64,000 nt of DNA from Clostridiales bacterium. GTDB lineage: Bacteria > Bacillota > Clostridia > Oscillospirales > QAKW01. Position numbers and translations under genes: made by a program. The notes under the pieces were generated by a model. It searched no databases. It saw nothing but the letters and a program-made list of their open reading frames with translations, and had not been told where the DNA came from. Position 1 is the first letter of the stretch; each line of letters begins with the position of its first letter. The stretch lies in assembly GCA_003343605.1 (NCBI GenBank), contig QAKW01000071.1, positions 356 through 64,355 of the forward strand. Reading direction: 5' to 3'. Below are positions 1-64,000 of this stretch, in pieces.

Positions 1-396
1 CTGCCGGAGAATATCAGTGGTAATATAATAAGGCAGATTGCCGACAACCGTAAAGGCAGCGCCGCCGAAATGCGCGTTTAATAATTCTTCATAATCGCAG
101 CATAAAATATCCTGCCATAAAAACCGATGATTTTCCGCCGCCACTTGCTGCTCCAGCAGCGGCTGCAGGCGCCGGTCGATCTCCACGGTAACAACCCGCT
201 GCGCCCGGGCGCAGAGCAGATTGGTCAGCGCCCCGGTGCCGGCGCCGATTTCAAGAACACCGCGTGCCCCCAAAGGAAAAGCGGCATCGGCGATACGCGC
301 CAGAACTGCCGCATCATTTAAAAAATTTTGCCCAAGGCTCTTGTGCGTATTCAGGCCATAGCGCGCAAGCAGCCCGGCGGAATCCAGATGACTCAT
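1..396 (-). CDS. rsmA: 16S rRNA (adenine-N6,N6)-dimethyltransferase RsmA/KsgA, N-terminal part; gene runs off the left window edge
   Basis: Not in the ORF track because it is open at the edge. Reverse translation from ATG at 396 gives MSHLDSAGLLARYGLNTHKSLGQNFLND...VLEIGAGTGALTNLL...VVGNLPYYITTDIL. It carries the SAM-binding GxGxGxLT motif and the NLPYxIT motif of KsgA. Confidence 0.85.
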   Translation of the reverse strand, partial: MSHLDSAGLLARYGLNTHKSLGQNFLNDAAVLARIADAAFPLGARGVLEIGAGTGALTNLLCARAQRVVTVEIDRRLQPLLEQQVAAENHRFLWQDILCCDYEELLNAHFGGAAFTVVGNLPYYITTDILRQ

Positions 397-408
397 CGCG
401 CCGGCACC

Positions 409-951
409 TCAGATAAACTGAAAGGTGCTCAGCATCTGGTCCACATACGTGAGGAAATAGGTATAGCTGCCGAATTCCGCAATATAGGAAACAACGTATA
501 CCTTCCCGTTATGCTCGGCAAAAAGCTGCAAAAAGCGCATCTGGCTGGTTTCATCATCAGATACGCTTTCATAAACGATCTGATAGGCCGCTTCGCCGCC
601 GAGCGTGGTATCCTGCTCTGAAACAAGGCTGTAATTCTTAAGGGTATTCTCCAGCTTGGCTACGTACCCTTTTACGTAGCTGTTAAACGCATCGTCCCCT
701 TCCATATCCAGCACAAAGCGCTGCACGGAAAGGCTTTCGTTATACTCGTCGCTGTAGCCTTCAGCGGGCGTAATAAAAGCAGCGATCCCTTCCCCCACAT
801 TTGTGGATTTTTCCCAGAAATCCGGGTATTCGATGGAAAACCCCAGCGGGGTGGAGCGGTATAATTTATAATTTTCCAGAGTGGCCTTGTGGCAGCCGCT
901 GATCAGAAGCATCATGACAAGCGCCAGCACAGCCGCGAGTTTCTTTTTCAT
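409..951 (-). CDS. putative secreted lipoprotein, function unknown
   Basis: MKKKLAAVLALVMMLLISGC is a signal peptide with an L-I-S-G-C lipobox. The internal ATG at 951 is preferred; the track ORF start at 975 has no RBS. Confidence 0.6.
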   Translation of the reverse strand: MKKKLAAVLALVMMLLISGCHKATLENYKLYRSTPLGFSIEYPDFWEKSTNVGEGIAAFITPAEGYSDEYNESLSVQRFVLDMEGDDAFNSYVKGYVAKLENTLKNYSLVSEQDTTLGGEAAYQIVYESVSDDETSQMRFLQLFAEHNGKVYVVSYIAEFGSYTYFLTYVDQMLSTFQFI

Positions 952-1077
952 AACATCGGTATTTCCTTCCTGCATAATACCAACAGTATATCATAAAATC
1001 AGCGTTTTGACAATAGAAAGGTTGCGCTCTTATAAAAGATATGATATGATTAATTTTCAGAAAGGATGTTTGGAACC

Positions 1078-2073
1078 ATGAAAAATAAGGAAATAAAATA
1101 TACCAGCATCGGCGGCAGCGCCCTGATCGAGGGTGTGATGATGCGCGGAAATGGGCGCATGGCAATCGCGGTTCGCCGGTCGGACGGCCAAATACAGCTC
1201 AAGGTAGAGCCGGTTCAGAGCAAAAACAATTGGTATAATAAAATACCTATTATACGTGGAGTTGTTAATTTTGTGCAGTCAATGCTGCTCAGTTACCGCT
1301 GCCTGATGTATGCGGCGGATGTATCGCTGGAAGGAATTCCAGAGCCTGAGGAGCCGGGAAAGCTGGACCGTTTTTTTGAAAAATTAATGGGCAAAACCGG
1401 CATGGCAATTATGGGGACCGTTGCCATGCTGCTGGGGCTGCTGTTATCGCTTTTTTTATTTATCTACCTGCCGGCGGTCTTTACCGGATGGTGCCTGGCG
1501 GCAGCGCCCGCGGCCCTGAAGGCGGTGGTGGAAGGCGCGATCAAAATTTTAATCTTTTTCGGCTATTTGATGCTGGTTTCCCTCATGCCGGATATGCGGC
1601 GGGTATTCCAGTATCATGGCGGGGAGCACAAATCGATTTTTTGCTATGAAGCCAAACAGGAGCTTACGGTGGAAAACGCCATGAAGTGCCGGCGGTTTCA
1701 TCCGCGCTGCGGCACCTCGTTTATTTTTCTCACCCTGCTGGTGAGCGTGATTGTTGCGATGTTTCTCCCCTGGGGAAACCGCCTGGTGCGCACGCTGATC
1801 AAGCTCTGCTTTGTGCCGCTGATCATGGGGGTGGCATATGAGTTTATCCGTTACGCAGGGAAGCATGATAACATCTTTACCCGCATCATCTCCGCGCCGG
1901 GGCTCTGGTTTCAGCGCATCACCACCAAAGAGCCGGATCAGAAGCAGATCGCGGTGGCGCTGGCGGCACTGCGCGGCGTTTTGGAAGAGTACCCGCTGGA
2001 AAAGGAAATCATTGTGGATGAAAACGGCCGGTATCTGCAGGATAAGGAAGTGAAAGAAGAGGCGGCCGAATGA
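1078..2073 (+). CDS. DUF1385 family membrane protein (YqhQ-like), usual partner of prmC
   Basis: N-terminus is IGGSALIEGVMMRG and a HGGEHK motif is present. There are central TM helices. The stop overlaps the prmC start (ATGA). RBS GAAAGGA precedes ATG 1078. Confidence 0.8.
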   Translation: MKNKEIKYTSIGGSALIEGVMMRGNGRMAIAVRRSDGQIQLKVEPVQSKNNWYNKIPIIRGVVNFVQSMLLSYRCLMYAADVSLEGIPEPEEPGKLDRFFEKLMGKTGMAIMGTVAMLLGLLLSLFLFIYLPAVFTGWCLAAAPAALKAVVEGAIKILIFFGYLMLVSLMPDMRRVFQYHGGEHKSIFCYEAKQELTVENAMKCRRFHPRCGTSFIFLTLLVSVIVAMFLPWGNRLVRTLIKLCFVPLIMGVAYEFIRYAGKHDNIFTRIISAPGLWFQRITTKEPDQKQIAVALAALRGVLEEYPLEKEIIVDENGRYLQDKEVKEEAAE

Positions 2074-2918
2074 GAGTAAAGCTACAGGATCTTCTGCGCC
2101 AGGGAGAAATTGTTTTGAAGGAACGAAAAATCGAACAGTACCGCAGCAACGCCTACTGCCTGCTTCATAAGCATTTTAATGTTTCCCGGGCGCAGGTGCT
2201 GCTCTCGCAGGAGCAGGACTATCCGGAAGCGCTGGTTTTGGCCTACTGGGCGGATATCCGCGCCCGCGGGGAGCGGCGGCCGCTGCAGCACTTGCTGGGC
2301 AGCTGGGAATTTATGGGGCTCTCTTTTATTGTGAACCCCAATGTGCTGATTCCCCGGCCGGAGACCGAATGGCTGGTGGAATATGTTTTGGCGCATTATC
2401 AGGGAAAGCCGGTGCGGGTTTTGGATCTTTGCACCGGAAGCGGCTGTATCGGGCTTTCCATCAAAAAGCTGCTGCCGGAAAGCCAGGTGACCTTAGTGGA
2501 TATCAGTGATCTTGCGCTTGAAGTGGCGCGGGAAAACAGCGAGGCCCTGGGCGCGGCCGTGAAAATTGAAAAATGGGATATTTTGCAGGGCGTACCGTTT
2601 TACCTGGAAAAAGAGCGGTATGATCTGGTAATCAGCAATCCTCCCTATATTAAAACAGAAGAGCTGCCCACCCTGCAGCCGGAAGTGCGGGAGGAGCCGG
2701 CCATCGCGCTGGACGGCGGGCAGGACGGGCTGCTCTACTATCGGGCGCTGGCCGGCGAATGGAGCGCGCTGCTGAAGCCGGGCGGCGAAATGCTTGTAGA
2801 AACCGGAGAAGATACGGGCGCACAGGTGCTTGCGTTATTTGAGCAGCACCTTGCCGCCTGCGCGCTCTATCCGGATTATGCGGGGCTCCCCCGCTATGTA
2901 ACCGGGAGGAAGGAGTAA
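2070..2918 (+). CDS. prmC: peptide chain release factor N5-glutamine methyltransferase PrmC/HemK
   Basis: SAM motif VLDLCTGSGCIG and catalytic NPPY (ISNPPYI). Length is 282 aa. Confidence 0.9.
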   Translation: MRVKLQDLLRQGEIVLKERKIEQYRSNAYCLLHKHFNVSRAQVLLSQEQDYPEALVLAYWADIRARGERRPLQHLLGSWEFMGLSFIVNPNVLIPRPETEWLVEYVLAHYQGKPVRVLDLCTGSGCIGLSIKKLLPESQVTLVDISDLALEVARENSEALGAAVKIEKWDILQGVPFYLEKERYDLVISNPPYIKTEELPTLQPEVREEPAIALDGGQDGLLYYRALAGEWSALLKPGGEMLVETGEDTGAQVLALFEQHLAACALYPDYAGLPRYVTGRKE

Positions 2919-2921
2919 ACA

Positions 2922-3602
2922 ATGCGCTATTCCCATATCGCTTTTGATCTGGATAACACACTGCTGACAACCGATGCGGATATGCACCGTTATTTTGATT
3001 CCTATGTATCCGCGCTGCGCCTGGAGCCGGCAAAGGAGATCGCGGCTTCCTTTTTTGCGTGGAACATTCACTGCTGGCAAAAGCTGGATGAGCAGCAAAT
3101 CAACCACCAGGAGCTCGGCAGGCTGCGTTTTCAGCTCTGGGCGGAGCAATGGGGGCTGCAGATCGATCCGGATGAAGCAAACGGAAAATACCGGGAAGCG
3201 CTGGGCAACGCAACAACCGCCCTGCCGGGAGCCGGCGCGCTGCTGCATAGGCTGCAGGGGCAGGCGCGTCTTTATGTGGCGTCCAACGGTTTTAATGAGC
3301 AAGTGCACAAACGCCTGAATAAACTGGGCTGGGAATCGTTTTTTGACAGCATTTTTGCCTCATCCTCAATGAAGAGCGGCAAGCCCCATGAAGCCTTTTT
3401 CCGGGAAGTTTGGGAAGCGATGGGCGCACCGCCCAAAGAACGGGTCCTTTTCATCGGCGATAATTATATCAACGATATTGAGGGCGCCCGCCGCTTCGGC
3501 TTCGATACCGCCTGGATCAGGCAAAGGGAAGAGCTGGGGCGCACGGCAACGATCGAGGTGCAGACACTGCCGGAGCTGGAAAAAATTCTTTTTACGAAAT
3601 AA
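2922..3602 (+). CDS. HAD-IA family hydrolase
   Basis: Motif I is FDLDNTL and motif IV is FIGDNYINDIEGA. GKPHEAFF is also present. Confidence 0.75.
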   Translation: MRYSHIAFDLDNTLLTTDADMHRYFDSYVSALRLEPAKEIAASFFAWNIHCWQKLDEQQINHQELGRLRFQLWAEQWGLQIDPDEANGKYREALGNATTALPGAGALLHRLQGQARLYVASNGFNEQVHKRLNKLGWESFFDSIFASSSMKSGKPHEAFFREVWEAMGAPPKERVLFIGDNYINDIEGARRFGFDTAWIRQREELGRTATIEVQTLPELEKILFTK

Positions 3603-3671
3603 AACGGCACCGGTACCCGCCCAAAAGGCGTGCCTGCCTGTTTCTGGCAGGAAAGCGCATGTAAAAAGCCT

Positions 3672-4544
3672 TTAAAAATTGCGCGTTTTATTGTGTTGCG
3701 CCTGCTTTCTCCAGTTTGATTGGCCCATAAAATTGCACATTTCAGACATATACGCTTCGTCTGATTTAGACCAGCGAATGCCGATGAGCTTTTCAGCATC
3801 CGGGCCGGCGGGATAGCGCAGCCTGTCGCTTTTGTCGCAGGCTGCCAGATAAACCTGCTCTGCCACCTTGTTTACATCCGCAACTCCGGAGGGCGGCGCG
3901 GCCTGCACGGCCATAAAGGAGGCATAATAGGGTTTGTAGCTTTCCGGCACGGCAAGCTCCTGATCGGCGTGCAGTGCCGCCGGGCTGGTCATAAAGTTTG
4001 TCGTTGTCATAAATCCCGGTTCAATCAGCCGGATCAAAATATTCTGTGATTCCAGCTCGTAAAAGAGCGATTCTGTTAATCCCTCAACCGCAAATTTGGT
4101 GGAAGCATAGGCGGCTCGCAAAGGAGCGGCGACGATTCCGATCGAAGAGCTGACATTTACAATCGTGCCCCCGCCCTGCGCCCGGAAATACGGGATCATT
4201 TCCTGAAGCACATGGATTACACCAAATACATTCGTTTCAAAGATGGCGCGAATATCCTCCATCGGCGTGGCTTCAAAAACAGCCCCAAATCCATATCCCG
4301 CATTATTGACCACAGCGTCTATTTTCCCAAACTGCCTGATCCCTTCATGGAGTGCGCTGGAAATCGTTTGTGGTTTTGTTACATCAAGCTGTGCAACCTT
4401 GAGCCGGCCTGAAAAATTTTTTTCCAGCGTTTTATCCGGCCGGCGCATCGTGGCGAGAACATTCCAGCCCTCGGCGGCAAATTTTTTTGCGGCGGTATTG
4501 CCGAGCCCGGTGGAACACCCGGTAATCAAAACGGTTTTTTGCAT
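3672..4544 (-). CDS. SDR family NAD(P)-dependent oxidoreductase
   Basis: TGCSTGLGN Rossmann motif, NNAG, and YASTK catalytic Y-x3-K. RBS GGAGGA lies upstream. Confidence 0.85.
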   Translation of the reverse strand: MQKTVLITGCSTGLGNTAAKKFAAEGWNVLATMRRPDKTLEKNFSGRLKVAQLDVTKPQTISSALHEGIRQFGKIDAVVNNAGYGFGAVFEATPMEDIRAIFETNVFGVIHVLQEMIPYFRAQGGGTIVNVSSSIGIVAAPLRAAYASTKFAVEGLTESLFYELESQNILIRLIEPGFMTTTNFMTSPAALHADQELAVPESYKPYYASFMAVQAAPPSGVADVNKVAEQVYLAACDKSDRLRYPAGPDAEKLIGIRWSKSDEAYMSEMCNFMGQSNWRKQAQHNKTRNF

Positions 4545-4586
4545 CGTTCGTCCTCCTGTTGAATAGATTGTTGCTTTCGCCTGTAA

Positions 4587-4617
4587 AGTATAACGCTAAA
4601 GCGCGCTTTAGAGTCAA
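4587..4617 (-). promoter_or_regulatory. MerR-type promoter for the SDR gene: TTGACT-19 nt-TATACT with a 16-bp perfect dyad in the spacer
   Basis: The minus strand reads TTGACT ctaaagcgcgctttagcgt TATACT. The dyad CTAAAGCGCGCTTTAG is at 4596-4611. The MerR gene is divergent and starts at 4648. Confidence 0.6.
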
Positions 4618-4647
4618 TACCTGTTTTTTATTTTTCGGAGAAAAAAT

Positions 4648-5061
4648 ATGAGTTACACGATTAAAGAAGTATCGGAAATGACGAATTTATCCATTTCCAC
4701 CTTGCGTTACTATGATAAGATGGGCTTGCTTCCCGGACTGAAGCGGAAGGAATCCGGCTATCGGATGTTTTCCGAGGGCGATCTTGAAATGCTGAAGATC
4801 ATCGATGCGTTTAAGAAAGCAGGCCTGCGGATCAAAGACATGCAGCATTACCTAGCGCTGGCGTTTAAAGGAGAGAGCACGCTGGAAGAGCGGTATCAGA
4901 TTTTTCTCAAGCAGGAAACCGTGCTGAAAGAGAAGATCGCGGAGCTGCAGGCGGCGCTGGAAATTACGCGCAGAAAAATCGCCTATTATGAAGCCGCCTG
5001 CAAAGCGGGAACAGAAAGCCTTCTGCCGCCCGCGTTTTGCCTGCGCCCCACACAAAAATAA
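4648..5061 (+). CDS. MerR family transcriptional regulator
   Basis: YTIKEVSEMTNLSISTLRYYDKMGLL is an N-terminal MerR HTH, followed by a C-terminal coiled coil. Confidence 0.85.
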   Translation: MSYTIKEVSEMTNLSISTLRYYDKMGLLPGLKRKESGYRMFSEGDLEMLKIIDAFKKAGLRIKDMQHYLALAFKGESTLEERYQIFLKQETVLKEKIAELQAALEITRRKIAYYEAACKAGTESLLPPAFCLRPTQK

Positions 5062-5104
5062 TAAAGAAAGACGGCATGCCCCGCGCAATGGGAGGTCATG
5101 CCGT
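5050..5104 (-). terminator. probable intrinsic terminator of the feo operon
   Basis: On the minus strand the stem ACGGCATG...CATGCCGT is followed by CTTTCTTTATTATTTTTG. Confidence 0.45.
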
Positions 5105-5127
5105 AGAAACGCCTTTTTTACAATATG

Positions 5128-5157
5128 GCCGAAACCAGGATGGTTTCGGCTTTTTTT
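5128..5157 (+). terminator. intrinsic terminator downstream of the MerR gene
   Basis: GCCGAAACC-aggat-GGTTTCGGC followed by TTTTTTT. Confidence 0.6.
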
Positions 5158-5290
5158 ATCGCCGGCAATGGTGTTTACAGCGGCTGCAGCGGCCGCCGCA
5201 GCCGCGCCGGCGGGCGCTTGTAATGCGGCGGAGCGCCCAGCCGCCCCAGCAAAGCAGAAGAAGCAGAAGCAGATAATCAATCGGCTGCAA
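5156..5290 (-). CDS. FeoB-associated Cys-rich small membrane protein (44 aa), absent from the ORF track
   Basis: TTG start lies 9 nt after GGAGG and 16 nt after the feoB stop. Translation is MQPIDYLLLLLLLCWGGWALRRITSARRRGCGGRCSRCKHHCRR, one TM helix plus a Cys-rich tail. Confidence 0.6.
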   Translation of the reverse strand: MQPIDYLLLLLLLCWGGWALRRITSARRRGCGGRCSRCKHHCRR

Positions 5291-5305
5291 CGAAACACAC
5301 CTCCG

Positions 5306-7315
5306 TTATCCAATCAACAGCAGGAGCATCCTGTAGATCAGAAAAGAAGCGATCCAGGCAATGCCGCACTGCAAAACAACAAAGCCCACCGCTTTATAAG
5401 CGGCGCCGAGCTCGCGTTTTACCGCCGTTACCGCGGCGATACAGGGCGTATAGAGCAGGGTGAAAATTAAAAAACTGAATGCGGTTGCCGGGGTAAAGAG
5501 TGTGCCGAGCGAAGCGGCGACATCCGCACTGCTTCCCAGCAGAATGCCCAGCGTGCTGATCACCGATTCTTTTGCGGCGAAGCCCGAAATCAGAGCGGTT
5601 GAGGCGCGCCAGTCGCCGAACCCCAGCGGAATAAAAACCGGCGCAATCAGGCGGCCGATCATGGCCAGCAGGCTATCGCCGCTGTCGGCAACCACGTTGA
5701 AACGCCCGTCAAAGGTCTGTAAAAACCAAATAATAATGGTTGCCCAAAAAATAACGGTAAATGCCCGCTCAATAAAATCGCGGGCTTTTTCCCAAAGCAG
5801 CAGGGCGACGCTTTTAAAAGAGGGAAAGCGGTAATTGGGCAGTTCCATCACAAAGGGAACGGGCTTTCCCCTAAAGGCGGTGTGATCCAAAATCAGCGCG
5901 GCGAGAATGCCGAACAGAATCCCCAGAAGATAAAGGCCGATCATGACCAGCGCCTGGTATTTTTGAAAAAAAGCGGCGCAAAATACCACATAGATGGGAA
6001 TTTTTGCAGAACAGCTCATAAAGGGGGTAAGCAGGATCGTCATTTTCCGGTCCCGTTCGGAGGAAAGGGTACGCGTTGCCATTACGGCCGGAACCGTACA
6101 GCCGAATCCGATCAGCATGGGCACTATGCTGCGGCCGGAAAGACCGATTTTACGCAAGAGCTTATCCATCACGAAGGCAACCCGGGCCATATAACCGGTA
6201 TCTTCCAAAATGGAAAGAAAGAAGAATAAAACAACGATCAGCGGCAGAAAACTCAAAACACTGCCCACGCCCGCAAAGATCCCGTCGATGATCAGGCTCT
6301 GCACAACGGGGTTTACCCCGAAGGCGCTTAAAGCGCGGTCTGCAAGGGTCGAGAGCAGATTAATTCCGGCGGCCAGCAAATCGCTCAGCCCCGCGCCGAT
6401 CACATTGAAGGTTAAAAAGAAGATCAGCAGCATGATCCCGAAAAAAATCGGCAGCGCGGCGTATTTATTGGTGAGAATACGGTCGATCTGCACACTGCGC
6501 CGGTGCTGCTTGCTTTCCTGGCACTTGATGACAGTTTCCCGGCAGACGCGCTCAATAAAGTCGTAGCGCATCTCGGCAATCGCCGCGTTGCGGTCGAGCC
6601 CGTATTCCTCTTCCATCTGCAGGATATTATGCTCCACCAGCTCCAGCTCGTTTTGATCCAGCTTCAGCTGGGCAATAATATCGGGATCCTCTTCGATCAG
6701 CTTAGAGGCGGCAAACCGGGTTGGCAGATCTGCGCGCTGGGCATGGTCTTCAATAATATGGCAGGTAGCGTGAATACAGCGGTGTATCGGCCCGGGCCGG
6801 CAGAAATCGGTTACCTTCGGGTATTGCTTTTCCCTGGCGGCAGCAACGGCAGCGCGCGTGAGCTCGGCGATCCCCTCGTTTTTTGCGGCGCTGATCGGGA
6901 TGACCGGAATCCCCAACAGCTCGGTCATTTTTTTTACATTGATGGTGCCGCCGTTATCCCGCACTTCGTCCATCATATTGAGCGCCAGCACCATTGGAAT
7001 ATGTAATTCAATCAGCTGGAGTGTAAGGTAAAGATTCCGCTCGATATTGGTGGCGTCCACAATATTGATGATCCCATCGGGCTTCTGCTTTAAAATAAAG
7101 TCACGGGTGACAATCTCTTCGCTGGTATACGGGCGGATCGAATAAATCCCCGGCAGATCCACCACCGAACAATCCCGTTTTCCGCGCAGAACGCCGGTCT
7201 TCTGATCAACGGTCACACCCGGGAAATTGCCCACGTGCTGATTGGATCCGGTTAATTGATTAAATAGCGTTGTTTTTCCGCAGTTTTGATTTCCGGCAAG
7301 TGCAAAGATCATCAC
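5306..7315 (-). CDS. feoB: ferrous iron transport protein B
   Basis: N-terminal GTPase with GNQNCGKTTLFN and DLPG, then a long polytopic membrane domain. Length is 669 aa. Confidence 0.95.
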   Translation of the reverse strand: MMIFALAGNQNCGKTTLFNQLTGSNQHVGNFPGVTVDQKTGVLRGKRDCSVVDLPGIYSIRPYTSEEIVTRDFILKQKPDGIINIVDATNIERNLYLTLQLIELHIPMVLALNMMDEVRDNGGTINVKKMTELLGIPVIPISAAKNEGIAELTRAAVAAAREKQYPKVTDFCRPGPIHRCIHATCHIIEDHAQRADLPTRFAASKLIEEDPDIIAQLKLDQNELELVEHNILQMEEEYGLDRNAAIAEMRYDFIERVCRETVIKCQESKQHRRSVQIDRILTNKYAALPIFFGIMLLIFFLTFNVIGAGLSDLLAAGINLLSTLADRALSAFGVNPVVQSLIIDGIFAGVGSVLSFLPLIVVLFFFLSILEDTGYMARVAFVMDKLLRKIGLSGRSIVPMLIGFGCTVPAVMATRTLSSERDRKMTILLTPFMSCSAKIPIYVVFCAAFFQKYQALVMIGLYLLGILFGILAALILDHTAFRGKPVPFVMELPNYRFPSFKSVALLLWEKARDFIERAFTVIFWATIIIWFLQTFDGRFNVVADSGDSLLAMIGRLIAPVFIPLGFGDWRASTALISGFAAKESVISTLGILLGSSADVAASLGTLFTPATAFSFLIFTLLYTPCIAAVTAVKRELGAAYKAVGFVVLQCGIAWIASFLIYRMLLLLIG

Positions 7316-7536
7316 AGGGCCTCCACTTCAATGTTTTTGGCGTCGTCGATACGAAGCGTCAGCTCATAGTCGCGCAGGCGTATTTCCATTGGATCCCCCA
7401 TCGGGGCAATTTTCTGAACAAGGATTTTCGTTTTGGGTATAATTCCCATATCCAGCAGCCGGCAGCGCAGCGCGCCTTCTCCGCCAACCGCCGTGATTAC
7501 GGCGGGCTTTCCGATGGGCAGTTGATCCAAAGTCAT
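7312..7536 (-). CDS. feoA: FeoA family iron transport protein
   Basis: MTLDQLPIGKPAVITAV...LLDMGIIPKTKI is a FeoA SH3-like domain. Its stop overlaps the feoB start. RBS GGAAGGGGA lies 7 nt before ATG 7536; the track start is an upstream TTG. Confidence 0.85.
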   Translation of the reverse strand: MTLDQLPIGKPAVITAVGGEGALRCRLLDMGIIPKTKILVQKIAPMGDPMEIRLRDYELTLRIDDAKNIEVEAL

Positions 7537-7696
7537 GCAAAAGTCCCCTTCCAATTATATAATTAAGAATACAAATGTTAGTATATGCTAACTTTTGGGG
7601 AAATGCAATCTTTTTTTTGCTTATTGTCTATTATTGCAGCGTCAAAGAAGAAATGTAACAATTTTTTGAATTTTTACTGGAGTTTTTATTTTTTCG

Positions 7697-7725
7697 TTGA
7701 CATTCCGCGCAGGCAATAGTATGAT
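7697..7725 (+). promoter_or_regulatory. sigma-A type promoter of M23 peptidase 1 (TTGACA-17-TATGAT)
   Basis: Consensus -35 and near-consensus -10 with a 17-nt spacer, about 50 nt upstream of the TTG start. Confidence 0.65.
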
Positions 7726-7734
7726 ATTACATAT

Positions 7735-7751
7735 TGTAACTATTTTGTAAC
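7735..7751 (+). promoter_or_regulatory. WalR-consensus direct repeat TGTAAC-N5-TGTAAC
   Basis: TGTAACtatttTGTAAC starts 10 nt after the -10 element. It is an exact match to TGT(A/T)A(A/T/C)-N5-TGT(A/T)A(A/T/C). Confidence 0.55.
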
Positions 7752-7775
7752 CATTTTGAGAAAGGGGGCGCCTTT

Positions 7776-9380
7776 TTGAAGAGCGGCGGTAAAAAAGCGC
7801 TGATCGCCATCCTGCAGATTTTTCTATGGATCGGCCGGTTGATCTATCGTACAGGCTGGGGCGTTGAGCGCTTCTTTGTTTTTCTTTTCAGGCATACGCT
7901 GCTGCCGGTCCTGCGGTTTTTAAGGAAATGTACGCCCCGCAATATTTATAACGCCGTCTGTGCAGTGGGCGAATGGACGATGCGGATGGCGGTTTGTATT
8001 TACCGCGGCCTGATCCGCTTCGTGGTGTGGGCCGCACACAGTGTGGTGGAAGATTTCTGCTATTGGGCGCCGGCTTTCTGTGTGATCGCGGTTGCCTGCC
8101 TGCTGGTATTTTTCCGGCATTATACGATTGCGCTGGAGGTTTCGGTAGACGGCAAGATCGTATCCTATGTAAATAATGAACGGGAATTCACGTCAACGGT
8201 TTCGGCGGTGGAGAAAAAGCTGGCGGATACGCTGGGTGAAAATTACTGCATGTATACGGCGCCGGAATATGAGTTTGTTTTTATCAAAAAAAATAAAATG
8301 GCCGATGATGAAAATCTCTATGCGCAGGTTTACCGCGCGGTAACAGAGGAAATCGGCAATCATTACGGGCTTTATGTCGACGGCAATCTGGTTGCGGCCG
8401 CGGAGCAGAAGGAAACGATTGAAACAGTGCTGGCACAGCTAAAGGCGCCTTACGAAACCGGCGCGGAAAACGAGCGGGTGGAGTTTGTGAGCAATGTGGA
8501 AATTCGGACAGGCCTTTACGGCCCTTCCGCCATGAAAACAGAAGCGGAGCTCCGAGCTTTGTTTGAAGGCTCAACGGATCCCCAGTATTATAAAATTCAG
8601 GAAGGCGATTATCTGAGCGATATTGTGGAAAAAACAGGTGTTTCCCGCAAGATGCTTTATTATTTGAATCCTGAACTGGATGATACGCGCCTGATTCCCG
8701 GCAAAAAGCTTGTGATCTCCGAGCCGGACGTGTATCTTGGCGTGAAGGTGGTGCGCACCATCTCCTATGAGGAGAGTATCGCTTATCCAACAACGCGGAT
8801 CGCAGACGATAGCTTATACGTGAACCAGACCAAGGTGAAAACAGCCGGTCAGAAGGGCAGCAAAACCGTAACGGCCGAGGTCACCTATGTGGACGGCACC
8901 AAAACGGATACAAAAATTTTATCCTCCGTGGTCACCGTTGAGCCGGTTACGCGGGAAATCTATGTGGGCACCAAGGCATACCCTTCTTCGTATTCCAAGC
9001 TGGCCGGCACCGGGGCTTTTATCCGGCCGATCAACGGCGGGTATACGTCCTGCGTATTCGGCGGCTACAAAGGCCATACCGGCGTGGATCTTACGATGAG
9101 CGGAGCTTATGGCAAGCCGGTTTACGCCTCTGCGGGCGGCACGGTGATTGCGGCTTCCCGTTCCGGCAGCTATGGGAAGCTGATCAAAATCCAGCACAGC
9201 AACGGGTATGTCACCTATTATGCGCATCTGAGCTCTATCGGCGTAAAAGTCGGCCAAACGGTAACGCAGGGGCAGCAGATCGGAAAAATCGGCTCCACCG
9301 GAAACAGCTCCGGGCCGCATCTGCATTTTGAGCTGCGGATCAACGGGACGGCGGTAAACCCAATGAAATATATCGGCTAA
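7776..9380 (+). CDS. membrane-anchored LysM-G5-M23 family peptidoglycan endopeptidase (paralog 1)
   Basis: N-terminal TM segments; LysM (YYKIQEGDYLSDIVEKTGVSRKMLYYLNPEL); G5 (VKTAGQKGSKTVTAEVTYVDG); M23 motifs HTGVDL and HLHFE. TTG start follows RBS AAAGGGGG. Confidence 0.85.
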   Translation: MKSGGKKALIAILQIFLWIGRLIYRTGWGVERFFVFLFRHTLLPVLRFLRKCTPRNIYNAVCAVGEWTMRMAVCIYRGLIRFVVWAAHSVVEDFCYWAPAFCVIAVACLLVFFRHYTIALEVSVDGKIVSYVNNEREFTSTVSAVEKKLADTLGENYCMYTAPEYEFVFIKKNKMADDENLYAQVYRAVTEEIGNHYGLYVDGNLVAAAEQKETIETVLAQLKAPYETGAENERVEFVSNVEIRTGLYGPSAMKTEAELRALFEGSTDPQYYKIQEGDYLSDIVEKTGVSRKMLYYLNPELDDTRLIPGKKLVISEPDVYLGVKVVRTISYEESIAYPTTRIADDSLYVNQTKVKTAGQKGSKTVTAEVTYVDGTKTDTKILSSVVTVEPVTREIYVGTKAYPSSYSKLAGTGAFIRPINGGYTSCVFGGYKGHTGVDLTMSGAYGKPVYASAGGTVIAASRSGSYGKLIKIQHSNGYVTYYAHLSSIGVKVGQTVTQGQQIGKIGSTGNSSGPHLHFELRINGTAVNPMKYIG

Positions 9381-9432
9381 AGAAGTATCCTGTTCTTTTT
9401 TGCAGAGGAATGGGATACTTCTTCCTTTTTTG
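9380..9432 (+). terminator. probable terminator after M23 peptidase 1
   Basis: AAGAAGTATCC...GGGATACTTCTT stem with a long loop, followed by CCTTTTTT. Confidence 0.4.
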
Positions 9433-9457
9433 GGAAAAATGTTTACAAATTAGGGTC

Positions 9458-9486
9458 TTGATTTTTGCGATTGTATCCGTTATAAT
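9458..9486 (+). promoter_or_regulatory. sigma-A type promoter of M23 peptidase 2 (TTGATT-17-TATAAT)
   Basis: Same architecture as the promoter at 7697-7725. Confidence 0.6.
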
Positions 9487-9492
9487 AACAAC

Positions 9493-9509
9493 TGTAACTA
9501 ATTTGTAAC
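9493..9509 (+). promoter_or_regulatory. WalR-consensus direct repeat TGTAAC-N5-TGTAAC
   Basis: TGTAACtaattTGTAAC starts 7 nt after the -10 element. As at the paralogous site it is followed by CATTT. Confidence 0.55.
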
Positions 9510-9549
9510 CATTTGAAATTATTTTTCAAATAAGGACGAGGAAAAAATC

Positions 9550-11199
9550 ATGGCAATTATGAGAGTTCCGGTCATCGGGCTGCTGTTAAAATTTATATAT
9601 AAAACCGGCGAAGGGGTCGAGGGCTTTTTCATCATGCTGATGACCGCCCTTGCCGGCTGCGCTACAATCGGATGGCATCTGCTCAGAAAAGCCGCGGCAT
9701 TTTTTTATCCGCCGCGTCTGGTGGAGCGCATCTGTTTGCTGGGAGAGCATCTTGAGCAGGCCGGGCTCCGGGCCGGGCGGGCGGTCGCCAGAGCCGCGGT
9801 GGTGCTGGCCAGAAGCATTACCAGAGATTTTTCCTATTGGGCGGCAGGCCTGGCAGTTGCCGGGCTGGCATGCTTTATTGTGCTTGCGCAGTATTATACG
9901 GTTGCCCTGAAGATGACGGTCAACGGTGAAACCGTCGGCATCGTTTCCAAAGAGTCTGCGTTTACCAACACGGTCGATTCGGTTGAGCGGGGCCTTACGG
10001 ATACCCTGGGTGAAAATTATGCGATGGCCTCTATGTTCAGCAGCCGGTTTTGCCTGGTCCGGCGCGACGCGCTGACCAGCGGAGAAGATCTTTATAATAA
10101 TGTCTATGGGATCATCGCCGCTGAGATCGGCGATCATTACGGCGTTTATGTAGATGGCCAGCTGATCGGCGCCGCGGAGCAGGAAGAAACCATTCTGGAA
10201 ATTCTTGAAGCGGTAAAAGCGCCCTATGTGACCGGCGCGGAAGGCGAGACGGTGGAATTTGTAAAGGATGTGGAGATTCGCTGCGGGCTTTATCCGGCCT
10301 CCCAGATCATGACCGGAGAGGAGATGGCTGCGCTGTTTTCCACTTCGGCGAATCCCATGTATTATACCATTGAAGAAGACGATTATCTGAGCGATATTGT
10401 GAAAAAGACCGGCGTTTCGCGCGCGACGCTTTATTCGCTGAATCCGGAGCTGGATGAAACCCGGCTGATCCCGGGCCGCAAACTGCTGATTTCCCAGCCG
10501 GATGTTTATCTGGGCGTTAAGGTCACCCGCGAGATCACCTATACGGAAAGCATTGCATACACAACCAACCGGATTAAAGACGATTCATTATACACCAACC
10601 AGACCAAAGTGAAAACCGAAGGGCAAAACGGAGAAAAAACCATCACCGCAAAGGTGGTTTATGTGGATGGGATTAAGGAATCTTCTGATATTACCTCAAC
10701 AAAGATTACCAAAGAGCCTGTTGCCAAGGAAGTTTATGTTGGAACGAAAAAGCAGGTTTCCAGCTCCTCTTCCTCGGGATACCGGTTTGTTTCTTCCAAC
10801 GCAACAAGCGTGAGCGCGGGGAGCGCCAATTTTATTCGCCCGATTGACGGCGGCTATGTTTCCTGCGGCTTCGGCGGCTATGCCGGCCATACCGGAACGG
10901 ATCTCACCTACCGGAGCGGCGCGTATGGCAAGGCGGTTTACGCCTCTGCCGGCGGAACCGTGATTTACGCGCAGAACAGCGGCGGCGGTTACGGAAATCT
11001 GATCAAAATCCAGCACAGCAATGGATTTGTAACCTATTACGCGCATCTGAGCTCCATTGGCGTAAAAGTGGGACAAACCGTTTCCCAGGGCGCGTACATC
11101 GGTGCGATCGGCGCAACCGGGCGGGCTTACGGCGCGCACCTTCATTTTGAAATCCGCATCAATGGCACTGCGGTAAACGCGATGAAATATATCTCCTAG
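9550..11199 (+). CDS. membrane-anchored LysM-G5-M23 family peptidoglycan endopeptidase (paralog 2)
   Basis: Collinear with 7776-9380: LysM, G5, HTGTDL and HLHFE. It has an extra Ser-rich linker (QVSSSSSSG). Confidence 0.85.
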   Translation: MAIMRVPVIGLLLKFIYKTGEGVEGFFIMLMTALAGCATIGWHLLRKAAAFFYPPRLVERICLLGEHLEQAGLRAGRAVARAAVVLARSITRDFSYWAAGLAVAGLACFIVLAQYYTVALKMTVNGETVGIVSKESAFTNTVDSVERGLTDTLGENYAMASMFSSRFCLVRRDALTSGEDLYNNVYGIIAAEIGDHYGVYVDGQLIGAAEQEETILEILEAVKAPYVTGAEGETVEFVKDVEIRCGLYPASQIMTGEEMAALFSTSANPMYYTIEEDDYLSDIVKKTGVSRATLYSLNPELDETRLIPGRKLLISQPDVYLGVKVTREITYTESIAYTTNRIKDDSLYTNQTKVKTEGQNGEKTITAKVVYVDGIKESSDITSTKITKEPVAKEVYVGTKKQVSSSSSSGYRFVSSNATSVSAGSANFIRPIDGGYVSCGFGGYAGHTGTDLTYRSGAYGKAVYASAGGTVIYAQNSGGGYGNLIKIQHSNGFVTYYAHLSSIGVKVGQTVSQGAYIGAIGATGRAYGAHLHFEIRINGTAVNAMKYIS

Positions 11200-11219
11200 T
11201 ATCGCTTCTTTAAAATCAG

Positions 11220-11265
11220 AGCACTTTTACCGAAACAAGGTACGTTCGGTAAAAGTGCTTTTTTA
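11220..11265 (+). terminator. intrinsic terminator after M23 peptidase 2
   Basis: AGCACTTTTACCGAA...TTCGGTAAAAGTGCT followed by TTTTTT. Confidence 0.75.
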
Positions 11266-11294
11266 TTGAATCCCGCCGCCAGGTATGCTATAAT
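11266..11294 (+). promoter_or_regulatory. promoter TTGAAT-17-TATAAT with extended -10 (TGcTATAAT)
   Basis: Lies immediately after the terminator. It leaves a leader of roughly 130 nt before the ligase-like gene. Confidence 0.5.
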
Positions 11295-11428
11295 AGCCAT
11301 AAAATGGCTGATGAGCGCTAAAGCGCCGATACAGCTATAATATTTATTCATCTTTATGGTATCATTACATTAGAGCCTGCTTGCAGGCTATATGTATGGC
11401 CGGAGGAACCGGAAAGGAGGCGGGGCGT

Positions 11429-13201
11429 TTGATCCATTTTTTAGATGGCAGCATGATTGTGCGGGGATGCCGCCGCATCGGAAAAAAGGTTGGCGCGGTG
11501 GCGCGGGGCAGTGTGCTCTGCGGGCCAAAGTGGGAACAGGATGTTTTTTTGGATTCCCGGATCGTGGAAGGGCTTGGGCGCGTTCACCCGGCCGAGGCGG
11601 TTTGCCGGGCGGTTGGCAAAAGCCGGATCCTGGGCTGGCTGTATGCTTATGGGGAAAATGTATGTGCGGGCAGGCTTTATGGCGTTCAGGCCCTGATCGG
11701 CCTTTTTTGCGGGCTGATGGCCATCCGGATGGGGCTGGCCGGCCGCTATGCGCTGATGGGCCTGCTGATGGTAGGAATCGGCATCAGCCTGCTGTTGCCC
11801 AGCGGCGGAACGCTTGGGGGCTGGATAGAAGGCTCTTTTTTAGGCCGGATTCCCGGCTGCGGGAATTTATCATCGCGCGGAACGCCGCGCCTTTCTGTAA
11901 CGCTCTATCTGGCATTTTGCGGCCTGGCGGGCGGTATTGCCGGCTGGCTGGCCGGCATGAAAGTGGGCCTTGCAGCCGCCGCTGCCCTGGCGGCGTTTCC
12001 GATTGTTTTTTCCATCCCGCCTGTTGGAATGGCCGGGCTGCTTTGTTTTCTGCTGCCGCTGTGTAATACCACCGTCTGCTGGATCATGAGCGTTCTGACC
12101 GGTATTTCTTATTTATTTTCACGGGCGTTCGGCGGCCTCAGGGGGCAGGCGCCGGATTATCTGGACGTCCTGCTGATGATGTTTCCCTTTTTCTGCCTGG
12201 TTTCTACCCTTTTTTCGTCTGACCGGGCGGATTCCCTGCGCGTTTCCTTTATGTGGCTGGGGCTGTTTTTCTGCGTTTTCTTCATCAAACGCGCGGTCCG
12301 CACACGCCGGCAGCTCTTGGCGGTGCTTGGGGCGCTTACCGCCGGTGCGGCGATTACGGGGCTGTATGGCGTTGCCCAGTATTTTTCCGGGATGGTCAAT
12401 ACAACCTGGACCGATACGGCCCTTTTTGAAGGGATCGAGCTAAGGGTATACAGCACCTTTGCAAATCCGAACGTATACGGGGAATATCTGCTGCTGCTGA
12501 TTCCGCTTGTAACGGCGCTGGTCTTTTATGCGCGGAAAATCTGGCAGCGGACGCTGCTGGTTGCAATCGACCTGCTGCTTCTTGCGAATATGCTGCTGAC
12601 CTATTCCAGAGGATGCTATGTGGGTATTGTGCTTTGCGCGCTGGTGTTTCTTTGGAACTACAGTAAAAAATGGCTGGGCGCTGCGGTTGTAATCGGGGTG
12701 CCGCTTACGGTGCTGCTGATTCCGGAGAGTGTGGCCGCCAGGATTCTGAGCATCGGCAACATGAGCGACAGCTCCACCTCTTACCGGATGATGATCTATA
12801 TCGGCACATTGCTGATGCTGGCGGATTACTGGCTGAGCGGTGTTGGGATCGGGGAGCTGGCGTTTAATCAGGTTTATCCGCTGTATGCCCTTTCGGCAAT
12901 TATAGCGCCCCATTCTCACAGCCTGTTTTTTCAGTCGCTGGTTTCCTTCGGGCTGGCGGGCTTTCTGTACCTGCTGCTGATGCTGGCCGTTTATCAGCGC
13001 AATGTGAAAAAAGAGCAGCGCGGCATGCCCCGGGAAAACCGGCTGCTGATGCTGGGCTTCAATGCGCTGATGTGGGGATTTGCGCTGCAGAGTATTTTTG
13101 ATTATACCTGGTATAATTACCGGGTCTTCCAGCTTTTCTGGATCATACTGGTGCTGGGTCTTACTGCGGCGAAGGTATTAAGGGAGAAAGCCGATGATTA
13201 G
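11429..13201 (+). CDS. O-antigen ligase (Wzy_C) family polytopic membrane protein; start uncertain (track ORF begins 11381)
   Basis: Multiple TM helices and an LTYSRGCYVG motif typical of the Wzy_C/O-antigen ligase domain. RBS GGAAAGGAGG lies 7 nt before TTG 11429. Confidence 0.7.
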   Translation: MIHFLDGSMIVRGCRRIGKKVGAVARGSVLCGPKWEQDVFLDSRIVEGLGRVHPAEAVCRAVGKSRILGWLYAYGENVCAGRLYGVQALIGLFCGLMAIRMGLAGRYALMGLLMVGIGISLLLPSGGTLGGWIEGSFLGRIPGCGNLSSRGTPRLSVTLYLAFCGLAGGIAGWLAGMKVGLAAAAALAAFPIVFSIPPVGMAGLLCFLLPLCNTTVCWIMSVLTGISYLFSRAFGGLRGQAPDYLDVLLMMFPFFCLVSTLFSSDRADSLRVSFMWLGLFFCVFFIKRAVRTRRQLLAVLGALTAGAAITGLYGVAQYFSGMVNTTWTDTALFEGIELRVYSTFANPNVYGEYLLLLIPLVTALVFYARKIWQRTLLVAIDLLLLANMLLTYSRGCYVGIVLCALVFLWNYSKKWLGAAVVIGVPLTVLLIPESVAARILSIGNMSDSSTSYRMMIYIGTLLMLADYWLSGVGIGELAFNQVYPLYALSAIIAPHSHSLFFQSLVSFGLAGFLYLLLMLAVYQRNVKKEQRGMPRENRLLMLGFNALMWGFALQSIFDYTWYNYRVFQLFWIILVLGLTAAKVLREKADD

Positions 13202-14291
13202 CGTCTGCCATGTCATAACCGATACCAATTTCGGCGGTGCGGGCCGGGTGCTGCTCAATTATTGCAAAACGTATAATCGGGCGGATTTTCGCCTTTCTGT
13301 TGTACTCCCCCGCGGCTCTGAGCTGCTGGAACCGCTGCGGCAGACAGATGTAGAGCTGATCGAGGCGGACGGGCTATATGACCGGTCTTACAGCAGAGAA
13401 GACGTAAGAAATCTGGCGGTGATCTTCCGGCAGCACGTCTTTCAGCTGATTCATGCACACGGCGCGTTATCGGCGCGGCTCGCGGCCCGAAAATGCGGAA
13501 TTCCAGTAATTTATACCCGCCATAGCGTATTTGATCCGCCGCGGCGGGCAACACGGTTCCCAATCCGGCAGATTCAGGGCTTTTTCAACAACCGGTATGC
13601 GGATGGGATCATCGCCGTTTCACCGGCGGCCAAAGAAATCCTGGCGGCGACCGGAAGCGATCCGCGGAAAATCCGGGTAATCTACAATGGCGTACCGCCT
13701 TTGGAGCCCGGCCCGGGCGTATACCGCGCCCGCTTCAGCTGGGGGCCGAAAGACCTGGTGCTGGGCATTGTGGCCCGCCTGGAGGAAGTGAAGGGGCATC
13801 ACGATCTGCTGAATGCGCTGGCGCTGCTGCCGGAACCCATCAAGCTGCTGATTGCCGGAACCGGCGCGCAGGAGGCGGCCCTGAAGGCACAGTGCAGGGC
13901 GCTGCAGCTGGAAAAGCGGGTGGTGTTCTGTGGCTTTGTGCAGGACGTCGCGGGGCTGATGAACAGTCTGGATGTGCAGATCAATGCCTCCTACGGCACG
14001 GAAGCGACCTCCATGGCGCTGCTGGAGGGCTTTTCGCTGGGCATTCCGGCGGTTGTAACGGATTTTGGCGGCAACCCCTATGTGGTGGAAAGCGGCGTAA
14101 ACGGCCTGGTGGTGCCAAAACGGGATCCGCACGCGATGGCGCGTGCAATTGAGAGGCTGTGGGAGGAGCCCGGGCTCAGAAAACAGCTTGGCGCAGGCGC
14201 CCGCGCGGCCTATGCGCAGCGGTTCCGTGCCGAAATGATGACGCGGCAGACGGAAGAATATTATCGGGAGGTATTGAAACAATATGGCTAA
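13194..14291 (+). CDS. glycosyltransferase family 4
   Basis: GT-B fold signature: N-terminal FGGAGRV and C-terminal E(x7)E region (EATSMALLEGFSLGIPAVVTDFGGNPYVVE). The start overlaps the upstream gene by 8 nt. Confidence 0.85.
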   Translation: MISVCHVITDTNFGGAGRVLLNYCKTYNRADFRLSVVLPRGSELLEPLRQTDVELIEADGLYDRSYSREDVRNLAVIFRQHVFQLIHAHGALSARLAARKCGIPVIYTRHSVFDPPRRATRFPIRQIQGFFNNRYADGIIAVSPAAKEILAATGSDPRKIRVIYNGVPPLEPGPGVYRARFSWGPKDLVLGIVARLEEVKGHHDLLNALALLPEPIKLLIAGTGAQEAALKAQCRALQLEKRVVFCGFVQDVAGLMNSLDVQINASYGTEATSMALLEGFSLGIPAVVTDFGGNPYVVESGVNGLVVPKRDPHAMARAIERLWEEPGLRKQLGAGARAAYAQRFRAEMMTRQTEEYYREVLKQYG

Positions 14292-14754
14292 GAAGCGGTT
14301 TACCTGGCTGGATGGATTGTGTATTGTTTTGATTGCGGCCGTTGTGATCGGCGCAATCTGGTATTTTACCCGGGGGGATAAGCCCTCCGGCACGGAAAAA
14401 GAGTATGAAATCACCATGCGTTTCACGCAGGCAACGAATGATCCCTATGATTTTTATCAGGTGGGCGACACGATGTATCTGTATACCCGGAGCGGTGTGC
14501 TGGGTACCATCACCTCTTTAACCTCCATGGACCGCATCATCGAAGATTACGACCGGGAAACCGGCCGCTACATCACGTATACCGATCAGCGCTGGAAAAC
14601 GATCGAGATGAAGGTGCTGGCCAGGGGAACGCTGAGCGGCGGAACCTTTCAGGTTGCCGATGAAGAGCTTTCGATCGGCAAGACCTTTTATCCCCAGTCG
14701 GATACAACGCGGTCGATTATGGTGATCTGGGATATTGAGGAGGTGGGCGAATGA
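14284..14754 (+). CDS. DUF4330 family protein (single N-terminal TM)
   Basis: N-terminal anchor WLDGLCIVLIAAVVIGAIWYF. It is paralogous to the next gene and the two overlap. Confidence 0.6.
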   Translation: MAKKRFTWLDGLCIVLIAAVVIGAIWYFTRGDKPSGTEKEYEITMRFTQATNDPYDFYQVGDTMYLYTRSGVLGTITSLTSMDRIIEDYDRETGRYITYTDQRWKTIEMKVLARGTLSGGTFQVADEELSIGKTFYPQSDTTRSIMVIWDIEEVGE

Positions 14755-15239
14755 GGCTGATGGATGAAAAAGGGCGCTTGTTCGGCAAGCTGAATATATT
14801 CGACCTTCTGGTGATTCTTTTGCTGCTGGCCGGCCTGATTGGAATGGCAACCCGCCTGATCAATCCCGGCGCGGACGATGGCATAAAGCGAAACGCGACC
14901 TATCAGCTGGAGATCAGCGGTGTGCAGCAGTATGCGGTTGACGCCTACCAGGTGGGCGATGCATTATATGAGAAAGACGTGCTGCTCGGGCATGTAACGG
15001 CGGTTGAAGTCTCCCCGTATCAGACCACCAACCAGCAGCCCGATGGCTCCTATCAGCTGGTGGATCATCTTTTGTATTATACGATCCGATTAACGGTTGC
15101 GACCGATCAGCTAAGCGATAAGGCCGGCTACCATATCGGCAAACAGGAGCTGCTGAACGGAACCACCCATCAGGTCAGCAACCGGTTTATTTCCTGTGAG
15201 GCAACGGTTCGGGAGCTGATTGTTGAAGCCCAGTCTTAA
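14751..15239 (+). CDS. DUF4330 family protein
   Basis: MDEKGRLFGKLNIFDLLVILLLLAGL is the typical DUF4330 N-terminus. Confidence 0.65.
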   Translation: MRLMDEKGRLFGKLNIFDLLVILLLLAGLIGMATRLINPGADDGIKRNATYQLEISGVQQYAVDAYQVGDALYEKDVLLGHVTAVEVSPYQTTNQQPDGSYQLVDHLLYYTIRLTVATDQLSDKAGYHIGKQELLNGTTHQVSNRFISCEATVRELIVEAQS

Positions 15240-15243
15240 AAAT

Positions 15244-15289
15244 AATAAAAAGGGTGCAGCCCCGAGAATCGGGCGTGCACCCTTTTTTG
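15244..15289. terminator. bidirectional intrinsic terminator between convergent genes
   Basis: AAGGGTGCAGCCCCGA-gaa-TCGGGCGTGCACCCTT is flanked by an A-run on one side and a T-run on the other. Confidence 0.75.
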
Positions 15290-15297
15290 AGCAGCGC

Positions 15298-15837
15298 TCA
15301 GCCTTCCATCTGTTTTCCGAGAAATAACGCCCCGGTATTCAGCAGCTTTTCTTCCGCTGCGGTCACCCGCTTGCCCGCGGTTTCCAGCAAACCGATCATC
15401 CCCACAATATCCCCGCCTGCAAGAATCGGATAAGAGGCGGCGACCTTCATCTGATCGTTATCCCTGAGCAGGCAATAGGGCTGCTCATCCCCTTCTGCCG
15501 AAAACGGCCTGCGGGAGCCTGTGATCTCTTCGCAGCGGGGGCTCAGAGGCTTATCCAGCGCGTCTCTCTTTCCGGTACCGGCAAAGGCGATCACATTGTC
15601 GCGGTCTGTTATGGCGCAGGGAAAGCCGGTAACGGTATGAATGGCCGAGGCGTATTCTCCGGCAAAAGCCGAGAGCTCGCTGATCGGGGAATATTTTTTA
15701 AAAATAACCTCGCCGTCTTTGCTTGTGAAAATTTCCAGCGGATCCCCTTCCCGGATGCGTAAGGTACGGCGTATTTCTTTTGGAATAACGACGCGGCCAA
15801 GGTCGTCGATTCTGCGAACAATTCCTGTAGCTTTCAT
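15298..15837 (-). CDS. spoVT: stage V sporulation protein T (AbrB-family forespore regulator)
   Basis: MKATGIVRRIDDLGRVVIPKEIRRTLRIREGDPLEIF is an AbrB/SpoVT swapped-hairpin domain, followed by a GAF-like C-terminus. RBS GGAG precedes ATG 15837. The track N-terminal extension was rejected. Confidence 0.9.
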   Translation of the reverse strand: MKATGIVRRIDDLGRVVIPKEIRRTLRIREGDPLEIFTSKDGEVIFKKYSPISELSAFAGEYASAIHTVTGFPCAITDRDNVIAFAGTGKRDALDKPLSPRCEEITGSRRPFSAEGDEQPYCLLRDNDQMKVAASYPILAGGDIVGMIGLLETAGKRVTAAEEKLLNTGALFLGKQMEG

Positions 15838-16035
15838 TGTTAATTTCTCCTGTAATTTCTTTGTTTTCCATAATATTGTTTGCATTGAAAATGGAATTAT
15901 GCAAAGCGTTGGGGAATCAAAAAATAAAATGAAAGGAGCCTTGAAAGAAGGGGTGAAATGTGGTAAAATTTTCAAAAATGCAGCAGCTTGATAGGATCAT
16001 CTCAATAATTTTTCTGTAAAAATAAGGAGGCAGCC

Positions 16036-16683
16036 ATGATTTTTCAGGATCAGGATAGAATTGTATTCGCCGGGGATTCGGTAACCGATATGGGCAGTAA
16101 AAACCCTGTTGGGGAAGGACTTTCGGATAATGTAGGCCGCGGATATGTGCGTGTTTTGGAAAGCCTGCTTGCAGCAAGCTACCCGGAGCGAACACTTCGT
16201 ATCACCAATTCCGGCATCAGCGGCAACACCAGCAGGGATTTACTGGAGCGCTGGGAGCGTGATGTTCTGGCGCTGAATCCGCAGTGGGTAAGCATCTGCA
16301 TTGGAATCAACGATGTTTGGCGGCAGTTTGATACGCCGGCCATCCGGGAGCGGCAGGTGTTTCCGCCGGAATATGAAGAAAACCTGCGGAAAATGCTTGC
16401 CTCAATTGCAGGCAGCGTGAAGGGCGTTTTTGTTTTAACACCTTATTATATGGAGCCCAATCCGGAAGATCAGATGCGTGCCCGAATGGATGAATATGGC
16501 GCGATCTGCAAAATACTGGCGGCAGAATATGGCGCGAAGCTGATTGATTTGCAGGAAGTTTTCAGCGCGTACTGCCGTATCCATCACTCCTCCTATCTGG
16601 CCTGGGACCGCGTGCACCCCAATCAGATCGGTGCCACGCTGATCGCCCGTGCATTTTTGCAGCAGTGTGAGTTCGTATTTTAA
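16036..16683 (+). CDS. SGNH/GDSL family hydrolase
   Basis: FAGDSVTD (block I Ser), NSGISGN (block II), and DRVHP (block V Asp/His). Confidence 0.8.
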   Translation: MIFQDQDRIVFAGDSVTDMGSKNPVGEGLSDNVGRGYVRVLESLLAASYPERTLRITNSGISGNTSRDLLERWERDVLALNPQWVSICIGINDVWRQFDTPAIRERQVFPPEYEENLRKMLASIAGSVKGVFVLTPYYMEPNPEDQMRARMDEYGAICKILAAEYGAKLIDLQEVFSAYCRIHHSSYLAWDRVHPNQIGATLIARAFLQQCEFVF

Positions 16684-16770
16684 AAACAGCCGTTTATCTG
16701 CGGGAATATCGAAAAGAGGATCGACGTATACTATTCCCAGAAAAAACAAGTGATAAACAGGGGTTCAAAA

Positions 16771-18153
16771 ATGCGGATTTTAGATATTTTTTCAAAAATA
16801 GCGGCAATTCCTCATGGATCGGGCAATACAAAGGCGCTGAGTGATTTCTGCCTGGCCTATGCGAAAAAGCGCGGCTATCAGGCGCGGCAGGACCGGTGGA
16901 ATAACTGCCTGATTCGGGTGCCGGCCTCCCCCGGGCGGGAGGACCGTCCGGCGGTGATCCTGCAAGGGCATCTGGATATGGTTTGTGAAAAAGAGCCCGG
17001 CCTGCAGCATGATTTTTTCAAAGACGGGCTGCAGCTGGTCCGCCGGGGAGACGATTTATTGGCCCGAGGCACCACGCTGGGCGGCGATGATGGAATCGCC
17101 ATTGCCTATTGCCTGGCGCTGCTGGAGGAGAAGGAGCTGCCTCACCCGCCGCTGGAGCTGTTTTTTACGGCGGATGAAGAAACCGGTATGGATGGCGCGC
17201 GGGGCTTTGATCCCGCCTGGCTGAAAGGGCGTAGGCTGCTGAATCTCGATTCGGAAGAGGAGGGTGTTTTTATCGTATCTTCCGCCGGCGGGCGCTGTGT
17301 GACAGGGCGCCTCCCGCTTCAGCGGGAACGGTGCGGCCTGCCGGTTTATCAGATTATTGTTGAAGGCCTTCAGGGCGGGCACAGCGGTAGTGAGATTCAC
17401 CGGGGGCGTGCCAACGCCAACATTCTTCTGGGGAAAATTCTGGCCGGCCTCCCCTGCCGCCTGATTGAAGCGGAGGGCGGGCTGAAAAACAATGCCATCC
17501 CCCGGGAAGCGCGTGCGCTTGTGGCGATGGAAACGCCGGTAGATGCCCCGGCGCTGACAGCGCTTTTCCGCCGTGAATACGAAGAGCGGGAACCGGATCT
17601 TCAGATCCGGGTGGCAACCGCAACGGCCGATGAGATGCTGGAAGAAAGCTGCTCCAAGCAGGCGATTGCGCTGCTCTCTTCCCTGCCCGACGGCGTTGCT
17701 GAAATGAGCGGGGAAATCAACGGGCTGGTGGAAACCTCCTCCAATCTTGGCGTTTTAAAAACAGAGCGGGATTTTCTGAAGCTTACGGTTTCCATCCGGA
17801 GCATGAAAAATACCGGGAGGGATACGCATACCGGCTTATTGACTACTCTGATGGAGCAAAATGGGGCGCTGACAGAGGTGGAGGAAGGCTATCCCGCCTG
17901 GGAATACCGGAAAGAATCAGCCTTGAGAGAAACCCTGGCGGAGGCCTATGCGGAAATCTACGGCGCCGCGCCCAAAATGGTTGCGCTGCACGCCGGGCTC
18001 GAATGCGGCATTTTCGCCTCTAAGCTGCCCGGGCTCGATGCGGTATCCATCGGGCCGGATATCCGGGATATTCATACTACCCGGGAGCGGCTTTCTGTTT
18101 CTTCCGCTGTTAGAACCTGGGAGCTGCTGAAGCTGACGCTGGAAAAATTGTAA
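16771..18153 (+). CDS. pepD: aminoacyl-histidine dipeptidase (M20 family, PepD)
   Basis: IPHGSGN, LQGHLDMV, GGDDGIA and DEETGMDGA motifs. ATG 16771 has RBS AGGGG; the track start is an upstream GTG. Confidence 0.85.
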   Translation: MRILDIFSKIAAIPHGSGNTKALSDFCLAYAKKRGYQARQDRWNNCLIRVPASPGREDRPAVILQGHLDMVCEKEPGLQHDFFKDGLQLVRRGDDLLARGTTLGGDDGIAIAYCLALLEEKELPHPPLELFFTADEETGMDGARGFDPAWLKGRRLLNLDSEEEGVFIVSSAGGRCVTGRLPLQRERCGLPVYQIIVEGLQGGHSGSEIHRGRANANILLGKILAGLPCRLIEAEGGLKNNAIPREARALVAMETPVDAPALTALFRREYEEREPDLQIRVATATADEMLEESCSKQAIALLSSLPDGVAEMSGEINGLVETSSNLGVLKTERDFLKLTVSIRSMKNTGRDTHTGLLTTLMEQNGALTEVEEGYPAWEYRKESALRETLAEAYAEIYGAAPKMVALHAGLECGIFASKLPGLDAVSIGPDIRDIHTTRERLSVSSAVRTWELLKLTLEKL

Positions 18154-18185
18154 AAACCGGAGAGGATTTCCTCTCCGGTTTTTTA
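18154..18185. terminator. bidirectional terminator
   Basis: AAAAACCGGAGAGG-atttc-CCTCTCCGGTTTTTT. Confidence 0.8.
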
Positions 18186-18686
18186 AAGATATTTTTTCAG
18201 CACCTGATCCAATGGATAAAAAAGGATCAGAACCGAAACAAAATTGCCCGCGCAGTGAACCAGGTCAAAGGGGATTCCGCTCACAATATAGCCGAATCCC
18301 GCGCCGGGACCGCCTGTTATAAAATAGGGAATGGAGCAAAGGGTGCCGAACAGCAGGCCGAACAGCCCGGCAACGATCGCCCAGAGCACCGGATGAGACC
18401 ATTTGCGCAGCGGCATCACCAGCGCAACCAGCAATGGCCAGATATAAAGATAATTAAACCACCAGATCCCAAAACCGTAAAGCAGCCCTTCCGCCACAAT
18501 AAAGGCAAAAACAGAGAGCAGCGCCTTCCATCCCAGCCGGCAGGCCGCAAGAATCACCAGCAGCGTTACCAGCTCAATATTCGGCAATCCGGCAAGGGCA
18601 ACCTGCAGCGCAATCATCATGGCCGCAAAAACGGCCAGGGCCGTCAGCTCCCGCAGGTTAATAACCGATGGTGTAGGTTGCTTCAT
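18183..18686 (-). CDS. ECF-transporter S-component-like membrane protein (B12-regulon member)
   Basis: 167 aa with about 5-6 TM helices. It overlaps the upstream DUF4430 gene by 29 nt and lies downstream of the cobalamin riboswitch. Confidence 0.6.
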   Translation of the reverse strand: MKQPTPSVINLRELTALAVFAAMMIALQVALAGLPNIELVTLLVILAACRLGWKALLSVFAFIVAEGLLYGFGIWWFNYLYIWPLLVALVMPLRKWSHPVLWAIVAGLFGLLFGTLCSIPYFITGGPGAGFGYIVSGIPFDLVHCAGNFVSVLILFYPLDQVLKKYL

Positions 18687-19056
18687 AGTGTTCCTGATCC
18701 GCGATCACCTGCTCATTCATTCCCACGGTAATCGGAGTGCCGTCCTTGGAGATACACCACCAGGATTCATCCTTGCTCCAGTCGGCGGTAACGCCGTCGA
18801 TGGTGGTATAAAAACCATCGGCGGAATAGGTGATCAGCCCGGCTTCCTCCAGCGCGTTCGCCAGATATTCCTGATCGGTGGAAAGGGTGTGCTTTTTGCT
18901 GGCACCATCCTGATAGACCACCTCAAACGTAATGTCCTTGCTTCCCTTTTCAGGCTTGGCAGAGAAACCCTTCCAAAGGAGCAGTGCGGCTGCCACAAGA
19001 GCAACGAGAACTGCAGCGCTGATTCCAATCAGCAGCTTTTGATTTTTTTTCATCAT
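18658..19056 (-). CDS. DUF4430 domain protein (transcobalamin-like binding domain), membrane anchored
   Basis: N-terminal anchor KLLIGISAAVLVALVAAALLLW. The C-terminal WWCISKDGTPITVGMNEQVIADQEHYEATY fits the DUF4430 pattern. RBS AAGGAGAAGG precedes the ATG. Confidence 0.7.
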   Translation of the reverse strand: MMKKNQKLLIGISAAVLVALVAAALLLWKGFSAKPEKGSKDITFEVVYQDGASKKHTLSTDQEYLANALEEAGLITYSADGFYTTIDGVTADWSKDESWWCISKDGTPITVGMNEQVIADQEHYEATYTIGY

Positions 19057-19109
19057 CCTTCTCCTTTTATAAAATTTGAAACCGGCCGGTACGATCTGAT
19101 AATACATCC

Positions 19110-19345
19110 GCAGGGCGCTCCCCCTCTTTTCTCTGCCCTAAAGAAAGGCGGCGCCCGGCGAACGGTCAGGCACTCGTGACAAAAATCGCCCGGCCCTCCG
19201 GCGCCAAGTCTTTCGGCTTATGGCTCAGGCGGCACCGGCCCGCCTTCCCGGAAAACGCATTCCAGTGGCTTAAAATGAGCGGCGCCTCGCCAATTACGGC
19301 GACGAGTTCGCGGGGGATTCGCACCCCACTTCCTTGTTCGCCGGA
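19110..19345 (-). promoter_or_regulatory. cobalamin (B12) riboswitch
   Basis: The minus strand reads ...AAGGAAGTGGGGTGCGAATCCCCCGCGAACTCGTCGCCGTAATTGGCGAGGCGCCGCTCATTTTAAGCCACTGGAATGCGTTTTCCGGGAAGGCGGGCCGGTGCC... The B12 box GCCACTGG is at 19262-19269, and the GGTGxGAAxCC and GGGAAGGC blocks are present. Confidence 0.8.
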
Positions 19346-19394
19346 GTGGTTTCGTTTCTAAAGTTTATCACAGGGAAAATAAAATGTCAAAACC

Positions 19395-19423
19395 TTGATT
19401 TCTTGGCCTGAATCATATATAAT
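19395..19423 (+). promoter_or_regulatory. recA promoter TTGATT-17-TATAAT
   Basis: Spacing and hexamers are close to consensus, about 30 nt upstream of the recA RBS. Confidence 0.6.
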
Positions 19424-19455
19424 GAATCTATATAAGTATAAAAGGAGAAACCAAT

Positions 19456-20562
19456 ATGGCGGATAAAAAAGACGCGCTGGCAAAAGCGCTGGAGCAGATT
19501 GAAAAACAGTTTGGCGAAGGCGCCGTGATGAAACTGGGCGATAATAAACATATGAACGTCGGCGTGATTCCAACAGGCTCTCTTTCCCTGGATCTTGCGC
19601 TGGGAATCGGCGGGGTGCCCAAAGGGCGCATTGTAGAGATTTATGGGCCGGAATCCTCCGGAAAAACAACCGTGGCGCTGCATATCGCCGCGGAAGCGCA
19701 GAAGCGGGGCGGCGAAGTCGCCTTCATCGATGCGGAGCACGCGCTGGATCCGGTTTATGCCGCGGCGCTGGGTGTGGATGTAGACAGCCTGCTGGTTTCT
19801 CAGCCGGATTACGGAGAGCAGGCGCTGGAAATCACAGAGCAGCTCGTTCGTTCCGGCGCGATCGACCTGGTGATTGTAGACTCTGTTGCGGCCCTGGTGC
19901 CGCGCACAGAAATTGAAGGCGAGATGGGCGACGCACATGTTGGCCTGCATGCCCGGCTGATGAGCCAGGCGCTCCGAAAGCTGACCGGCGTTTTGGCAAA
20001 GAGCAACTGCGTTGCGATTTTTATTAACCAGCTGCGGGATAAGGTGGGCGTGATCTACGGCAGCAGCGAAACCACCACCGGCGGGCGGGCGCTGAAGTTC
20101 TATTCTTCGGTGCGGATCGACGTCCGCCGCACGGAAACGCTGAAGGCCGGCACGGAAATGATCGGGAACGCAACCCGCTGCAAAATTGTGAAAAACAAGG
20201 TGGCGCCGCCCTTTAAAACAGCAACCTTTGATATTATGTACGGAGAGGGCATCTCCCATGAGGGCGAGCTTTTGGATCTGGGCGAAAAGCTTAAACTGGT
20301 GAAAAAGAGCGGGGCCTGGTTTTCCTATCAGGATACGCGCATCGGCCAGGGAAGAGACAATGCAAAAAATTTCCTGAGAGAAAATCCCGATATTGCCGCG
20401 GAGCTGGAAAAAACGATCCGTGAAAATTTCGATACACTCCGGGCGATGGACAGTAAGGTGGCCAAACCCGCCAAAAAGGCGGCTGCTGCGCCGGCGGCCG
20501 CAATAGAAGAAGAGGTGAAGCCCGCGGTTTCCCTCGATGTATCGGCAGACGACTTTGAATAA
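19456..20562 (+). CDS. recA: recombinase A
   Basis: [12 protein letters not shown], Walker [10 protein letters not shown], and [28 protein letters not shown]. Confidence 0.98.
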
Positions 20563-21181
20563 ACCGAAGATTACGGCGATCCTCCCCCATGCGGAAAACG
20601 CAGGCCTAAGGGATCTGTTTGTAGACGGCGCGTTTTATTGTACCGTGCCCGCCGCGCTTTTGATGCAGCAGGGGCTTGGCGTCGGCGATTGTTTTGATGA
20701 GCAGGCGCTGGAATCGCTCACCTTCGCCGCCAAACTGATTCCGGCAAAGGAAAAGGCCTATCAGTATTTGGAATACGGCGATCTCAGCCGCAAAAAGCTT
20801 TATACAAAGCTGGTGCAGTATGGAATCGAGGAGCCGGTTGCGGAAGCGGCCTGTTCCCTGATGGAGGAGCAGGGGTTTATCGATGACGGGCGCCTGGCGG
20901 AAAGCATGGCGCACCGGTTTGCCGGCGCAAAACGCTGGGGCCCCCGCCGCATTCTGCCGGAGATGGTGCAAAGGGGCATTCCCCCGGAGCTTGCAAAAGA
21001 GGCGGTAGCCATGCTGGATTGGGATTATACCGAATCCATCCGTCATTATCTGGAAACCAAGTACCGGCGCGCCGACCTAAGCGATCGGAAGGAGCGCGCC
21101 CGGGTATGCCAGGGCCTGCAGCGGCTGGGATTTGAATTTGAAGATATTAACAGCGTGATAATACAGTTTACCGAGGAATAG
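20537..21181 (+). CDS. recX: recombination regulator RecX (start uncertain)
   Basis: Lies immediately after recA and overlaps it. It has three-helix repeat architecture with typical [16 protein letters not shown] and GWGPRRI-like motifs. Confidence 0.75.
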
Positions 21182-21185
21182 AATC

Positions 21186-22517
21186 ATGAACGTAGGATTT
21201 ATCGGGCTGGGGTGTGAGAAAAACACCGTCAACACCGAGATGATGATTGCCGCCTGCAGAAACAGAGGCTATCAGATTGTGCACGAGCTTGAAAAAACGC
21301 AGGTGGTGGTAATCAATACCTGCGGATTTATCGAGAGCGCAAAGCAGGAGGCGCTGGAAACCATTTTTGAGGTGGCGCAGCTTAAAAGCGAAGGAAAGAT
21401 CGAGAAAATAATTGTAACCGGCTGCCTTGCCGAGCGGTATCAGGCAGAGATCGCGGCGGAAATACCGGAGGCCGATGGTTTTTTAGGGGTCGGCAGCTTT
21501 CAGCGGATCGGCGAGGCGATCGATCGGGTTTTAGCCGGTGAGCGGATCGAATGGTTCGGTCCGCAATCCGAACTGCAGCTGGAGGGCGACCGGGTATTGA
21601 CTTCGCCGGTCTATACCTCTTATCTCAAAATTGCGGATGGGTGCAGCAACCGCTGCGCCTATTGCTGTATTCCCGCGATCCGGGGCGCGTATAAAAGCCG
21701 CCGGATGGAAGCGGTGCTTCAGGAGGCGGAGCAGCTGGTGGCAGGCGGAAGCCGGGAGTTGATTCTGATCGCGCAGGATACCACCAATTACGGAATGGAT
21801 CTTTATGGGGAACGCCGTCTTCCCGCATTGATCCGCGCCATCGCCAAAATAGAGGGCCTGCATTGGCTGCGGCTTCTTTACCTTTACCCCGAAAAGATTT
21901 CGGATGAATTAATTGCGCTGTTTGCTTCGGAGCCGAAGCTGGTGCCCTATATTGAAATGCCGGTGCAGCACGCCTCTGGGAAAATTTTGCGGGCGATGCG
22001 GCGGCCGGGCGATGCGAACAGCCTTCTGAAGCTGATTGAGAAACTGCGGGCAAGGATCCCCGGCGTTGCGCTGCGCACAACGCTGATTGTGGGCTTCCCG
22101 GGGGAAACCGAAGAAGATTTCGAAGAGCTCTGCCGGTTTGTGCGGGCGGCGCGTTTTGATAAGCTGGGTGTATTCTGCTATTCCCGCGAGGAAGGAACGC
22201 CGGCCTATGACCTGCCGGATCAGATTGAGCAGGCGGTGAAAGAACGCCGCAGGGATGTTCTGGAAACCATCCAGGCAGATATTATAGAAGAAAAGCAGGC
22301 CGCACTGACCGGCAGAAAACTGGAGGTTCTGGCAGAAGGATACGACCGGTTCGGTGAATGCTGGTATGGAAGAAGTTATATGGAAGCGCCGGATATCGAT
22401 GGAAAGATCTTTTTTACCGGATCCGGCAGCATTGTGCCGGGTCAGTTTGTACCTGTGACCATTGAGGATACGCTGGATTTTGATTTAATCGGCTCTATAA
22501 AGGAGGACTGCTTGTGA
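21186..22517 (+). CDS. rimO: ribosomal protein S12 methylthiotransferase RimO
   Basis: MTTase N-domain, radical SAM CSNRCAYC, and a C-terminal TRAM domain. It is linked to pgsA. Confidence 0.85.
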   Translation: MNVGFIGLGCEKNTVNTEMMIAACRNRGYQIVHELEKTQVVVINTCGFIESAKQEALETIFEVAQLKSEGKIEKIIVTGCLAERYQAEIAAEIPEADGFLGVGSFQRIGEAIDRVLAGERIEWFGPQSELQLEGDRVLTSPVYTSYLKIADGCSNRCAYCCIPAIRGAYKSRRMEAVLQEAEQLVAGGSRELILIAQDTTNYGMDLYGERRLPALIRAIAKIEGLHWLRLLYLYPEKISDELIALFASEPKLVPYIEMPVQHASGKILRAMRRPGDANSLLKLIEKLRARIPGVALRTTLIVGFPGETEEDFEELCRFVRAARFDKLGVFCYSREEGTPAYDLPDQIEQAVKERRRDVLETIQADIIEEKQAALTGRKLEVLAEGYDRFGECWYGRSYMEAPDIDGKIFFTGSGSIVPGQFVPVTIEDTLDFDLIGSIKEDCL

Positions 22518-23110
22518 ATTGGCCCAACCGGCTGACAGTTTTGCGGGTATTGATGATTCCGCTTTTTCTGGTTGTTCTGGTCTTTGTTCCCTATCCGCTC
22601 GGCCCGCTGATCGGCGCGGCGATATATGCCGTTGCGTCAGCGACCGATGCAATCGACGGGCATCTTGCCCGAAAAAATAATCAGGTGACCGATTTTGGGA
22701 AATTTCTGGATCCGCTGGCCGATAAAATGCTGGTGATTACCGCCCTGGTGGTGCTGCAGTATCTGGATCTGATCCATCCGATCATCACGGTGATTATCAT
22801 TGCGCGGGAGCTGATGGTAACGTCTATCCGCCTGATCGCCGCCAGCAGCGCCGGCAAAGTGATTGCGGCGGGCTGGTGGGGCAAGGCCAAAACCGTAACG
22901 CAGATGATTGCAACGATTTTACTGATGGTGGAGCCGGTTTTACTGGGGGCGGCCGAGTTTTCCTGGAACCTGCCGCTTCTGACCGGCGCCACGCCGGAAA
23001 CAACGGCGGTTTTCGGAACGCTGATGCTTTATATCGCAACAATTCTTACGCTGATCTCCGGCGCGGACTACCTGATTCGAAACTGGAAATATCTCGATTA
23101 CCGAAAATAA
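22514..23110 (+). CDS. pgsA: CDP-diacylglycerol--glycerol-3-phosphate 3-phosphatidyltransferase
   Basis: CDP-alcohol phosphatidyltransferase motif DAIDGHLAR...GKFLDPLADK. GTG start overlaps the rimO stop. Confidence 0.9.
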   Translation: MNWPNRLTVLRVLMIPLFLVVLVFVPYPLGPLIGAAIYAVASATDAIDGHLARKNNQVTDFGKFLDPLADKMLVITALVVLQYLDLIHPIITVIIIARELMVTSIRLIAASSAGKVIAAGWWGKAKTVTQMIATILLMVEPVLLGAAEFSWNLPLLTGATPETTAVFGTLMLYIATILTLISGADYLIRNWKYLDYRK

Positions 23111-23114
23111 AAGT

Positions 23115-23146
23115 AAAACCGGGCGGCATCATTGCCGCCCGGTTTT
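23115..23146 (+). terminator. intrinsic terminator after pgsA
   Basis: AAAACCGGGCGGCA-tcat-TGCCGCCCGGTTTT. Confidence 0.8.
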
Positions 23147-23161
23147 GGGAAGGAGCATAAA

Positions 23162-23605
23162 ATGAACCCCTATCTGCACAAGGTGCAATATTATGAAACC
23201 GATCAGATGGGCTTTGTGCACCATGCGAATTATCTCCGCTGGTTTGAAGAGGCAAGGCTTGATTTTCTGGAGCAGATCGGCCTCCCCTACCCGATGATGG
23301 AGGAAAAAGGCTATCTGAGCCCGGTATTATCGGCTTCCTGCCGGTATAAACAGGCCGCGCGATTTGGAGAAACGGTGGAAATCCTTGCGGTCTTGCTGGA
23401 ATTTGGCAATGTACGTTTTCGCTACGGATATGAAGTGCGGGATTCCCAGTCCGGCGTGCTGCACGCCACCGGCGAAACCACCCATTGCTTTATCGGCCGC
23501 GACGGCCGGGTATTGGCGCTTCGCCATAAAGATCCTGCATTGTTTGCGGCGCTGCGGGCGGCGGTAGAGCCCACATCCACAGGGAGTCCTGATGCATATT
23601 CATGA
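23162..23605 (+). CDS. acyl-CoA thioesterase, hotdog fold (YbgC/4HBT family)
   Basis: VQYYETDQMGFVHHANYLRWFEEAR is the typical 4HBT N-terminus. RBS GGAAGGAG is present. Confidence 0.8.
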   Translation: MNPYLHKVQYYETDQMGFVHHANYLRWFEEARLDFLEQIGLPYPMMEEKGYLSPVLSASCRYKQAARFGETVEILAVLLEFGNVRFRYGYEVRDSQSGVLHATGETTHCFIGRDGRVLALRHKDPALFAALRAAVEPTSTGSPDAYS

Positions 23606-23624
23606 ATTTTAGAAAGAACTTTTA

Positions 23625-23651
23625 AAAATCCCAGCATAGCTGGGATTTTTT
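23625..23651. terminator. bidirectional terminator
   Basis: AAAAATCCCAGC-atag-CTGGGATTTTTT. Confidence 0.8.
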
Positions 23652-23667
23652 AATGGAGCGCAATCCT

Positions 23668-23967
23668 TTATGAAAGCGTGTAATCAAAGGAGAGGCGCTG
23701 GCAGACCGCCGGGCGCACCAGGCCTTCCGCAATTTTGCGGTGCGCGGGATGCTCCTGATAGGCGCAGAGCGCTTCATTGCTCTCAAACAGCGAATCCATC
23801 ATCAGATCCCCTGCGGAGGAGGGCAGGCCCTCGGTTATGATCTGCATCTTGATCAGGCCGTCGATTTTTCCGTTCAAATCCTCCAGCGCCCGCTTGATTT
23901 CAGCGGCGCGGGCCCGGGGTTCGCGCAGATCTTCTTTCAGTTTCCAGATAATCATGTGTTTTACCAT
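23668..23967 (-). CDS. Dabb (stress-responsive alpha/beta barrel) family protein
   Basis: MVKHMIIWKLKE...H..IAE pattern, 99 aa, as in the dimeric alpha/beta-barrel Dabb domain. Confidence 0.7.
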   Translation of the reverse strand: MVKHMIIWKLKEDLREPRARAAEIKRALEDLNGKIDGLIKMQIITEGLPSSAGDLMMDSLFESNEALCAYQEHPAHRKIAEGLVRPAVCQRLSFDYTLS

Positions 23968-23982
23968 GGTATAGGCTCCTTT

Positions 23983-24849
23983 TTAAAATAATGTAAGCTG
24001 CTCTTCCCGGGTCTCGGGAAAGGAATGCAGCATTTGAAAGATTTCAGAAGGGTTGTGACAAATGCCATGCCGGCTGCAAAAATCGGTAAAATAGCGGAAA
24101 AGCGCATCGCTCCGCGGGCTAGGGATCTCATAAGATAGGCCGAAGGCGCGGATATAGTGCGCTTTCAGGCCGGGAAAGAGGCGGTCGAGCTGCCGGTAAA
24201 AATAGTCGCGGCTGCCCTCCCGCAGGGTTACCCCCATCCCGAAATTCAGAATTCCGGCAACCCCGTTTTCCGCGCAGGCTTCTAATATCCTGCTTAAATT
24301 TTCTTCGGTATCGTTGATAAAGGGCAGCAGCGGGCAGAGCCATACGATCGTTGGAATTCCCAGCTTTTTGCACCGGCGCAGGATTTCCAGCCGCTGCGTG
24401 GTAACGGCAACACGGGGCTCCAGAATGCGGCAGAGCTGATCATCCCAGGTTGTCAGCGTGACCTGCACAATACATTTGGATTTTTCATGGATGCTATGCA
24501 GCAGATCCAGATCCCTCAGGATCAGGGGAGATTTTGTTAAAACCGCCGCGCCGAATCCATACTGCCGGATCAGCGTGAGGCAGCGGCGCGTCAACCTCAG
24601 ATCACGCTCAATCGGCTGATAGGGGTCGCTCATGGAGCCTGTTCCGATCATGCAGCCCTTTCGCCTGCTCTGCAGCGCCTGCTCCAGCAGCGCCGGGGCG
24701 TTTATTTTCACGGCCACATCCTCAAAATCGTGGTCGAACTGGTAGCAACTGCTGCGGCTATCGCAATAAATGCATCCGTGTGTACAGCCGCGGTAAAGGT
24801 TCATCCCGCCGCGGGCAGAGAGCAGCCCGCGCACTTTTATTTCGTGCAT
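23983..24849 (-). CDS. SPL-family (SplB/COG1533-like) radical SAM protein
   Basis: CTHGCIYC (CX3CX2C) lies near the N-terminus. The 288-aa length and TIM-like layout resemble DNA photolyase-like radical SAM proteins. Confidence 0.75.
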   Translation of the reverse strand: MHEIKVRGLLSARGGMNLYRGCTHGCIYCDSRSSCYQFDHDFEDVAVKINAPALLEQALQSRRKGCMIGTGSMSDPYQPIERDLRLTRRCLTLIRQYGFGAAVLTKSPLILRDLDLLHSIHEKSKCIVQVTLTTWDDQLCRILEPRVAVTTQRLEILRRCKKLGIPTIVWLCPLLPFINDTEENLSRILEACAENGVAGILNFGMGVTLREGSRDYFYRQLDRLFPGLKAHYIRAFGLSYEIPSPRSDALFRYFTDFCSRHGICHNPSEIFQMLHSFPETREEQLTLF

Positions 24850-25859
24850 AGGCCCCCGCCCTCCCCATAGCGTTCAAGCGCGCGTCTGAGTGCCGCGCAG
24901 TATTCGTTTCTGAGATCTTCCGGCTCGGTGATCTCAACCTCGCTGCCCAGGGAAAACAGCCAGCCGTAAAAAGGCATGCTTGGAATGAGATCAACCCGAA
25001 TGAGCAGCTTCCCGCCGGGCAGCGGCTGCGGTGCCAGCGCCTTGCCGAACCGGTCGACCATCACTTCCAGCAGCCGCGGCGGAAAAGAGAGTGCGATCCG
25101 CCTGGTTTCACCGCCGAACATGCCGAACAGCCGGGCAGTATAATCCTCAATATGGATTTTGCGGAACGCTTCTTCCCCGGTGCGCGGCTCCCCGGTAAAC
25201 GTAAGATCCCCGATCCGGTCCACCCGGTAATGGCGGATCTGCTGTGCGCGGTGATCAAACGCAATTAAGTAATAAAATTCATCCTGCCAGAGCAGCTGCC
25301 AGGGCGAAACGGTGTAGCAGCGCCCATGATGGCGCGGCTGCTTCCGCAGAGAACCCTGCTCGCTGATCCAATCAAAATAATGAAACCCGACGGCCTGATT
25401 TTCGCTGATTGCCCGGTTCAGATCATCTACCAGATAAAAGATGGTTTCATCCATGTTTTTAATCCGGCTGGCAACATATACCTGCCTGCGCAGGGCGGCG
25501 CTCTGCCATCTGCTGGTCAGGCTGCCCAGCTTCGCAAGAAGCTGGGCGGATTTCTTTTGGGTAATAAATCGGGAGGAGGCAACGGCATCCGCCAGCAGAC
25601 GCAGCTCTGCGGTTTCAAATGCGCGGCCGGCGGCAAAATATACCGTTTGTTTGCCTCTGCGTTCCTGCAGAATATCCAGGCCGCATTGATTGAGAGTCTG
25701 GATATTTTCATAGATGCTTTTCCGCTCGGCGGAAATCCCAAACCGGGCCAGGTGCGCGCGGATTTCCTCCATGGTGAGGGCATGGGTTTCATCTGTTTCG
25801 CTGAGAAAGATTTCCCTTAACCGCAGAAGCTTTTGCTGCTGATACGGATTTCTCGACAT
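24837..25859 (-). CDS. HTH plus WYL domain transcriptional regulator (YafY-like)
   Basis: N-terminal wHTH (LTMEEIRAHLARFGISAERKSIYENIQTL). Central WYL region (VSPWQLLWQDEFYYLIAFDH...IRHYRVDRI). C-terminal WCX-like domain. Confidence 0.8.
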   Translation of the reverse strand: MSRNPYQQQKLLRLREIFLSETDETHALTMEEIRAHLARFGISAERKSIYENIQTLNQCGLDILQERRGKQTVYFAAGRAFETAELRLLADAVASSRFITQKKSAQLLAKLGSLTSRWQSAALRRQVYVASRIKNMDETIFYLVDDLNRAISENQAVGFHYFDWISEQGSLRKQPRHHGRCYTVSPWQLLWQDEFYYLIAFDHRAQQIRHYRVDRIGDLTFTGEPRTGEEAFRKIHIEDYTARLFGMFGGETRRIALSFPPRLLEVMVDRFGKALAPQPLPGGKLLIRVDLIPSMPFYGWLFSLGSEVEITEPEDLRNEYCAALRRALERYGEGGGLCTK

Positions 25860-25899
25860 GCTGCATCCTCCGAAAACTGATTACTGTTTTCATCTTAAC

Positions 25900-27045
25900 T
25901 CAGTTTTGCTGTTCCGTCAACATTTTTTCAATGAAAACGCCGTAGCCGGAGGTGGGGTCGTTTACCAGCACATGGGTAACAGCACCCACAATTTTTCCGT
26001 TTTGCAGAATCGGGCTGCCGCTCATCCCCTGCACAATACCCCCGGTGATTTTCAGCAGCCGCTCATCGGTTACCTTGATACACAGATTGCGATGCTCCGA
26101 GAGGTTATTATTGATCTTTGTAATCTCAATGGTAAAGGTTTCCGGCGTGTTGCCGTTTACTGTGCTGATGATCTGGGCTTCGCCCAGCTGGATTTCATCC
26201 TTCAGGGCGATTGGATAGGATACGCCGGTAAACTGCGCGGTGGCGGTGCCAAACAGGCCTGCGTCATTATTCTTATGCACAGACGCGAGAATCTGATCTT
26301 CCAGATAACCCAGCAGCTCGCCGGGGCTTCCCTTCTCCCCTGCTTTAACGCCGGTAATATTGGCGGTGACCAGCGATCCGCTGTCCACCGGCATGGTCAG
26401 GCCGGTATCCACATCAGAAATCGAATGTCCCAGCCCTGCAACAATTCCGGTTTCCGGGTCATAATAAGTGAGGGTGCCGAGCCCGGCCGTGCTGTCGCGT
26501 ACCCAAAGGCCGATCGCATAGCCCTCTTCGGTTGCCGTAGGCGTAACCCAGACCGTCTGTGAACGCTGGTTGCGCAGAATCCGCGCTTTTTGCTTTTCGC
26601 CGCCGCTTTGCATGACCTGCGCCTTCAGCTCTTCATTGGAACGGACTTCCACATTATTATAAGATAAAATAATATCCCCAACCTGGATGCCGGCCTCAAC
26701 GCCAGCACTTCCGGCCTCGGCATCCACAACAATCACGCCTTTTGTGTAAAGCTTTACGCCGAAGGGCGAGCCCAAAACAACCAGCTGTTTTTTGGCGATC
26801 TGGTTGATGGTGGCGTTTTTAATGGGCAGAAAACCAAACAGTTTAATTTTTGCGGTATAGCTGCCCTCCTGATTGCCGGCAATGGTTTGGGCATCGGCCT
26901 CCAGCGTATAAAACGTGCTGCCGGCAGGGTCTTCCCCGGGATAGCAATTATAGGTATCGGGAATGCGTGAAACATAAAATCCCAGCAGTGAGAGCGTGAT
27001 GCTGATCCCGGCCAGGAAACTGATCAAACGAACCGTTTTTTTCAT
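25900..27045 (-). CDS. spoIVB: SpoIVB signalling serine peptidase (S55)
   Basis: N-terminal anchor, PDZ (GIQVGDIILSYNNVEV), and S55 domain (GLGTLTYYDPETG...GMSGSPI). Confidence 0.88.
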   Translation of the reverse strand: MKKTVRLISFLAGISITLSLLGFYVSRIPDTYNCYPGEDPAGSTFYTLEADAQTIAGNQEGSYTAKIKLFGFLPIKNATINQIAKKQLVVLGSPFGVKLYTKGVIVVDAEAGSAGVEAGIQVGDIILSYNNVEVRSNEELKAQVMQSGGEKQKARILRNQRSQTVWVTPTATEEGYAIGLWVRDSTAGLGTLTYYDPETGIVAGLGHSISDVDTGLTMPVDSGSLVTANITGVKAGEKGSPGELLGYLEDQILASVHKNNDAGLFGTATAQFTGVSYPIALKDEIQLGEAQIISTVNGNTPETFTIEITKINNNLSEHRNLCIKVTDERLLKITGGIVQGMSGSPILQNGKIVGAVTHVLVNDPTSGYGVFIEKMLTEQQN

Positions 27046-27111
27046 CTTTAAAACAACCTTTCAACGGTTATTTTCTGATGAAAAACAGATTATATGCGGC
27101 GCATTTTCTGC

Positions 27112-27150
27112 CAAAAACGAAAAGACTTCCCAATGCGGGAAGTCTTCATT
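27112..27150 (-). terminator. intrinsic terminator after the sigma/anti-sigma pair
   Basis: On the minus strand GAAGACTTCCC-gcatt-GGGAAGTCTT is followed by TTCGTTTTT. Confidence 0.65.
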
Positions 27151-27159
27151 TTAAAAGGT

Positions 27160-28200
27160 TCAGCGATAGCTAAGCTGAATAAGCTCATTGTTTAAAGAGC
27201 AGCGCTCCAGGGCAAACTGAGAGAGAATCTCATTGCAGAGTGCTTCAGAAGGCACCGCATCGCCGTCCGCCGGTTTGAGCAAAACCGAAACCTGATTTTT
27301 TTCCCCGAAGAGATAGGTGCGCACATTTCCCGCCTGCGTGTAAGAGGAAACCTCCGTTGCAATTTCTTCTTTTTGCTCCGTTACCTCTTTTGCGGTTGCG
27401 GGAATCTGCACGGCGGAAGTGATTTCCAGAATATAATCCGCGCCCTCGTAGGTCAGCCAATAGGAATAAGAGTACTGCCCGGTCTGTGAATAAAGATAAA
27501 AGCAGCGGAAATTGGCATGATCCGGCAGCAGCGAGGGCACAATAATCAGTTCCCGGGCATTATAGTAGGTTTTACCGTACCCTTGTGTCTGCTTATCATC
27601 AAGCGCGCTGAGAAAGGCGCTGATGGAATAATAGGTGCGCTGGGTTGTGGTATTGATTTCCACCGGATCGCGCGGATCCGCGGACGGAATACTTTCGGAA
27701 GGATTCAGGATCCCGCTGGAATCAGAGCCGGAGCTTGCCGGCGGAATTTCACCCGAAGGGAGATGGCTGCTATCGCCGCCGCCCGCCGCGTTCTGCCCGG
27801 CATTTGCCGAGGGATCTTCGGAATCCGGCAGCGAAGCGCTGCTGTTTCCCGCGCCGTTTGCCTGCGCCTGATTCTCGGTGCCGCTGGTTGTTTCCGGCGG
27901 GGCCTGCTCCGGCGGCTGGGTATCGCCGTAGGTTTCTCCCGATAAAAAGGGCAGTGTTCCCAGCTCGTCTTCATAAACCTGCCCGCGATGAAGAAAGAAA
28001 GCGCCGGTAACAACGCAGACGCAGATGACGGCCGCCGCTCCTGCAATTGCGGCCGTATAGGCCGGGCGCCATTTGAGGCGCGGGGCCGGTTCTCCGGCCC
28101 GGTGATCGCGGGCCTCTGCCATCAGCGCAAGCGTTTCTTCATTCAAAGGATCCGATGGCGCAACGTCTTTATATGCGCTGCGGTATAGATCTTCAAACAT
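27160..28200 (-). CDS. putative anti-sigma factor, single-pass membrane protein with a low-complexity linker
   Basis: Start overlaps the sigma stop (TAATG). One TM helix (AAIAGAAAVICVCVVTGAFFL), then a Pro/Ser/Gly/Ala-rich linker and an uncharacterised C-terminal domain. Confidence 0.6.
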   Translation of the reverse strand: MFEDLYRSAYKDVAPSDPLNEETLALMAEARDHRAGEPAPRLKWRPAYTAAIAGAAAVICVCVVTGAFFLHRGQVYEDELGTLPFLSGETYGDTQPPEQAPPETTSGTENQAQANGAGNSSASLPDSEDPSANAGQNAAGGGDSSHLPSGEIPPASSGSDSSGILNPSESIPSADPRDPVEINTTTQRTYYSISAFLSALDDKQTQGYGKTYYNARELIIVPSLLPDHANFRCFYLYSQTGQYSYSYWLTYEGADYILEITSAVQIPATAKEVTEQKEEIATEVSSYTQAGNVRTYLFGEKNQVSVLLKPADGDAVPSEALCNEILSQFALERCSLNNELIQLSYR

Positions 28201-28679
28201 TAAAACGATTCTCCTTCCATGAAATCTCTGAGCTTTTTTCGCGCGCGTTTCAGCCCGGTGCGAACCGTAGAGGGGTTCATCTCCAGAATCCGGGCAATTT
28301 CATCTGATTTATAGCCTTCGTAGTAGTAAAGATGAATCAGCGCGCGCTGCTGCGCCGGCAGCGCGGCCAACGCTTCATCGAGTTTCTCGTTTTGCGCCGG
28401 CAGCGCGGCGGATATGGCTTCCGCGCCTGTTAAGGGAACATCCCGGCGTGCGGCGCGCTTTAAATAATCCTTGCAGCAATTCACCGTAACGCGAATAAAC
28501 CAGGCACGCTGATGCTCCGAATCGTTAAATTCAGGCTGGCAGCGGATATAGCGCAGAAAAACATCCTGATAAATATCATCGGCATCGGCAACACTGCGCG
28601 TTTGAGCGATTGCCAGTTTATAAACGGTGGGGCCGAGGGCGGCGATCAGGCGCCGCAGTTGTTCATCGGTACAAGCCAA
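28200..28679 (-). CDS. ECF-type RNA polymerase sigma-70 family factor
   Basis: Region 2 is DIYQDVFLRY...RAWFIRVTVN. Region 4 is YYYEGYKSDEIARILEMNPSTVRTGLKRARKKL. Confidence 0.88.
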   Translation of the reverse strand: MACTDEQLRRLIAALGPTVYKLAIAQTRSVADADDIYQDVFLRYIRCQPEFNDSEHQRAWFIRVTVNCCKDYLKRAARRDVPLTGAEAISAALPAQNEKLDEALAALPAQQRALIHLYYYEGYKSDEIARILEMNPSTVRTGLKRARKKLRDFMEGESF

Positions 28680-28704
28680 GGCCTTGGGCTCCTTTCTGAT
28701 AGTA

Positions 28705-28732
28705 ATACGATCGAGCGGGGGATTTTGTTGCA
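28705..28732 (-). promoter_or_regulatory. candidate ECF-type autoregulatory promoter TGCAAC-17-CGTAT
   Basis: The minus strand reads TGCAACaaaatcccccgctcgatCGTAT, about 25 nt upstream of the RBS of the sigma gene. It resembles the AAC/CGT class of ECF promoters. Confidence 0.4.
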
Positions 28733-28792
28733 GGCAAACGTAAATTTATTTTGAACAAAAGGGGCACGGGAGCCTCCCGTACCCTTTTGTTT

Positions 28793-30229
28793 TTAATAAG
28801 CTTTTCCCCAATAGACAAGAGCTTGCGCTTTTCTGCCGCAGCAGACGCAGGTTTCGCTCACCCGTTCCTGATCCTCGAAGGGCATACAGCGGGAGGATAC
28901 CTCCGCCTCCTCCTTCAACCGAAGCTCGCAGGCTTCATCGCCGCACCACATTGCGCGGATAAAGCCGGGTTTTTCTGCCGCGATCCGCTTCATCTCATCG
29001 AGCGTTACGGCTGTATGGGTCATCTTTTTCCGCCGTTCCAGCGCGCGGCTATAAAGATTTTCCTGAATCGTTCCGAGCAGCGCGGGCACCGCTGATTCCA
29101 GCGCGGTGAGCGGGACGGTTGTTTTTTCCGCCGTATCCCGCCGGCTTAAAATACAAACGCCGTTTTCAATATCGCGGGGACCGATTTCCAGGCGGATCGG
29201 AACGCCGCGCATTTCATGCTGCGCAAACTTCCAGCCGGGGCTGTTTTCGCTCTCGTCGATGCGCACGCGGCAAACGCCGGAAAGCAGGCCGAGCAGCTCC
29301 CGCGCTTTTTCCAGAACGCCGGGTTTATGCTGGGCAACGGGAACGATCATCACCTGTACCGGCGCAATGCGGGGAGGAAGAACCAGCCCGTTATCATCGC
29401 CGTGCGTCATAATCACGGCGCCGATCAGCCGGGTGGTGGATCCCCAGGAGGTTTGATGCGGGTAGGCGAGTTTGTTTTCCCGGTCGGTAAAGGTGACCCC
29501 AAAGGCTTTGGAAAAGCCATCGCCAAAATAATGGGAGGTTCCGCTTTGCAGCGCCTTCCCATCGTGCATCAGTGCTTCAATGGTATAGGTCTCTTCCGCG
29601 CCGGCAAATTTTTCTTTTTCGGTTTTTCTTCCCTGAATAACCGGAATGGCCAGATATTCCTTGCAGAAGCGCGCGTAGGTATCGAGCATGTCCATCGTTT
29701 CCTTGCGGGCTTCCTCGGCCGTTGCGTGCAGGGTGTGGCCTTCCTGCCAGAGAAACTCCCGGGTGCGCAGAAACGGACGCGTCGTTTTTTCCCACCGGAC
29801 CACCGAAACCCACTGATTATACAATTTCGGCAGATCCCGCCAGGAATGCACAATATCTTTGAAATGATCACAAAACAAAACCTCGGAAGTCGGCCGGATA
29901 CATAACCGTTCTTCCAGCTTTTCGCTGCCGCCGGCGGTTACCCAGGCAACCTCCGGGGCAAACCCCTCCACATGCTCCTTTTCCTTATTCAGCAGGCTTT
30001 CAGGAATCAGCATCGGCATGCAGATATTTTCATGCCCCAGTTCCTTGAACATTCCGTCGAGCGCCTGCTGCATCAGCTCCCACATGGCATAGCCATACGG
30101 ACGGATGATGCAGAATCCCTTTACATTGGAATAAGCGGCAAGATCGGCTTTTTTTACAATATCGGTGTACCATTGGGCGAAATCCTCGTCCATCGCGGTA
30201 ATTTCCCGCACCTTTTTCTGTTTATCCAC
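28793..30229 (-). CDS. proS: proline--tRNA ligase (archaeal/eukaryote-like short form)
   Basis: [15 protein letters not shown], class II motifs and a C-terminal Zn-binding region (CVCCGRKA). A GTG start at 30229 is preferred over the track start 30295, whose hydrophobic 22-aa extension is not seen in ProRS. Confidence 0.9.
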
Positions 30230-30353
30230 CTTTTCCCCGGCCTCCAAAATCAAAATTATTAAAAATATTATAACTTTGTTCGGGGCGATAGTCAATATGT
30301 TTATATTTGACTTTTCGGCGCATACAGGCTAAAATAAAACGGAGGTGAATACG

Positions 30354-31376
30354 ATGAAACTTCTGGCAACAGCCGATCTGCATATTCAAAAAGAAGAAGA
30401 CGCCGCTTTGCTGGAGCGGATTATGAAAAAAGCGGAAGAACAGAGCTGTTCCGCCGTTTTAATCGGAGGCGACCTGCTTGAAAGCCCCTTTCCCGATGCG
30501 GCGGCGGAACAGGCGATTTTCCATATTCTGGAGGCGCACCCCTTGCCGATTTATCTGGCTGCGGGAAATCACGACCCGCTTGCCGTCACGCCGCTGTACC
30601 GGAACCTGCCGCCGCAGGTTCATCTTTTCCCGGAGGAGCCGGCAATGTTTCCGCTTGCGGAAAAGATCCGCCTGTTTGGCTATTCGGCAGCGCGGGAACA
30701 GGAAGACCGCAATCCCCTTGCACATTTCCGGGCGCCCGGCGATGGTGTGAATATTCTGCTGGCCCACGGGCAGCCCGATGGCGGCGCCGCCTCGTTTCTG
30801 CCGGTTTCGGGCGCCCGGCTGGCCGCAAGCGGTTTGAAGCTCGCGATATTGGGGCATATCCATAAGGCGGAGCAGCGGGAGATCGGCGGCTGCCGGCTGC
30901 TGGTGCCCGGCATTCCGCAGGGGCGCGGCTGGGATGAGATGGGGGAAAAGAGCGTCTATTTGATTGAGATTGATCCCTCCGGCGGGATATTGATCGAGCC
31001 CTGCTGTGTTGCAGAGCGCGTCTACCGGGAGTACCGGGTGGATGTTACCCGCTGTGAAGACAGTATGGAGATTCTGAACAGGATGGAACAGGTTGTGATC
31101 CCGGAAAATACGGTGGCAAGGCTGGTGCTGACCGGCTGCCCGCTGGTTAATCCGGAGGCGGCGGCGCGGGTCTATACCGAGCAGCACAACCGCCCGGTCC
31201 GGGATGAAACGGATCCTTCCCTCTCTATTGAATTACTGCTTGAGCAGAACACGCTTCAGGGCGCATTTGTCCGCCGGGCGATGGCGGAAATCGAGCAGGC
31301 TTCTCCGGAAGAACGCCCGGCGCTGGAAGAAGCGCTTAAAATCGGGCTTAAAGCGTTAAAGGAGGCCAAGCTGTGA
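30354..31376 (+). CDS. metallophosphoesterase, SbcD/YhaO-like DNA repair exonuclease
   Basis: ADLH, GGDL, GNHD and GHIH calcineurin-like motifs. RBS GGAGG lies 8 nt before ATG 30354. Confidence 0.8.
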   Translation: MKLLATADLHIQKEEDAALLERIMKKAEEQSCSAVLIGGDLLESPFPDAAAEQAIFHILEAHPLPIYLAAGNHDPLAVTPLYRNLPPQVHLFPEEPAMFPLAEKIRLFGYSAAREQEDRNPLAHFRAPGDGVNILLAHGQPDGGAASFLPVSGARLAASGLKLAILGHIHKAEQREIGGCRLLVPGIPQGRGWDEMGEKSVYLIEIDPSGGILIEPCCVAERVYREYRVDVTRCEDSMEILNRMEQVVIPENTVARLVLTGCPLVNPEAAARVYTEQHNRPVRDETDPSLSIELLLEQNTLQGAFVRRAMAEIEQASPEERPALEEALKIGLKALKEAKL

Positions 31377-33442
31377 GGCTGATACAGCTGGAGATCAAGC
31401 AGTTTGGCAAACTGGAATCCTTGATCCTGGAGCCGGGCGCGGGGCTGAATATATACCGGCAGCCGAATGAATCCGGCAAAACCACGCTGATTTATTTTAT
31501 CTACTTCATGTTTTACGGATATGAGGCACGGCTTCTCAAATCCTATTTTCCCTGGAAAGGCGGGCCGTTGGCCGGAACCCTCACCTTTGAGGAAAAGGGC
31601 CGGCAATGGCGGATAGAGCGGGTGCATCCGGTAAAGGGTGCTGCAAAACGAAAGGTTTTCTGCCTGGATACGGGGGAAGAAAAAATGTTGGCCGCCCGGG
31701 AGCAGCCCGGCCCGCTTTTTCTGCATCTGGACGGCGAAACCTTTTTAAAAACCTTTTGTATTACCCAGGGCAACCTGCTTTTTGCCCGGACAGACGGATT
31801 GGATACCGCCCTGAAAAATCTGGCAGCCACCGGCGATGAAAATGCATCGTTTGAGCGGGCGGAGGCAATTTTGAACCGGCAGCATACGCAATATATGCAT
31901 CGGGGCAGAGCGCAGGGCAAGCTGCTGGAGCTGCAGCAGGAGCTGGAAAAAAACCGGCGCGCGCTGCAGCTGATTCGCCGGGAAATTGATGCGAAAATCG
32001 ATCAGAAACGTGAATGGGAGCGCCTGCAGGCCGGGCTCGAAGAGGCAGACAGGGCCTATCAGGCGCTGGAAGCGCAGAGGGAGGCCGCCGAAAAAAGCGA
32101 CGCGCTGCGGCTGCTGGAGCAAATTACCGCGCTGGAGCGCTTAAAAGATCCTGCATCAGAAAAACCACAGGTTTCAAAAGAGGCGCTTGGCACACTTGAC
32201 CACGCGTTTGTGGAGGAAGCGGAAACCAAGAAGAACGCGGTGTTGGCTGCCGAAGAAAAGGGCAACGCGGAAGACCGGCTTCAGCTGCTGCGGGAAAACC
32301 GCGCCGCCTTTGGCTTTCACGCCGGAACAGAGCAGGAAATCGCCCAGCTCCAAAGGGGCTGGAAACGCGGCTGGATTTACTGCGGGATCGCGCTGCTCTG
32401 CGCAGGCGGTGCCGGCGTGGCCGCGGGGCTTCTGCTGCACCCGCTTTTTTATCTGGCGGCAGGAATCCTGGCAGCCGCGGGGTGCGCGCTTCTGCTGGGC
32501 AGGCAGGGCAGCCGGGCGCGGCTTTGCCGCGCCTATGGCGTGTTCAACGGACGTCAGCTGCTGGAAAAATGGGCGCGGTATCAGGATCTGGGCAGTCGGG
32601 AGCAGGCACTGGCTGCAGCCTGGGAGCAGGCCTGTGCGCGGGAAGCCGATGCCAAAAGGGCGGCGCAAAACGCGCAGGCACAGCTTGCCGCGCTTCAGGC
32701 CCAATACCGGATTCTGACACCGCAGGAGCTGGAGCGGGAAAGGATCCGCTGGGAAATTTATGAAAACCGCTCCGGGCAGGCGCGGGCCGAGCAGCAGATT
32801 CAGGCGCTGCTGGGGGCTAAAAACCGGGCTCAGGTGGAAGCGTTGGCGCAGGGAGCGGTGCTTCTGCCGGAAACGGCGGAACAGATCGATCAGGCGCTGC
32901 GGGAAACAGAGGCGCTTAGGGCGCACATGCGGGAGCAGATGGAAGCGCTGGATATTCGGGGGCTGAAGCAGCTCTGGCAGCAGCAGGAGGCGCTTGAACG
33001 CCGGATTCGCGTGCAGCAGGAAACCGCCGAAAGCTGGCAGAAAAGCCTGAACGCGGTAATTAAAACCATGTCCTGGCTCAAAAGCGCCAATGAAGAGATG
33101 AACACGCAGTTTGCCCCGAAGCTCTGCGCGCTGGCCGCAGACGCGCTTTCCCGGCTGACCGGCGGGAAATACAGCGAGCTGCTCCTGAACGACCGTTTTG
33201 AAATCCGTCTGCGCACGGCGGAGGGCACCTTTCCGGTAGATGCTTTTTCCGCCGGCACAAAAGATGCCGTTTATTTTGCGTTTCGGCTGGCGGTCAGCGC
33301 ATTGCTGAGCGAGACCGCTCTGCCTCTGGTTTTGGATGATCCGTTTGTGAATCTGGATCCGGCGCGGTATAAGCAGGCTGTTTGGCTGCTGGAAACCGCT
33401 GCAAAAGAACGTCAGATTTTGTACTTTACCTGCCATTCATAA
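31373..33442 (+). CDS. SMC/SbcC-like AAA ATPase (YhaN-like) with a central TM hairpin
   Basis: Walker A is QPNESGKTT, signature-like is FSAGTKD, and Walker B is LVLDDPF. Long coiled coils are interrupted at about 32369-32500 by two hydrophobic helices. GTGA overlaps the upstream gene. Confidence 0.8.
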   Translation: MRLIQLEIKQFGKLESLILEPGAGLNIYRQPNESGKTTLIYFIYFMFYGYEARLLKSYFPWKGGPLAGTLTFEEKGRQWRIERVHPVKGAAKRKVFCLDTGEEKMLAAREQPGPLFLHLDGETFLKTFCITQGNLLFARTDGLDTALKNLAATGDENASFERAEAILNRQHTQYMHRGRAQGKLLELQQELEKNRRALQLIRREIDAKIDQKREWERLQAGLEEADRAYQALEAQREAAEKSDALRLLEQITALERLKDPASEKPQVSKEALGTLDHAFVEEAETKKNAVLAAEEKGNAEDRLQLLRENRAAFGFHAGTEQEIAQLQRGWKRGWIYCGIALLCAGGAGVAAGLLLHPLFYLAAGILAAAGCALLLGRQGSRARLCRAYGVFNGRQLLEKWARYQDLGSREQALAAAWEQACAREADAKRAAQNAQAQLAALQAQYRILTPQELERERIRWEIYENRSGQARAEQQIQALLGAKNRAQVEALAQGAVLLPETAEQIDQALRETEALRAHMREQMEALDIRGLKQLWQQQEALERRIRVQQETAESWQKSLNAVIKTMSWLKSANEEMNTQFAPKLCALAADALSRLTGGKYSELLLNDRFEIRLRTAEGTFPVDAFSAGTKDAVYFAFRLAVSALLSETALPLVLDDPFVNLDPARYKQAVWLLETAAKERQILYFTCHS

Positions 33443-33516
33443 AAAAGTATTGTATTTTTGGCAAAATTAATATAAAATAGGAGTAGTTCTATATTATTAA
33501 AGGAGGAACTTCTGTC

Positions 33517-33864
33517 ATGACCGTAAGTAACCACAACGGAACGATAAATATAACGGAAACGGTTTTTGCCAATATTGTGGGTCATGTCGCCAACTCCTGC
33601 TACGGCGTGGTGGGTATGGCTGCCAAATCCGCGGGAGACGGGATCGTATCCCTGCTGAAAAAAGATCATTATGAAAAGGGCGTGAAGGTCATTCCCGGTG
33701 AAGACGGTATCATTGTGGAAATGCATATCGTGGTGTTATACGGCGTGAATCTGCCGGCGGTAACCCGGAGTATTTCCAAGGAAGTAAAATATATGGTGGA
33801 GCAGATGACCGGCTTTATCGTAAAGAAAGTCAATATTTTTATTGACGGAATGAAAGCAAACTAA
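33517..33864 (+). CDS. Asp23/Gls24 family envelope stress protein (YloU-like)
   Basis: INITETVFANIVGHVANSCYGVVGM is the typical Asp23 N-terminus. Confidence 0.85.
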   Translation: MTVSNHNGTINITETVFANIVGHVANSCYGVVGMAAKSAGDGIVSLLKKDHYEKGVKVIPGEDGIIVEMHIVVLYGVNLPAVTRSISKEVKYMVEQMTGFIVKKVNIFIDGMKAN

Positions 33865-33880
33865 GGAGAAGCACATAGAG

Positions 33881-35509
33881 ATGATTACAGGTAAGCAGTA
33901 TTGCGAGATGGTGATATCCGGATGCAACCATCTCAGCAATCAAAAGGCGGCGATCAATGCGCTGAATGTGTTCCCTGTTCCGGATGGCGATACCGGCACC
34001 AACATGACGCTGACCATTTCAGCGGCGGCCCGGGAATTGCAGAATATGGGGGAATGCACCATTTCAGAAGCTTCAGACCGGGCGGCCGGCGCAATGCTGA
34101 AAGGGGCGCGGGGCAATAGCGGCGTGATTTTATCCCTGCTGTTCCGCGGCATATCCAAAGGTCTGCGGGATAAAGAATATGCAAACGCCAAAGAATTTGC
34201 ACTGGCGCTCAATGAAGGGGTAAAGGCCGCGTACCGCGCGGTGATGAAGCCAACGGAGGGAACGGTTTTAACCGTTTCCCGGGTCGCCACGGAACGGCTG
34301 CTTCAATATGCGGAGGGCAATATTACCGAAGTGGATGCCCTCACTTATTTTGTGAAGGAAGCCAACGATGTTCTGGCACAGACCCCGGAGATGCTGCCCC
34401 AGCTGAAGCAGGCGGGCGTTGTAGACGCAGGCGGCAAGGGCTTTGCCGTTGTGATGGAAGGCGCGCTGGCGGCGCTGATGGGGAATCCGATCCAGCTCGT
34501 AGAGCAGCAGGAAGCTGTGAGTGATACGGTGGTAGACGAGGTGGCCCTGCGGGAAGAGGATATTAAATTTACCTATTGCACCGAATATATCGTCACGGTA
34601 GATGAAACGGCGAAAAAAAGCAATCCGGCCGATCTGCGTTCCTATCTGGAATCGATTGGGGACAGTGTGGTCTGCGTACCCGATAATGACATTATCAAGG
34701 TGCATGTGCATACCAATCATCCCGGGCGCGCCATTGAAGAGGCGCTGCGCTACGGTTCCCTTGTAAATCTGAAAATCGATAATATGAAAGAAGAATTCCG
34801 GGCCCGGCAGAAGGAGAATCCCTCCGGCCTGCAGATTGCCGATGCCGCCAAACGCTACGGCTTTGTTTCCGTGGTGGCCGGCGAAGGGCTTGCCGCGCTG
34901 TTTCGGGATCTTGGCGTGGATACGGTGGTGGAAGGCGGGCAAACCATGAATCCCTCTACTGCCGATATTCTGGCAGCCATCAATCAAACGCCGAGCGAGA
35001 TGGTATTCGTGCTGCCGAATAATAAAAACATCATTATGGCGGCGGAGCAGGCAAAAGAGCTTTCCACGGTCAAACAGGTTGTGGTGATCCCCTCGAAAAC
35101 GGTTCCCCAGGGGGTAACGGCCATGCTCGGCTTTGATGAAAGCATGGAGCCTGCTGAAATCGAAGAAACGATGACGGCCCAGCTGGCCACGGTAAAGACC
35201 GCGCAGGTCACCTATGCAGCCCGGGATTCGGTCTTTGACGATCAGGAAATCCGGGAAGGGCAGCTTTTAGGCCTTCTGGAAACAAAGGTTTCATTTGTGG
35301 AAGATCAGATGGAGGTGCTGATTGAGAAGCTTTTTGCGCGCCTTCTGGAAGAAGGAGGCACCTATATCAACATCTATTATGGAGCCGACGCTACGGAAGA
35401 GCAGGCGCAGGCGATCCGCGAACAGGTGCAGGGGATGAATCCGGAAGCAGAGGTCATCTGCCTGAACGGCGGGCAGCCGATTTATCCGTATATTTTTTCT
35501 GTAGAATAG
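33881..35509 (+). CDS. DAK2 domain fusion protein YloV
   Basis: INALNVFPVPDGDTGTNM is the Dak2 phosphate-binding motif. Length is 542 aa and it lies downstream of Asp23, as in yloU-yloV. Confidence 0.88.
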   Translation: MITGKQYCEMVISGCNHLSNQKAAINALNVFPVPDGDTGTNMTLTISAAARELQNMGECTISEASDRAAGAMLKGARGNSGVILSLLFRGISKGLRDKEYANAKEFALALNEGVKAAYRAVMKPTEGTVLTVSRVATERLLQYAEGNITEVDALTYFVKEANDVLAQTPEMLPQLKQAGVVDAGGKGFAVVMEGALAALMGNPIQLVEQQEAVSDTVVDEVALREEDIKFTYCTEYIVTVDETAKKSNPADLRSYLESIGDSVVCVPDNDIIKVHVHTNHPGRAIEEALRYGSLVNLKIDNMKEEFRARQKENPSGLQIADAAKRYGFVSVVAGEGLAALFRDLGVDTVVEGGQTMNPSTADILAAINQTPSEMVFVLPNNKNIIMAAEQAKELSTVKQVVVIPSKTVPQGVTAMLGFDESMEPAEIEETMTAQLATVKTAQVTYAARDSVFDDQEIREGQLLGLLETKVSFVEDQMEVLIEKLFARLLEEGGTYINIYYGADATEEQAQAIREQVQGMNPEAEVICLNGGQPIYPYIFSVE

Positions 35510-35560
35510 GCTTCGCCGCGCCGTTTCGCTAAAAGGCGGCGATAATCAAAGCAATGTAAC

Positions 35561-35600
35561 AAACGGACTTCGTGTTTCAAGCGAAGTCCGTTTTATTTTT
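35561..35600 (+). terminator. intrinsic terminator after yloV-like gene
   Basis: AACGGACTTCG-tgtttcaag-CGAAGTCCGTT followed by TTATTTTT. Confidence 0.8.
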
Positions 35601-35722
35601 GTGCACGCAATACAATCCCCGGCGGTGTGTTTTTTGAGTCTTCTGCTTCCGCGCCGTTGGCTATAGGCTTATTACAGCATGCACACTCCTGTAAAAAGAA
35701 GTAAATGGTATTTATCAAAATA

Positions 35723-35750
35723 TTGACAATTATTAAATATTTGCTACAAT
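35723..35750 (+). promoter_or_regulatory. promoter TTGACA-16-TACAAT with extended -10 (TGcTACAAT) upstream of the cas4 stub/cas1
   Basis: Sits in an AT-rich junction between the yloV terminator and cas sequences. Confidence 0.55.
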
Positions 35751-35786
35751 ATATTATATCGTTTTTTCCATATCTCAATCTTATTC

Positions 35787-35924
35787 ATGAGATCAGGAGC
35801 TCTTGAAAAAGCCTGTAATGCATGCTCTCTAAAAGAGCTTTGCCTCCCCGGGCTAATGCAGAAACACGCGGTTTCAGACTATATCAGGAGCTATCTGGAG
35901 GAAGCTGATGAGACATCTTCTTAA
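35787..35924 (+). pseudogene. cas4: cas4 3-prime remnant (C-terminal ~45 codons only)
   Basis: This frame is below the ORF-track cutoff: MRSGALEKACNACSLKELCLPGLMQKHAVSDYIRSYLEEADETSS. It has a CX2CX5C cysteine triad and overlaps the cas1 start by 17 nt, as Cas4 genes do. An in-frame stop at 35724 leaves no room for the ~170 missing N-terminal residues. Confidence 0.65.
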
Positions 35925-36939
35925 CACGCTGTTTGTTACCACCGAAAATGCCTATCTGTCTTTAGACGGGGAAAACATTCTGATCCATCAGGAAAAAGAA
36001 ATAATCGGGCGGTATCCGCTGCACATACTGCAGGGCATTATGTGTTTTTCCTATTCGGGCGCATCGCCGGCGTCGATGGGGGCCTGTGCAGAACGGAATA
36101 TATCGCTGAGCTTTTGCTCACCGCGCGGTAAGTTTTTAGCCAGAGCATGCGGCAAAAGCAGTGGGAATGTGCTGCTGCGCCGCATGCAATATCGGATTGC
36201 CAATGATCCACAAGATAGTTGCCTGCTTGCCCGCGGTTTTATTTTGGGAAAAGTTTATAATGGAAAGGCAAGCCTGGAACGAAGCCTGCGGGATCACCGA
36301 ATGCGGTTAGATGCAGATCTGCTGATGCAGGCTGTGGATTCCATAAAACAAATTCTGCCTCAGATTGCAGCGGAAACGTCAATGGAGGCTCTGCGCGGGA
36401 TGGAGGGAAAGGCAGCGGCCGTATACTTTGGCTGTTTGGATCAATTGATTTTGAACAATAAAGAAGCCTTTTACTTTCAGGGAAGAAACCGCAGACCGCC
36501 GCTGGATAAGGTCAATGCGCTGCTGTCTTTTGCCTACAGTCTGCTGGTCACTGAATGTGCCTCTGCTTTGGAATCTGTTGGGTTAGATTCCTACGTAGGA
36601 TTTTTGCATAGGGATCGACCCGGGCGGATCTCCCTGGCTCTGGATCTGATGGAGGAACTCAGGCCCTGCTTTGCAGATCGTTTTGTGCTCACAATGATCA
36701 ACAACCGTGTCATTTCACCAGAAGACTTTGATACGCAGGAGAGCGGTGCGGTTTTAATCAAAGATTCTGCACGTCGGACATTTTTAAAGCAATGGCAGCA
36801 AAAAAAGCAGGTAATCATTACCCATCCCTATTTAGGAGAGAAAATCCCCTGGGGTTTGGTACCCTATGTGCAGGCGCTGCTCCTGGCACGATATTTGCGG
36901 GGCGATGTGGATGCTTATCCGCCATTTTTTTGGAAATGA
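35908..36939 (+). CDS. cas1: CRISPR-associated endonuclease Cas1, subtype I-C
   Basis: LNTLFVTTENAYLSLDGENILI..., GFLHRDRPGRISLALDLMEELRP, and the C-terminus YPPFFWK typical of the I-C (Dvulg) Cas1. Confidence 0.95.
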   Translation: MRHLLNTLFVTTENAYLSLDGENILIHQEKEIIGRYPLHILQGIMCFSYSGASPASMGACAERNISLSFCSPRGKFLARACGKSSGNVLLRRMQYRIANDPQDSCLLARGFILGKVYNGKASLERSLRDHRMRLDADLLMQAVDSIKQILPQIAAETSMEALRGMEGKAAAVYFGCLDQLILNNKEAFYFQGRNRRPPLDKVNALLSFAYSLLVTECASALESVGLDSYVGFLHRDRPGRISLALDLMEELRPCFADRFVLTMINNRVISPEDFDTQESGAVLIKDSARRTFLKQWQQKKQVIITHPYLGEKIPWGLVPYVQALLLARYLRGDVDAYPPFFWK

Positions 36940-36948
36940 GGGTTTGAA

Positions 36949-37239
36949 ATGTTGGTTTTAATTACCTATGATGTAAATACAGAGGATGCCGCTGGGAAGA
37001 CGCGGCTTCGCAAAATTGCAAAGCAGTGCATTAATTATGGCCAACGAGTGCAAAACTCTGTATTTGAATGTCTGCTGGATGCAGCACAGTGCCGTATATT
37101 GCAAGCAAAGCTGGTATCTATTATGGATAAAGAGCGGGACAGTCTGCGTTTCTATTATTTGGGAAACCGGTACGATACGAAGATAGAACGCTTCGGTTCT
37201 TCTGACGCCTATGCGCCAGAAGAGGTGTTGATGATTTAA
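36949..37239 (+). CDS. cas2: CRISPR-associated endoribonuclease Cas2
   Basis: MLVLITYDVNTEDAAGKTRLRKIAKQCINYGQRVQNSVFEC...LRFYYLG. Confidence 0.95.
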   Translation: MLVLITYDVNTEDAAGKTRLRKIAKQCINYGQRVQNSVFECLLDAAQCRILQAKLVSIMDKERDSLRFYYLGNRYDTKIERFGSSDAYAPEEVLMI

Positions 37240-37410
37240 GCCGCGAAGCAGAAGTACACAGCATTTCTCTGAGCGGTTCGCGCATAAAAATTCTTATATG
37301 GCTTTTCTAAACAAGATTCATTATAGTAGAATTGCCATTGATTATTAAAAAATTTGTGCAAACAAGATAGAAATGAATTCTTTATGGATTTAAATTTGTT
37401 TTTGTTTGCT

Positions 37411-37844
37411 GTCGCACCCCGCAAGGGGTGCGTGGATTGAAATATACTGTACTTAACGCTTCCGGGGCCTTTTGCCGGTCGCACCCCGCAAGGGGTGCGT
37501 GGATTGAAATTGTGGTAGCTGCTCCGTTGAAAGCAAAGTTACCGGGTCGCACCCCGCAAGGGGTGCGTGGATTGAAATGTGAATTATCTTTTCCTTGCTC
37601 CAATATTTGCACGTCGCACCCCGCAAGGGGTGCGTGGATTGAAATTGTTACTTTAAAGTGGTTGCCCTTGTTTTTGTCGGTCGCACCCCGCAAGGGGTGC
37701 GTGGATTGAAATTTTACGGCTTTGTTGTCGAAAAATTGTCTGTACGTCGCACCCCGCAAGGGGTGCGTGGATTGAAATTGCACCTGCACCAAACGCCCCG
37801 CCCAGCGGCCTGTCGCACCCCGCAAGGGGTGCGTGGACTTAAAT
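37411..37844 (+). CRISPR. CRISPR array, 7 repeats and 6 spacers, type I-C repeat
   Basis: The repeat GTCGCACCCCGCAAGGGGTGCGTGGATTGAAAT (33 nt) starts at 37411, 37478, 37546, 37613, 37680, 37746 and 37812. Spacers are 33-35 nt and all different. The last repeat is degenerate (..GGACTTAAAT). An AT-rich leader (37240-37410) sits on the cas2 side. Confidence 0.97.
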
Positions 37845-38011
37845 TTCTTAGAGCACAAATATGAAAAAGAAAATGAACCGTAAGTGATCCCCCGGACAGC
37901 ATGATGTCCCAACGATTTTTAACGGTTCATTTTCTTCTAAAGGTGATATATCACCGAATAATCAGAGCGGGACTGCCCGCGTACTGCTTGTGGAACCGCC
38001 CGGCCGCCCTT

Positions 38012-38653
38012 TCAAAGCAGCTTCAAAAACGCGAGAAGTATTAGCAGCGCGCCGCCGATCCAGGTGCAATTAAACGATGCTTTCCGGGCAGCTCTGTTGC
38101 CCAAAAGGGCGCCGCCCATGACTGCCAGCATATTGGTAGCCAGCGAACATAAAATAACCGCCCAGGCGTTTACCTCTCCGAGGGCGGCGCCGAAGCCGAC
38201 GGCCAGACCATCCAGCGAGAGCGCTGCGGCCAGCGAAAGCGCTTCGCCCGGCGAAATGGTTTTGGAGCAATCCTGATCCGCCATTTCCGGATCGGCATAC
38301 AACCGCAGCACAAACCGGAAATTAAACATATGAAAGCGGATTTCGCGGCTCAGCCGGTTATATTTGCGGATCAGCGCTTTTGTGAAACTATCGAGCAGTT
38401 TGATCAGGCCCAAAACAAACAGCAGGAGAAAGCAGATCAACGTGGTGAGCCACTCCGGAATGAGAGGGCGGATCAGCGCGCCTGCCAGGAGAGAAACGCC
38501 CATCACAGTGCTGCAGACCAGGTTGATCACCTGCACGGATAAAAACGGAATATGGATTTGATTGCTGCCGTATGCAAAGCTTGCCACAAAAGCATCCAGC
38601 GAAAGGGCCGCGGCCAGCGCCGCAGCTTCTAAAATCATCAGAACGGTTTCCAA
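38012..38653 (-). CDS. MntP/DUF204 family membrane protein, YtaF-like (sporulation membrane protein)
   Basis: AAALSLDAFVASFAYG and a second AAALSLDGLAVGFGA repeat give the duplicated DUF204 halves. TTG 38653 lies 9 nt after GGAGG; the alternative start is ATG 38638. Confidence 0.65.
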   Translation of the reverse strand: METVLMILEAAALAAALSLDAFVASFAYGSNQIHIPFLSVQVINLVCSTVMGVSLLAGALIRPLIPEWLTTLICFLLLFVLGLIKLLDSFTKALIRKYNRLSREIRFHMFNFRFVLRLYADPEMADQDCSKTISPGEALSLAAALSLDGLAVGFGAALGEVNAWAVILCSLATNMLAVMGGALLGNRAARKASFNCTWIGGALLILLAFLKLL

Positions 38654-39071
38654 GCTTCTTTTCCTCCCGCGGTTTCCGCAAATTGATGCAGACGATACCA
38701 TCAGGCCGCAATGCAGGATGATGGAAATGTCTTAATTTATGCTATGGCGGCGCGGCGCGGAGGTTCCAAACGCAGAGTTCTGTAGATATTTATGAATGAA
38801 GACGGTATGGTTTACCATACCGTCTTCACTATTTAAGCCGCCGGGGTAAAGAGGAAATCCGGGCTGCCCTCACGCAGCCGGCCCTGCGCGCCGGATCTTT
38901 ATAAAGCCACATCGGGAAGAAAAACACTGTGATACCGCCAGAGCGGCGCGCGGCGCCGTGATTTTGCATCGATTCGTTTGCCGCGTCTCCAACCGCCTGC
39001 CCTTTGCCGGGCAGGCTTGCTTTATTCTATGCCGGGGCTGGACAAACGTTCCTCCAAAGATCCAGTTATTC

Positions 39072-39854
39072 CTACAGGCGGAGCCTCCGGTATTCCCGCG
39101 GGGATTGCCCGGTTGCCTCTCGAAACAGTTTACCAAAATAGCTGGGACTCTCATAACCGCACATCCATCCGATTTCCTCGATGTTGCAGGTGCTGCAGCG
39201 CAGCAGCTGCCTGGCCTTGGCCAGGCGGATCCGCTTGAGCTGTTCCATCACGGAAATACCCTGGTTTTCTTTATAATAACGGCACAGCGCATATTTACTC
39301 ATCCGCACCTGCGCCGCGATCTGCTCCAGTGTGAGCGGTTCTGAAAAATGAGCCTCCAGATAGCGGCGCACGCGCACCGCTGCCGGCACCGAAGGCGCAA
39401 ACCAATCCTCCAGCCAGGCGGTAAGCCAGCTATAGCCCGCCGCGGAACGGGAAATCATGGTGCTGTTCCCTTCGCAAAAAATGCGCAGTTCCTCGCAGGC
39501 CGCCTGCATCGGGGGCGAGGCGGTAAAGCGGAAGGCGTTTCCGATATGATAATAATCGAGCACCGCTTCCGCTCCAAGAAAGGTGAACCAGGCCGTATCG
39601 AAAGGCCCGTCGCCCGAATGATAGCGGTGCGGAACGCCGCGGCGGCAAAATACGCCTTCTCCGGCGGAAAGGGTAAAAGCGGTTCCTTTATAGGAGAAGA
39701 GCCCCTCTCCTTCCAGCACCCAGATCACATGATGATACGGGCATCCTTCCGGCCGCACAATTGCGCCCTGGTGTGTTGTTTGCCCAACGGTGCAAACAAC
39801 AAAGGGAAGCGGCGGCTCGGGCGTTAAATATTTTTGATTGATTTCTACAAACAT
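39072..39854 (-). CDS. AraC family transcriptional regulator (cupin sensor plus HTH)
   Basis: N-terminal cupin-like domain and a C-terminal AraC HTH (LTLEQIAAQVRMSKYALCRYYKE...SPSYFGKLFRE). Confidence 0.85.
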   Translation of the reverse strand: MFVEINQKYLTPEPPLPFVVCTVGQTTHQGAIVRPEGCPYHHVIWVLEGEGLFSYKGTAFTLSAGEGVFCRRGVPHRYHSGDGPFDTAWFTFLGAEAVLDYYHIGNAFRFTASPPMQAACEELRIFCEGNSTMISRSAAGYSWLTAWLEDWFAPSVPAAVRVRRYLEAHFSEPLTLEQIAAQVRMSKYALCRYYKENQGISVMEQLKRIRLAKARQLLRCSTCNIEEIGWMCGYESPSYFGKLFREATGQSPREYRRLRL

Positions 39855-39981
39855 GGCAATATCCTTATATAAAAACAATTTATTATCATTGCAACCGGAT
39901 GGTGGAAACAATATAATTTTATTATAAAGCAGCGGGAAAGTAAAGCCTTCTGCTTAAAAAACATGAAAGGAATCAAAAACG

Positions 39982-40980
39982 ATGGAAAAGCTGCGAATCG
40001 GGCTGATCGGCTGCGGCGGGCGCGCCGAGAGCCATATGAAGGCCCTAGAAATGATGGAGGATGTGGAAGTTGCCGCAGTGGCCGATCCCATTGAGCAACG
40101 CCGCAACGCAGCGGCGCAGCGGTTTGGCTGCAAAGCGGTCTATCCGGATCATACGGCCCTCTATGAGCACGCGGGCGCCGACCGGCTGCATGCGGTGTTC
40201 ATTTCCATTGAACCAACCGCGCATACCGATACGGAAACCAGAGCCATCGATCTGGGGCTGCCGTTTATGGTGGAAAAACCCATGACGCTGGATCTTGCGC
40301 AGGCCGAGCAGATTGCGCGGCGGCTTGATGAAACGCAACTGGTCAACGCAGTTGGTTTTCAGGACCGTTATCTGGATTTAATGGATTTCATCAAGGAAGA
40401 GCTGCCGAAGCATCCGGCCGGCGGCCTTGTTTACGGCGCATGGGTCGGCGGCATTCCGAGCGTCTGGTGGTGGCAAAAGAAATCCACCTGCGGCGGACAG
40501 TTAGTGGAACAGAATATTCATCTTCTGGATGGGCTGCGCTATCTTTACGGGGAACCGCTTTCCGTTTACGCCACCTGTTCCCGCGGTATCATTAAGCCCG
40601 GGGTAACCGCTGCGGAAGATTATGATACCGACGACCATTCCACCGCCGTAATCCGGTTTCCCCATCAGGTTACGGCAACGCTGGTCAGCGGCTGCTATAC
40701 CAAAGGGGTGCGCCCGCCCTGCGGACTGCAGATTACGCTCCGGGATATGGTGCTGGACTATCGCCTGCGCAACAATCTGATCATCCGCACAGAGCACGAA
40801 ACCCGCGATATCAAAACCCGCGTCAATCAAACCTACTTACTGGACCGCGCGTTTCTTGATGCGGTGCGTACCCGAAATCCCGCCGCGGTTCGTTCCCCCT
40901 ATCAGGACGCCCTGAAATCGCTGAAGCTCGGCTTTGCCGCGAATCAATCGATGGAAAGCGGCCAGCCCGTTTTGTTTTAA
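39982..40980 (+). CDS. Gfo/Idh/MocA family oxidoreductase
   Basis: LRIGLIGCGGRAESH Rossmann N-terminus and an EKPM motif. Confidence 0.85.
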   Translation: MEKLRIGLIGCGGRAESHMKALEMMEDVEVAAVADPIEQRRNAAAQRFGCKAVYPDHTALYEHAGADRLHAVFISIEPTAHTDTETRAIDLGLPFMVEKPMTLDLAQAEQIARRLDETQLVNAVGFQDRYLDLMDFIKEELPKHPAGGLVYGAWVGGIPSVWWWQKKSTCGGQLVEQNIHLLDGLRYLYGEPLSVYATCSRGIIKPGVTAAEDYDTDDHSTAVIRFPHQVTATLVSGCYTKGVRPPCGLQITLRDMVLDYRLRNNLIIRTEHETRDIKTRVNQTYLLDRAFLDAVRTRNPAAVRSPYQDALKSLKLGFAANQSMESGQPVLF

Positions 40981-40998
40981 TGCAGAAAGGAGCCGGAT

Positions 40999-41751
40999 AT
41001 GAGATTTAGCGTATCGATTCCCTGTTTTTTTAAAAAGGATGCCTTTCCAGAGGCAATTTCAAAGGTCCGCCGGCTGGGTTTTGACGCCGCGGAAATCTGG
41101 GGTTGGGATCGATTGGATCTGAATGAGGCGCGCAGCGTCTGCCGGGAAAACGGCGTGGAACTACTGGGCATGTGCACCTCTCAGTTTTGCATGACCGATC
41201 CCAATCGGCGGGAAAAATGGCTTGCGGGGCTTCGGGAAAGCTGCGCCGCGGCGCAGAAAGCGGGTGTTCAGCGGCTGATCACCCAGGTGGGCCCCGATAC
41301 CGGGGCGGAGCGTTCCGCGCAGCACGAGAGCATTGTGGCCGCGCTGCGGGCCGCAAAACCGATTCTGGAAGCTTCCGGGATTACGCTGATGGTGGAGCCG
41401 CTCAACACGCTGTTTGACCACCCCGGGTATTACCTCTGGTCTGCTGTGGAAGGCTTTGAAATCATCCGTGAAGCAGATCACCCGCTGGTAAAACTTGTTT
41501 ACGATATATATCATCAGCAGGTGATGGAAGGAAATATTATCCCCAATATTACCCGGAATCTTGATTGCATCGCGCATCTTCACAGCGCCGGCCATCCCGG
41601 CCGCCATGAGCTGCAAAACGGCGAAAACGATTATAAAGCGATTTTTGCCGCAGTTGAAAAAGCCGGCTATACCGGCGCCTGCGGCCTGGAATACAAACCG
41701 CTGCTGCCGCCGGAAGAAAGCCTGCGCGAAACGAAACGGATCTATGGATAA
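40999..41751 (+). CDS. xylose-isomerase-like TIM barrel protein (hydroxypyruvate isomerase-like)
   Basis: EPLN, HLHSAGHPGRHE and GLEYKP motifs, as in the Hyi/sugar phosphate isomerase-epimerase family. Confidence 0.8.
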   Translation: MRFSVSIPCFFKKDAFPEAISKVRRLGFDAAEIWGWDRLDLNEARSVCRENGVELLGMCTSQFCMTDPNRREKWLAGLRESCAAAQKAGVQRLITQVGPDTGAERSAQHESIVAALRAAKPILEASGITLMVEPLNTLFDHPGYYLWSAVEGFEIIREADHPLVKLVYDIYHQQVMEGNIIPNITRNLDCIAHLHSAGHPGRHELQNGENDYKAIFAAVEKAGYTGACGLEYKPLLPPEESLRETKRIYG

Positions 41752-41788
41752 AAAGGCCCGGAAGCGCCTCACAGCGCTTCCGGGCCTT

Positions 41789-42640
41789 TTATAAATGCCG
41801 CTTCCGCCAGCTTCGGGGGCTCAGCCCCATCTGGCCGGTAAAAGCCCTGGAAAAATAGCTCAGATCGTTGAATCCGCAAGAAAGCGCGATCTCCGTAATG
41901 GATTCATTTGTTGCAAGCAGCCGCTCTGCCGCGCATTCCAGCCGGTAGGAGCGCAGATAATCCACCGGCGGTTTCCCTACGATCGCATGAAAAACCCGGC
42001 AAAAATACCGTGGGCTTAGCTGTGCTTCCGCCGCCAGGCGCTCCAGCGAAAGCGGCGCGGCATATTCCCGCCGGATTAGATCCAGCGCCGCCTTCACCAG
42101 AGAAACCTGCCGCTGGGCTTTCTGCCCTGCACGAACGGGCTTCAGGTAAAGCCCTTCCTCCAAAATCATTCCCCAAAACCGCCAGAGTGCGCCGGTGACC
42201 AGAAATTCCCGGCCGTTCCCGCGGCACGCTTCCTCCCGGAAGACCGCTCTGGCCGCGGCCTCTGTGCGGCTTTGGGACGGGAATGGGGCCGGAATCTCCC
42301 ATTCCTGCCGCAGCAGCTGAGAGGCCTGCGCATCACTTTCCGCCGTTCTTTCAAACAGCGCGCTGCCATCGAAAACGAGGCAGTTGTACACACAGTCTTC
42401 CGGTTCACCGGCATGTAAAACGCCGCCTCTGATCAGCGCCGCCGAGCCTTCGGTCAAAACGGCCGGCCGGCTGTTCAGCCGCAGGATCAGCTTCCCGCGC
42501 TCCACAAGGACCAGCTCATCCTCCATATGCCAGTGCAGCGGCATATGATAGCGTGCGTGCGTGCGGTCAACGCGGTAAAAGGCCAGCGGAAAAGCCCGGG
42601 TTCCGCGCCGCAGGTTTTCATGGTAAGAAAGATCCAGCAT
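41789..42640 (-). CDS. AraC family transcriptional regulator
   Basis: Cupin N-domain and a C-terminal HTH (LSLERLAAEAQLSPRYFCRVFH...DLSYFSRAF). It is divergent from fucI. Confidence 0.85.
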   Translation of the reverse strand: MLDLSYHENLRRGTRAFPLAFYRVDRTHARYHMPLHWHMEDELVLVERGKLILRLNSRPAVLTEGSAALIRGGVLHAGEPEDCVYNCLVFDGSALFERTAESDAQASQLLRQEWEIPAPFPSQSRTEAAARAVFREEACRGNGREFLVTGALWRFWGMILEEGLYLKPVRAGQKAQRQVSLVKAALDLIRREYAAPLSLERLAAEAQLSPRYFCRVFHAIVGKPPVDYLRSYRLECAAERLLATNESITEIALSCGFNDLSYFSRAFTGQMGLSPRSWRKRHL

Positions 42641-42754
42641 ATTGAACCCCCTGTATGTGAATATAATGATAGTTTATGGCATTATCAGCCAAGATTATTT
42701 TAAGTTTTTATCATATAATTCAATTATATTCTTATACGGGAGGAGTGTCAAGAA

Positions 42755-44548
42755 ATGAATCCGAACAGATTGATCGGCGCCTATCCGGTCATCGGCATCC
42801 GGCCCACTATCGATGGAAGGCGGGGCGCGCTGAAAATCAGGGAATCGCTGGAAGCGCAGACCATGGGGATGGCAAAGGCCGCCGCCCGGCTCTTTACGGA
42901 AAATCTTCGTTATTCCAATGGCGAGCCGGTAAAGGTTATTCTGGCAGACAGCACCATCGGCAGGGTGGCCGAAGCCGCCGCCGCGGCTGAAAAATTCCGC
43001 CGGGAAGGGGTAAGCATTACGCTCACCGTTACGCCCTGCTGGTGTTATGGGGCGGAAACCATGGATATGGATCCGCACACCATCAAAGGCGTTTGGGGCT
43101 TTAACGGAACCGAACGCCCGGGTGCGGTTTATCTGGCCTCTGTTTTGGCTTCCCACGCCCAGAAGGGCCTGCCGGCATTCGGCATTTACGGAAAGGATGT
43201 GCAGGAGGCTGGCGCGCAGGACATTCCGGCCGATGTGCGGGAAAAGCTGCTGCGTTTCGGCCGCGCCGCGGTGGCCGCCGCCACCATGCGGGGTAAATCG
43301 TATCTGCAGATCGGCTCGGTCTGTATGGGGATCGCCGGCTCCATAGTGGATCCCGCATTTTTTGAGGAATATCTGGGCATGCGGGTTGAGAGCGTAGACG
43401 AAGTGGAAATCATCCGCCGGATGGAAGAGGGGATTTATGATCAGGCCGCATATGAGCATGCGCTCGCCTGGGCCAAAGAAAACTGCCCGCAGGGGTTCGA
43501 TAAGAATCCGCCCGCCCTTCAGAAAACAGAGGCTGAAAAGGAGCGGGACTTCGCCTTTAGCGTGAAAATGATGTGTATCATAAAGGATCTCTTCCACGGA
43601 AACCCCCACCTGCCGGCTGGCAGAGAGGAAGAGATGGCCGGCCATAACGCGATTGCAGGCGGCTTTCAGGGGCAGCGCCAGTGGACCGATTTTTATCCGA
43701 ACTGCGATCTGCCGGAAGCGCTTTTGAATTCCTCCTTTGATTGGGAGGGGCCGCGTGAAAGCTACATTCTTGCAACAGAAAACGATTCGCTCAATGCCGT
43801 CTGCATGCTTTTCGGCAAGCTCCTTACCGGCCGGGCGCAGATGTTTTCCGATGTGCGCACCTACTGGAGTGCGGAAGCGGTTGCAAGCGCAACCGGCTAC
43901 AGTCTGGAAGGCCCGGCAAAACAAGCCGGCGGTTTTTTACATCTGATCAACAGCGGCGCCTCCTGCCTGGATTTCTGCGGCGAAGTGCGCAATGAAGCCG
44001 GGGAGCGGGTGATCAAGCCCTTCTGGGAAATGAGAAAAGAAGATGTGGAGGCCTGCCTGCGCGCCACAACCTGGAACCCGGCCGATCTGGGCTATTTCCG
44101 GGGCGGCGGCTTTTCTTCCCGGTTTGAAACCCGCGGCGCGATGCCGGTAACCATGGTGCGCCTAAATCTGGTAAAAGGGCTGGGGCCGGTTCTGCAGCTT
44201 TGCGAGGGCTATACGGTGGAATTGCCGCAGGCTGTATCCGATGCGCTTTGGAAACGAACCGACTATACCTGGCCCAGCACCTGGTTTGCCCCGCGCCTGA
44301 CCGGAGCCGGGCCGTTTACCTCGGCCTACGAGGTGATGAATCACTGGGGAGCCAATCACGGCGCCGTCAGCTATGGCCATATCGGCGCCGATCTGCTGAC
44401 GCTTTGCAGTATGCTGCGCATTCCGGTGTGCATGCATAATGTGGAAGAATCCAAAATTTTCCGGCCGGCGGCCTGGAATGCATTTGGAATGGATCCGGAA
44501 GGGCAGGATTATCGCGCCTGCGCGGCCTATGGGCCGCTGTACCGGTAA
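42755..44548 (+). CDS. fucI: L-fucose isomerase
   Basis: 597 aa. [21 protein letters not shown]...TPCWCYG...[15 protein letters not shown] matches FucI. Confidence 0.9.
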
Positions 44549-44559
44549 GGAGGCGCCGG

Positions 44560-45231
44560 ATGAAGGAAGATCAAATCCGCGCGGCTGTCTGCGATGTCTG
44601 CCATAAAATCTGGCAGCAGGGATGGGCGGCGGCCAACGACGGCAACGTTTCGGTAAAGCTGGGAGAAGGCCGGTTTCTTGCAACGCCGACCGGCATCAGC
44701 AAAAGCATGATCACCCCGGAAATGCTGGTGATCATCAATGAAAAAGGAGAACTGCTGCAGGGGGATAGAAAGCCGACGTCGGAAATAAAAATGCACCTGC
44801 GCTGCTACCGGGAGCGGCCCGATGCGGGTGCGGTTGTTCATGCGCATCCCCCAACGGCAACCGGCTATGCGGTTGCCGGTATTCCGCTGGATTCCTATTC
44901 GATGATTGAAACGGTAATTGCCATCGGCTCTGTTCCGATTGCGCCCTACGGCACCCCTTCCACCGCGGAGGTGCCGGAAGCCATTGCGCCGTTTCTTGCG
45001 GAACACGATGTGTTGCTGCTGCAGAATCACGGCGCACTGAGCGTCGGTTGTGATCTGCAATGCGCTTACTACCGGATGGAAACGCTGGAGTTGTTTGCAA
45101 AAATCAGCCTGACCGCCCATTTACTGGGCGGTGCAAAGGAAATTGCGCGCCCGGATATCGAGCGGCTGATCGGCATGCGCGCATCTTACCGCGTTTCCGG
45201 AAGGCACCCGGGCTATAAACATTATCATTAA
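44560..45231 (+). CDS. fucA: class II aldolase, L-fuculose-phosphate aldolase-like
   Basis: NDGNVSVK, TPTG, TSEIKMH and VVHAHPP motifs. It is adjacent to fucI. Confidence 0.75.
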   Translation: MKEDQIRAAVCDVCHKIWQQGWAAANDGNVSVKLGEGRFLATPTGISKSMITPEMLVIINEKGELLQGDRKPTSEIKMHLRCYRERPDAGAVVHAHPPTATGYAVAGIPLDSYSMIETVIAIGSVPIAPYGTPSTAEVPEAIAPFLAEHDVLLLQNHGALSVGCDLQCAYYRMETLELFAKISLTAHLLGGAKEIARPDIERLIGMRASYRVSGRHPGYKHYH

Positions 45232-45268
45232 AAAATCCCTCCCCCATCCGGGGGAGGGATCTGCTTTT
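45231..45268. terminator. bidirectional terminator (fucA / radC convergent)
   Basis: ATCCCTCCCCC-atcc-GGGGGAGGGAT followed by CTGCTTTT. Confidence 0.75.
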
Positions 45269-45961
45269 CTAATAGGCCTTGACAAAATGGCCGCTTTCTT
45301 TCATCGAAAGGCCGGTGCTGCCGCAGATGATCACATGATCCAGCAGCTCAATGCCGAATTTGGAAAGCTGCTCGCGCACATAGCGGGTGCTGGCGATATC
45401 CTGCACGGAGGGATTGGTATCGTTGAAATGATTATGAGCGATCACCACATACCGGCTGCCGGACCGCTGCGCCTGCCGGAGCAGCTTGCCCGCATGGATT
45501 TCCACCGCGTTGATAGAGCCGGTAAACTGAAGGGTGCACTGGATCAGCCGCTTATTTTCATCTAAAAACGCGGCGTAGAGGCACTCCTCTCTGCGCCCGA
45601 TAAACCGGGCGGAAAAGAATTCGATGATCCGCCTGGTATCGATAAAACGCAGGGAGTCCTCCGCCATTTCCTCATAATAGCGGCGGGTAATGCCCGGAAT
45701 CAGCCGCAGCAGAAAGGCGCTGAGCTCGCCCATGTTTTCAACGTCCGTCAGATCTTCCTCTTCCGCTTCGAAAACACCTCTTAAATTTCCGAACCGGGCA
45801 ATCAGCGCATGCCCGATCTGATTGGTATCTTTCCGGCTGATGGCATATCCCAGCAGCAGTTCCAGAAGCTCATGATCAGAGAAGCCATCTAGCCCGTTGG
45901 CGCGGTAGCGCTCCCGCAGCCGCTGCCGGTGACCGCTGTGTACAGATTGTTCCGTTTTCAA
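45269..45961 (-). CDS. radC: RadC-family JAB domain protein
   Basis: HRQRLRERY, ELLELLLGYAI, and the JAMM-like motif VVIAHNHFNDTNPSVQD. Confidence 0.88.
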   Translation of the reverse strand: MKTEQSVHSGHRQRLRERYRANGLDGFSDHELLELLLGYAISRKDTNQIGHALIARFGNLRGVFEAEEEDLTDVENMGELSAFLLRLIPGITRRYYEEMAEDSLRFIDTRRIIEFFSARFIGRREECLYAAFLDENKRLIQCTLQFTGSINAVEIHAGKLLRQAQRSGSRYVVIAHNHFNDTNPSVQDIASTRYVREQLSKFGIELLDHVIICGSTGLSMKESGHFVKAY

Positions 45962-46734
45962 TGGTCCATCACTTCATATACGCCCTTTAACACATATTGC
46001 GGCCGGTACGGGAAGCGCTCCAAATCCTCTTTTTTCGTAACGCCGCTCAGCACCAGCACCGTATCGATTTCGGATTCAATACCGGCAACAATATCGGTAT
46101 CCATCCGGTCGCCGATAATTGCAATATCCTCTTCGTCACACCCCAGAATATTCAGACCGCAGCGCATCATCAGCGGATTGGGCTTTCCAAGATAATAGGC
46201 CTGCTTGCCGGTAGCCAGCTCGATCGGCGCCACCAGCGCCCGGCAGGCCGGCATGATTACACCGTCTTTCCCCGGGCCGGTCAGATCGGAATTGGTTCCG
46301 ATCAGCTGGGCGCCGTTCTGCAGCAGAATCACAGCCTTGCGGATGCTGGAAAAATTATAATTATTGGTTTCCCCCACCACCACGTAATCCGGGTTCACAT
46401 CATTCATCGCAATGCCCGCGCTGTAAAGCGCGTTCATAAGACCGGGTTCGCCGATCACATAGGCGGTGCAGCCCGGCTTCTGCTTGGCCAGGTAGGCCGC
46501 GGTAGAAAGCGCGGAGGTATAAAAATGGGATTCATCGATATCCAGCCCCAGGCGGTTCATCTTGAGCTGCAGCTCTTTGGGGGAACGCTCAGAGCTGTTG
46601 GTGAGGAATAGAAATTTTTTGTTTTCCTGATAGAGCCACTCCACAAATTTCTTTACGCCGGGCAGCAGTTGATTTTCATAATAAATCACGCCGTCCATAT
46701 CGCAGATAAAGCCTTTTTTATCTTTTAAATTCAA
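45958..46734 (-). CDS. HAD-IIA (NagD/AraL-like) sugar phosphatase
   Basis: CDMDGVIY, FLTNSS and IGDRMDTDIVAGIESEIDTVLVLSGVT motifs. Its stop overlaps the radC start. Confidence 0.85.
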   Translation of the reverse strand: MNLKDKKGFICDMDGVIYYENQLLPGVKKFVEWLYQENKKFLFLTNSSERSPKELQLKMNRLGLDIDESHFYTSALSTAAYLAKQKPGCTAYVIGEPGLMNALYSAGIAMNDVNPDYVVVGETNNYNFSSIRKAVILLQNGAQLIGTNSDLTGPGKDGVIMPACRALVAPIELATGKQAYYLGKPNPLMMRCGLNILGCDEEDIAIIGDRMDTDIVAGIESEIDTVLVLSGVTKKEDLERFPYRPQYVLKGVYEVMDH

Positions 46735-46751
46735 TCAAATCCCTCCTGCAA

Positions 46752-48029
46752 TTAAACATAATCCATCGGATCGATCCCCATCATCGGCAGCAGCCGCGTA
46801 ATCAGCAGCCGGTACCGCATATAGGGATGATAGCGCATTGCATCCGCCATAAACTCGGCGCTCACATTCACTTCCTCCGGTGTGGTCGGCGCGCCGGCTG
46901 TTTTCATCAGATCCAGCAGCTCCTGATTGCCGGGGAGCGTATCCAGAATGATCCGGCGGATCTCCGGCCATTTTTCTTCCAGCTTCTTTGGATCCACCAG
47001 ATCGGTGATGGTGGGCTGGTTGAGCTTTTTCACGTCTGCGTGCAGCTTGGGATCATAATGGGCGTAAACCTGCTCCCAATCGGTCTGGTCCGCGGTGCAG
47101 TGAATGGTTTCAAAGGTTTCCGCAAGGTTGCGGTAGAGCCGGTTGCAGTAGACCGTTGCAACGCCGACCTTACGGCCGTGATAATCCGGCCAGATCCCCT
47201 TGATAACCTTGTGGCATTCAAGATAATGGGAAACCACATGCTCTGCGCCGCTGGCCGGGCGGGAACAGCCGGCCAGCTTCATGGCAAGCCCTGTCATAAT
47301 CAGCGCCTCCATAACAGCGCCGGCGGCTTCTTCGCTCTCTTCGGTAATCCGGCCTGCCAGCGCGGCGATGCGGTCGGTGGCTTCCTGGGTGATCGCCGCA
47401 ACCCGCTCGCAATAATATTCATCGATCAGCAGATGGGCGACCCTCCAGTCTACCAGCCCGATATATTTGGCCATCATATCGCCAAAGCCCGATGATTTCA
47501 AAACGGCGGGCGCCTTTGCCAGAATGGCCGTATCGGCAATAATCACCATCGGCTGCGCCGCCTGCCAGGAGGATTTGAAATTATTTTCAACAATCGGCGC
47601 CGTATCGGAGGCAAAGCCATCCATAGAAGGAGCCGTGGCAAAAATACAGAACTTTTTCCTGCGCTCAAAGGCGGCAACCCGGCATATATCGTTGAGTGAA
47701 CCGGTGCCGACGGAAATGATTCCCTCCACGTCTTCCGCCAGCGCTTCCACCTCGCGCACCTGCTCAACCCGGGCATATTTCATATCTTCATAGACCAGCT
47801 GCTTTACGGTAAAGCCCTTGCTTTGCAGGCTTTCCAAGATCCCGGCGCTTACGCCCAGCGTATTCTGATCGGCCACCAGAAGGACCGTGGACGGAAACCC
47901 GGCTTTCGACAGAATCTCGCCGGTTTTTGAAGTCAGCCCGCTGCCGATTTCAACCACCTGGGTATCGAAGGTGTGTTTTCTGCCGCAGGGGCAGTTATCA
48001 AGCCCCATGACAATTTTTTTTAAATCCAT
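46752..48029 (-). CDS. sn-glycerol-1-phosphate dehydrogenase (AraM/EgsA-like, Fe-ADH/DHQS superfamily)
   Basis: GTGSLNDICR, ATAPSMDGFASD, GFGDMMAKY and SGAEHVVSH...HG motifs. RBS GGGAGGAG lies 7 nt before ATG 48029. Confidence 0.8.
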   Translation of the reverse strand: MDLKKIVMGLDNCPCGRKHTFDTQVVEIGSGLTSKTGEILSKAGFPSTVLLVADQNTLGVSAGILESLQSKGFTVKQLVYEDMKYARVEQVREVEALAEDVEGIISVGTGSLNDICRVAAFERRKKFCIFATAPSMDGFASDTAPIVENNFKSSWQAAQPMVIIADTAILAKAPAVLKSSGFGDMMAKYIGLVDWRVAHLLIDEYYCERVAAITQEATDRIAALAGRITEESEEAAGAVMEALIMTGLAMKLAGCSRPASGAEHVVSHYLECHKVIKGIWPDYHGRKVGVATVYCNRLYRNLAETFETIHCTADQTDWEQVYAHYDPKLHADVKKLNQPTITDLVDPKKLEEKWPEIRRIILDTLPGNQELLDLMKTAGAPTTPEEVNVSAEFMADAMRYHPYMRYRLLITRLLPMMGIDPMDYV

Positions 48030-48244
48030 GTAAAAGCTCCTCCCGCAAAAATATATTTTTATTTTATCACCGTTTTCCATAAATTGCAATAAAACCATGC
48101 GGGTTCCCGCATTTTTTTATTGCACCGGCAGCCGCCGCAGCGTTTTTTTAATCTTTGCTGATTTTCTTGAAAGAATTTTCCAGGTATGATATGATAAGAG
48201 TATTCTGTTCGGAAGATCATTCAAATAAAGGAGATGTTTGCAGT

Positions 48245-49678
48245 ATGAAACCAGCCCCCGAAAATTATGCGATCTGGCCCTCGGTTGTTCCGGCCGGCCG
48301 GCAGACGGAAATGACGATCCGGGCCAATGAAAACGCCTTTCTTTTCTGGGAGGGGCGGGCGTATACCGTGATTGTGATTCCGGTGGATTCGGATGTGCCG
48401 GATTATCACGCGCCGGGCAACAGAACGGCGCTTAAGGCAATCGGCCACAACGGCGTCCTGCAGTTTCACTTTCTGTTCAGCAGCGAACAGGAATTTCAAC
48501 TGGACTTATATGATGGGGAGCGCCTTTTGCAGACATTTTCTGTTTACGCGCTGGAATCCGATCTTTATACGCTGCGGCCTTTAAAGGGAGACCTTCACTG
48601 CCACAGCTTCCGGTCCGACGGCCGGCGGGATCCGGCGGCCCTTGCCGGGCATTACCGGGAGCAGGGCTATGATTTCATGGCGCTGACCGATCACAACCGG
48701 TTTGCGCCCGGCGCGGAAATTCTCGATGCCTATCGCGCGGTTTCCCTCGGCATTACAGTTTTGCGCGGGGAAGAAGTGCATGCGCCCGGAAGCGTGGTTC
48801 ATATCGTGCATGTCGGCGGCGCCGAGGGTGTTGCCGATACGTATGTGCATGATCAGCCCCGCTATCTCCGGGAGCTGGAGGAGTGCGGCAAGGCGCTGCC
48901 CGATACGCTTCCCCCGCAATACCGCGAACGTTATATCAAAGCGGAATGGGCCTGCCGGGCGATTCACCGTGCGGGCGGGCTCGCCATCTTCCCCCACCCC
49001 TATTGGCAGCCCGCGGAATCCAGAAGCTATAACGTGTGCAATGAGCTGATTCCCTTCTTTTTTCAAAGCGGCTTTTTCGATGCTTACGAGCTGGTCGGCG
49101 GTATGGGGCAGCGGGGCATCAACCTTTCGGTGGCGCTCTGGAACGATCTGCGCGCCGAAGGCGTTCGGATCCCGGTTGTGGGCAGCAGCGACGTTCATGC
49201 GCTGAGAAAATACGGAGGAGATGAACCGTTTCCCAATCTGTTTACCATTGCCTTTGCCGGGCAAAACGAAAGCGCCTCGATTTTAGAAGCGGTCCGCCGG
49301 GGCCTCACCGTGGCCGTGGAGGCCACCGGAGAGGGCGGCAGGCGGGAATACCGCTGCTATGGCAGCCGCAGGCTGGTGGCGTTTGCGCAGTATCTGCTGG
49401 CCTGTTATTTCCCCCGCACCCACCGGATAATGGAGGGCGAGGGCGTGATCATGCGGCAATATCTGATCGGGGAGGCCGATCACGCGCTGCTCAACGCCAT
49501 GACCGGCCGGGCGGATGCCTTTTACCGCCGCTTCTTCGGCAGGGAGGCGCCTGTTTTACCGGGCATCGAGCAGCTTGCTTTTGAGGAGAAATGGCGTGCG
49601 GTTCAGATGGAAGGCCCGGTTACCAAAGGGGGCTCCATTGCGCTTTACGGCGATCATAAAAATAAACGGCAGATTTAA
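48245..49678 (+). CDS. PHP-domain (CehA/McbA-like) metallohydrolase with an N-terminal beta-rich domain; start uncertain
   Basis: GDLHCHSFRSDG...ALTDHN...GEEVH PHP motifs. The track ORF begins at TTG 48155. Confidence 0.7.
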   Translation: MKPAPENYAIWPSVVPAGRQTEMTIRANENAFLFWEGRAYTVIVIPVDSDVPDYHAPGNRTALKAIGHNGVLQFHFLFSSEQEFQLDLYDGERLLQTFSVYALESDLYTLRPLKGDLHCHSFRSDGRRDPAALAGHYREQGYDFMALTDHNRFAPGAEILDAYRAVSLGITVLRGEEVHAPGSVVHIVHVGGAEGVADTYVHDQPRYLRELEECGKALPDTLPPQYRERYIKAEWACRAIHRAGGLAIFPHPYWQPAESRSYNVCNELIPFFFQSGFFDAYELVGGMGQRGINLSVALWNDLRAEGVRIPVVGSSDVHALRKYGGDEPFPNLFTIAFAGQNESASILEAVRRGLTVAVEATGEGGRREYRCYGSRRLVAFAQYLLACYFPRTHRIMEGEGVIMRQYLIGEADHALLNAMTGRADAFYRRFFGREAPVLPGIEQLAFEEKWRAVQMEGPVTKGGSIALYGDHKNKRQI

Positions 49679-49744
49679 GAGCCTTACCCGAAGCGCGCTG
49701 TTCATAATCAGCGCACCTCCTGCTCATACGGGTAAATTCAATGC

Positions 49745-49773
49745 TTGACATATACCATGAAAAAAATTATAAT
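49745..49773 (+). promoter_or_regulatory. consensus promoter TTGACA-17-TATAAT for GT2-yfhO
   Basis: Perfect hexamers and spacing, about 25 nt before the RBS of the GT2 gene. Confidence 0.7.
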
Positions 49774-49799
49774 ATTCAAAATGAAAGGAGCGTACGCGG

Positions 49800-50741
49800 A
49801 TGAAATTATCGCTGATCGTGCCCTGCTTCAATGAGCAGGATAACGTATTTCCCTTCTTTACAGCCTGTAAGGAGGTCTTTCACGGTCTATTCGATTACGA
49901 GCTGGTCTTTATCAACGACGGGAGCCGGGATCAGACCTGGGAAAAATTAAAGGAGCTGCGGGAGTGTAACCCGGAAACCCCGATGAAACTGATCAATTTT
50001 TCCCGTAATTTCGGGAAAGAGGCCGCCATTTATTCAGGATTTCAGCACGCCGCGGGAGAATATGTTACAGTGATCGACGCCGATCTGCAGCAGCGCCCGG
50101 AGGTTGCGCTCGAAATGGTGCGCCTGCTGGACAAGCATCAGGAATATGATTCCATCGCCGCCTATCAGCAAAAACGCAAAGAGGGCCGGTTTATGACCTT
50201 CTGCAAAAAAATGTTTTACAAGCTCATCAACCGGATCTGCGATATTGATTTCTATTCCGGCGCAAGCGATTTCCGCACGTTTCGGCGGGTGATGGCCGAT
50301 GCTATTGTAAACATGCGGGAATACCACCGTTTTTCCAAAGGAATCTTTTCCTGGGTGGGCTTTCAAACGCACTATATTCCCTACACGGCGGAGGAACGGA
50401 ATGCCGGAAAAAGCTCCTGGTCTTTCCGCAAGCTTCTCAAATACGCCATGGAGGGCTTTCTCTCGTTTACCACCTTTCCGCTCCGGCTCGCAACCTATCT
50501 GGGCGCCGGCACCTCCTTTATCGCCATTATTTATCTGATTGTTGTAATTATTCAAAAGCTGACGCATCATATCGCGGTTCCCGGCTATGCGACCATCGTG
50601 GTGTTAATTCTGCTGATGGGCGGCATACAGCTGATTATTCTGGGCGTAATCGGCGAATATCTGGCCAGAATTTATATCGAGAGCAAAAAACGGCCGATCT
50701 GTATTGAAAAAGAATATATTACCTATGAGGAAAAGGAATAA
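49800..50741 (+). CDS. glycosyltransferase family 2, polyprenol-phosphate sugar synthase type (GtrB/CsbB-like)
   Basis: SLIVPCFNE, DDGSRD and DADLQ (DXD) motifs, with two C-terminal TM helices. Confidence 0.85.
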   Translation: MKLSLIVPCFNEQDNVFPFFTACKEVFHGLFDYELVFINDGSRDQTWEKLKELRECNPETPMKLINFSRNFGKEAAIYSGFQHAAGEYVTVIDADLQQRPEVALEMVRLLDKHQEYDSIAAYQQKRKEGRFMTFCKKMFYKLINRICDIDFYSGASDFRTFRRVMADAIVNMREYHRFSKGIFSWVGFQTHYIPYTAEERNAGKSSWSFRKLLKYAMEGFLSFTTFPLRLATYLGAGTSFIAIIYLIVVIIQKLTHHIAVPGYATIVVLILLMGGIQLIILGVIGEYLARIYIESKKRPICIEKEYITYEEKE

Positions 50742-50746
50742 CAGCT

Positions 50747-53317
50747 ATGCAGCAAACAAAAAAGAACCCCTTTTGGAGAAAAAACCTCCTGTGGATCCTG
50801 CTGGCATTTTTATTACCCGGGATTCTGGAGCTGATTTTCCTGATGGTGCAGGGATATGCGCCGTTTGGAAACAAAAGCCTCGCAGTGATGGATGCCGACA
50901 TTCAATATCTGGATTTTTTCCGTTATTTACGGCAGGTGCTGCGCGGGGAGGACTCCCTGCTTTACAGTTTTTCTATTTTTCTGGGCGATTCCGGGATCGG
51001 GATTTTTGCCTATTATCTTGCCTCTCCGCTCAATTTCCTGATCCTGCTCTTTAAGGATGGGCAGGAACACGCCTTTTTCAGCCTGCTTGTTTTGCTGAAG
51101 CTGTCGCTGGGCGGGCTCACATCGTATCTGTTTATCAGCAAGCGTTTTCCGCAGCTGCCCGTTGTGTTCGGCCTTTCCCTCTCCTGCTGCTATGCGCTGA
51201 TGCATTATTCGGTCTTCCAATCCAGCAACATTATGTGGCTCGATGGCGTTTATATGCTGCCGCTTCTTCTGCTGGGCGTCTGGCAGATGATGCAGGGAAA
51301 AAAGATGCTTCTTTATACGCTCGCGCTGACGGCCTCCATTCTCTTTAACTGGTACAGCGCGTTTTTCAATTGCTGCACGATTGTGATCTATCTTCTGTTT
51401 GAAATGTTTTTCTTTTCAAAAGAAATCGGGCCGCTGCGCGGGAATCTTCTCCTTATTTTAAAAACCGGGGCGTGCAGCCTCCTCTCCGTTGCGCTCAGCG
51501 CGGTGCTGTTTTATCCCAACATTCTTGCGCTGCTGCGGGGTAAAGGCATCGGGAGCTGGGTGGTCAGAAATCAGTTCAACGGAAATCTGCTGAGTATTTT
51601 TTCCGGCCTATCCATCGGCAGCGGAAGCGACCACGGATTCCCCGCTTTCTTTTGCGGCAGCCTGGTTTTTCTCGGCGTAGTGCTGTTTTTTGTTTTAAAG
51701 GGCCACAGCCTGAAATATAAGATTAAAAACGGCGTTTTTCTGCTGTTGCTTGCGCTGCTGTTTTATTACTATCCGCTGGAATTTCTTATGAACGGCATGC
51801 GGGAAGTCTTCTCTTATTTTTACCGCTATGCCTATATTGTCGTTCCGTTTTTCATGATCTATGCGGCCGATGCGTTGATCCGGCTGAAAACAGCGGAAAA
51901 ACCGCTCGTGCCCCTCACCGCGGCTGCTGCGTTTACTGCCGGCGCACTCCTGCTCGATCAGTATATTACCGGCGCCGCCGGAAGGCTTTTTTCCGTTTAC
52001 GCAACCATGGCGTTCCTGCTGCTGCTGGCCGCCCTGCTTTACCATTGGCGGTGCCGCGGCGTTGCAAACTCCCGGTGCGCGGCGGCCTTTGGTATTTTTC
52101 TGATGGGCGCATCCTGCCTGGAGCTTCTGATCAATAATGTGAAGGTAAACCAGCACCTGCTCAACGGATATACGCTGTGTGCCGATGTTTCAGCATATTC
52201 CGAATATGTTGCGGAGCAGACCGCGCAGATCGCGGCGTTGAAGGCGGCGGATTCTTCCTTTTACCGCATATCTCAGACCACCCCCCGCTATATGGGCACC
52301 GACGGCCGCACCGCATTTTATAACGAGCCGATGTCTTATGGCTATCATGGCATTACCCATTACTCCTCTACCAACGACATTCTGGCGGCACAGATGATGA
52401 TCCGCCTGGGATATTCCACAGTGATGGAGATGCCGGTGAACAACACCCGGATTCTCAGCAGCGATGCGATGCTGGGCGTTAAATATATCCTCAGCGAGCA
52501 GCCGATTGCCGGCCTGCAGAAACTGGAATCCATGCCCCAGAGCAACGGGAAATCCGTTTACCTGAATCCGTTTGCCCTTTCGAGCGCATTGATTTATAAT
52601 GAAGGGGAAAAGGCTGTATATGATGGAAATCCCTTTGAATATCAGAACCGGCTGTTCAGCGAATTATGCGGAAAGAACGTGGCGGTTTTCAAGCCTGTGG
52701 AGCCGGAGCGGGTTAAGGAAAGCGATAATGTTTATTATACCATGCCAAACGCCGGTTCACGGCAGATCCTCTACGGCTGCATTGAGACTTCAGAGTATCT
52801 TCACGCAAAGCTCTATGCGGATGAGCAGTTTCTCTGTGAATATTCCTGCTGGCTGACCAACCGGGCGTTTACGGTGCCCACCGGCACAGAGGAGCTGGTA
52901 ACCGTGCGCCTGGCCAATGTATGGGATGAGAATATCATTCAGGAGGAATGGTTTTATTATCTTGACCTGGACGTTCTGGAAGAGATTTCCATCCTGCTGA
53001 ATTCCCGCGCCGCCGCCTGCAATATCCAAAACGGCAGGGTTTCCTGCCGGGTATCCGGCCGGGCGGGGGAGCAATTGCTGCTGCAGGTGCCCTATAGCGA
53101 GGGCTGGTCGATCCGGCTGAACGGGAAGGAATTAAGCGAAGTAGACCGGTTTGCCGACTGCCTGGTTTCAATACCGCTCGAAGAAGGAGAGAATACCGTT
53201 GAGATGGTTTATCATGTGCCGGGGCTGAAGGCCGGCGCGGTTTGTACGCTGCTGGCGGCATTGGGGCTTGCGTTATACGGCGCTTTTCTGCTCTATCAAA
53301 AGCGCAGGAAAAAATGA
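50747..53317 (+). CDS. YfhO family polytopic membrane glycosyltransferase
   Basis: 856 aa, more than 10 TM helices followed by an extracytoplasmic domain and a C-terminal TM. It is paired with the GT2 gene. Confidence 0.8.
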   Translation: MQQTKKNPFWRKNLLWILLAFLLPGILELIFLMVQGYAPFGNKSLAVMDADIQYLDFFRYLRQVLRGEDSLLYSFSIFLGDSGIGIFAYYLASPLNFLILLFKDGQEHAFFSLLVLLKLSLGGLTSYLFISKRFPQLPVVFGLSLSCCYALMHYSVFQSSNIMWLDGVYMLPLLLLGVWQMMQGKKMLLYTLALTASILFNWYSAFFNCCTIVIYLLFEMFFFSKEIGPLRGNLLLILKTGACSLLSVALSAVLFYPNILALLRGKGIGSWVVRNQFNGNLLSIFSGLSIGSGSDHGFPAFFCGSLVFLGVVLFFVLKGHSLKYKIKNGVFLLLLALLFYYYPLEFLMNGMREVFSYFYRYAYIVVPFFMIYAADALIRLKTAEKPLVPLTAAAAFTAGALLLDQYITGAAGRLFSVYATMAFLLLLAALLYHWRCRGVANSRCAAAFGIFLMGASCLELLINNVKVNQHLLNGYTLCADVSAYSEYVAEQTAQIAALKAADSSFYRISQTTPRYMGTDGRTAFYNEPMSYGYHGITHYSSTNDILAAQMMIRLGYSTVMEMPVNNTRILSSDAMLGVKYILSEQPIAGLQKLESMPQSNGKSVYLNPFALSSALIYNEGEKAVYDGNPFEYQNRLFSELCGKNVAVFKPVEPERVKESDNVYYTMPNAGSRQILYGCIETSEYLHAKLYADEQFLCEYSCWLTNRAFTVPTGTEELVTVRLANVWDENIIQEEWFYYLDLDVLEEISILLNSRAAACNIQNGRVSCRVSGRAGEQLLLQVPYSEGWSIRLNGKELSEVDRFADCLVSIPLEEGENTVEMVYHVPGLKAGAVCTLLAALGLALYGAFLLYQKRRKK

Positions 53318-53357
53318 ATCTGCGCTGTGTAGATTTTGAATAGGATTTTGCAAAAGA

Positions 53358-53392
53358 GAAATTCCTCCTGCGGCAGCAGGAGGAATTTTTTT
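53358..53392. terminator. bidirectional terminator
   Basis: AAATTCCTCCTGC-ggca-GCAGGAGGAATTTTTTT. Confidence 0.8.
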
Positions 53393-53403
53393 ATGCTTTG
53401 TTT

Positions 53404-54201
53404 TCAAGATTTGCCGGGCTGTATCAGACGTTCCTGCCGGCGGTTGTAGAAAAGGCCCGTAAGGAGCAGCAGGGCGCCCGCCGCCAGCAGCACGAACCCC
53501 AGAATCTGAAATACCAGAATAGAGGATTTCAGGGTAGTGCTGTAATAAAGGCTGCATCCGCCGCCCAGCAGGCTGGTGAGGCCGAAAACCGGAAAGGCGC
53601 TGGCGCCGAATGAAAGCCGCCGCAGCTCTTTCGGCGCATGCCCGGGCAATAAATTCATGCGGGAAAAAACCGGGATCAGCAGAGAAAACAGCGCGGCAAG
53701 CGCCAAGACCTCCAGCGGGAGGAGCAGGCTGTTTTTCACCAGGCTTTTCAGCAGATAAAAAAGATACCCCTTGCCGAAAAGGATCTGGCTCCAGAGAGAA
53801 CCCATCAGCACATTCACCAGAAAATTCACCAGGAATTTACTGCCGAAAAGCCGCAGAACCGTAATCTTCCGGCGGTATAAAAAGGCACTGTAAATCAGCG
53901 CGCCCACCATTTCGCTGAGCATGTAGCCCGGAAAATAGGGGCCGCTGGGGAAGAGAAAGAAGTTCAGCGTATCGGTAACCGCGGCAACCAAAACCCCTAA
54001 AACAGGGCCGTAAACCGCGCAGCCCACTGCGGTGATAAAAAATGTGAAGTAGACCCGCAGGTTTTCGCCAACGGTAACGTACAGTGCGCCCACCACAACG
54101 CTCAGCGCGCAAATCAGCGCCGCGAAAATCAGGCGTTTGAGGCTTTTCAGCTCCTTGCATGCCGCCTTCCAGTAGGCGGGTGAAAAAATCGATTCCTGCA
54201 T
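53404..54201 (-). CDS. folT: folate-family ECF transporter S component (FolT-like) with extra C-terminal TM helices
   Basis: ATG 54201 lies 6 nt after GGGAGGA. The protein is polytopic and sits directly behind a THF riboswitch. The track N-terminal 45 aa are riboswitch sequence. Confidence 0.75.
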   Translation of the reverse strand: MQESIFSPAYWKAACKELKSLKRLIFAALICALSVVVGALYVTVGENLRVYFTFFITAVGCAVYGPVLGVLVAAVTDTLNFFLFPSGPYFPGYMLSEMVGALIYSAFLYRRKITVLRLFGSKFLVNFLVNVLMGSLWSQILFGKGYLFYLLKSLVKNSLLLPLEVLALAALFSLLIPVFSRMNLLPGHAPKELRRLSFGASAFPVFGLTSLLGGGCSLYYSTTLKSSILVFQILGFVLLAAGALLLLTGLFYNRRQERLIQPGKS

Positions 54202-54256
54202 AAAAAATCCTCCCATATCGGCATTGTTGCCACATAGAGGAGGAACTCCGGTATGC

Positions 54257-54361
54257 GGCAGCGGGATGCGGAAACCACACGGCAAAAGGATGTATCCTTT
54301 TTTCGTTCCGAAGGCAACTCCCCGTCCTTCAGACACTTAACCCGCAGCTTCCTACTCTGCC
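54257..54361 (-). promoter_or_regulatory. THF (tetrahydrofolate) riboswitch
   Basis: The minus strand reads GGCAGAGTAGGAAGCTGCGGGTTAAGTGTCTGAAGGACGGGGAGTTGCCTTCGGAACGAAAAAAGGATACATCCTTTTGCCGTGTGGTTTCCGCATCCCGCTGCC. AGAGTAG, GCGxGTTAAGTG, ACGAA and CGCATCCxGCT are the conserved THF-I blocks. Downstream, TCCTCC can pair with the RBS GGAGGA. Confidence 0.8.
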
Positions 54362-54429
54362 TTTATTTATTTTGAGCAGTGATATTTTAACACAGCCCGC
54401 CTGAAAAAGCAAGCATTTTTCCGATCGAT

Positions 54430-54984
54430 TTAGGCGCCACCGGGATCCGGCGGCGCAAAGTGCTTCAAGATCTCCTGCGCGGATTGCTCCGGCGTTTGCT
54501 CCGAAGTATCCAGCCAGAAGCCGATTTTGGGCGTTTCTCTCAAAAACGCCTCATAGAGGCGCTCAACGGTTATGCCGGTATAACCAACCTTCCCGCGCAG
54601 CCGCTCTCTTTTTTGCACCACTGCCGCATTCGGGCACAAAACCACAACCCAAACCGGATAACCTTCCAATAAAGAAAGGATCCGGGTCAGCTCCGCGCCG
54701 TAATAATTATCCTGCAAAACAACGGTAAATCCGGCATCAAAATAGGTTTTGGCCGCTTCGGCGGCCAAACGGTAGCGCAGATGCAGCTGGCGGACCGCTT
54801 CATCTGAAGGATTCACCGAAATTTCAGCGCGCCCCGAAACAATCATGCGGCGGAATATATCTCCGCGCAGGTGCACCGCCTTTGTGAGCCCGGCGGCCAG
54901 AATCTCCGCCACGGTTGATTTGCCGGAGGCCATTACGCCGGTGATCAAATAAAAATGGGGCAAACCCATCCACCTTCTTTCCAT
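54430..54984 (-). CDS. P-loop NTPase/kinase (AAA_33-like), function unknown
   Basis: Walker A ITGVMASGKST. It is small (about 180 aa) with a kinase-like layout. The start is either 54984 or 54969. Confidence 0.6.
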   Translation of the reverse strand: MERRWMGLPHFYLITGVMASGKSTVAEILAAGLTKAVHLRGDIFRRMIVSGRAEISVNPSDEAVRQLHLRYRLAAEAAKTYFDAGFTVVLQDNYYGAELTRILSLLEGYPVWVVVLCPNAAVVQKRERLRGKVGYTGITVERLYEAFLRETPKIGFWLDTSEQTPEQSAQEILKHFAPPDPGGA

Positions 54985-55142
54985 TGCGTTTCTTTACAAT
55001 ATATGAAAGCGGGTTTCTCCCAATACCGTTCAAATGGATGCAATTATTATAAAAAAGATATTTTAGCGTGTTCGGCAGAGGGATTTGCCCCCTCGTGACG
55101 CGCAAAAAGATAAGCCGGAGCAAAGCGAACTTTGCTCCGGCG

Positions 55143-55231
55143 TGGCGGAGGAAAAGGGATTCGAACCCTTGTGGGATTGCTCCCAAACGGTTTTCAAGAC
55201 CGCCTCGTTATGACCGCTTCGATATCCCTCC
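55143..55231 (-). tRNA. tRNA-Ser (anticodon UGA), CCA encoded
   Basis: GGAGGGATATCGAAGCGGTCATAACGAGGCGGTCTTGAAAACCGTTTGGGAGCAATCCCACAAGGGTTCGAATCCCTTTTCCTCCGCCA. It has an acceptor stem, anticodon loop CT-TGA-AA, a long variable arm and a GTTCGAATC T-loop. Confidence 0.92.
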
Positions 55232-55244
55232 GGGTTCGTTCCTC

Positions 55245-55273
55245 ATTATAAAGGCTGAGAGCGAAACTGTCAA
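55245..55273 (-). promoter_or_regulatory. consensus promoter TTGACA-17-TATAAT for tRNA-Ser
   Basis: The minus strand reads TTGACAgtttcgctctcagccttTATAAT, ending 13 nt before the tRNA 5-prime end. Confidence 0.7.
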
Positions 55274-55299
55274 GAAAAAATCCAAAACCGGCCGGCAAA

Positions 55300-55641
55300 T
55301 CAGCGCTCTGCACTGCCCGCCTGCATTTTTAATTGGGTATCCAGCAGATCTTTGGCAGTTTTGATCAGATAGTCCTGCAGCACGGGAGAAAGCTCATCAA
55401 AAATTTCAAAGAATTCCTTCTGTTTTTTTTCATTTTCCAAAAACATGTTTCCACACCCGGTCCGCAGCCAGTTTTCATTGACACAAAACTGTGTACAGAT
55501 CGTTTTAATGTTCTGCTCTGTAACGGTGGAGCCGCTTTTTTCCATATAGCTGATAGCGTTTTGCTTCAGCCCGATTCTTTCCGCAAAGTTTTTTTGGCTG
55601 AGGCCAAGCGCTTTTCTCAATGCGCGAATACGATTGTTCAT
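55300..55641 (-). CDS. XRE family HTH transcriptional regulator
   Basis: MNNRIRALRKALGLSQKNFAERIGLKQNAISYMEKSGS. RBS GGAGGTG is present. The track N-terminal extension was rejected. Confidence 0.85.
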   Translation of the reverse strand: MNNRIRALRKALGLSQKNFAERIGLKQNAISYMEKSGSTVTEQNIKTICTQFCVNENWLRTGCGNMFLENEKKQKEFFEIFDELSPVLQDYLIKTAKDLLDTQLKMQAGSAER

Positions 55642-55703
55642 GGGCAGCACCTCCAGTTTCATAATATCAATGAATGATAAAAAAGTCAAGCAGAACAGCA
55701 AAA

Positions 55704-55727
55704 AATTATTGACAATAATCAATAATT
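55704..55727. promoter_or_regulatory. perfect 9-bp inverted repeat AATTATTGA-N6-TCAATAATT overlapping a -35 (TTGACA 55709-55714; -10 TAAAGT 55732-55737)
   Basis: Lies in the divergent region between the XRE gene and a small plus-strand ORF. This is typical operator geometry. Confidence 0.5.
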
Positions 55728-55780
55728 AATGTAAAGTTAAATTATAAAATCAACAATAGATAAAAAGGAGGCTGTATCAA

Positions 55781-55927
55781 TTGGAAAATAAAAATATGGA
55801 TATGCAGGCCATTTTCAGCGCACTTTCAGAGCAAAACAAAGACGTAGTGCTTCTGATCGCCAAAAGTGTAAAAATTGCCCAGGAAGTTTCCGAGCAGCCG
55901 CGCAGGCCCCCGAAGCAAACCGGCTGA
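55781..55927 (+). CDS. hypothetical 48-aa protein (below the ORF-track cutoff)
   Basis: RBS AAAGGAGG lies 8 nt before TTG. Translation is MENKNMDMQAIFSALSEQNKDVVLLIAKSVKIAQEVSEQPRRPPKQTG. No recognisable family. Confidence 0.35.
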   Translation: MENKNMDMQAIFSALSEQNKDVVLLIAKSVKIAQEVSEQPRRPPKQTG

Positions 55928-56000
55928 CGCTGTAAAAAAATATTTTCTATTGTATTTTCTTGTTATTATGCTAAAATATAATTCAAAGAGGGTGATCAAT

Positions 56001-59000
56001 TTGAATAAAATAACAAGTAAAGCCTGTATATTAACCATGATTTTAACGCTTTTTTCCACATTTATACTGCCTTCACACGCGGCGCCGGCGGCTGAATACG
56101 AGAACCGCTATGATATTTCAACTGCGCGCAACTGCTATGTGAGGGAGGATGGCACGGAAGTATCGAGCGCAAATTTCTTTACTTCGGATTATATCCCGGT
56201 TTCACCCGGAGAAACGCTTTATCTGGGGCCGTGCGATCCCGCGCAGGGCTATCAGTTCGCCGTTTTTGACGCGGCGAAAAACGGCCTGGGCCTGATGAAG
56301 AGCGCCGATTGCGAAACAGTTGCCGGCCTATCCGGCGGCGGCGCAATCCTTTCCTATGTGGTTCCGGAACAGGCGGCTTATATCCGGATGTCGGCCGCCG
56401 TGGTTTATGCCCGCTGGTTTCTGCTTACCCGGGATCAGCCGTTTGATGAAGAGAGCCTGCTGCGGGCGGTTACCGCCGGAGGCGCGGCGATCGCAAGCAA
56501 TCTTTACGATAAAACAACAGCCGATTACGGATATCGGAATGCCGATCATTCGGTTACGTCCTCTGCCAGCCACTGGTCTTCCAAAGAGTTTGCCGTTGCG
56601 GCCAACGACACGATTTTTTTCGGCCCCTGCAATGAAAACCAGAACTTTCAGTTATACGCCTGGAATACGGCCGGTACGGCGAGCAAGGTTAACGCCTCCG
56701 GCCTGAAGATCGTGGACCGGTTTGATAACGGTCAGGTCATTTATGCCTATCGCTGCCTTAGCGACGGCACTGTTTCGCTGGTTAATGCCTCGGCTTATAA
56801 CGATTACTACCTGGCAACGAAGAACCAACCGCTGACGGTTCAATTATATTATAACTATTGGGATAGCCGGGAAAACGCCAACTGCTATTTCCCTACTCTG
56901 GATAAGACCGGCGCCTATCTGAACAACGACGGCAGTTATACCGATTATGCGAACCATAGCTGCTCCCACTATATTGCCGTGCAGGAAGGCGATACCCTGA
57001 CCTTCGGGCCCGCGGTTGCCGGCCAGGGCTACCATGCCATGGGCTTCGACGCCGAAAAAACGGCTGTCACCGGCAAGGTGACCGCTTCCGCCCTGGAGAG
57101 TACCGATACATTCAGCGACGGAAGAATGCTTTATACCTATACGGTTCCCGCCGGAATTTCCTATGTAAGGGTCGTTAACAGCACTTCTTACAAAAGCAGC
57201 TTTGTAATCTTCAAAAACAATCCGATTACGGTGGAAGATTATAATAATTATATGGGAATCCAGGTGGATCCCTCCTCTCCCCTTTACCGGAAAACAGCCC
57301 TCTTCGTAGGTGATTCGATCTGCTACGGATCCCAGGATGATGCCAGCAACCGCCTGGCGTGGGCGGGCAGAATTGCGCAGCGCTATGGGATGTCCCGCAC
57401 CAACAACGCTGCTGTCAGCGGTACATCGCTTTCTACTGCCAGAGCAGAGCGGCAGGGCAAGATTGTATTGCAGCTGGCCCAATACAGCGGATGGCATTAC
57501 GACTACGTGATTCTGCACGGCGGCGTAAACGATGCATGGGATTCCTTCCCCGTTGGGGAGGTGAGCGATTCCTTTGATCCGGCGGATTTTGATCTGAGCA
57601 CCTATGCCGGCGGCCTGGAGGAGCTGATCTATACCGCGGTGAAATACTATGGAAAAACCGCCGCCATCGGCTATCTGATGAATTTTAAGGCGCCCGGCTG
57701 CTCCACCGGCAATATCAGCGATATGAGCGCATACTTTGCGGTCGGCAAGCAGATCTGTGAAAAATGGGGAATCGCCTATTACGATATGTATAACAGTGAG
57801 GAGATCTCTGAAGCGCTGAAGGTCACCACCAACACCTATCTGCCCGATTACATCCATCTGAATGCTGCCGGCTACGATATTATTGCGCCCTACATCGGCG
57901 CATGGATGGAGACGCTTGAGCCCTACGATTCCTCTGTTGAAGAGCATGAAAAAACAGTGATCGCCTGCGTGGGTGATTCCATTACAAAAGGCGAGATGAG
58001 CAACGATGTTAACCGCTTCAGCTATCCGGCTCAGCTGCAGGATCTGATCGGTGATGATTATGAAGTGCTGAACCTGGGTTGGGGCGGGGCGACCGCTCAG
58101 ACCGGCACCGGCAATCCCTTCAAGGGCACCTATCAGTATAAGCAGAGCCTGGAGGCGGATCCGGATATTGTGGTGATGATGTTTGGCCATAACGATACAA
58201 AGGCGGCCAACTGGGATACCAGCAATCATGAGGCTTCTAAAGCGAAGTTTAAGGCACATCTGACAGAACTGGTGCAGGAATATCAGAATATGCCTTCTCA
58301 GCCTACGGTTTATATTGCAACGCCTGCTTGGGCGCAAGGTCCGCTTTCTGTTTTCAATAACGGCATGCTGGACGCGATCCGGGAAGTGGCGCAAGAGCAA
58401 AACTGCACGCTGATTGATGTGCATGCCGCCACCTTTGAGCGCAGCGACTTGCTTGCCTCCGATGCCGTGCACTTTACCGATGAGGGCTATGCGTTGATTG
58501 CCGAAACCGTTCGGGAAGGTCTGGGACTTAACAAAGCAGAGAAAAAGGAAGTAGAGATTCCCGATAATGTAAATCCCGAACGGCCGGTTATGCGCGCCTA
58601 TTCCCAATATCCCGAAGCCGGCGCCTATGCGCTGGAAACGGTGGAGGATGTAGAGATCTTCGGTGATCTGATTGCCTCCGGCGTCACCTTTAAGAACAAA
58701 ACCGTCTATTTAATGAATGATCTGGATTTCAGCGGCAAGAACTTCAGACCGCTGGGCTCCAGCACCGGTGTGACGGCCGCCAACCGGATCCTTTATGATC
58801 ATGCCTTTCAGGGAACCTTTAACGGGAATGGGCACACGTTCTCCAATGTTTATATCTCTTCCATGTGGTGGGATACTGCGCTTTTCCCTGTCACCTACGG
58901 CGCTGTGATTCAGAATTTCGGCCTGGCCAGCGGCAGAATTGAGGGGCTGGACATTACCGCCTCCATTGTGGGCTACGGCGATGGCGGCACCGTGCTTGAA

Positions 59001-59633
59001 AACGTCTGGTCCGCTGCGGATGTCTACAGTGCGCGCACAGCTGACGGCGCGGCCGGGATCGCCGCCAATATGCGGAACGGGGGAACCATGACCAATGTAG
59101 CCTATTACGGAACGGTCAGCGGCAATATGAATATTGCGGGTTTGTGCTCCTGGGGGCAGAGCGGCAATACCGCCCTGGTGATGCGCAACTGTGTGTTTGC
59201 CGGGAGGCTGGATTTGCTCAACGTAAAATCCACCAACTATCGCTCCTATACCTTCGGCCGCTACGGCGCCACGGTTTCCGTAAATGAGAATCTTTTTGGC
59301 GTCATCGGCCGGGAGGGCACCACCAGTGTGGATACGGCCGTTCCCGTGCTGCTCGATGAAACGGCCTATTCCGATGGCACTGCCGCCGCCCTGCTGAATG
59401 CCTGTGAAGGCGCGCGGTGGGTGGTGCGCGAAGGGCGAACGGTACCGGGCGCCGGCATCCTCCGCGGCGATGCAGACGGCGACGGCCTGGTATCCACGGC
59501 AGACGCGGTCCGGCTGATGCGGTATCTCAACGGGCATACGGTAGAGCTCAACGCCGCCAATGCCGATTTCAACGGCGATGGAAGACTTTCTATTGCCGAT
59601 GCAGTTGCGATTCTGCGGCAGCTCGCCGCATAA
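56001..59633 (+). CDS. secreted multidomain protein: 3 unassigned ~125-aa repeats, 2 SGNH/GDSL esterase domains, a beta-helix-like region and a type I dockerin
   Basis: TTG 56001 lies 7 nt after AAAGAGGGTG. Signal peptide is ...FILPSHA/APAAEY. SGNH blocks are FVGDSICYG/GGVNDAWD/DYIHLN and CVGDSITKG/MFGHNDTK/DAVHFTDEGY. The dockerin is DADGDGLVSTADAVRLMRYL...DFNGDGRLSIADAVAILRQL. Confidence 0.85.
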   Translation: MNKITSKACILTMILTLFSTFILPSHAAPAAEYENRYDISTARNCYVREDGTEVSSANFFTSDYIPVSPGETLYLGPCDPAQGYQFAVFDAAKNGLGLMKSADCETVAGLSGGGAILSYVVPEQAAYIRMSAAVVYARWFLLTRDQPFDEESLLRAVTAGGAAIASNLYDKTTADYGYRNADHSVTSSASHWSSKEFAVAANDTIFFGPCNENQNFQLYAWNTAGTASKVNASGLKIVDRFDNGQVIYAYRCLSDGTVSLVNASAYNDYYLATKNQPLTVQLYYNYWDSRENANCYFPTLDKTGAYLNNDGSYTDYANHSCSHYIAVQEGDTLTFGPAVAGQGYHAMGFDAEKTAVTGKVTASALESTDTFSDGRMLYTYTVPAGISYVRVVNSTSYKSSFVIFKNNPITVEDYNNYMGIQVDPSSPLYRKTALFVGDSICYGSQDDASNRLAWAGRIAQRYGMSRTNNAAVSGTSLSTARAERQGKIVLQLAQYSGWHYDYVILHGGVNDAWDSFPVGEVSDSFDPADFDLSTYAGGLEELIYTAVKYYGKTAAIGYLMNFKAPGCSTGNISDMSAYFAVGKQICEKWGIAYYDMYNSEEISEALKVTTNTYLPDYIHLNAAGYDIIAPYIGAWMETLEPYDSSVEEHEKTVIACVGDSITKGEMSNDVNRFSYPAQLQDLIGDDYEVLNLGWGGATAQTGTGNPFKGTYQYKQSLEADPDIVVMMFGHNDTKAANWDTSNHEASKAKFKAHLTELVQEYQNMPSQPTVYIATPAWAQGPLSVFNNGMLDAIREVAQEQNCTLIDVHAATFERSDLLASDAVHFTDEGYALIAETVREGLGLNKAEKKEVEIPDNVNPERPVMRAYSQYPEAGAYALETVEDVEIFGDLIASGVTFKNKTVYLMNDLDFSGKNFRPLGSSTGVTAANRILYDHAFQGTFNGNGHTFSNVYISSMWWDTALFPVTYGAVIQNFGLASGRIEGLDITASIVGYGDGGTVLENVWSAADVYSARTADGAAGIAANMRNGGTMTNVAYYGTVSGNMNIAGLCSWGQSGNTALVMRNCVFAGRLDLLNVKSTNYRSYTFGRYGATVSVNENLFGVIGREGTTSVDTAVPVLLDETAYSDGTAAALLNACEGARWVVREGRTVPGAGILRGDADGDGLVSTADAVRLMRYLNGHTVELNAANADFNGDGRLSIADAVAILRQLAA

Positions 59634-59641
59634 AATAAAAG

Positions 59642-59675
59642 AACGGCGTCTATCCTAGGATAGACGCCGTTTTTC
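59642..59675 (+). terminator. intrinsic terminator
   Basis: ACGGCGTCTATC-ctag-GATAGACGCCGT followed by TTTTTC. Confidence 0.8.
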
Positions 59676-59724
59676 TGCATGCCGGCACGCCGGGCGGTTT
59701 CAGGAGCCGGCCTGCGCGGATCCT

Positions 59725-60420
59725 TTATTCACTGATGATCAGATCCACCTCATCCTGATGGCAGAGCGTATAGAAAAACGTTTTATGCAGCTTGCTTTTA
59801 TCACAGAGCAGAATTTTTTTTCTAGCCTGGCGGAACATCACCTGCCGGAGATGAACCTCTTCCATGGCAAGATCCGTGAGAAAGCCTTCGTCATTGAGGC
59901 CGTGGCAGGAAAAAAACAGCAAATCCGCGTTGATTCGGCGCACAAATTCTTCCGCCTGATGGCCAACAAAGGAAAGGGAATGATTGAGCAGCTGCCCGCC
60001 GGTGCAGAGCGTGGTGATATTCTGCTCGGCAAGTGCAACCGCTGTTTTGGCGCCGCTGGTTACCGCCACCAGATCCCGCCGCCCGGCCAGAAAGCGCACC
60101 ATGCGGGTCACGCTGGAGGAGCCGTCCATTAAAATAACCATGCCGTCGCGCACATGGGCGGCAGCCTGCTCCGCCATGCGGTCTTTGGCGCTGCGCTGGC
60201 TCTGCTCCCGGATGGTGAGCGGAATTTCCCGGTTTGCCGCGGTAAGGGGCATTGCGCCGCCGTAAACTTTTTTCAGCAGGCCGTTTTGTTCCATAGCGGT
60301 AAGATCCCGCCGGATCGTCGGCGCGCTGGCGTAAAGGGCCCGCACCAGCTCCTCAACCGTAGCGCCGCCCCGCTGCTCAATTATCTGAAGAATTTTTTGT
60401 TGCCGTTCCGCAATCAGCAT
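59725..60420 (-). CDS. DeoR/GlpR family transcriptional regulator
   Basis: ERQQKILQIIEQRGGATVEELVRALYASAPTIRRDLTAME is the HTH, followed by a DeoR C-terminal sensor domain. ATG 60420 has RBS AAGGTG. Confidence 0.85.
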   Translation of the reverse strand: MLIAERQQKILQIIEQRGGATVEELVRALYASAPTIRRDLTAMEQNGLLKKVYGGAMPLTAANREIPLTIREQSQRSAKDRMAEQAAAHVRDGMVILMDGSSSVTRMVRFLAGRRDLVAVTSGAKTAVALAEQNITTLCTGGQLLNHSLSFVGHQAEEFVRRINADLLFFSCHGLNDEGFLTDLAMEEVHLRQVMFRQARKKILLCDKSKLHKTFFYTLCHQDEVDLIISE

Positions 60421-60566
60421 ATGATTCACCTTGATTCTTTTTGATCGTGTTTTATTATTTTGATGATTTCTCTTCAATATTGCCGCCGGTAATTGACGAA
60501 AGATGATCATCTTGATATGATTTTAACATAAAGGATTCTATTTTTGCAAGAGGGAGCGATATATTT

Positions 60567-61820
60567 ATGAAAACAACAGCAGTACGGTTGTACGGTGCAA
60601 ACGATTTGCGTGTGGAAAATTTTGAGCTTCCGGAGATTGGCCCGCGGGAATGTCTGATGCGGGTCGTTTCGGATTCCATGTGCGCTTCTACCTATAAAGC
60701 GGTAATTCAGGGCGCGGCGCATAAGCGGGTGCCGGAGGATGTCGCCGAGCATCCCGTGATCATTGGGCATGAGATGTGCGGGGAACTGATCCAGGTCGGC
60801 GAAGCGCTGCGCGGCCAGTGGGAAGCCGGCCAGCGCGTTGTCATCCAGCCGGCCCTGAAACTGGAAAACGACCATGATCCGGGCTATTCCTATCCCTATA
60901 TCGGGGGCAATTCGCTTTATGCCGTTGTTCCTGAAATTGTGCTGGAACGGGGGTGCCTGGTGCCGTTTCGCGGTGATGCTTATTATAAAGGCTCGCTGGT
61001 GGAGGCGATCGGGTGCGTGCTGCGGGCGTTTAAAGGCATGTACCATACGGATTATACGGATTATTCCCGCACAGACGGCGTGAAAAAGGGCGGCCGGTGT
61101 GTGATTTTGGGCGGCGCCGGGCCGATGGGTCTGGCCGCCGTGGAACTGGCGGTTTCCTATGGAAAGTGCGCAACGGTCGTGGTGACCGATCTGAATCAGG
61201 AGCGGCTGGATTATGCGAAAAGCGTCTGCCCGCCCGAGCGGGCCGCAAAGGCCGGCTGCGCGCTGCATTTTGTGAACGTGGCCGGCTGCCCCGATCCGGT
61301 TTCGGTGCTGCGTGAACTGGCCGGCGGCGGGTTTGATGATGCATTCGTCATGGTGCCTTCTGCAGAATTGCTCACGCAGGCGGAGGAGCTTCTCGGCAAT
61401 GATGGCTGCCTTAATTTCTTTGCCGGGCCGCCGGTTCATCAACTGGCAGGCAGCCTGAATCTTTACCGGGTGCATTACGATGGCATTCATTTGCTGGGTA
61501 CGGCAGGGAGTATTCCGGAGGATACGGTGGATGTGATCCATCTGATGGAAGACGGCGTGCTGGATCCTTCCGGGATGGTTTCCCACATTATGGGGCTTCA
61601 TGCGGTTCCGGACGCGCTGTTTGCCATGAAAAAGCCGGACGGCGCCAAAAAGGTATGCTATAATGAACTGGATATTCCCTGCATCGCCCTGAAGGATCTG
61701 CCGGAATGGGGAAAGAAGGATCCGCTCTACCGCCGGCTTGCCGAGCTGGTGGAAGCCAATCAGGGGAGATGGTCTCCCGCGGCGGAAGCGTATCTGCTGG
61801 AAAACGCGCCCCGCATCTGA
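60567..61820 (+). CDS. zinc-dependent MDR dehydrogenase (sorbose-1-phosphate reductase-like)
   Basis: GHEMCGE motif, GGAGPMG Rossmann motif, 417 aa. It is divergent from the DeoR regulator. Confidence 0.8.
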   Translation: MKTTAVRLYGANDLRVENFELPEIGPRECLMRVVSDSMCASTYKAVIQGAAHKRVPEDVAEHPVIIGHEMCGELIQVGEALRGQWEAGQRVVIQPALKLENDHDPGYSYPYIGGNSLYAVVPEIVLERGCLVPFRGDAYYKGSLVEAIGCVLRAFKGMYHTDYTDYSRTDGVKKGGRCVILGGAGPMGLAAVELAVSYGKCATVVVTDLNQERLDYAKSVCPPERAAKAGCALHFVNVAGCPDPVSVLRELAGGGFDDAFVMVPSAELLTQAEELLGNDGCLNFFAGPPVHQLAGSLNLYRVHYDGIHLLGTAGSIPEDTVDVIHLMEDGVLDPSGMVSHIMGLHAVPDALFAMKKPDGAKKVCYNELDIPCIALKDLPEWGKKDPLYRRLAELVEANQGRWSPAAEAYLLENAPRI

Positions 61821-61828
61821 AAAAAGCA

Positions 61829-61861
61829 GCCCCGCCGCCATGATGGCGGCGGGGCTTTTTT
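61829..61861. terminator. bidirectional terminator
   Basis: GCCCCGCCGCCA-tga-TGGCGGCGGGGC followed by TTTTTT. Confidence 0.8.
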
Positions 61862-62699
61862 ATATAAAACGGATGGTGCGCCGGATATACCAGGCCTTAT
61901 TCTGATTTTGCAGCGCTTTGATCTTTACAAGAATGTTGCCGTGCTGGGTCGGCACCTCGGCAAAGGCGTTTTTTTCATCCATGGAAATAAAAGGGCCGGT
62001 CGTCAGCAGCTCGCCGCAGATCGGGCATCTGAATTTTTTCAGCTTCGGATCTGCAAACGCTTTCTCGCGTGAGCGGTATGGCCGAAAATTTTCCTTCTGG
62101 CTGTGCATGCTGTTCCATAAGATTCCGTTGAGCTCGGCATAGTTTTGGATGCCTTCCGCCAGATTCAGGCGCTTGGCCACCTGCGCGGTGTAAATGGCGT
62201 CGTTAAATGCATTGTGCGCCTTCAGCACGGGCTCGATCTGGAATGTTTCCATGGCGGCCTCCAGGGAAAACTGACGGTTTTCATGCGAAACCTGGTGATT
62301 GTAAATGCCCTGAAGATTCAAACAGGGCGGGAGCCAATCCTCTTCCAGATCGTGCATCAGCAGATTATCCTTCAGGATCTGAATATCATCGTACCCCCAG
62401 GATAAAAGCAGGCAATCGGATCCGCACCAATTGCGGAATACCCGGATGGCCTCTTTGAATTTTTTTTGCTTTGCCAGGTCGTTTTGATGGATCCCCGTCA
62501 TTTTTTTGATCCGGTAGTGGAGCTTGCGGTAAAAAGTCGGCGCAATCAGCAGATTGAGGCAATCTACTGCCCGGAGATTTATATTCAGCTTAATCGCGCC
62601 AATCTGAATAATTTCGCCGGCCAGATAAATGGGGGAGACAATCGCGGTTTCTTTTGAGAACGGCTGGTTCCACTCCATGTCAAAAATAATATAATTCAT
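61860..62699 (-). CDS. DEDDh 3-prime-5-prime exonuclease domain protein with a C-terminal Cys-containing extension
   Basis: IIFDMEWNQ (Exo I), WGYDD (Exo II) and HNAFNDAIYTA (Exo III, H-x4-D). The C-terminal region contains a CPICG motif. Confidence 0.75.
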   Translation of the reverse strand: MNYIIFDMEWNQPFSKETAIVSPIYLAGEIIQIGAIKLNINLRAVDCLNLLIAPTFYRKLHYRIKKMTGIHQNDLAKQKKFKEAIRVFRNWCGSDCLLLSWGYDDIQILKDNLLMHDLEEDWLPPCLNLQGIYNHQVSHENRQFSLEAAMETFQIEPVLKAHNAFNDAIYTAQVAKRLNLAEGIQNYAELNGILWNSMHSQKENFRPYRSREKAFADPKLKKFRCPICGELLTTGPFISMDEKNAFAEVPTQHGNILVKIKALQNQNKAWYIRRTIRFI

Positions 62700-62761
62700 T
62701 CCATACTCCCGCACGTTGATTTACAATTATTTTACCCCTTTTAATATAGAAAGTCAATAAT

Positions 62762-62792
62762 AAACGCCCGCTCCTGATCAGGAGCGGGCGTT
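62762..62792 (-). terminator. intrinsic terminator after the mgtC-like genes
   Basis: AAACGCCCGCTCC-tgatca-GGAGCGGGCGTTT followed on the minus strand by ATTATTG. Confidence 0.65.
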
Positions 62793-62795
62793 TGC

Positions 62796-63524
62796 TCAGA
62801 CGCTGAGTGATTTGATTTCTGGATGTTCATCCATGAATTTCATCACATCGGAAAACGGTATGGGATTTTTCAGCCGGACTGCCAGGATCAGGTTGAGCGT
62901 ATTATCGCCGCAGGTGGTGATACGGGAGTTGGTAATGGTGATTTCAAGCTCTTCTTGCTTCTGGCGGAGTACCGCGCGGATTTCCGGCGTATCCACCATG
63001 GTAATGCGGATCTCGCCATTGGAGTAGGCGTCGTTGCCCACGTTGAAACGGTGCATCAGCAGCTGAATGATCACAATAAGCACGGTAACAAAAATGGCGA
63101 TATAATACATGCCGCTTCCGCAGGCAAGCCCCACGGCCGCGGTAGCCCAGATCCCGGCCGCGGTTGTAAGCCCCTTTACCGTGTTGCCGTTTTTAAAAAT
63201 CACGCCCGCGCCCAAAAAGCTGATGCCGCTCACCACCTGCGCCGCGACCCGCGCGGGATCGGCGCCCCGGGTGCCGGCGAAGGTATGCCCCAGCGCATCG
63301 GTCATATCGGTAAACCCGTATTTGGAGATCACCATAATCAGCGCGGAAGCGCAGGCGATGATGCAGTGTGTGCGGATGCCGGCCTCTTTGGAGCGCTTGG
63401 TCCGCTCCAGGCCGATGATGGCGCCGCAGAAGGTGGCGATTACAACCCGGAGAATATAATCCACCGTGGGATAAGATTGAAAAAAGCCGGTTATTTCAGC
63501 AAAGAACGACGACATTGATTCCAT
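62796..63524 (-). CDS. MgtC/SapB family membrane protein with a C-terminal ACT-like domain
   Basis: GLERTKRSKEAGIRTHCIIACASA and ISFLGAGVIF motifs. Confidence 0.85.
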   Translation of the reverse strand: MESMSSFFAEITGFFQSYPTVDYILRVVIATFCGAIIGLERTKRSKEAGIRTHCIIACASALIMVISKYGFTDMTDALGHTFAGTRGADPARVAAQVVSGISFLGAGVIFKNGNTVKGLTTAAGIWATAAVGLACGSGMYYIAIFVTVLIVIIQLLMHRFNVGNDAYSNGEIRITMVDTPEIRAVLRQKQEELEITITNSRITTCGDNTLNLILAVRLKNPIPFSDVMKFMDEHPEIKSLSV

Positions 63525-63530
63525 ACTCCT

Positions 63531-64000
63531 TTATATCGATATTGCCTGAATTTCATCATATTCATTCAGAAGCGCCAGCGCCTCTTCATAATTAACGGTT
63601 TCCGTCATGCGCACCTGCAGGGTGAGCTCAATGCGCAGATCGTCTTTCCGGGTGTAGGTAGCGTTTAGAATCTGCACGCCGTATTGCTGCTGCTTGGCGC
63701 GCAGGATTTCCCGGATGTGCGGCGTATTTTGAAAGGTAAGCCGCAGCTCCCGGATGGTGTAAGACTTGCCGCCGATTTTCCAGCGGTGCATAAAAAACGG
63801 CAGAAACACGATGAGCGCCGCGGAAAATGCGGCAACGGCATACAGGCCGCTTCCGCAGGCGAGCCCTACCGCCGCAGTGGCCCAGATGCCGGTGGCGGTG
63901 GTCAGCCCGAAGATAGAACTATCCTTACTCTGAAAGATAATGCCGGCCCCTAAAAAGTTGATGCCGTTTACAACCTGGCAGGCAATCATGGTTGCATCTG
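63531..64000 (-). CDS. MgtC/SapB family protein, paralog; N-terminus lies beyond the right window edge
   Basis: Collinear with 62796-63524 (VVNGINFLGAGIIF...). The frame stays open upstream of the track Met, and the paralog alignment shows the true start is outside the window. Confidence 0.8.
   Translation of the reverse strand, partial: DATMIACQVVNGINFLGAGIIFQSKDSSIFGLTTATGIWATAAVGLACGSGLYAVAAFSAALIVFLPFFMHRWKIGGKSYTIRELRLTFQNTPHIREILRAKQQQYGVQILNATYTRKDDLRIELTLQVRMTETVNYEEALALLNEYDEIQAISI

Follow-up and report, generated by a model that had tools for sequence, protein, structure and literature searches.

Incomplete CRISPR-Cas loci are widespread and most often written off as dead. A canonical type I-C (Dvulg) locus has the order cas3-cas5c-cas8c-cas7-cas4-cas1-cas2-array. 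The acquisition PAM of type I-C systems is canonically TTC, with TTT as a known alternative (PMC5602111), and PAM-specific processing of prespacers requires Cas4 in addition to Cas1-Cas2 (PMC6519985). According to reviews, some seemingly incomplete CRISPR systems are functional (PMC8616872). Here, we analyzed a CRISPR-Cas locus within a 64-kb stretch of DNA (64,000 nucleotides, referred to here as the window) from a gut Clostridia bacterium. Similar to canonical type I-C systems, this locus has the Cas1c signature, Cas2, a 17-nt cas4/cas1 overlap, a 33-nt repeat with an 8-bp hairpin and an 11-nt handle, spacers of 33-35 nt, and TTC/TTT PAMs. Unlike them, it is without cas3, cas5c, cas8c, cas7, and approximately the first 186 codons of cas4, its array is short, and its local cas1 appears to be under relaxed constraint. 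Our data indicate that it is a degenerate type I-C CRISPR-Cas locus of an ordinary kind and that it makes an instructive case. With slightly better than even confidence, we read it as a second, degenerated I-C locus, with a complete I-C system at another place in the genome acting on its array in trans.

The genes adjoining the locus are housekeeping genes, and each of the following features for which coordinates are given lies on the + strand. yloV (DAK2/FakA-like; TIGR03599, 593.9 bits) is found 5' of the locus and has an intrinsic-terminator-like hairpin at its 3' end (35561..35593), composed of a 13-pair stem followed by the T-run TATTTTTGTG. A first-pass annotation had reported intact cas1 and cas2 genes followed by an AT-rich leader and an array of seven repeats and six spacers. 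Profile and repeat searches bore this out, with type I-C cas1 at 35908..36939 (TIGR03640, PF01867), cas2 at 36949..37239 (TIGR01573, 63.5 bits; PF09827), the AT-rich leader at 37240..37410 (171 nt), and the array, 7 repeats of 33 nt with 6 spacers, at 37411..37844. Indeed, that annotation was correct in all that it observed, and every feature it named was found where it had been placed. It had also described the locus as richer in AT than its surroundings; G+C is 0.40-0.52 across 35400-37400 compared to 0.51-0.65 in the flanking DNA. The reported loss of the effector genes was likewise upheld, since tblastn of the 64-kb window with a complete I-C protein set recovered only the cas4 tail, cas1, and cas2, and none of cas3, cas5c, cas8c, or cas7. 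An Rfam search of 35000-38500 returned no match.

A 45-codon frame (35787..35924; BLASTP, tblastn, and DNA alignment) contains the Cas4 C-terminal tail. This frame had been proposed to be a Cas4 remnant, to be checked by alignment with Cas4 profiles. The profile check fails: the Pfam and NCBIfam profiles, PF01930 included, did not detect the stub, and the best E value, 0.075, came from the Cas4 portion of a Cas4-Cas1 fusion profile. Since the profiles are blind to the stub, direct comparison with the Cas4 proteins of neighbouring loci was required. With BLASTP, the stub was 26/36 identical to residues 187-222 of the 224-residue Cas4 of a related locus (E 5e-17) and 19/33 identical to another full Cas4 (E 3e-12), and it is thus a genuine Cas4 C-terminus. 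Residues 8-43 of the frame (nt 35808-35915, the same interval given by tblastn) make up the Cas4 tail, the last 38 residues correspond to the Cas4 C-terminus, and the C-X2-C-X5-C motif is present. A full-length Cas4, with its RecB-like nuclease domain and four-cysteine Fe-S cluster, is not present; the first 186 residues, which comprise the whole nuclease domain, are gone, and only the equivalents of residues 187-222 of 224 are left. The stub overlaps cas1 by 17 nt and holds the cas1 Shine-Dalgarno sequence, GGAGG, at 35897-35901.

We found that DNA homology to cas4 begins abruptly at 35806-35808 in four independent comparisons. Among conspecific contigs that cover the upstream flank, the junction is identical in 33/33 loci checked (at least 29 distinct contigs, some contigs being counted more than once). 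Since every conspecific contig covering the site carries the same cas4 junction, it is attributable to one ancestral deletion or replacement, the left end of which is somewhere within 35594-35806. SNP density near the junction and in cas1 equals or exceeds that of the flanks, and thus a recent sweep is not indicated. Given that the junction is common to all strains and shows normal diversity, the deletion cannot be younger than the strain radiation. Across related I-C loci, cas7-cas4-cas1-cas2-array order, full cas4, and effector genes were found in 11/11 (examples of complete loci are L012, L013, L019, L029, and L039), and these loci have the same 17-nt cas4/cas1 overlap. The abrupt breakpoint, the shared junction, and the full cas4 of relatives agree with the earlier suggestion of a deletion or replacement extending from cas3 into the 5' part of cas4. 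The cas1-cas2-only arrangement is species-wide, yet it always carries the cas4 stub, and it is therefore derived rather than ancestral. In the two closest species, with YloV identities of 83% and 79%, no CRISPR locus follows yloV, and so they do not provide the pre-deletion state. Overall, a single event in the common ancestor of all sampled strains removed cas3, cas5, cas8c, cas7, and approximately the first 186 cas4 codons. Behind a strong promoter-like site there remain the last 38 cas4 codons, within which the ribosome-binding site of cas1 lies, followed by cas1, cas2, the leader, and the array.

That site (35723..35750; TTGACA, 16 nt, TG-n-TACAAT) lies in a 213-bp AT-rich segment (35594..35806; G+C approximately 0.40) that runs from the yloV terminator to where cas4 homology begins. 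It had been called a near-consensus promoter, and it does match 11/12 hexamer positions of the sigma-70-type consensus and has the extended -10 TG. Both hexamers and the cas1 ribosome-binding site are unchanged across all strains, and the AT-rich segment is kept in all of them with 1-3% SNPs. The putative promoter is placed to drive the stub, cas1, and cas2, and possibly the array too; no strong + strand promoter match was found within the leader. No homologue of the AT-rich segment was found in phage loci, in the rest of the window, or in the I-C loci compared, of which L012 is the only one that includes DNA upstream of cas3. The segment may be a promoter brought in by the deletion event, or it could equally be the former promoter region of the operon.

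Cas1 (343 aa, C-terminus ...DAYPPFFWK) scores 471.5 bits against TIGR03640 (type I-C Cas1c; cut-off 385) and keeps the columns that are invariant in 40 homologues, including E166, H234, D246, and E249. Cas2 is 79% identical to the Cas2 of a complete I-C locus. Most strains, like the window, have an uninterrupted cas1 reading frame. In the Cas1 allele of the window, two residues depart from columns with 90% or higher conservation among the homologues (L56 to S, D99 to N), and cas1 dN/dS is 0.22-0.51 compared to 0-0.33 for flanking genes, with small counts of 5-9 amino-acid differences. Furthermore, other lineages carry three independent cas1 null alleles, two nonsense (C709T, 4 contigs; C571T, 2 contigs) and one frameshift (+A, listed on 2 contigs). 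Judged by these sequences, the local cas1 appears to be decaying and dispensable, and it is inactivated in several lineages. Separately, three apparent Cas4-Cas1 fusions (P0002, P0003, and P0039; 429-531 aa) were rejected as assembly artefacts with internally duplicated segments.

The repeat, GTCGCACCCCGCAAGGGGTGCGTGGATTGAAAT, is present in six exact copies and a last copy with 2 mismatches (0 matches in 100 shuffles), and the spacers are, in order, 34, 35, 34, 34, 33, and 33 nt long. In its folded form, the repeat has a stem of 8 bp, a GCAA loop, and a 3' tail of 11 nt (-17.4 kcal/mol, z -3.7). A stable hairpin with an 11-nt 3' tail is what is predicted of a Cas5c substrate, and mature crRNAs would be expected to carry the 11-nt 5' handle UGGAUUGAAAU. 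Leader length does not vary among strains, and strain types differ from one another by 5-7 SNPs in the leader.

The first-pass annotation had left it between a relic array, one serviced in trans, and a Cas1-Cas2 pair retained for another role, and comparison of strains bears on this choice. Among strains at least 99% identical in the flanks (dS of flanking genes 0.01-0.04), we found 9 array types with 38 distinct spacers. The main rival to servicing in trans is a decaying relic, in which the array and cas1-cas2 have had no function since the effectors were lost, every spacer dates from the time of the complete locus, and array diversity consists of retained pieces of a large polymorphic array combined with recombination between strains. 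A relic should have neutrally decaying repeats and spacers, and one array for all strains save losses; neither pattern was found. Pure loss should leave trailer spacers in common, but nearly every type has its own, and only one trailer spacer is common to different array types (S23, shared by L042 and L072 along with the same degenerate last repeat, their leader-side spacers being different). Array differences between strains lie at the leader end, where S9 is present or absent in otherwise identical arrays (L064 against L062 and L068). The non-terminal repeats carry 1 substitution in 39 repeats (1287 nt), whereas neighbouring non-coding DNA has diverged by 0.8-4%, such that approximately 4-13 substitutions would be expected in disuse (Poisson P about 0.01 to 4e-5). 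The deletion, being as old as the strain radiation or older, also argues against a relic. These data suggest that the array is still renewed or selected, a pattern that deletion and recombination can mimic in part.

Several of our observations would nevertheless suit a relic, beginning with the raised cas1 dN/dS and the three null alleles. Arrays in the species are short (1-10 spacers, compared to up to 114 repeats in related complete loci), spacer losses are directly seen in L051, L046, L050, and L074, and the window-type array has the same 6 spacers in 8/8 loci with the window Cas1 allele and an array (6 distinct contigs). Within a type, array differences, such as arrays with S16 only or S22 only and the absence of S20 and S22 from L051, can all be explained by deletion alone. 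Recombination between strains also occurs inside the locus: L072 combines L045-like cas1 SNPs with an L042-like trailer, and L076 and L077 have identical cas1-cas2 and unrelated arrays. Since strains recombine here, part of the array diversity could be older than the deletion, or could reflect shuffling in place of new acquisition. On balance we consider a decaying relic possible but unlikely. The strain comparison speaks against a frozen relic, and it favors servicing in trans.

Spacer targets point in the same direction. A search of phage databases had been proposed, and it found protospacers with I-C PAMs in phage contigs. The matches of window spacers 2, 4, and 6 all lie in a single family of gut phage contigs, with the S2, S4, and S6 protospacers grouped within approximately 2 kb, while shuffled spacers gave 0 matches. 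The 5' PAM is TTC for S2, S4/S10, and S21 and TTT for S6, all in crRNA-sense orientation (4/4 mapped), although protospacers were mapped for just 4 of 38 spacers. PAM-correct spacers are expected of a relic too if they were acquired while Cas4 was present. However, S2 and S10 perfectly match present-day phage contigs in IMG/VR (six and five, respectively), while related phages differ from these protospacers at 1-7 positions, which a relic does not readily explain. Elsewhere, no spacer matched INPHARED phages, matches to PLSDB plasmids were at chance level only (E 0.7), exact 22-24-mers of S1, S5, S9, S17, S22, and S36 had no match in IMG/VR, and no spacer was aimed at the I-C cas genes of relatives.

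Under servicing in trans, array turnover would have continued after the deletion, with leader-end gains that have the correct I-C PAM and orientation and losses through repeat-repeat recombination, as the strain comparison suggests. The locus lacks the Cas4 nuclease domain, Cas5c, and Cascade/Cas3, and its own cas1 appears to be drifting and is knocked out in several lineages. Most probably, then, PAM selection, crRNA processing, interference, and perhaps integration come from a trans-acting source, the likely one being a complete type I-C system that has the same repeat and lies elsewhere in the genome; the locus would now act as a secondary array whose adaptation module is decaying. The same repeat does adjoin many complete I-C operons in other genomes. 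By analogy, five same-repeat genomes with two arrays each and one cas operon in the DNA examined may provide a precedent. Against this reading, the 64 kb of this genome yielded no effector gene and no cas4 beyond the stub, and a GTDB scan with the exact 32-nt repeat found 29 stretches from many Clostridia genomes, of which 0/29 were from the present species; the representative genome thus shows neither this array nor a second array with the same repeat, although assemblies frequently break at CRISPR arrays. None of ten named Cas1 relatives belongs to the metagenome-assembled genome that holds PWM38881.1, and a search of JGI metagenomes with a leader 46-mer gave no contig beyond those already compared.

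Exchange of arrays, in which homologous recombination between identical repeats brings in spacer blocks and the local locus never integrates, is improbable. Donors would be other strains or other Oscillospiraceae with complete same-repeat I-C systems, and the breadth of the 29 exact-repeat stretches and the visible recombination of alleles between strains are consistent with this, as is the reported horizontal gain of isolated CRISPR arrays in Pseudomonas (PMC13142298). However, the 29 stretches from other species, with their 575 spacers and their cas regions, contain none of the 38 spacers of the species, 0/575 of those spacers target the same phage family, and leader-end differences of one spacer are more simply taken as acquisitions. 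We regard as about equally improbable an autonomous module for memory only, in which Cas1-Cas2 alone, driven by the new promoter, integrates in a cell with no Cas4 or I-C effector and no cognate interference. Intact cas1 and cas2 with invariant catalytic columns in most strains, the preserved promoter-like site and ribosome-binding site, the lack of effector genes within 64 kb, and some integration by Cas1-Cas2 without Cas4 in vitro (PMC6519985) would fit such a module. Against it, four of four PAM-correct, oriented protospacers are unexpected without Cas4 or selection by interference (PMC6519985), cas1 null alleles persist in several lineages, and pristine repeats with phage-matching spacers imply selection for use. 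Slightly less probable still is that the species has no I-C effector or Cas4 and that Cas1-Cas2, possibly with the 45-residue Cas4 Fe-S-cysteine tail, acquires PAM-correct phage spacers on its own, as memory that a non-cognate system uses or that serves some end besides classical interference.

Since the breakpoint is placed to nearly the base and is common to dozens of natural strains, the locus offers a clean natural experiment on the fate of an array and cas1-cas2 after loss of the interference genes. Our data suggest that the adjacent adaptation genes decay while the array remains in service. Should a partner I-C system be confirmed, this would be an array that has outlived its cas operon through a switch to a paralogous one; without a partner, PAM-correct and fast-changing spacers would be hard to fit with current Cas4-dependent models of adaptation. 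Through its spacers, the species, an uncultured member of the human-gut Clostridia, is also tied to a single family of gut phage contigs.

Other incomplete systems resemble this locus in part. The I-C locus of Leptospira interrogans is also incomplete but kept, and is the opposite case in that it has cas genes and no array, whereas the present locus is missing the interference genes (PMC9510766). The I-F orphan arrays of Escherichia coli have likewise lost their effectors and kept a small array in an arrangement fixed in the lineage (PMC8616872). Their spacers are directed against the lost cas genes, whereas the present spacers match none of the I-C cas genes of relatives, match phages, and are highly different between near-identical strains. 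Similar to orphan or secondary arrays used in trans, the present array has no adjoining effector genes and yet seems to be maintained. It differs from them in that its partner system is only postulated and in that it retains its own cas1-cas2 and a cas4 remnant, and thus its origin from a full locus is visible.

The window comes from a human-gut MAG (PWM38881.1), and the large ORFs outside its CRISPR locus are housekeeping genes. We found that cas1 (35908-36939) encodes a 343-aa protein with the C-terminus DAYPPFFWK, scoring 471.5 bits against TIGR03640 (type I-C Cas1c; cut-off 385), and the ORF at 36949-37239 was identified as Cas2. A 171-nt AT-rich leader separates cas2 from the array (37411-37844), in which seven copies of GTCGCACCCCGCAAGGGGTGCGTGGATTGAAAT (six exact, the last with two mismatches; zero expected by chance) enclose spacers of 34, 35, 34, 34, 33, and 33 nt, in this order. 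The repeat forms a hairpin (8-bp stem, GCAA loop) that leaves an 11-nt tail. Upstream, a terminator-like hairpin lies at the 3' end of yloV (35561-35593), followed by a promoter-like site (35723-35750; TTGACA-16-TG-n-TACAAT, 11/12 positions matching) and a 45-codon frame, the stub (35787-35924), which overlaps cas1 by 17 nt. The G+C content is 0.40-0.52 over the locus and 0.51-0.65 in its flanks. The first-pass annotation was thus accurate on an intact I-C cas1 ending YPPFFWK with cas2, an AT-rich leader, seven repeats with a degenerate last copy, six different 33-35 nt spacers, the near-consensus promoter and terminator after yloV, and a locus more AT-rich than its surroundings. A 176-aa minus-strand ORF runs across the array (37382-37912), and similar opposite-strand ORFs are annotated as proteins in several contigs (167 aa in L008; 221 aa in L049 and L071); we rejected these as spurious translations of repeats. 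The YtaF-like gene (38012-38701, minus strand) is 229 aa in the window's MAG and 213 or 208 aa in other assemblies with the same sequence, and the longer start is probably an over-extension. Elsewhere, the protein encoded at 55875-59633 (1252 aa) contains two GDSL lipase/esterase domains and carries a type I dockerin at its C-terminus, which suggests that this organism has a surface assembly of the cellulosome type.

We asked whether the stub is the C-terminus of Cas4, as had been proposed from its cysteine triad. Profile libraries (Pfam, NCBIfam) did not recognise it, whereas direct comparison with related full-length Cas4 proteins did. The nearest Cas1 outside the species (74% identical) belongs to a complete cas3-cas5-cas8c-cas7-cas4-cas1-cas2-array locus, L012; stub residues 8-43 match positions 187-222 of its 224-residue Cas4 at 26/36 positions (E 5e-17), and the Cas4 of a second I-C locus, L011, aligns at E 3e-12. 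The cas4/cas1 overlap in L012 is also 17 nt. The stub retains the C-X2-C-X5-C cysteines, while the nuclease domain is wholly missing. It also contains the cas1 Shine-Dalgarno sequence (GGAGG, 35897-35901), which may explain why the surviving deletion ended there. A tblastn search of the 64-kb window with all seven I-C proteins found no matches beyond the cas4 tail, cas1, and cas2, in line with the earlier claim that no interference genes adjoin cas1. The usual order invoked for comparison also holds, since full cas4 and effector genes are present in 11/11 other loci with cas1 and upstream DNA available. Some apparent 'long Cas1' proteins (P0002, P0003, and P0039, 429-531 aa; e.g., L011 3503-5032) were rejected as Cas4-Cas1 fusions, being metagenome misassemblies with internally duplicated segments. 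A further protein of the window's species, P0128 (441 aa), looks at the protein level like an allele in which Cas1 and Cas2 are fused.

DNA homology with four different complete loci begins at 35806-35808, with none upstream. Exact-protein look-ups with Cas1 and Cas2 alleles recovered contigs from independent gut metagenomes, several dozen in number, and the gene order in each is yloV, cas1, cas2, array, ytaF. The AT-rich segment (35594-35806) and the stub are identical in kind, with 0-3% SNPs, in every checked contig reaching upstream. The proposed loss of everything from cas3 to the 5' part of cas4 therefore stands, with a junction common to all checked contigs, and we regard as firm that a single deletion in an ancestor left only a cas4 tail, cas1, cas2, and array of an I-C locus. 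No homologue of the AT-rich segment, which carries the promoter-like site, was found in the fetched I-C loci, phage loci, or the rest of the window. Divergence from the window is 0.7-1.7% in cas1, 0.8-2.8% in the upstream spacer DNA, and 0.3-1% in yloV; diversity beside the junction is not reduced, so nothing indicates that the deletion allele swept through recently. An undeleted version was found in no strain, and the protein collection contains no Cas1 whose identity to that of the window falls between 74% and 98%. Related genomes had been suggested as a source of the pre-deletion arrangement, but in the two nearest species (YloV 83% and 79% identical) the corresponding site after yloV contains no CRISPR locus. 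In the nearer of these, gene order upstream of the yloV 3' end is identical, and this end is a rearrangement point (window 35510 onward against L140 10728 onward); downstream there, the block of Fe-ADH, hydrolase, and RadC genes follows directly in inverted orientation, whereas in the window it is ~8-11 kb distant, on the opposite strand.

The window's six spacers (S1-S6) are present in 8/8 fetched loci (6 distinct contigs) having its exact Cas1 allele and an array. Strains with other arrays differ in flanking genes by a dS of only 0.01-0.04, and carry S7-S8-S23, S29 to S33 then S23, (S9)-S10-S11-S12-S25-S26-S27-S14-S15-S16, S17 to S22, S28, S34-S35, S36(-S37), or S38 to S40. This gives nine array types, the window's included, and 38 distinct spacers. 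L042 and L072 differ in every leader-side spacer but end alike, in trailer spacer S23 and one and the same strongly degenerate form of the last repeat, and S9 occupies the leader end in L064, L045, L047, and L048 and is missing from the otherwise identical arrays of L062 and L068; both patterns show the polarity expected of acquisition. Across all types, 39 non-terminal repeats (1287 nt) contain a single substitution. Non-coding DNA near the array differs by 0.8-4% between strains, and unconstrained repeats of the same age as the strains would be expected to carry 4-13 substitutions (Poisson P 0.1 to 4e-5), which argues that repeats are young (copied at each integration) or selected. The last repeat and next few bases (window 37812-37860; ends in L042, L045, and L049) vary between strains far more than flanking DNA, in the forms GGACTTAAAT+TTCTTAGAG, GGCCTTAAAT+GGCTTAGAG, and GGCGCACTCCGCAGGGGTACGTGGACTTAAAC+GTCAGAG, in the last of which the repeat is heavily mutated. 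In two array types, S3 and S4 (window 37579-37679) and S9 and S10 (L045 7537-7637) stand next to each other as diverged versions of the same two protospacers, with their order conserved; between S4 and S10, 4/34 positions differ, at sites polymorphic among phages, and S3 and S9 share 14 of the last 19 nt. This pairing could mean that acquisition hotspots were sampled more than once, or that the two types share an old segment.

We next considered spacer targets. A degenerate pattern for S4 and its relative S10 matched seven IMG/VR contigs, and a protein-based scan found further related phage contigs. Within this family (L057 7099-13342, IMG/VR UViG 3300029310_000047; contigs L052-L058 and L079-L086), six contigs contain a perfect match to S2 and five a perfect match to S10, while S6, S21, and S4 match with one, two, and three mismatches, respectively; shuffled spacers gave zero matches. 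The proposed search of spacers against phages thus led to one gut phage family, of which the INPHARED GenBank phage set has no member, and the spacers tie these uncultured phages to a host. S2, S4/S10, S6, and S21 target a replication and modification module with two DNA methyltransferases and one DNA polymerase; of the six spacers in the window, S2, S4, and S6 target sites within ~2 kb, in the phage DNA methyltransferase and DNA polymerase genes. On the spacer-identical strand, the protospacers of S2, S4/S10, and S21 are preceded on the 5' side by TTC and that of S6 by TTT. These triplets are, in that order, the canonical and the second acquisition PAM of a native I-C system (PMC5602111). Since PAM-specific prespacer cutting in type I-C requires Cas4 plus Cas1-Cas2 (PMC6519985), the spacers were chosen by Cas4-containing machinery or by interference-based selection, neither of which can come from the locus itself.

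Judged from its sequence, the local cas1 appears to be drifting. Three independent null alleles occur, one in each of three lineages with spacers unique to each: codon 237 CGA to TGA (four contigs), codon 191 CAG to TAG (two contigs), and +A in an A-run at nt 892 (listed on two contigs). Compared with the window allele, cas1 has dN/dS values of 0.43, 0.22, and 0.51 (few changes), and ten flanking genes have values of 0-0.33. The window's Cas1 allele alone carries A50S, L56S, D99N, and R192G, with L56 and D99 at least 90% conserved among 40 homologues, and keeps the invariant acidic and histidine columns E166, H234, D246, and E249.

In the best-supported reading, renewal and use of the array continue as the adjacent adaptation genes become dispensable. 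This combination suggests that another part of the genome encodes a complete I-C system with this repeat, from which Cas4, Cas5c/Cascade/Cas3, and possibly Cas1-Cas2 would come. Genomes sharing the repeat often have two arrays with one cas operon visible in the fetched DNA. The partner system is inferred: a GTDB scan with the repeat did not return the window's species, and the analysis of the window's own strain covered these 64 kb. The main alternative is a relic whose array diversity comes from differential loss and recombination. Both processes are evident: L051 lacks S20 and S22, L046 retains S16 alone, and L050 and L077 retain S22 alone, and recombination between strains inside the locus is clear, with cas1 SNPs of the L045 kind joined in L072 to a trailer spacer and last repeat of the L042 kind, and L076 and L077 having identical cas1-cas2 DNA and unrelated arrays. 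The leader-end polarity and near-invariant repeats favour renewal, although deletions combined with recombination could produce part of this pattern. For import of arrays from other species we found no support among 29 other-species stretches with this repeat. Thus, among the outcomes first offered (relic, servicing in trans, or another role for Cas1-Cas2), a simple frozen relic fits poorly with nine array types, and servicing in trans is the one to which our data point.

The locus has the adaptation and array features of an I-C system and lacks the full Cas4 and effector genes that define an autonomous one. The case is valuable because the breakpoint is placed at base level and because comparison across the population indicates that an array may persist after its cas operon is lost. 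We group it with partial or degenerated CRISPR-Cas loci and secondary arrays already described (PMC8616872), as another example of this class rather than a new one.
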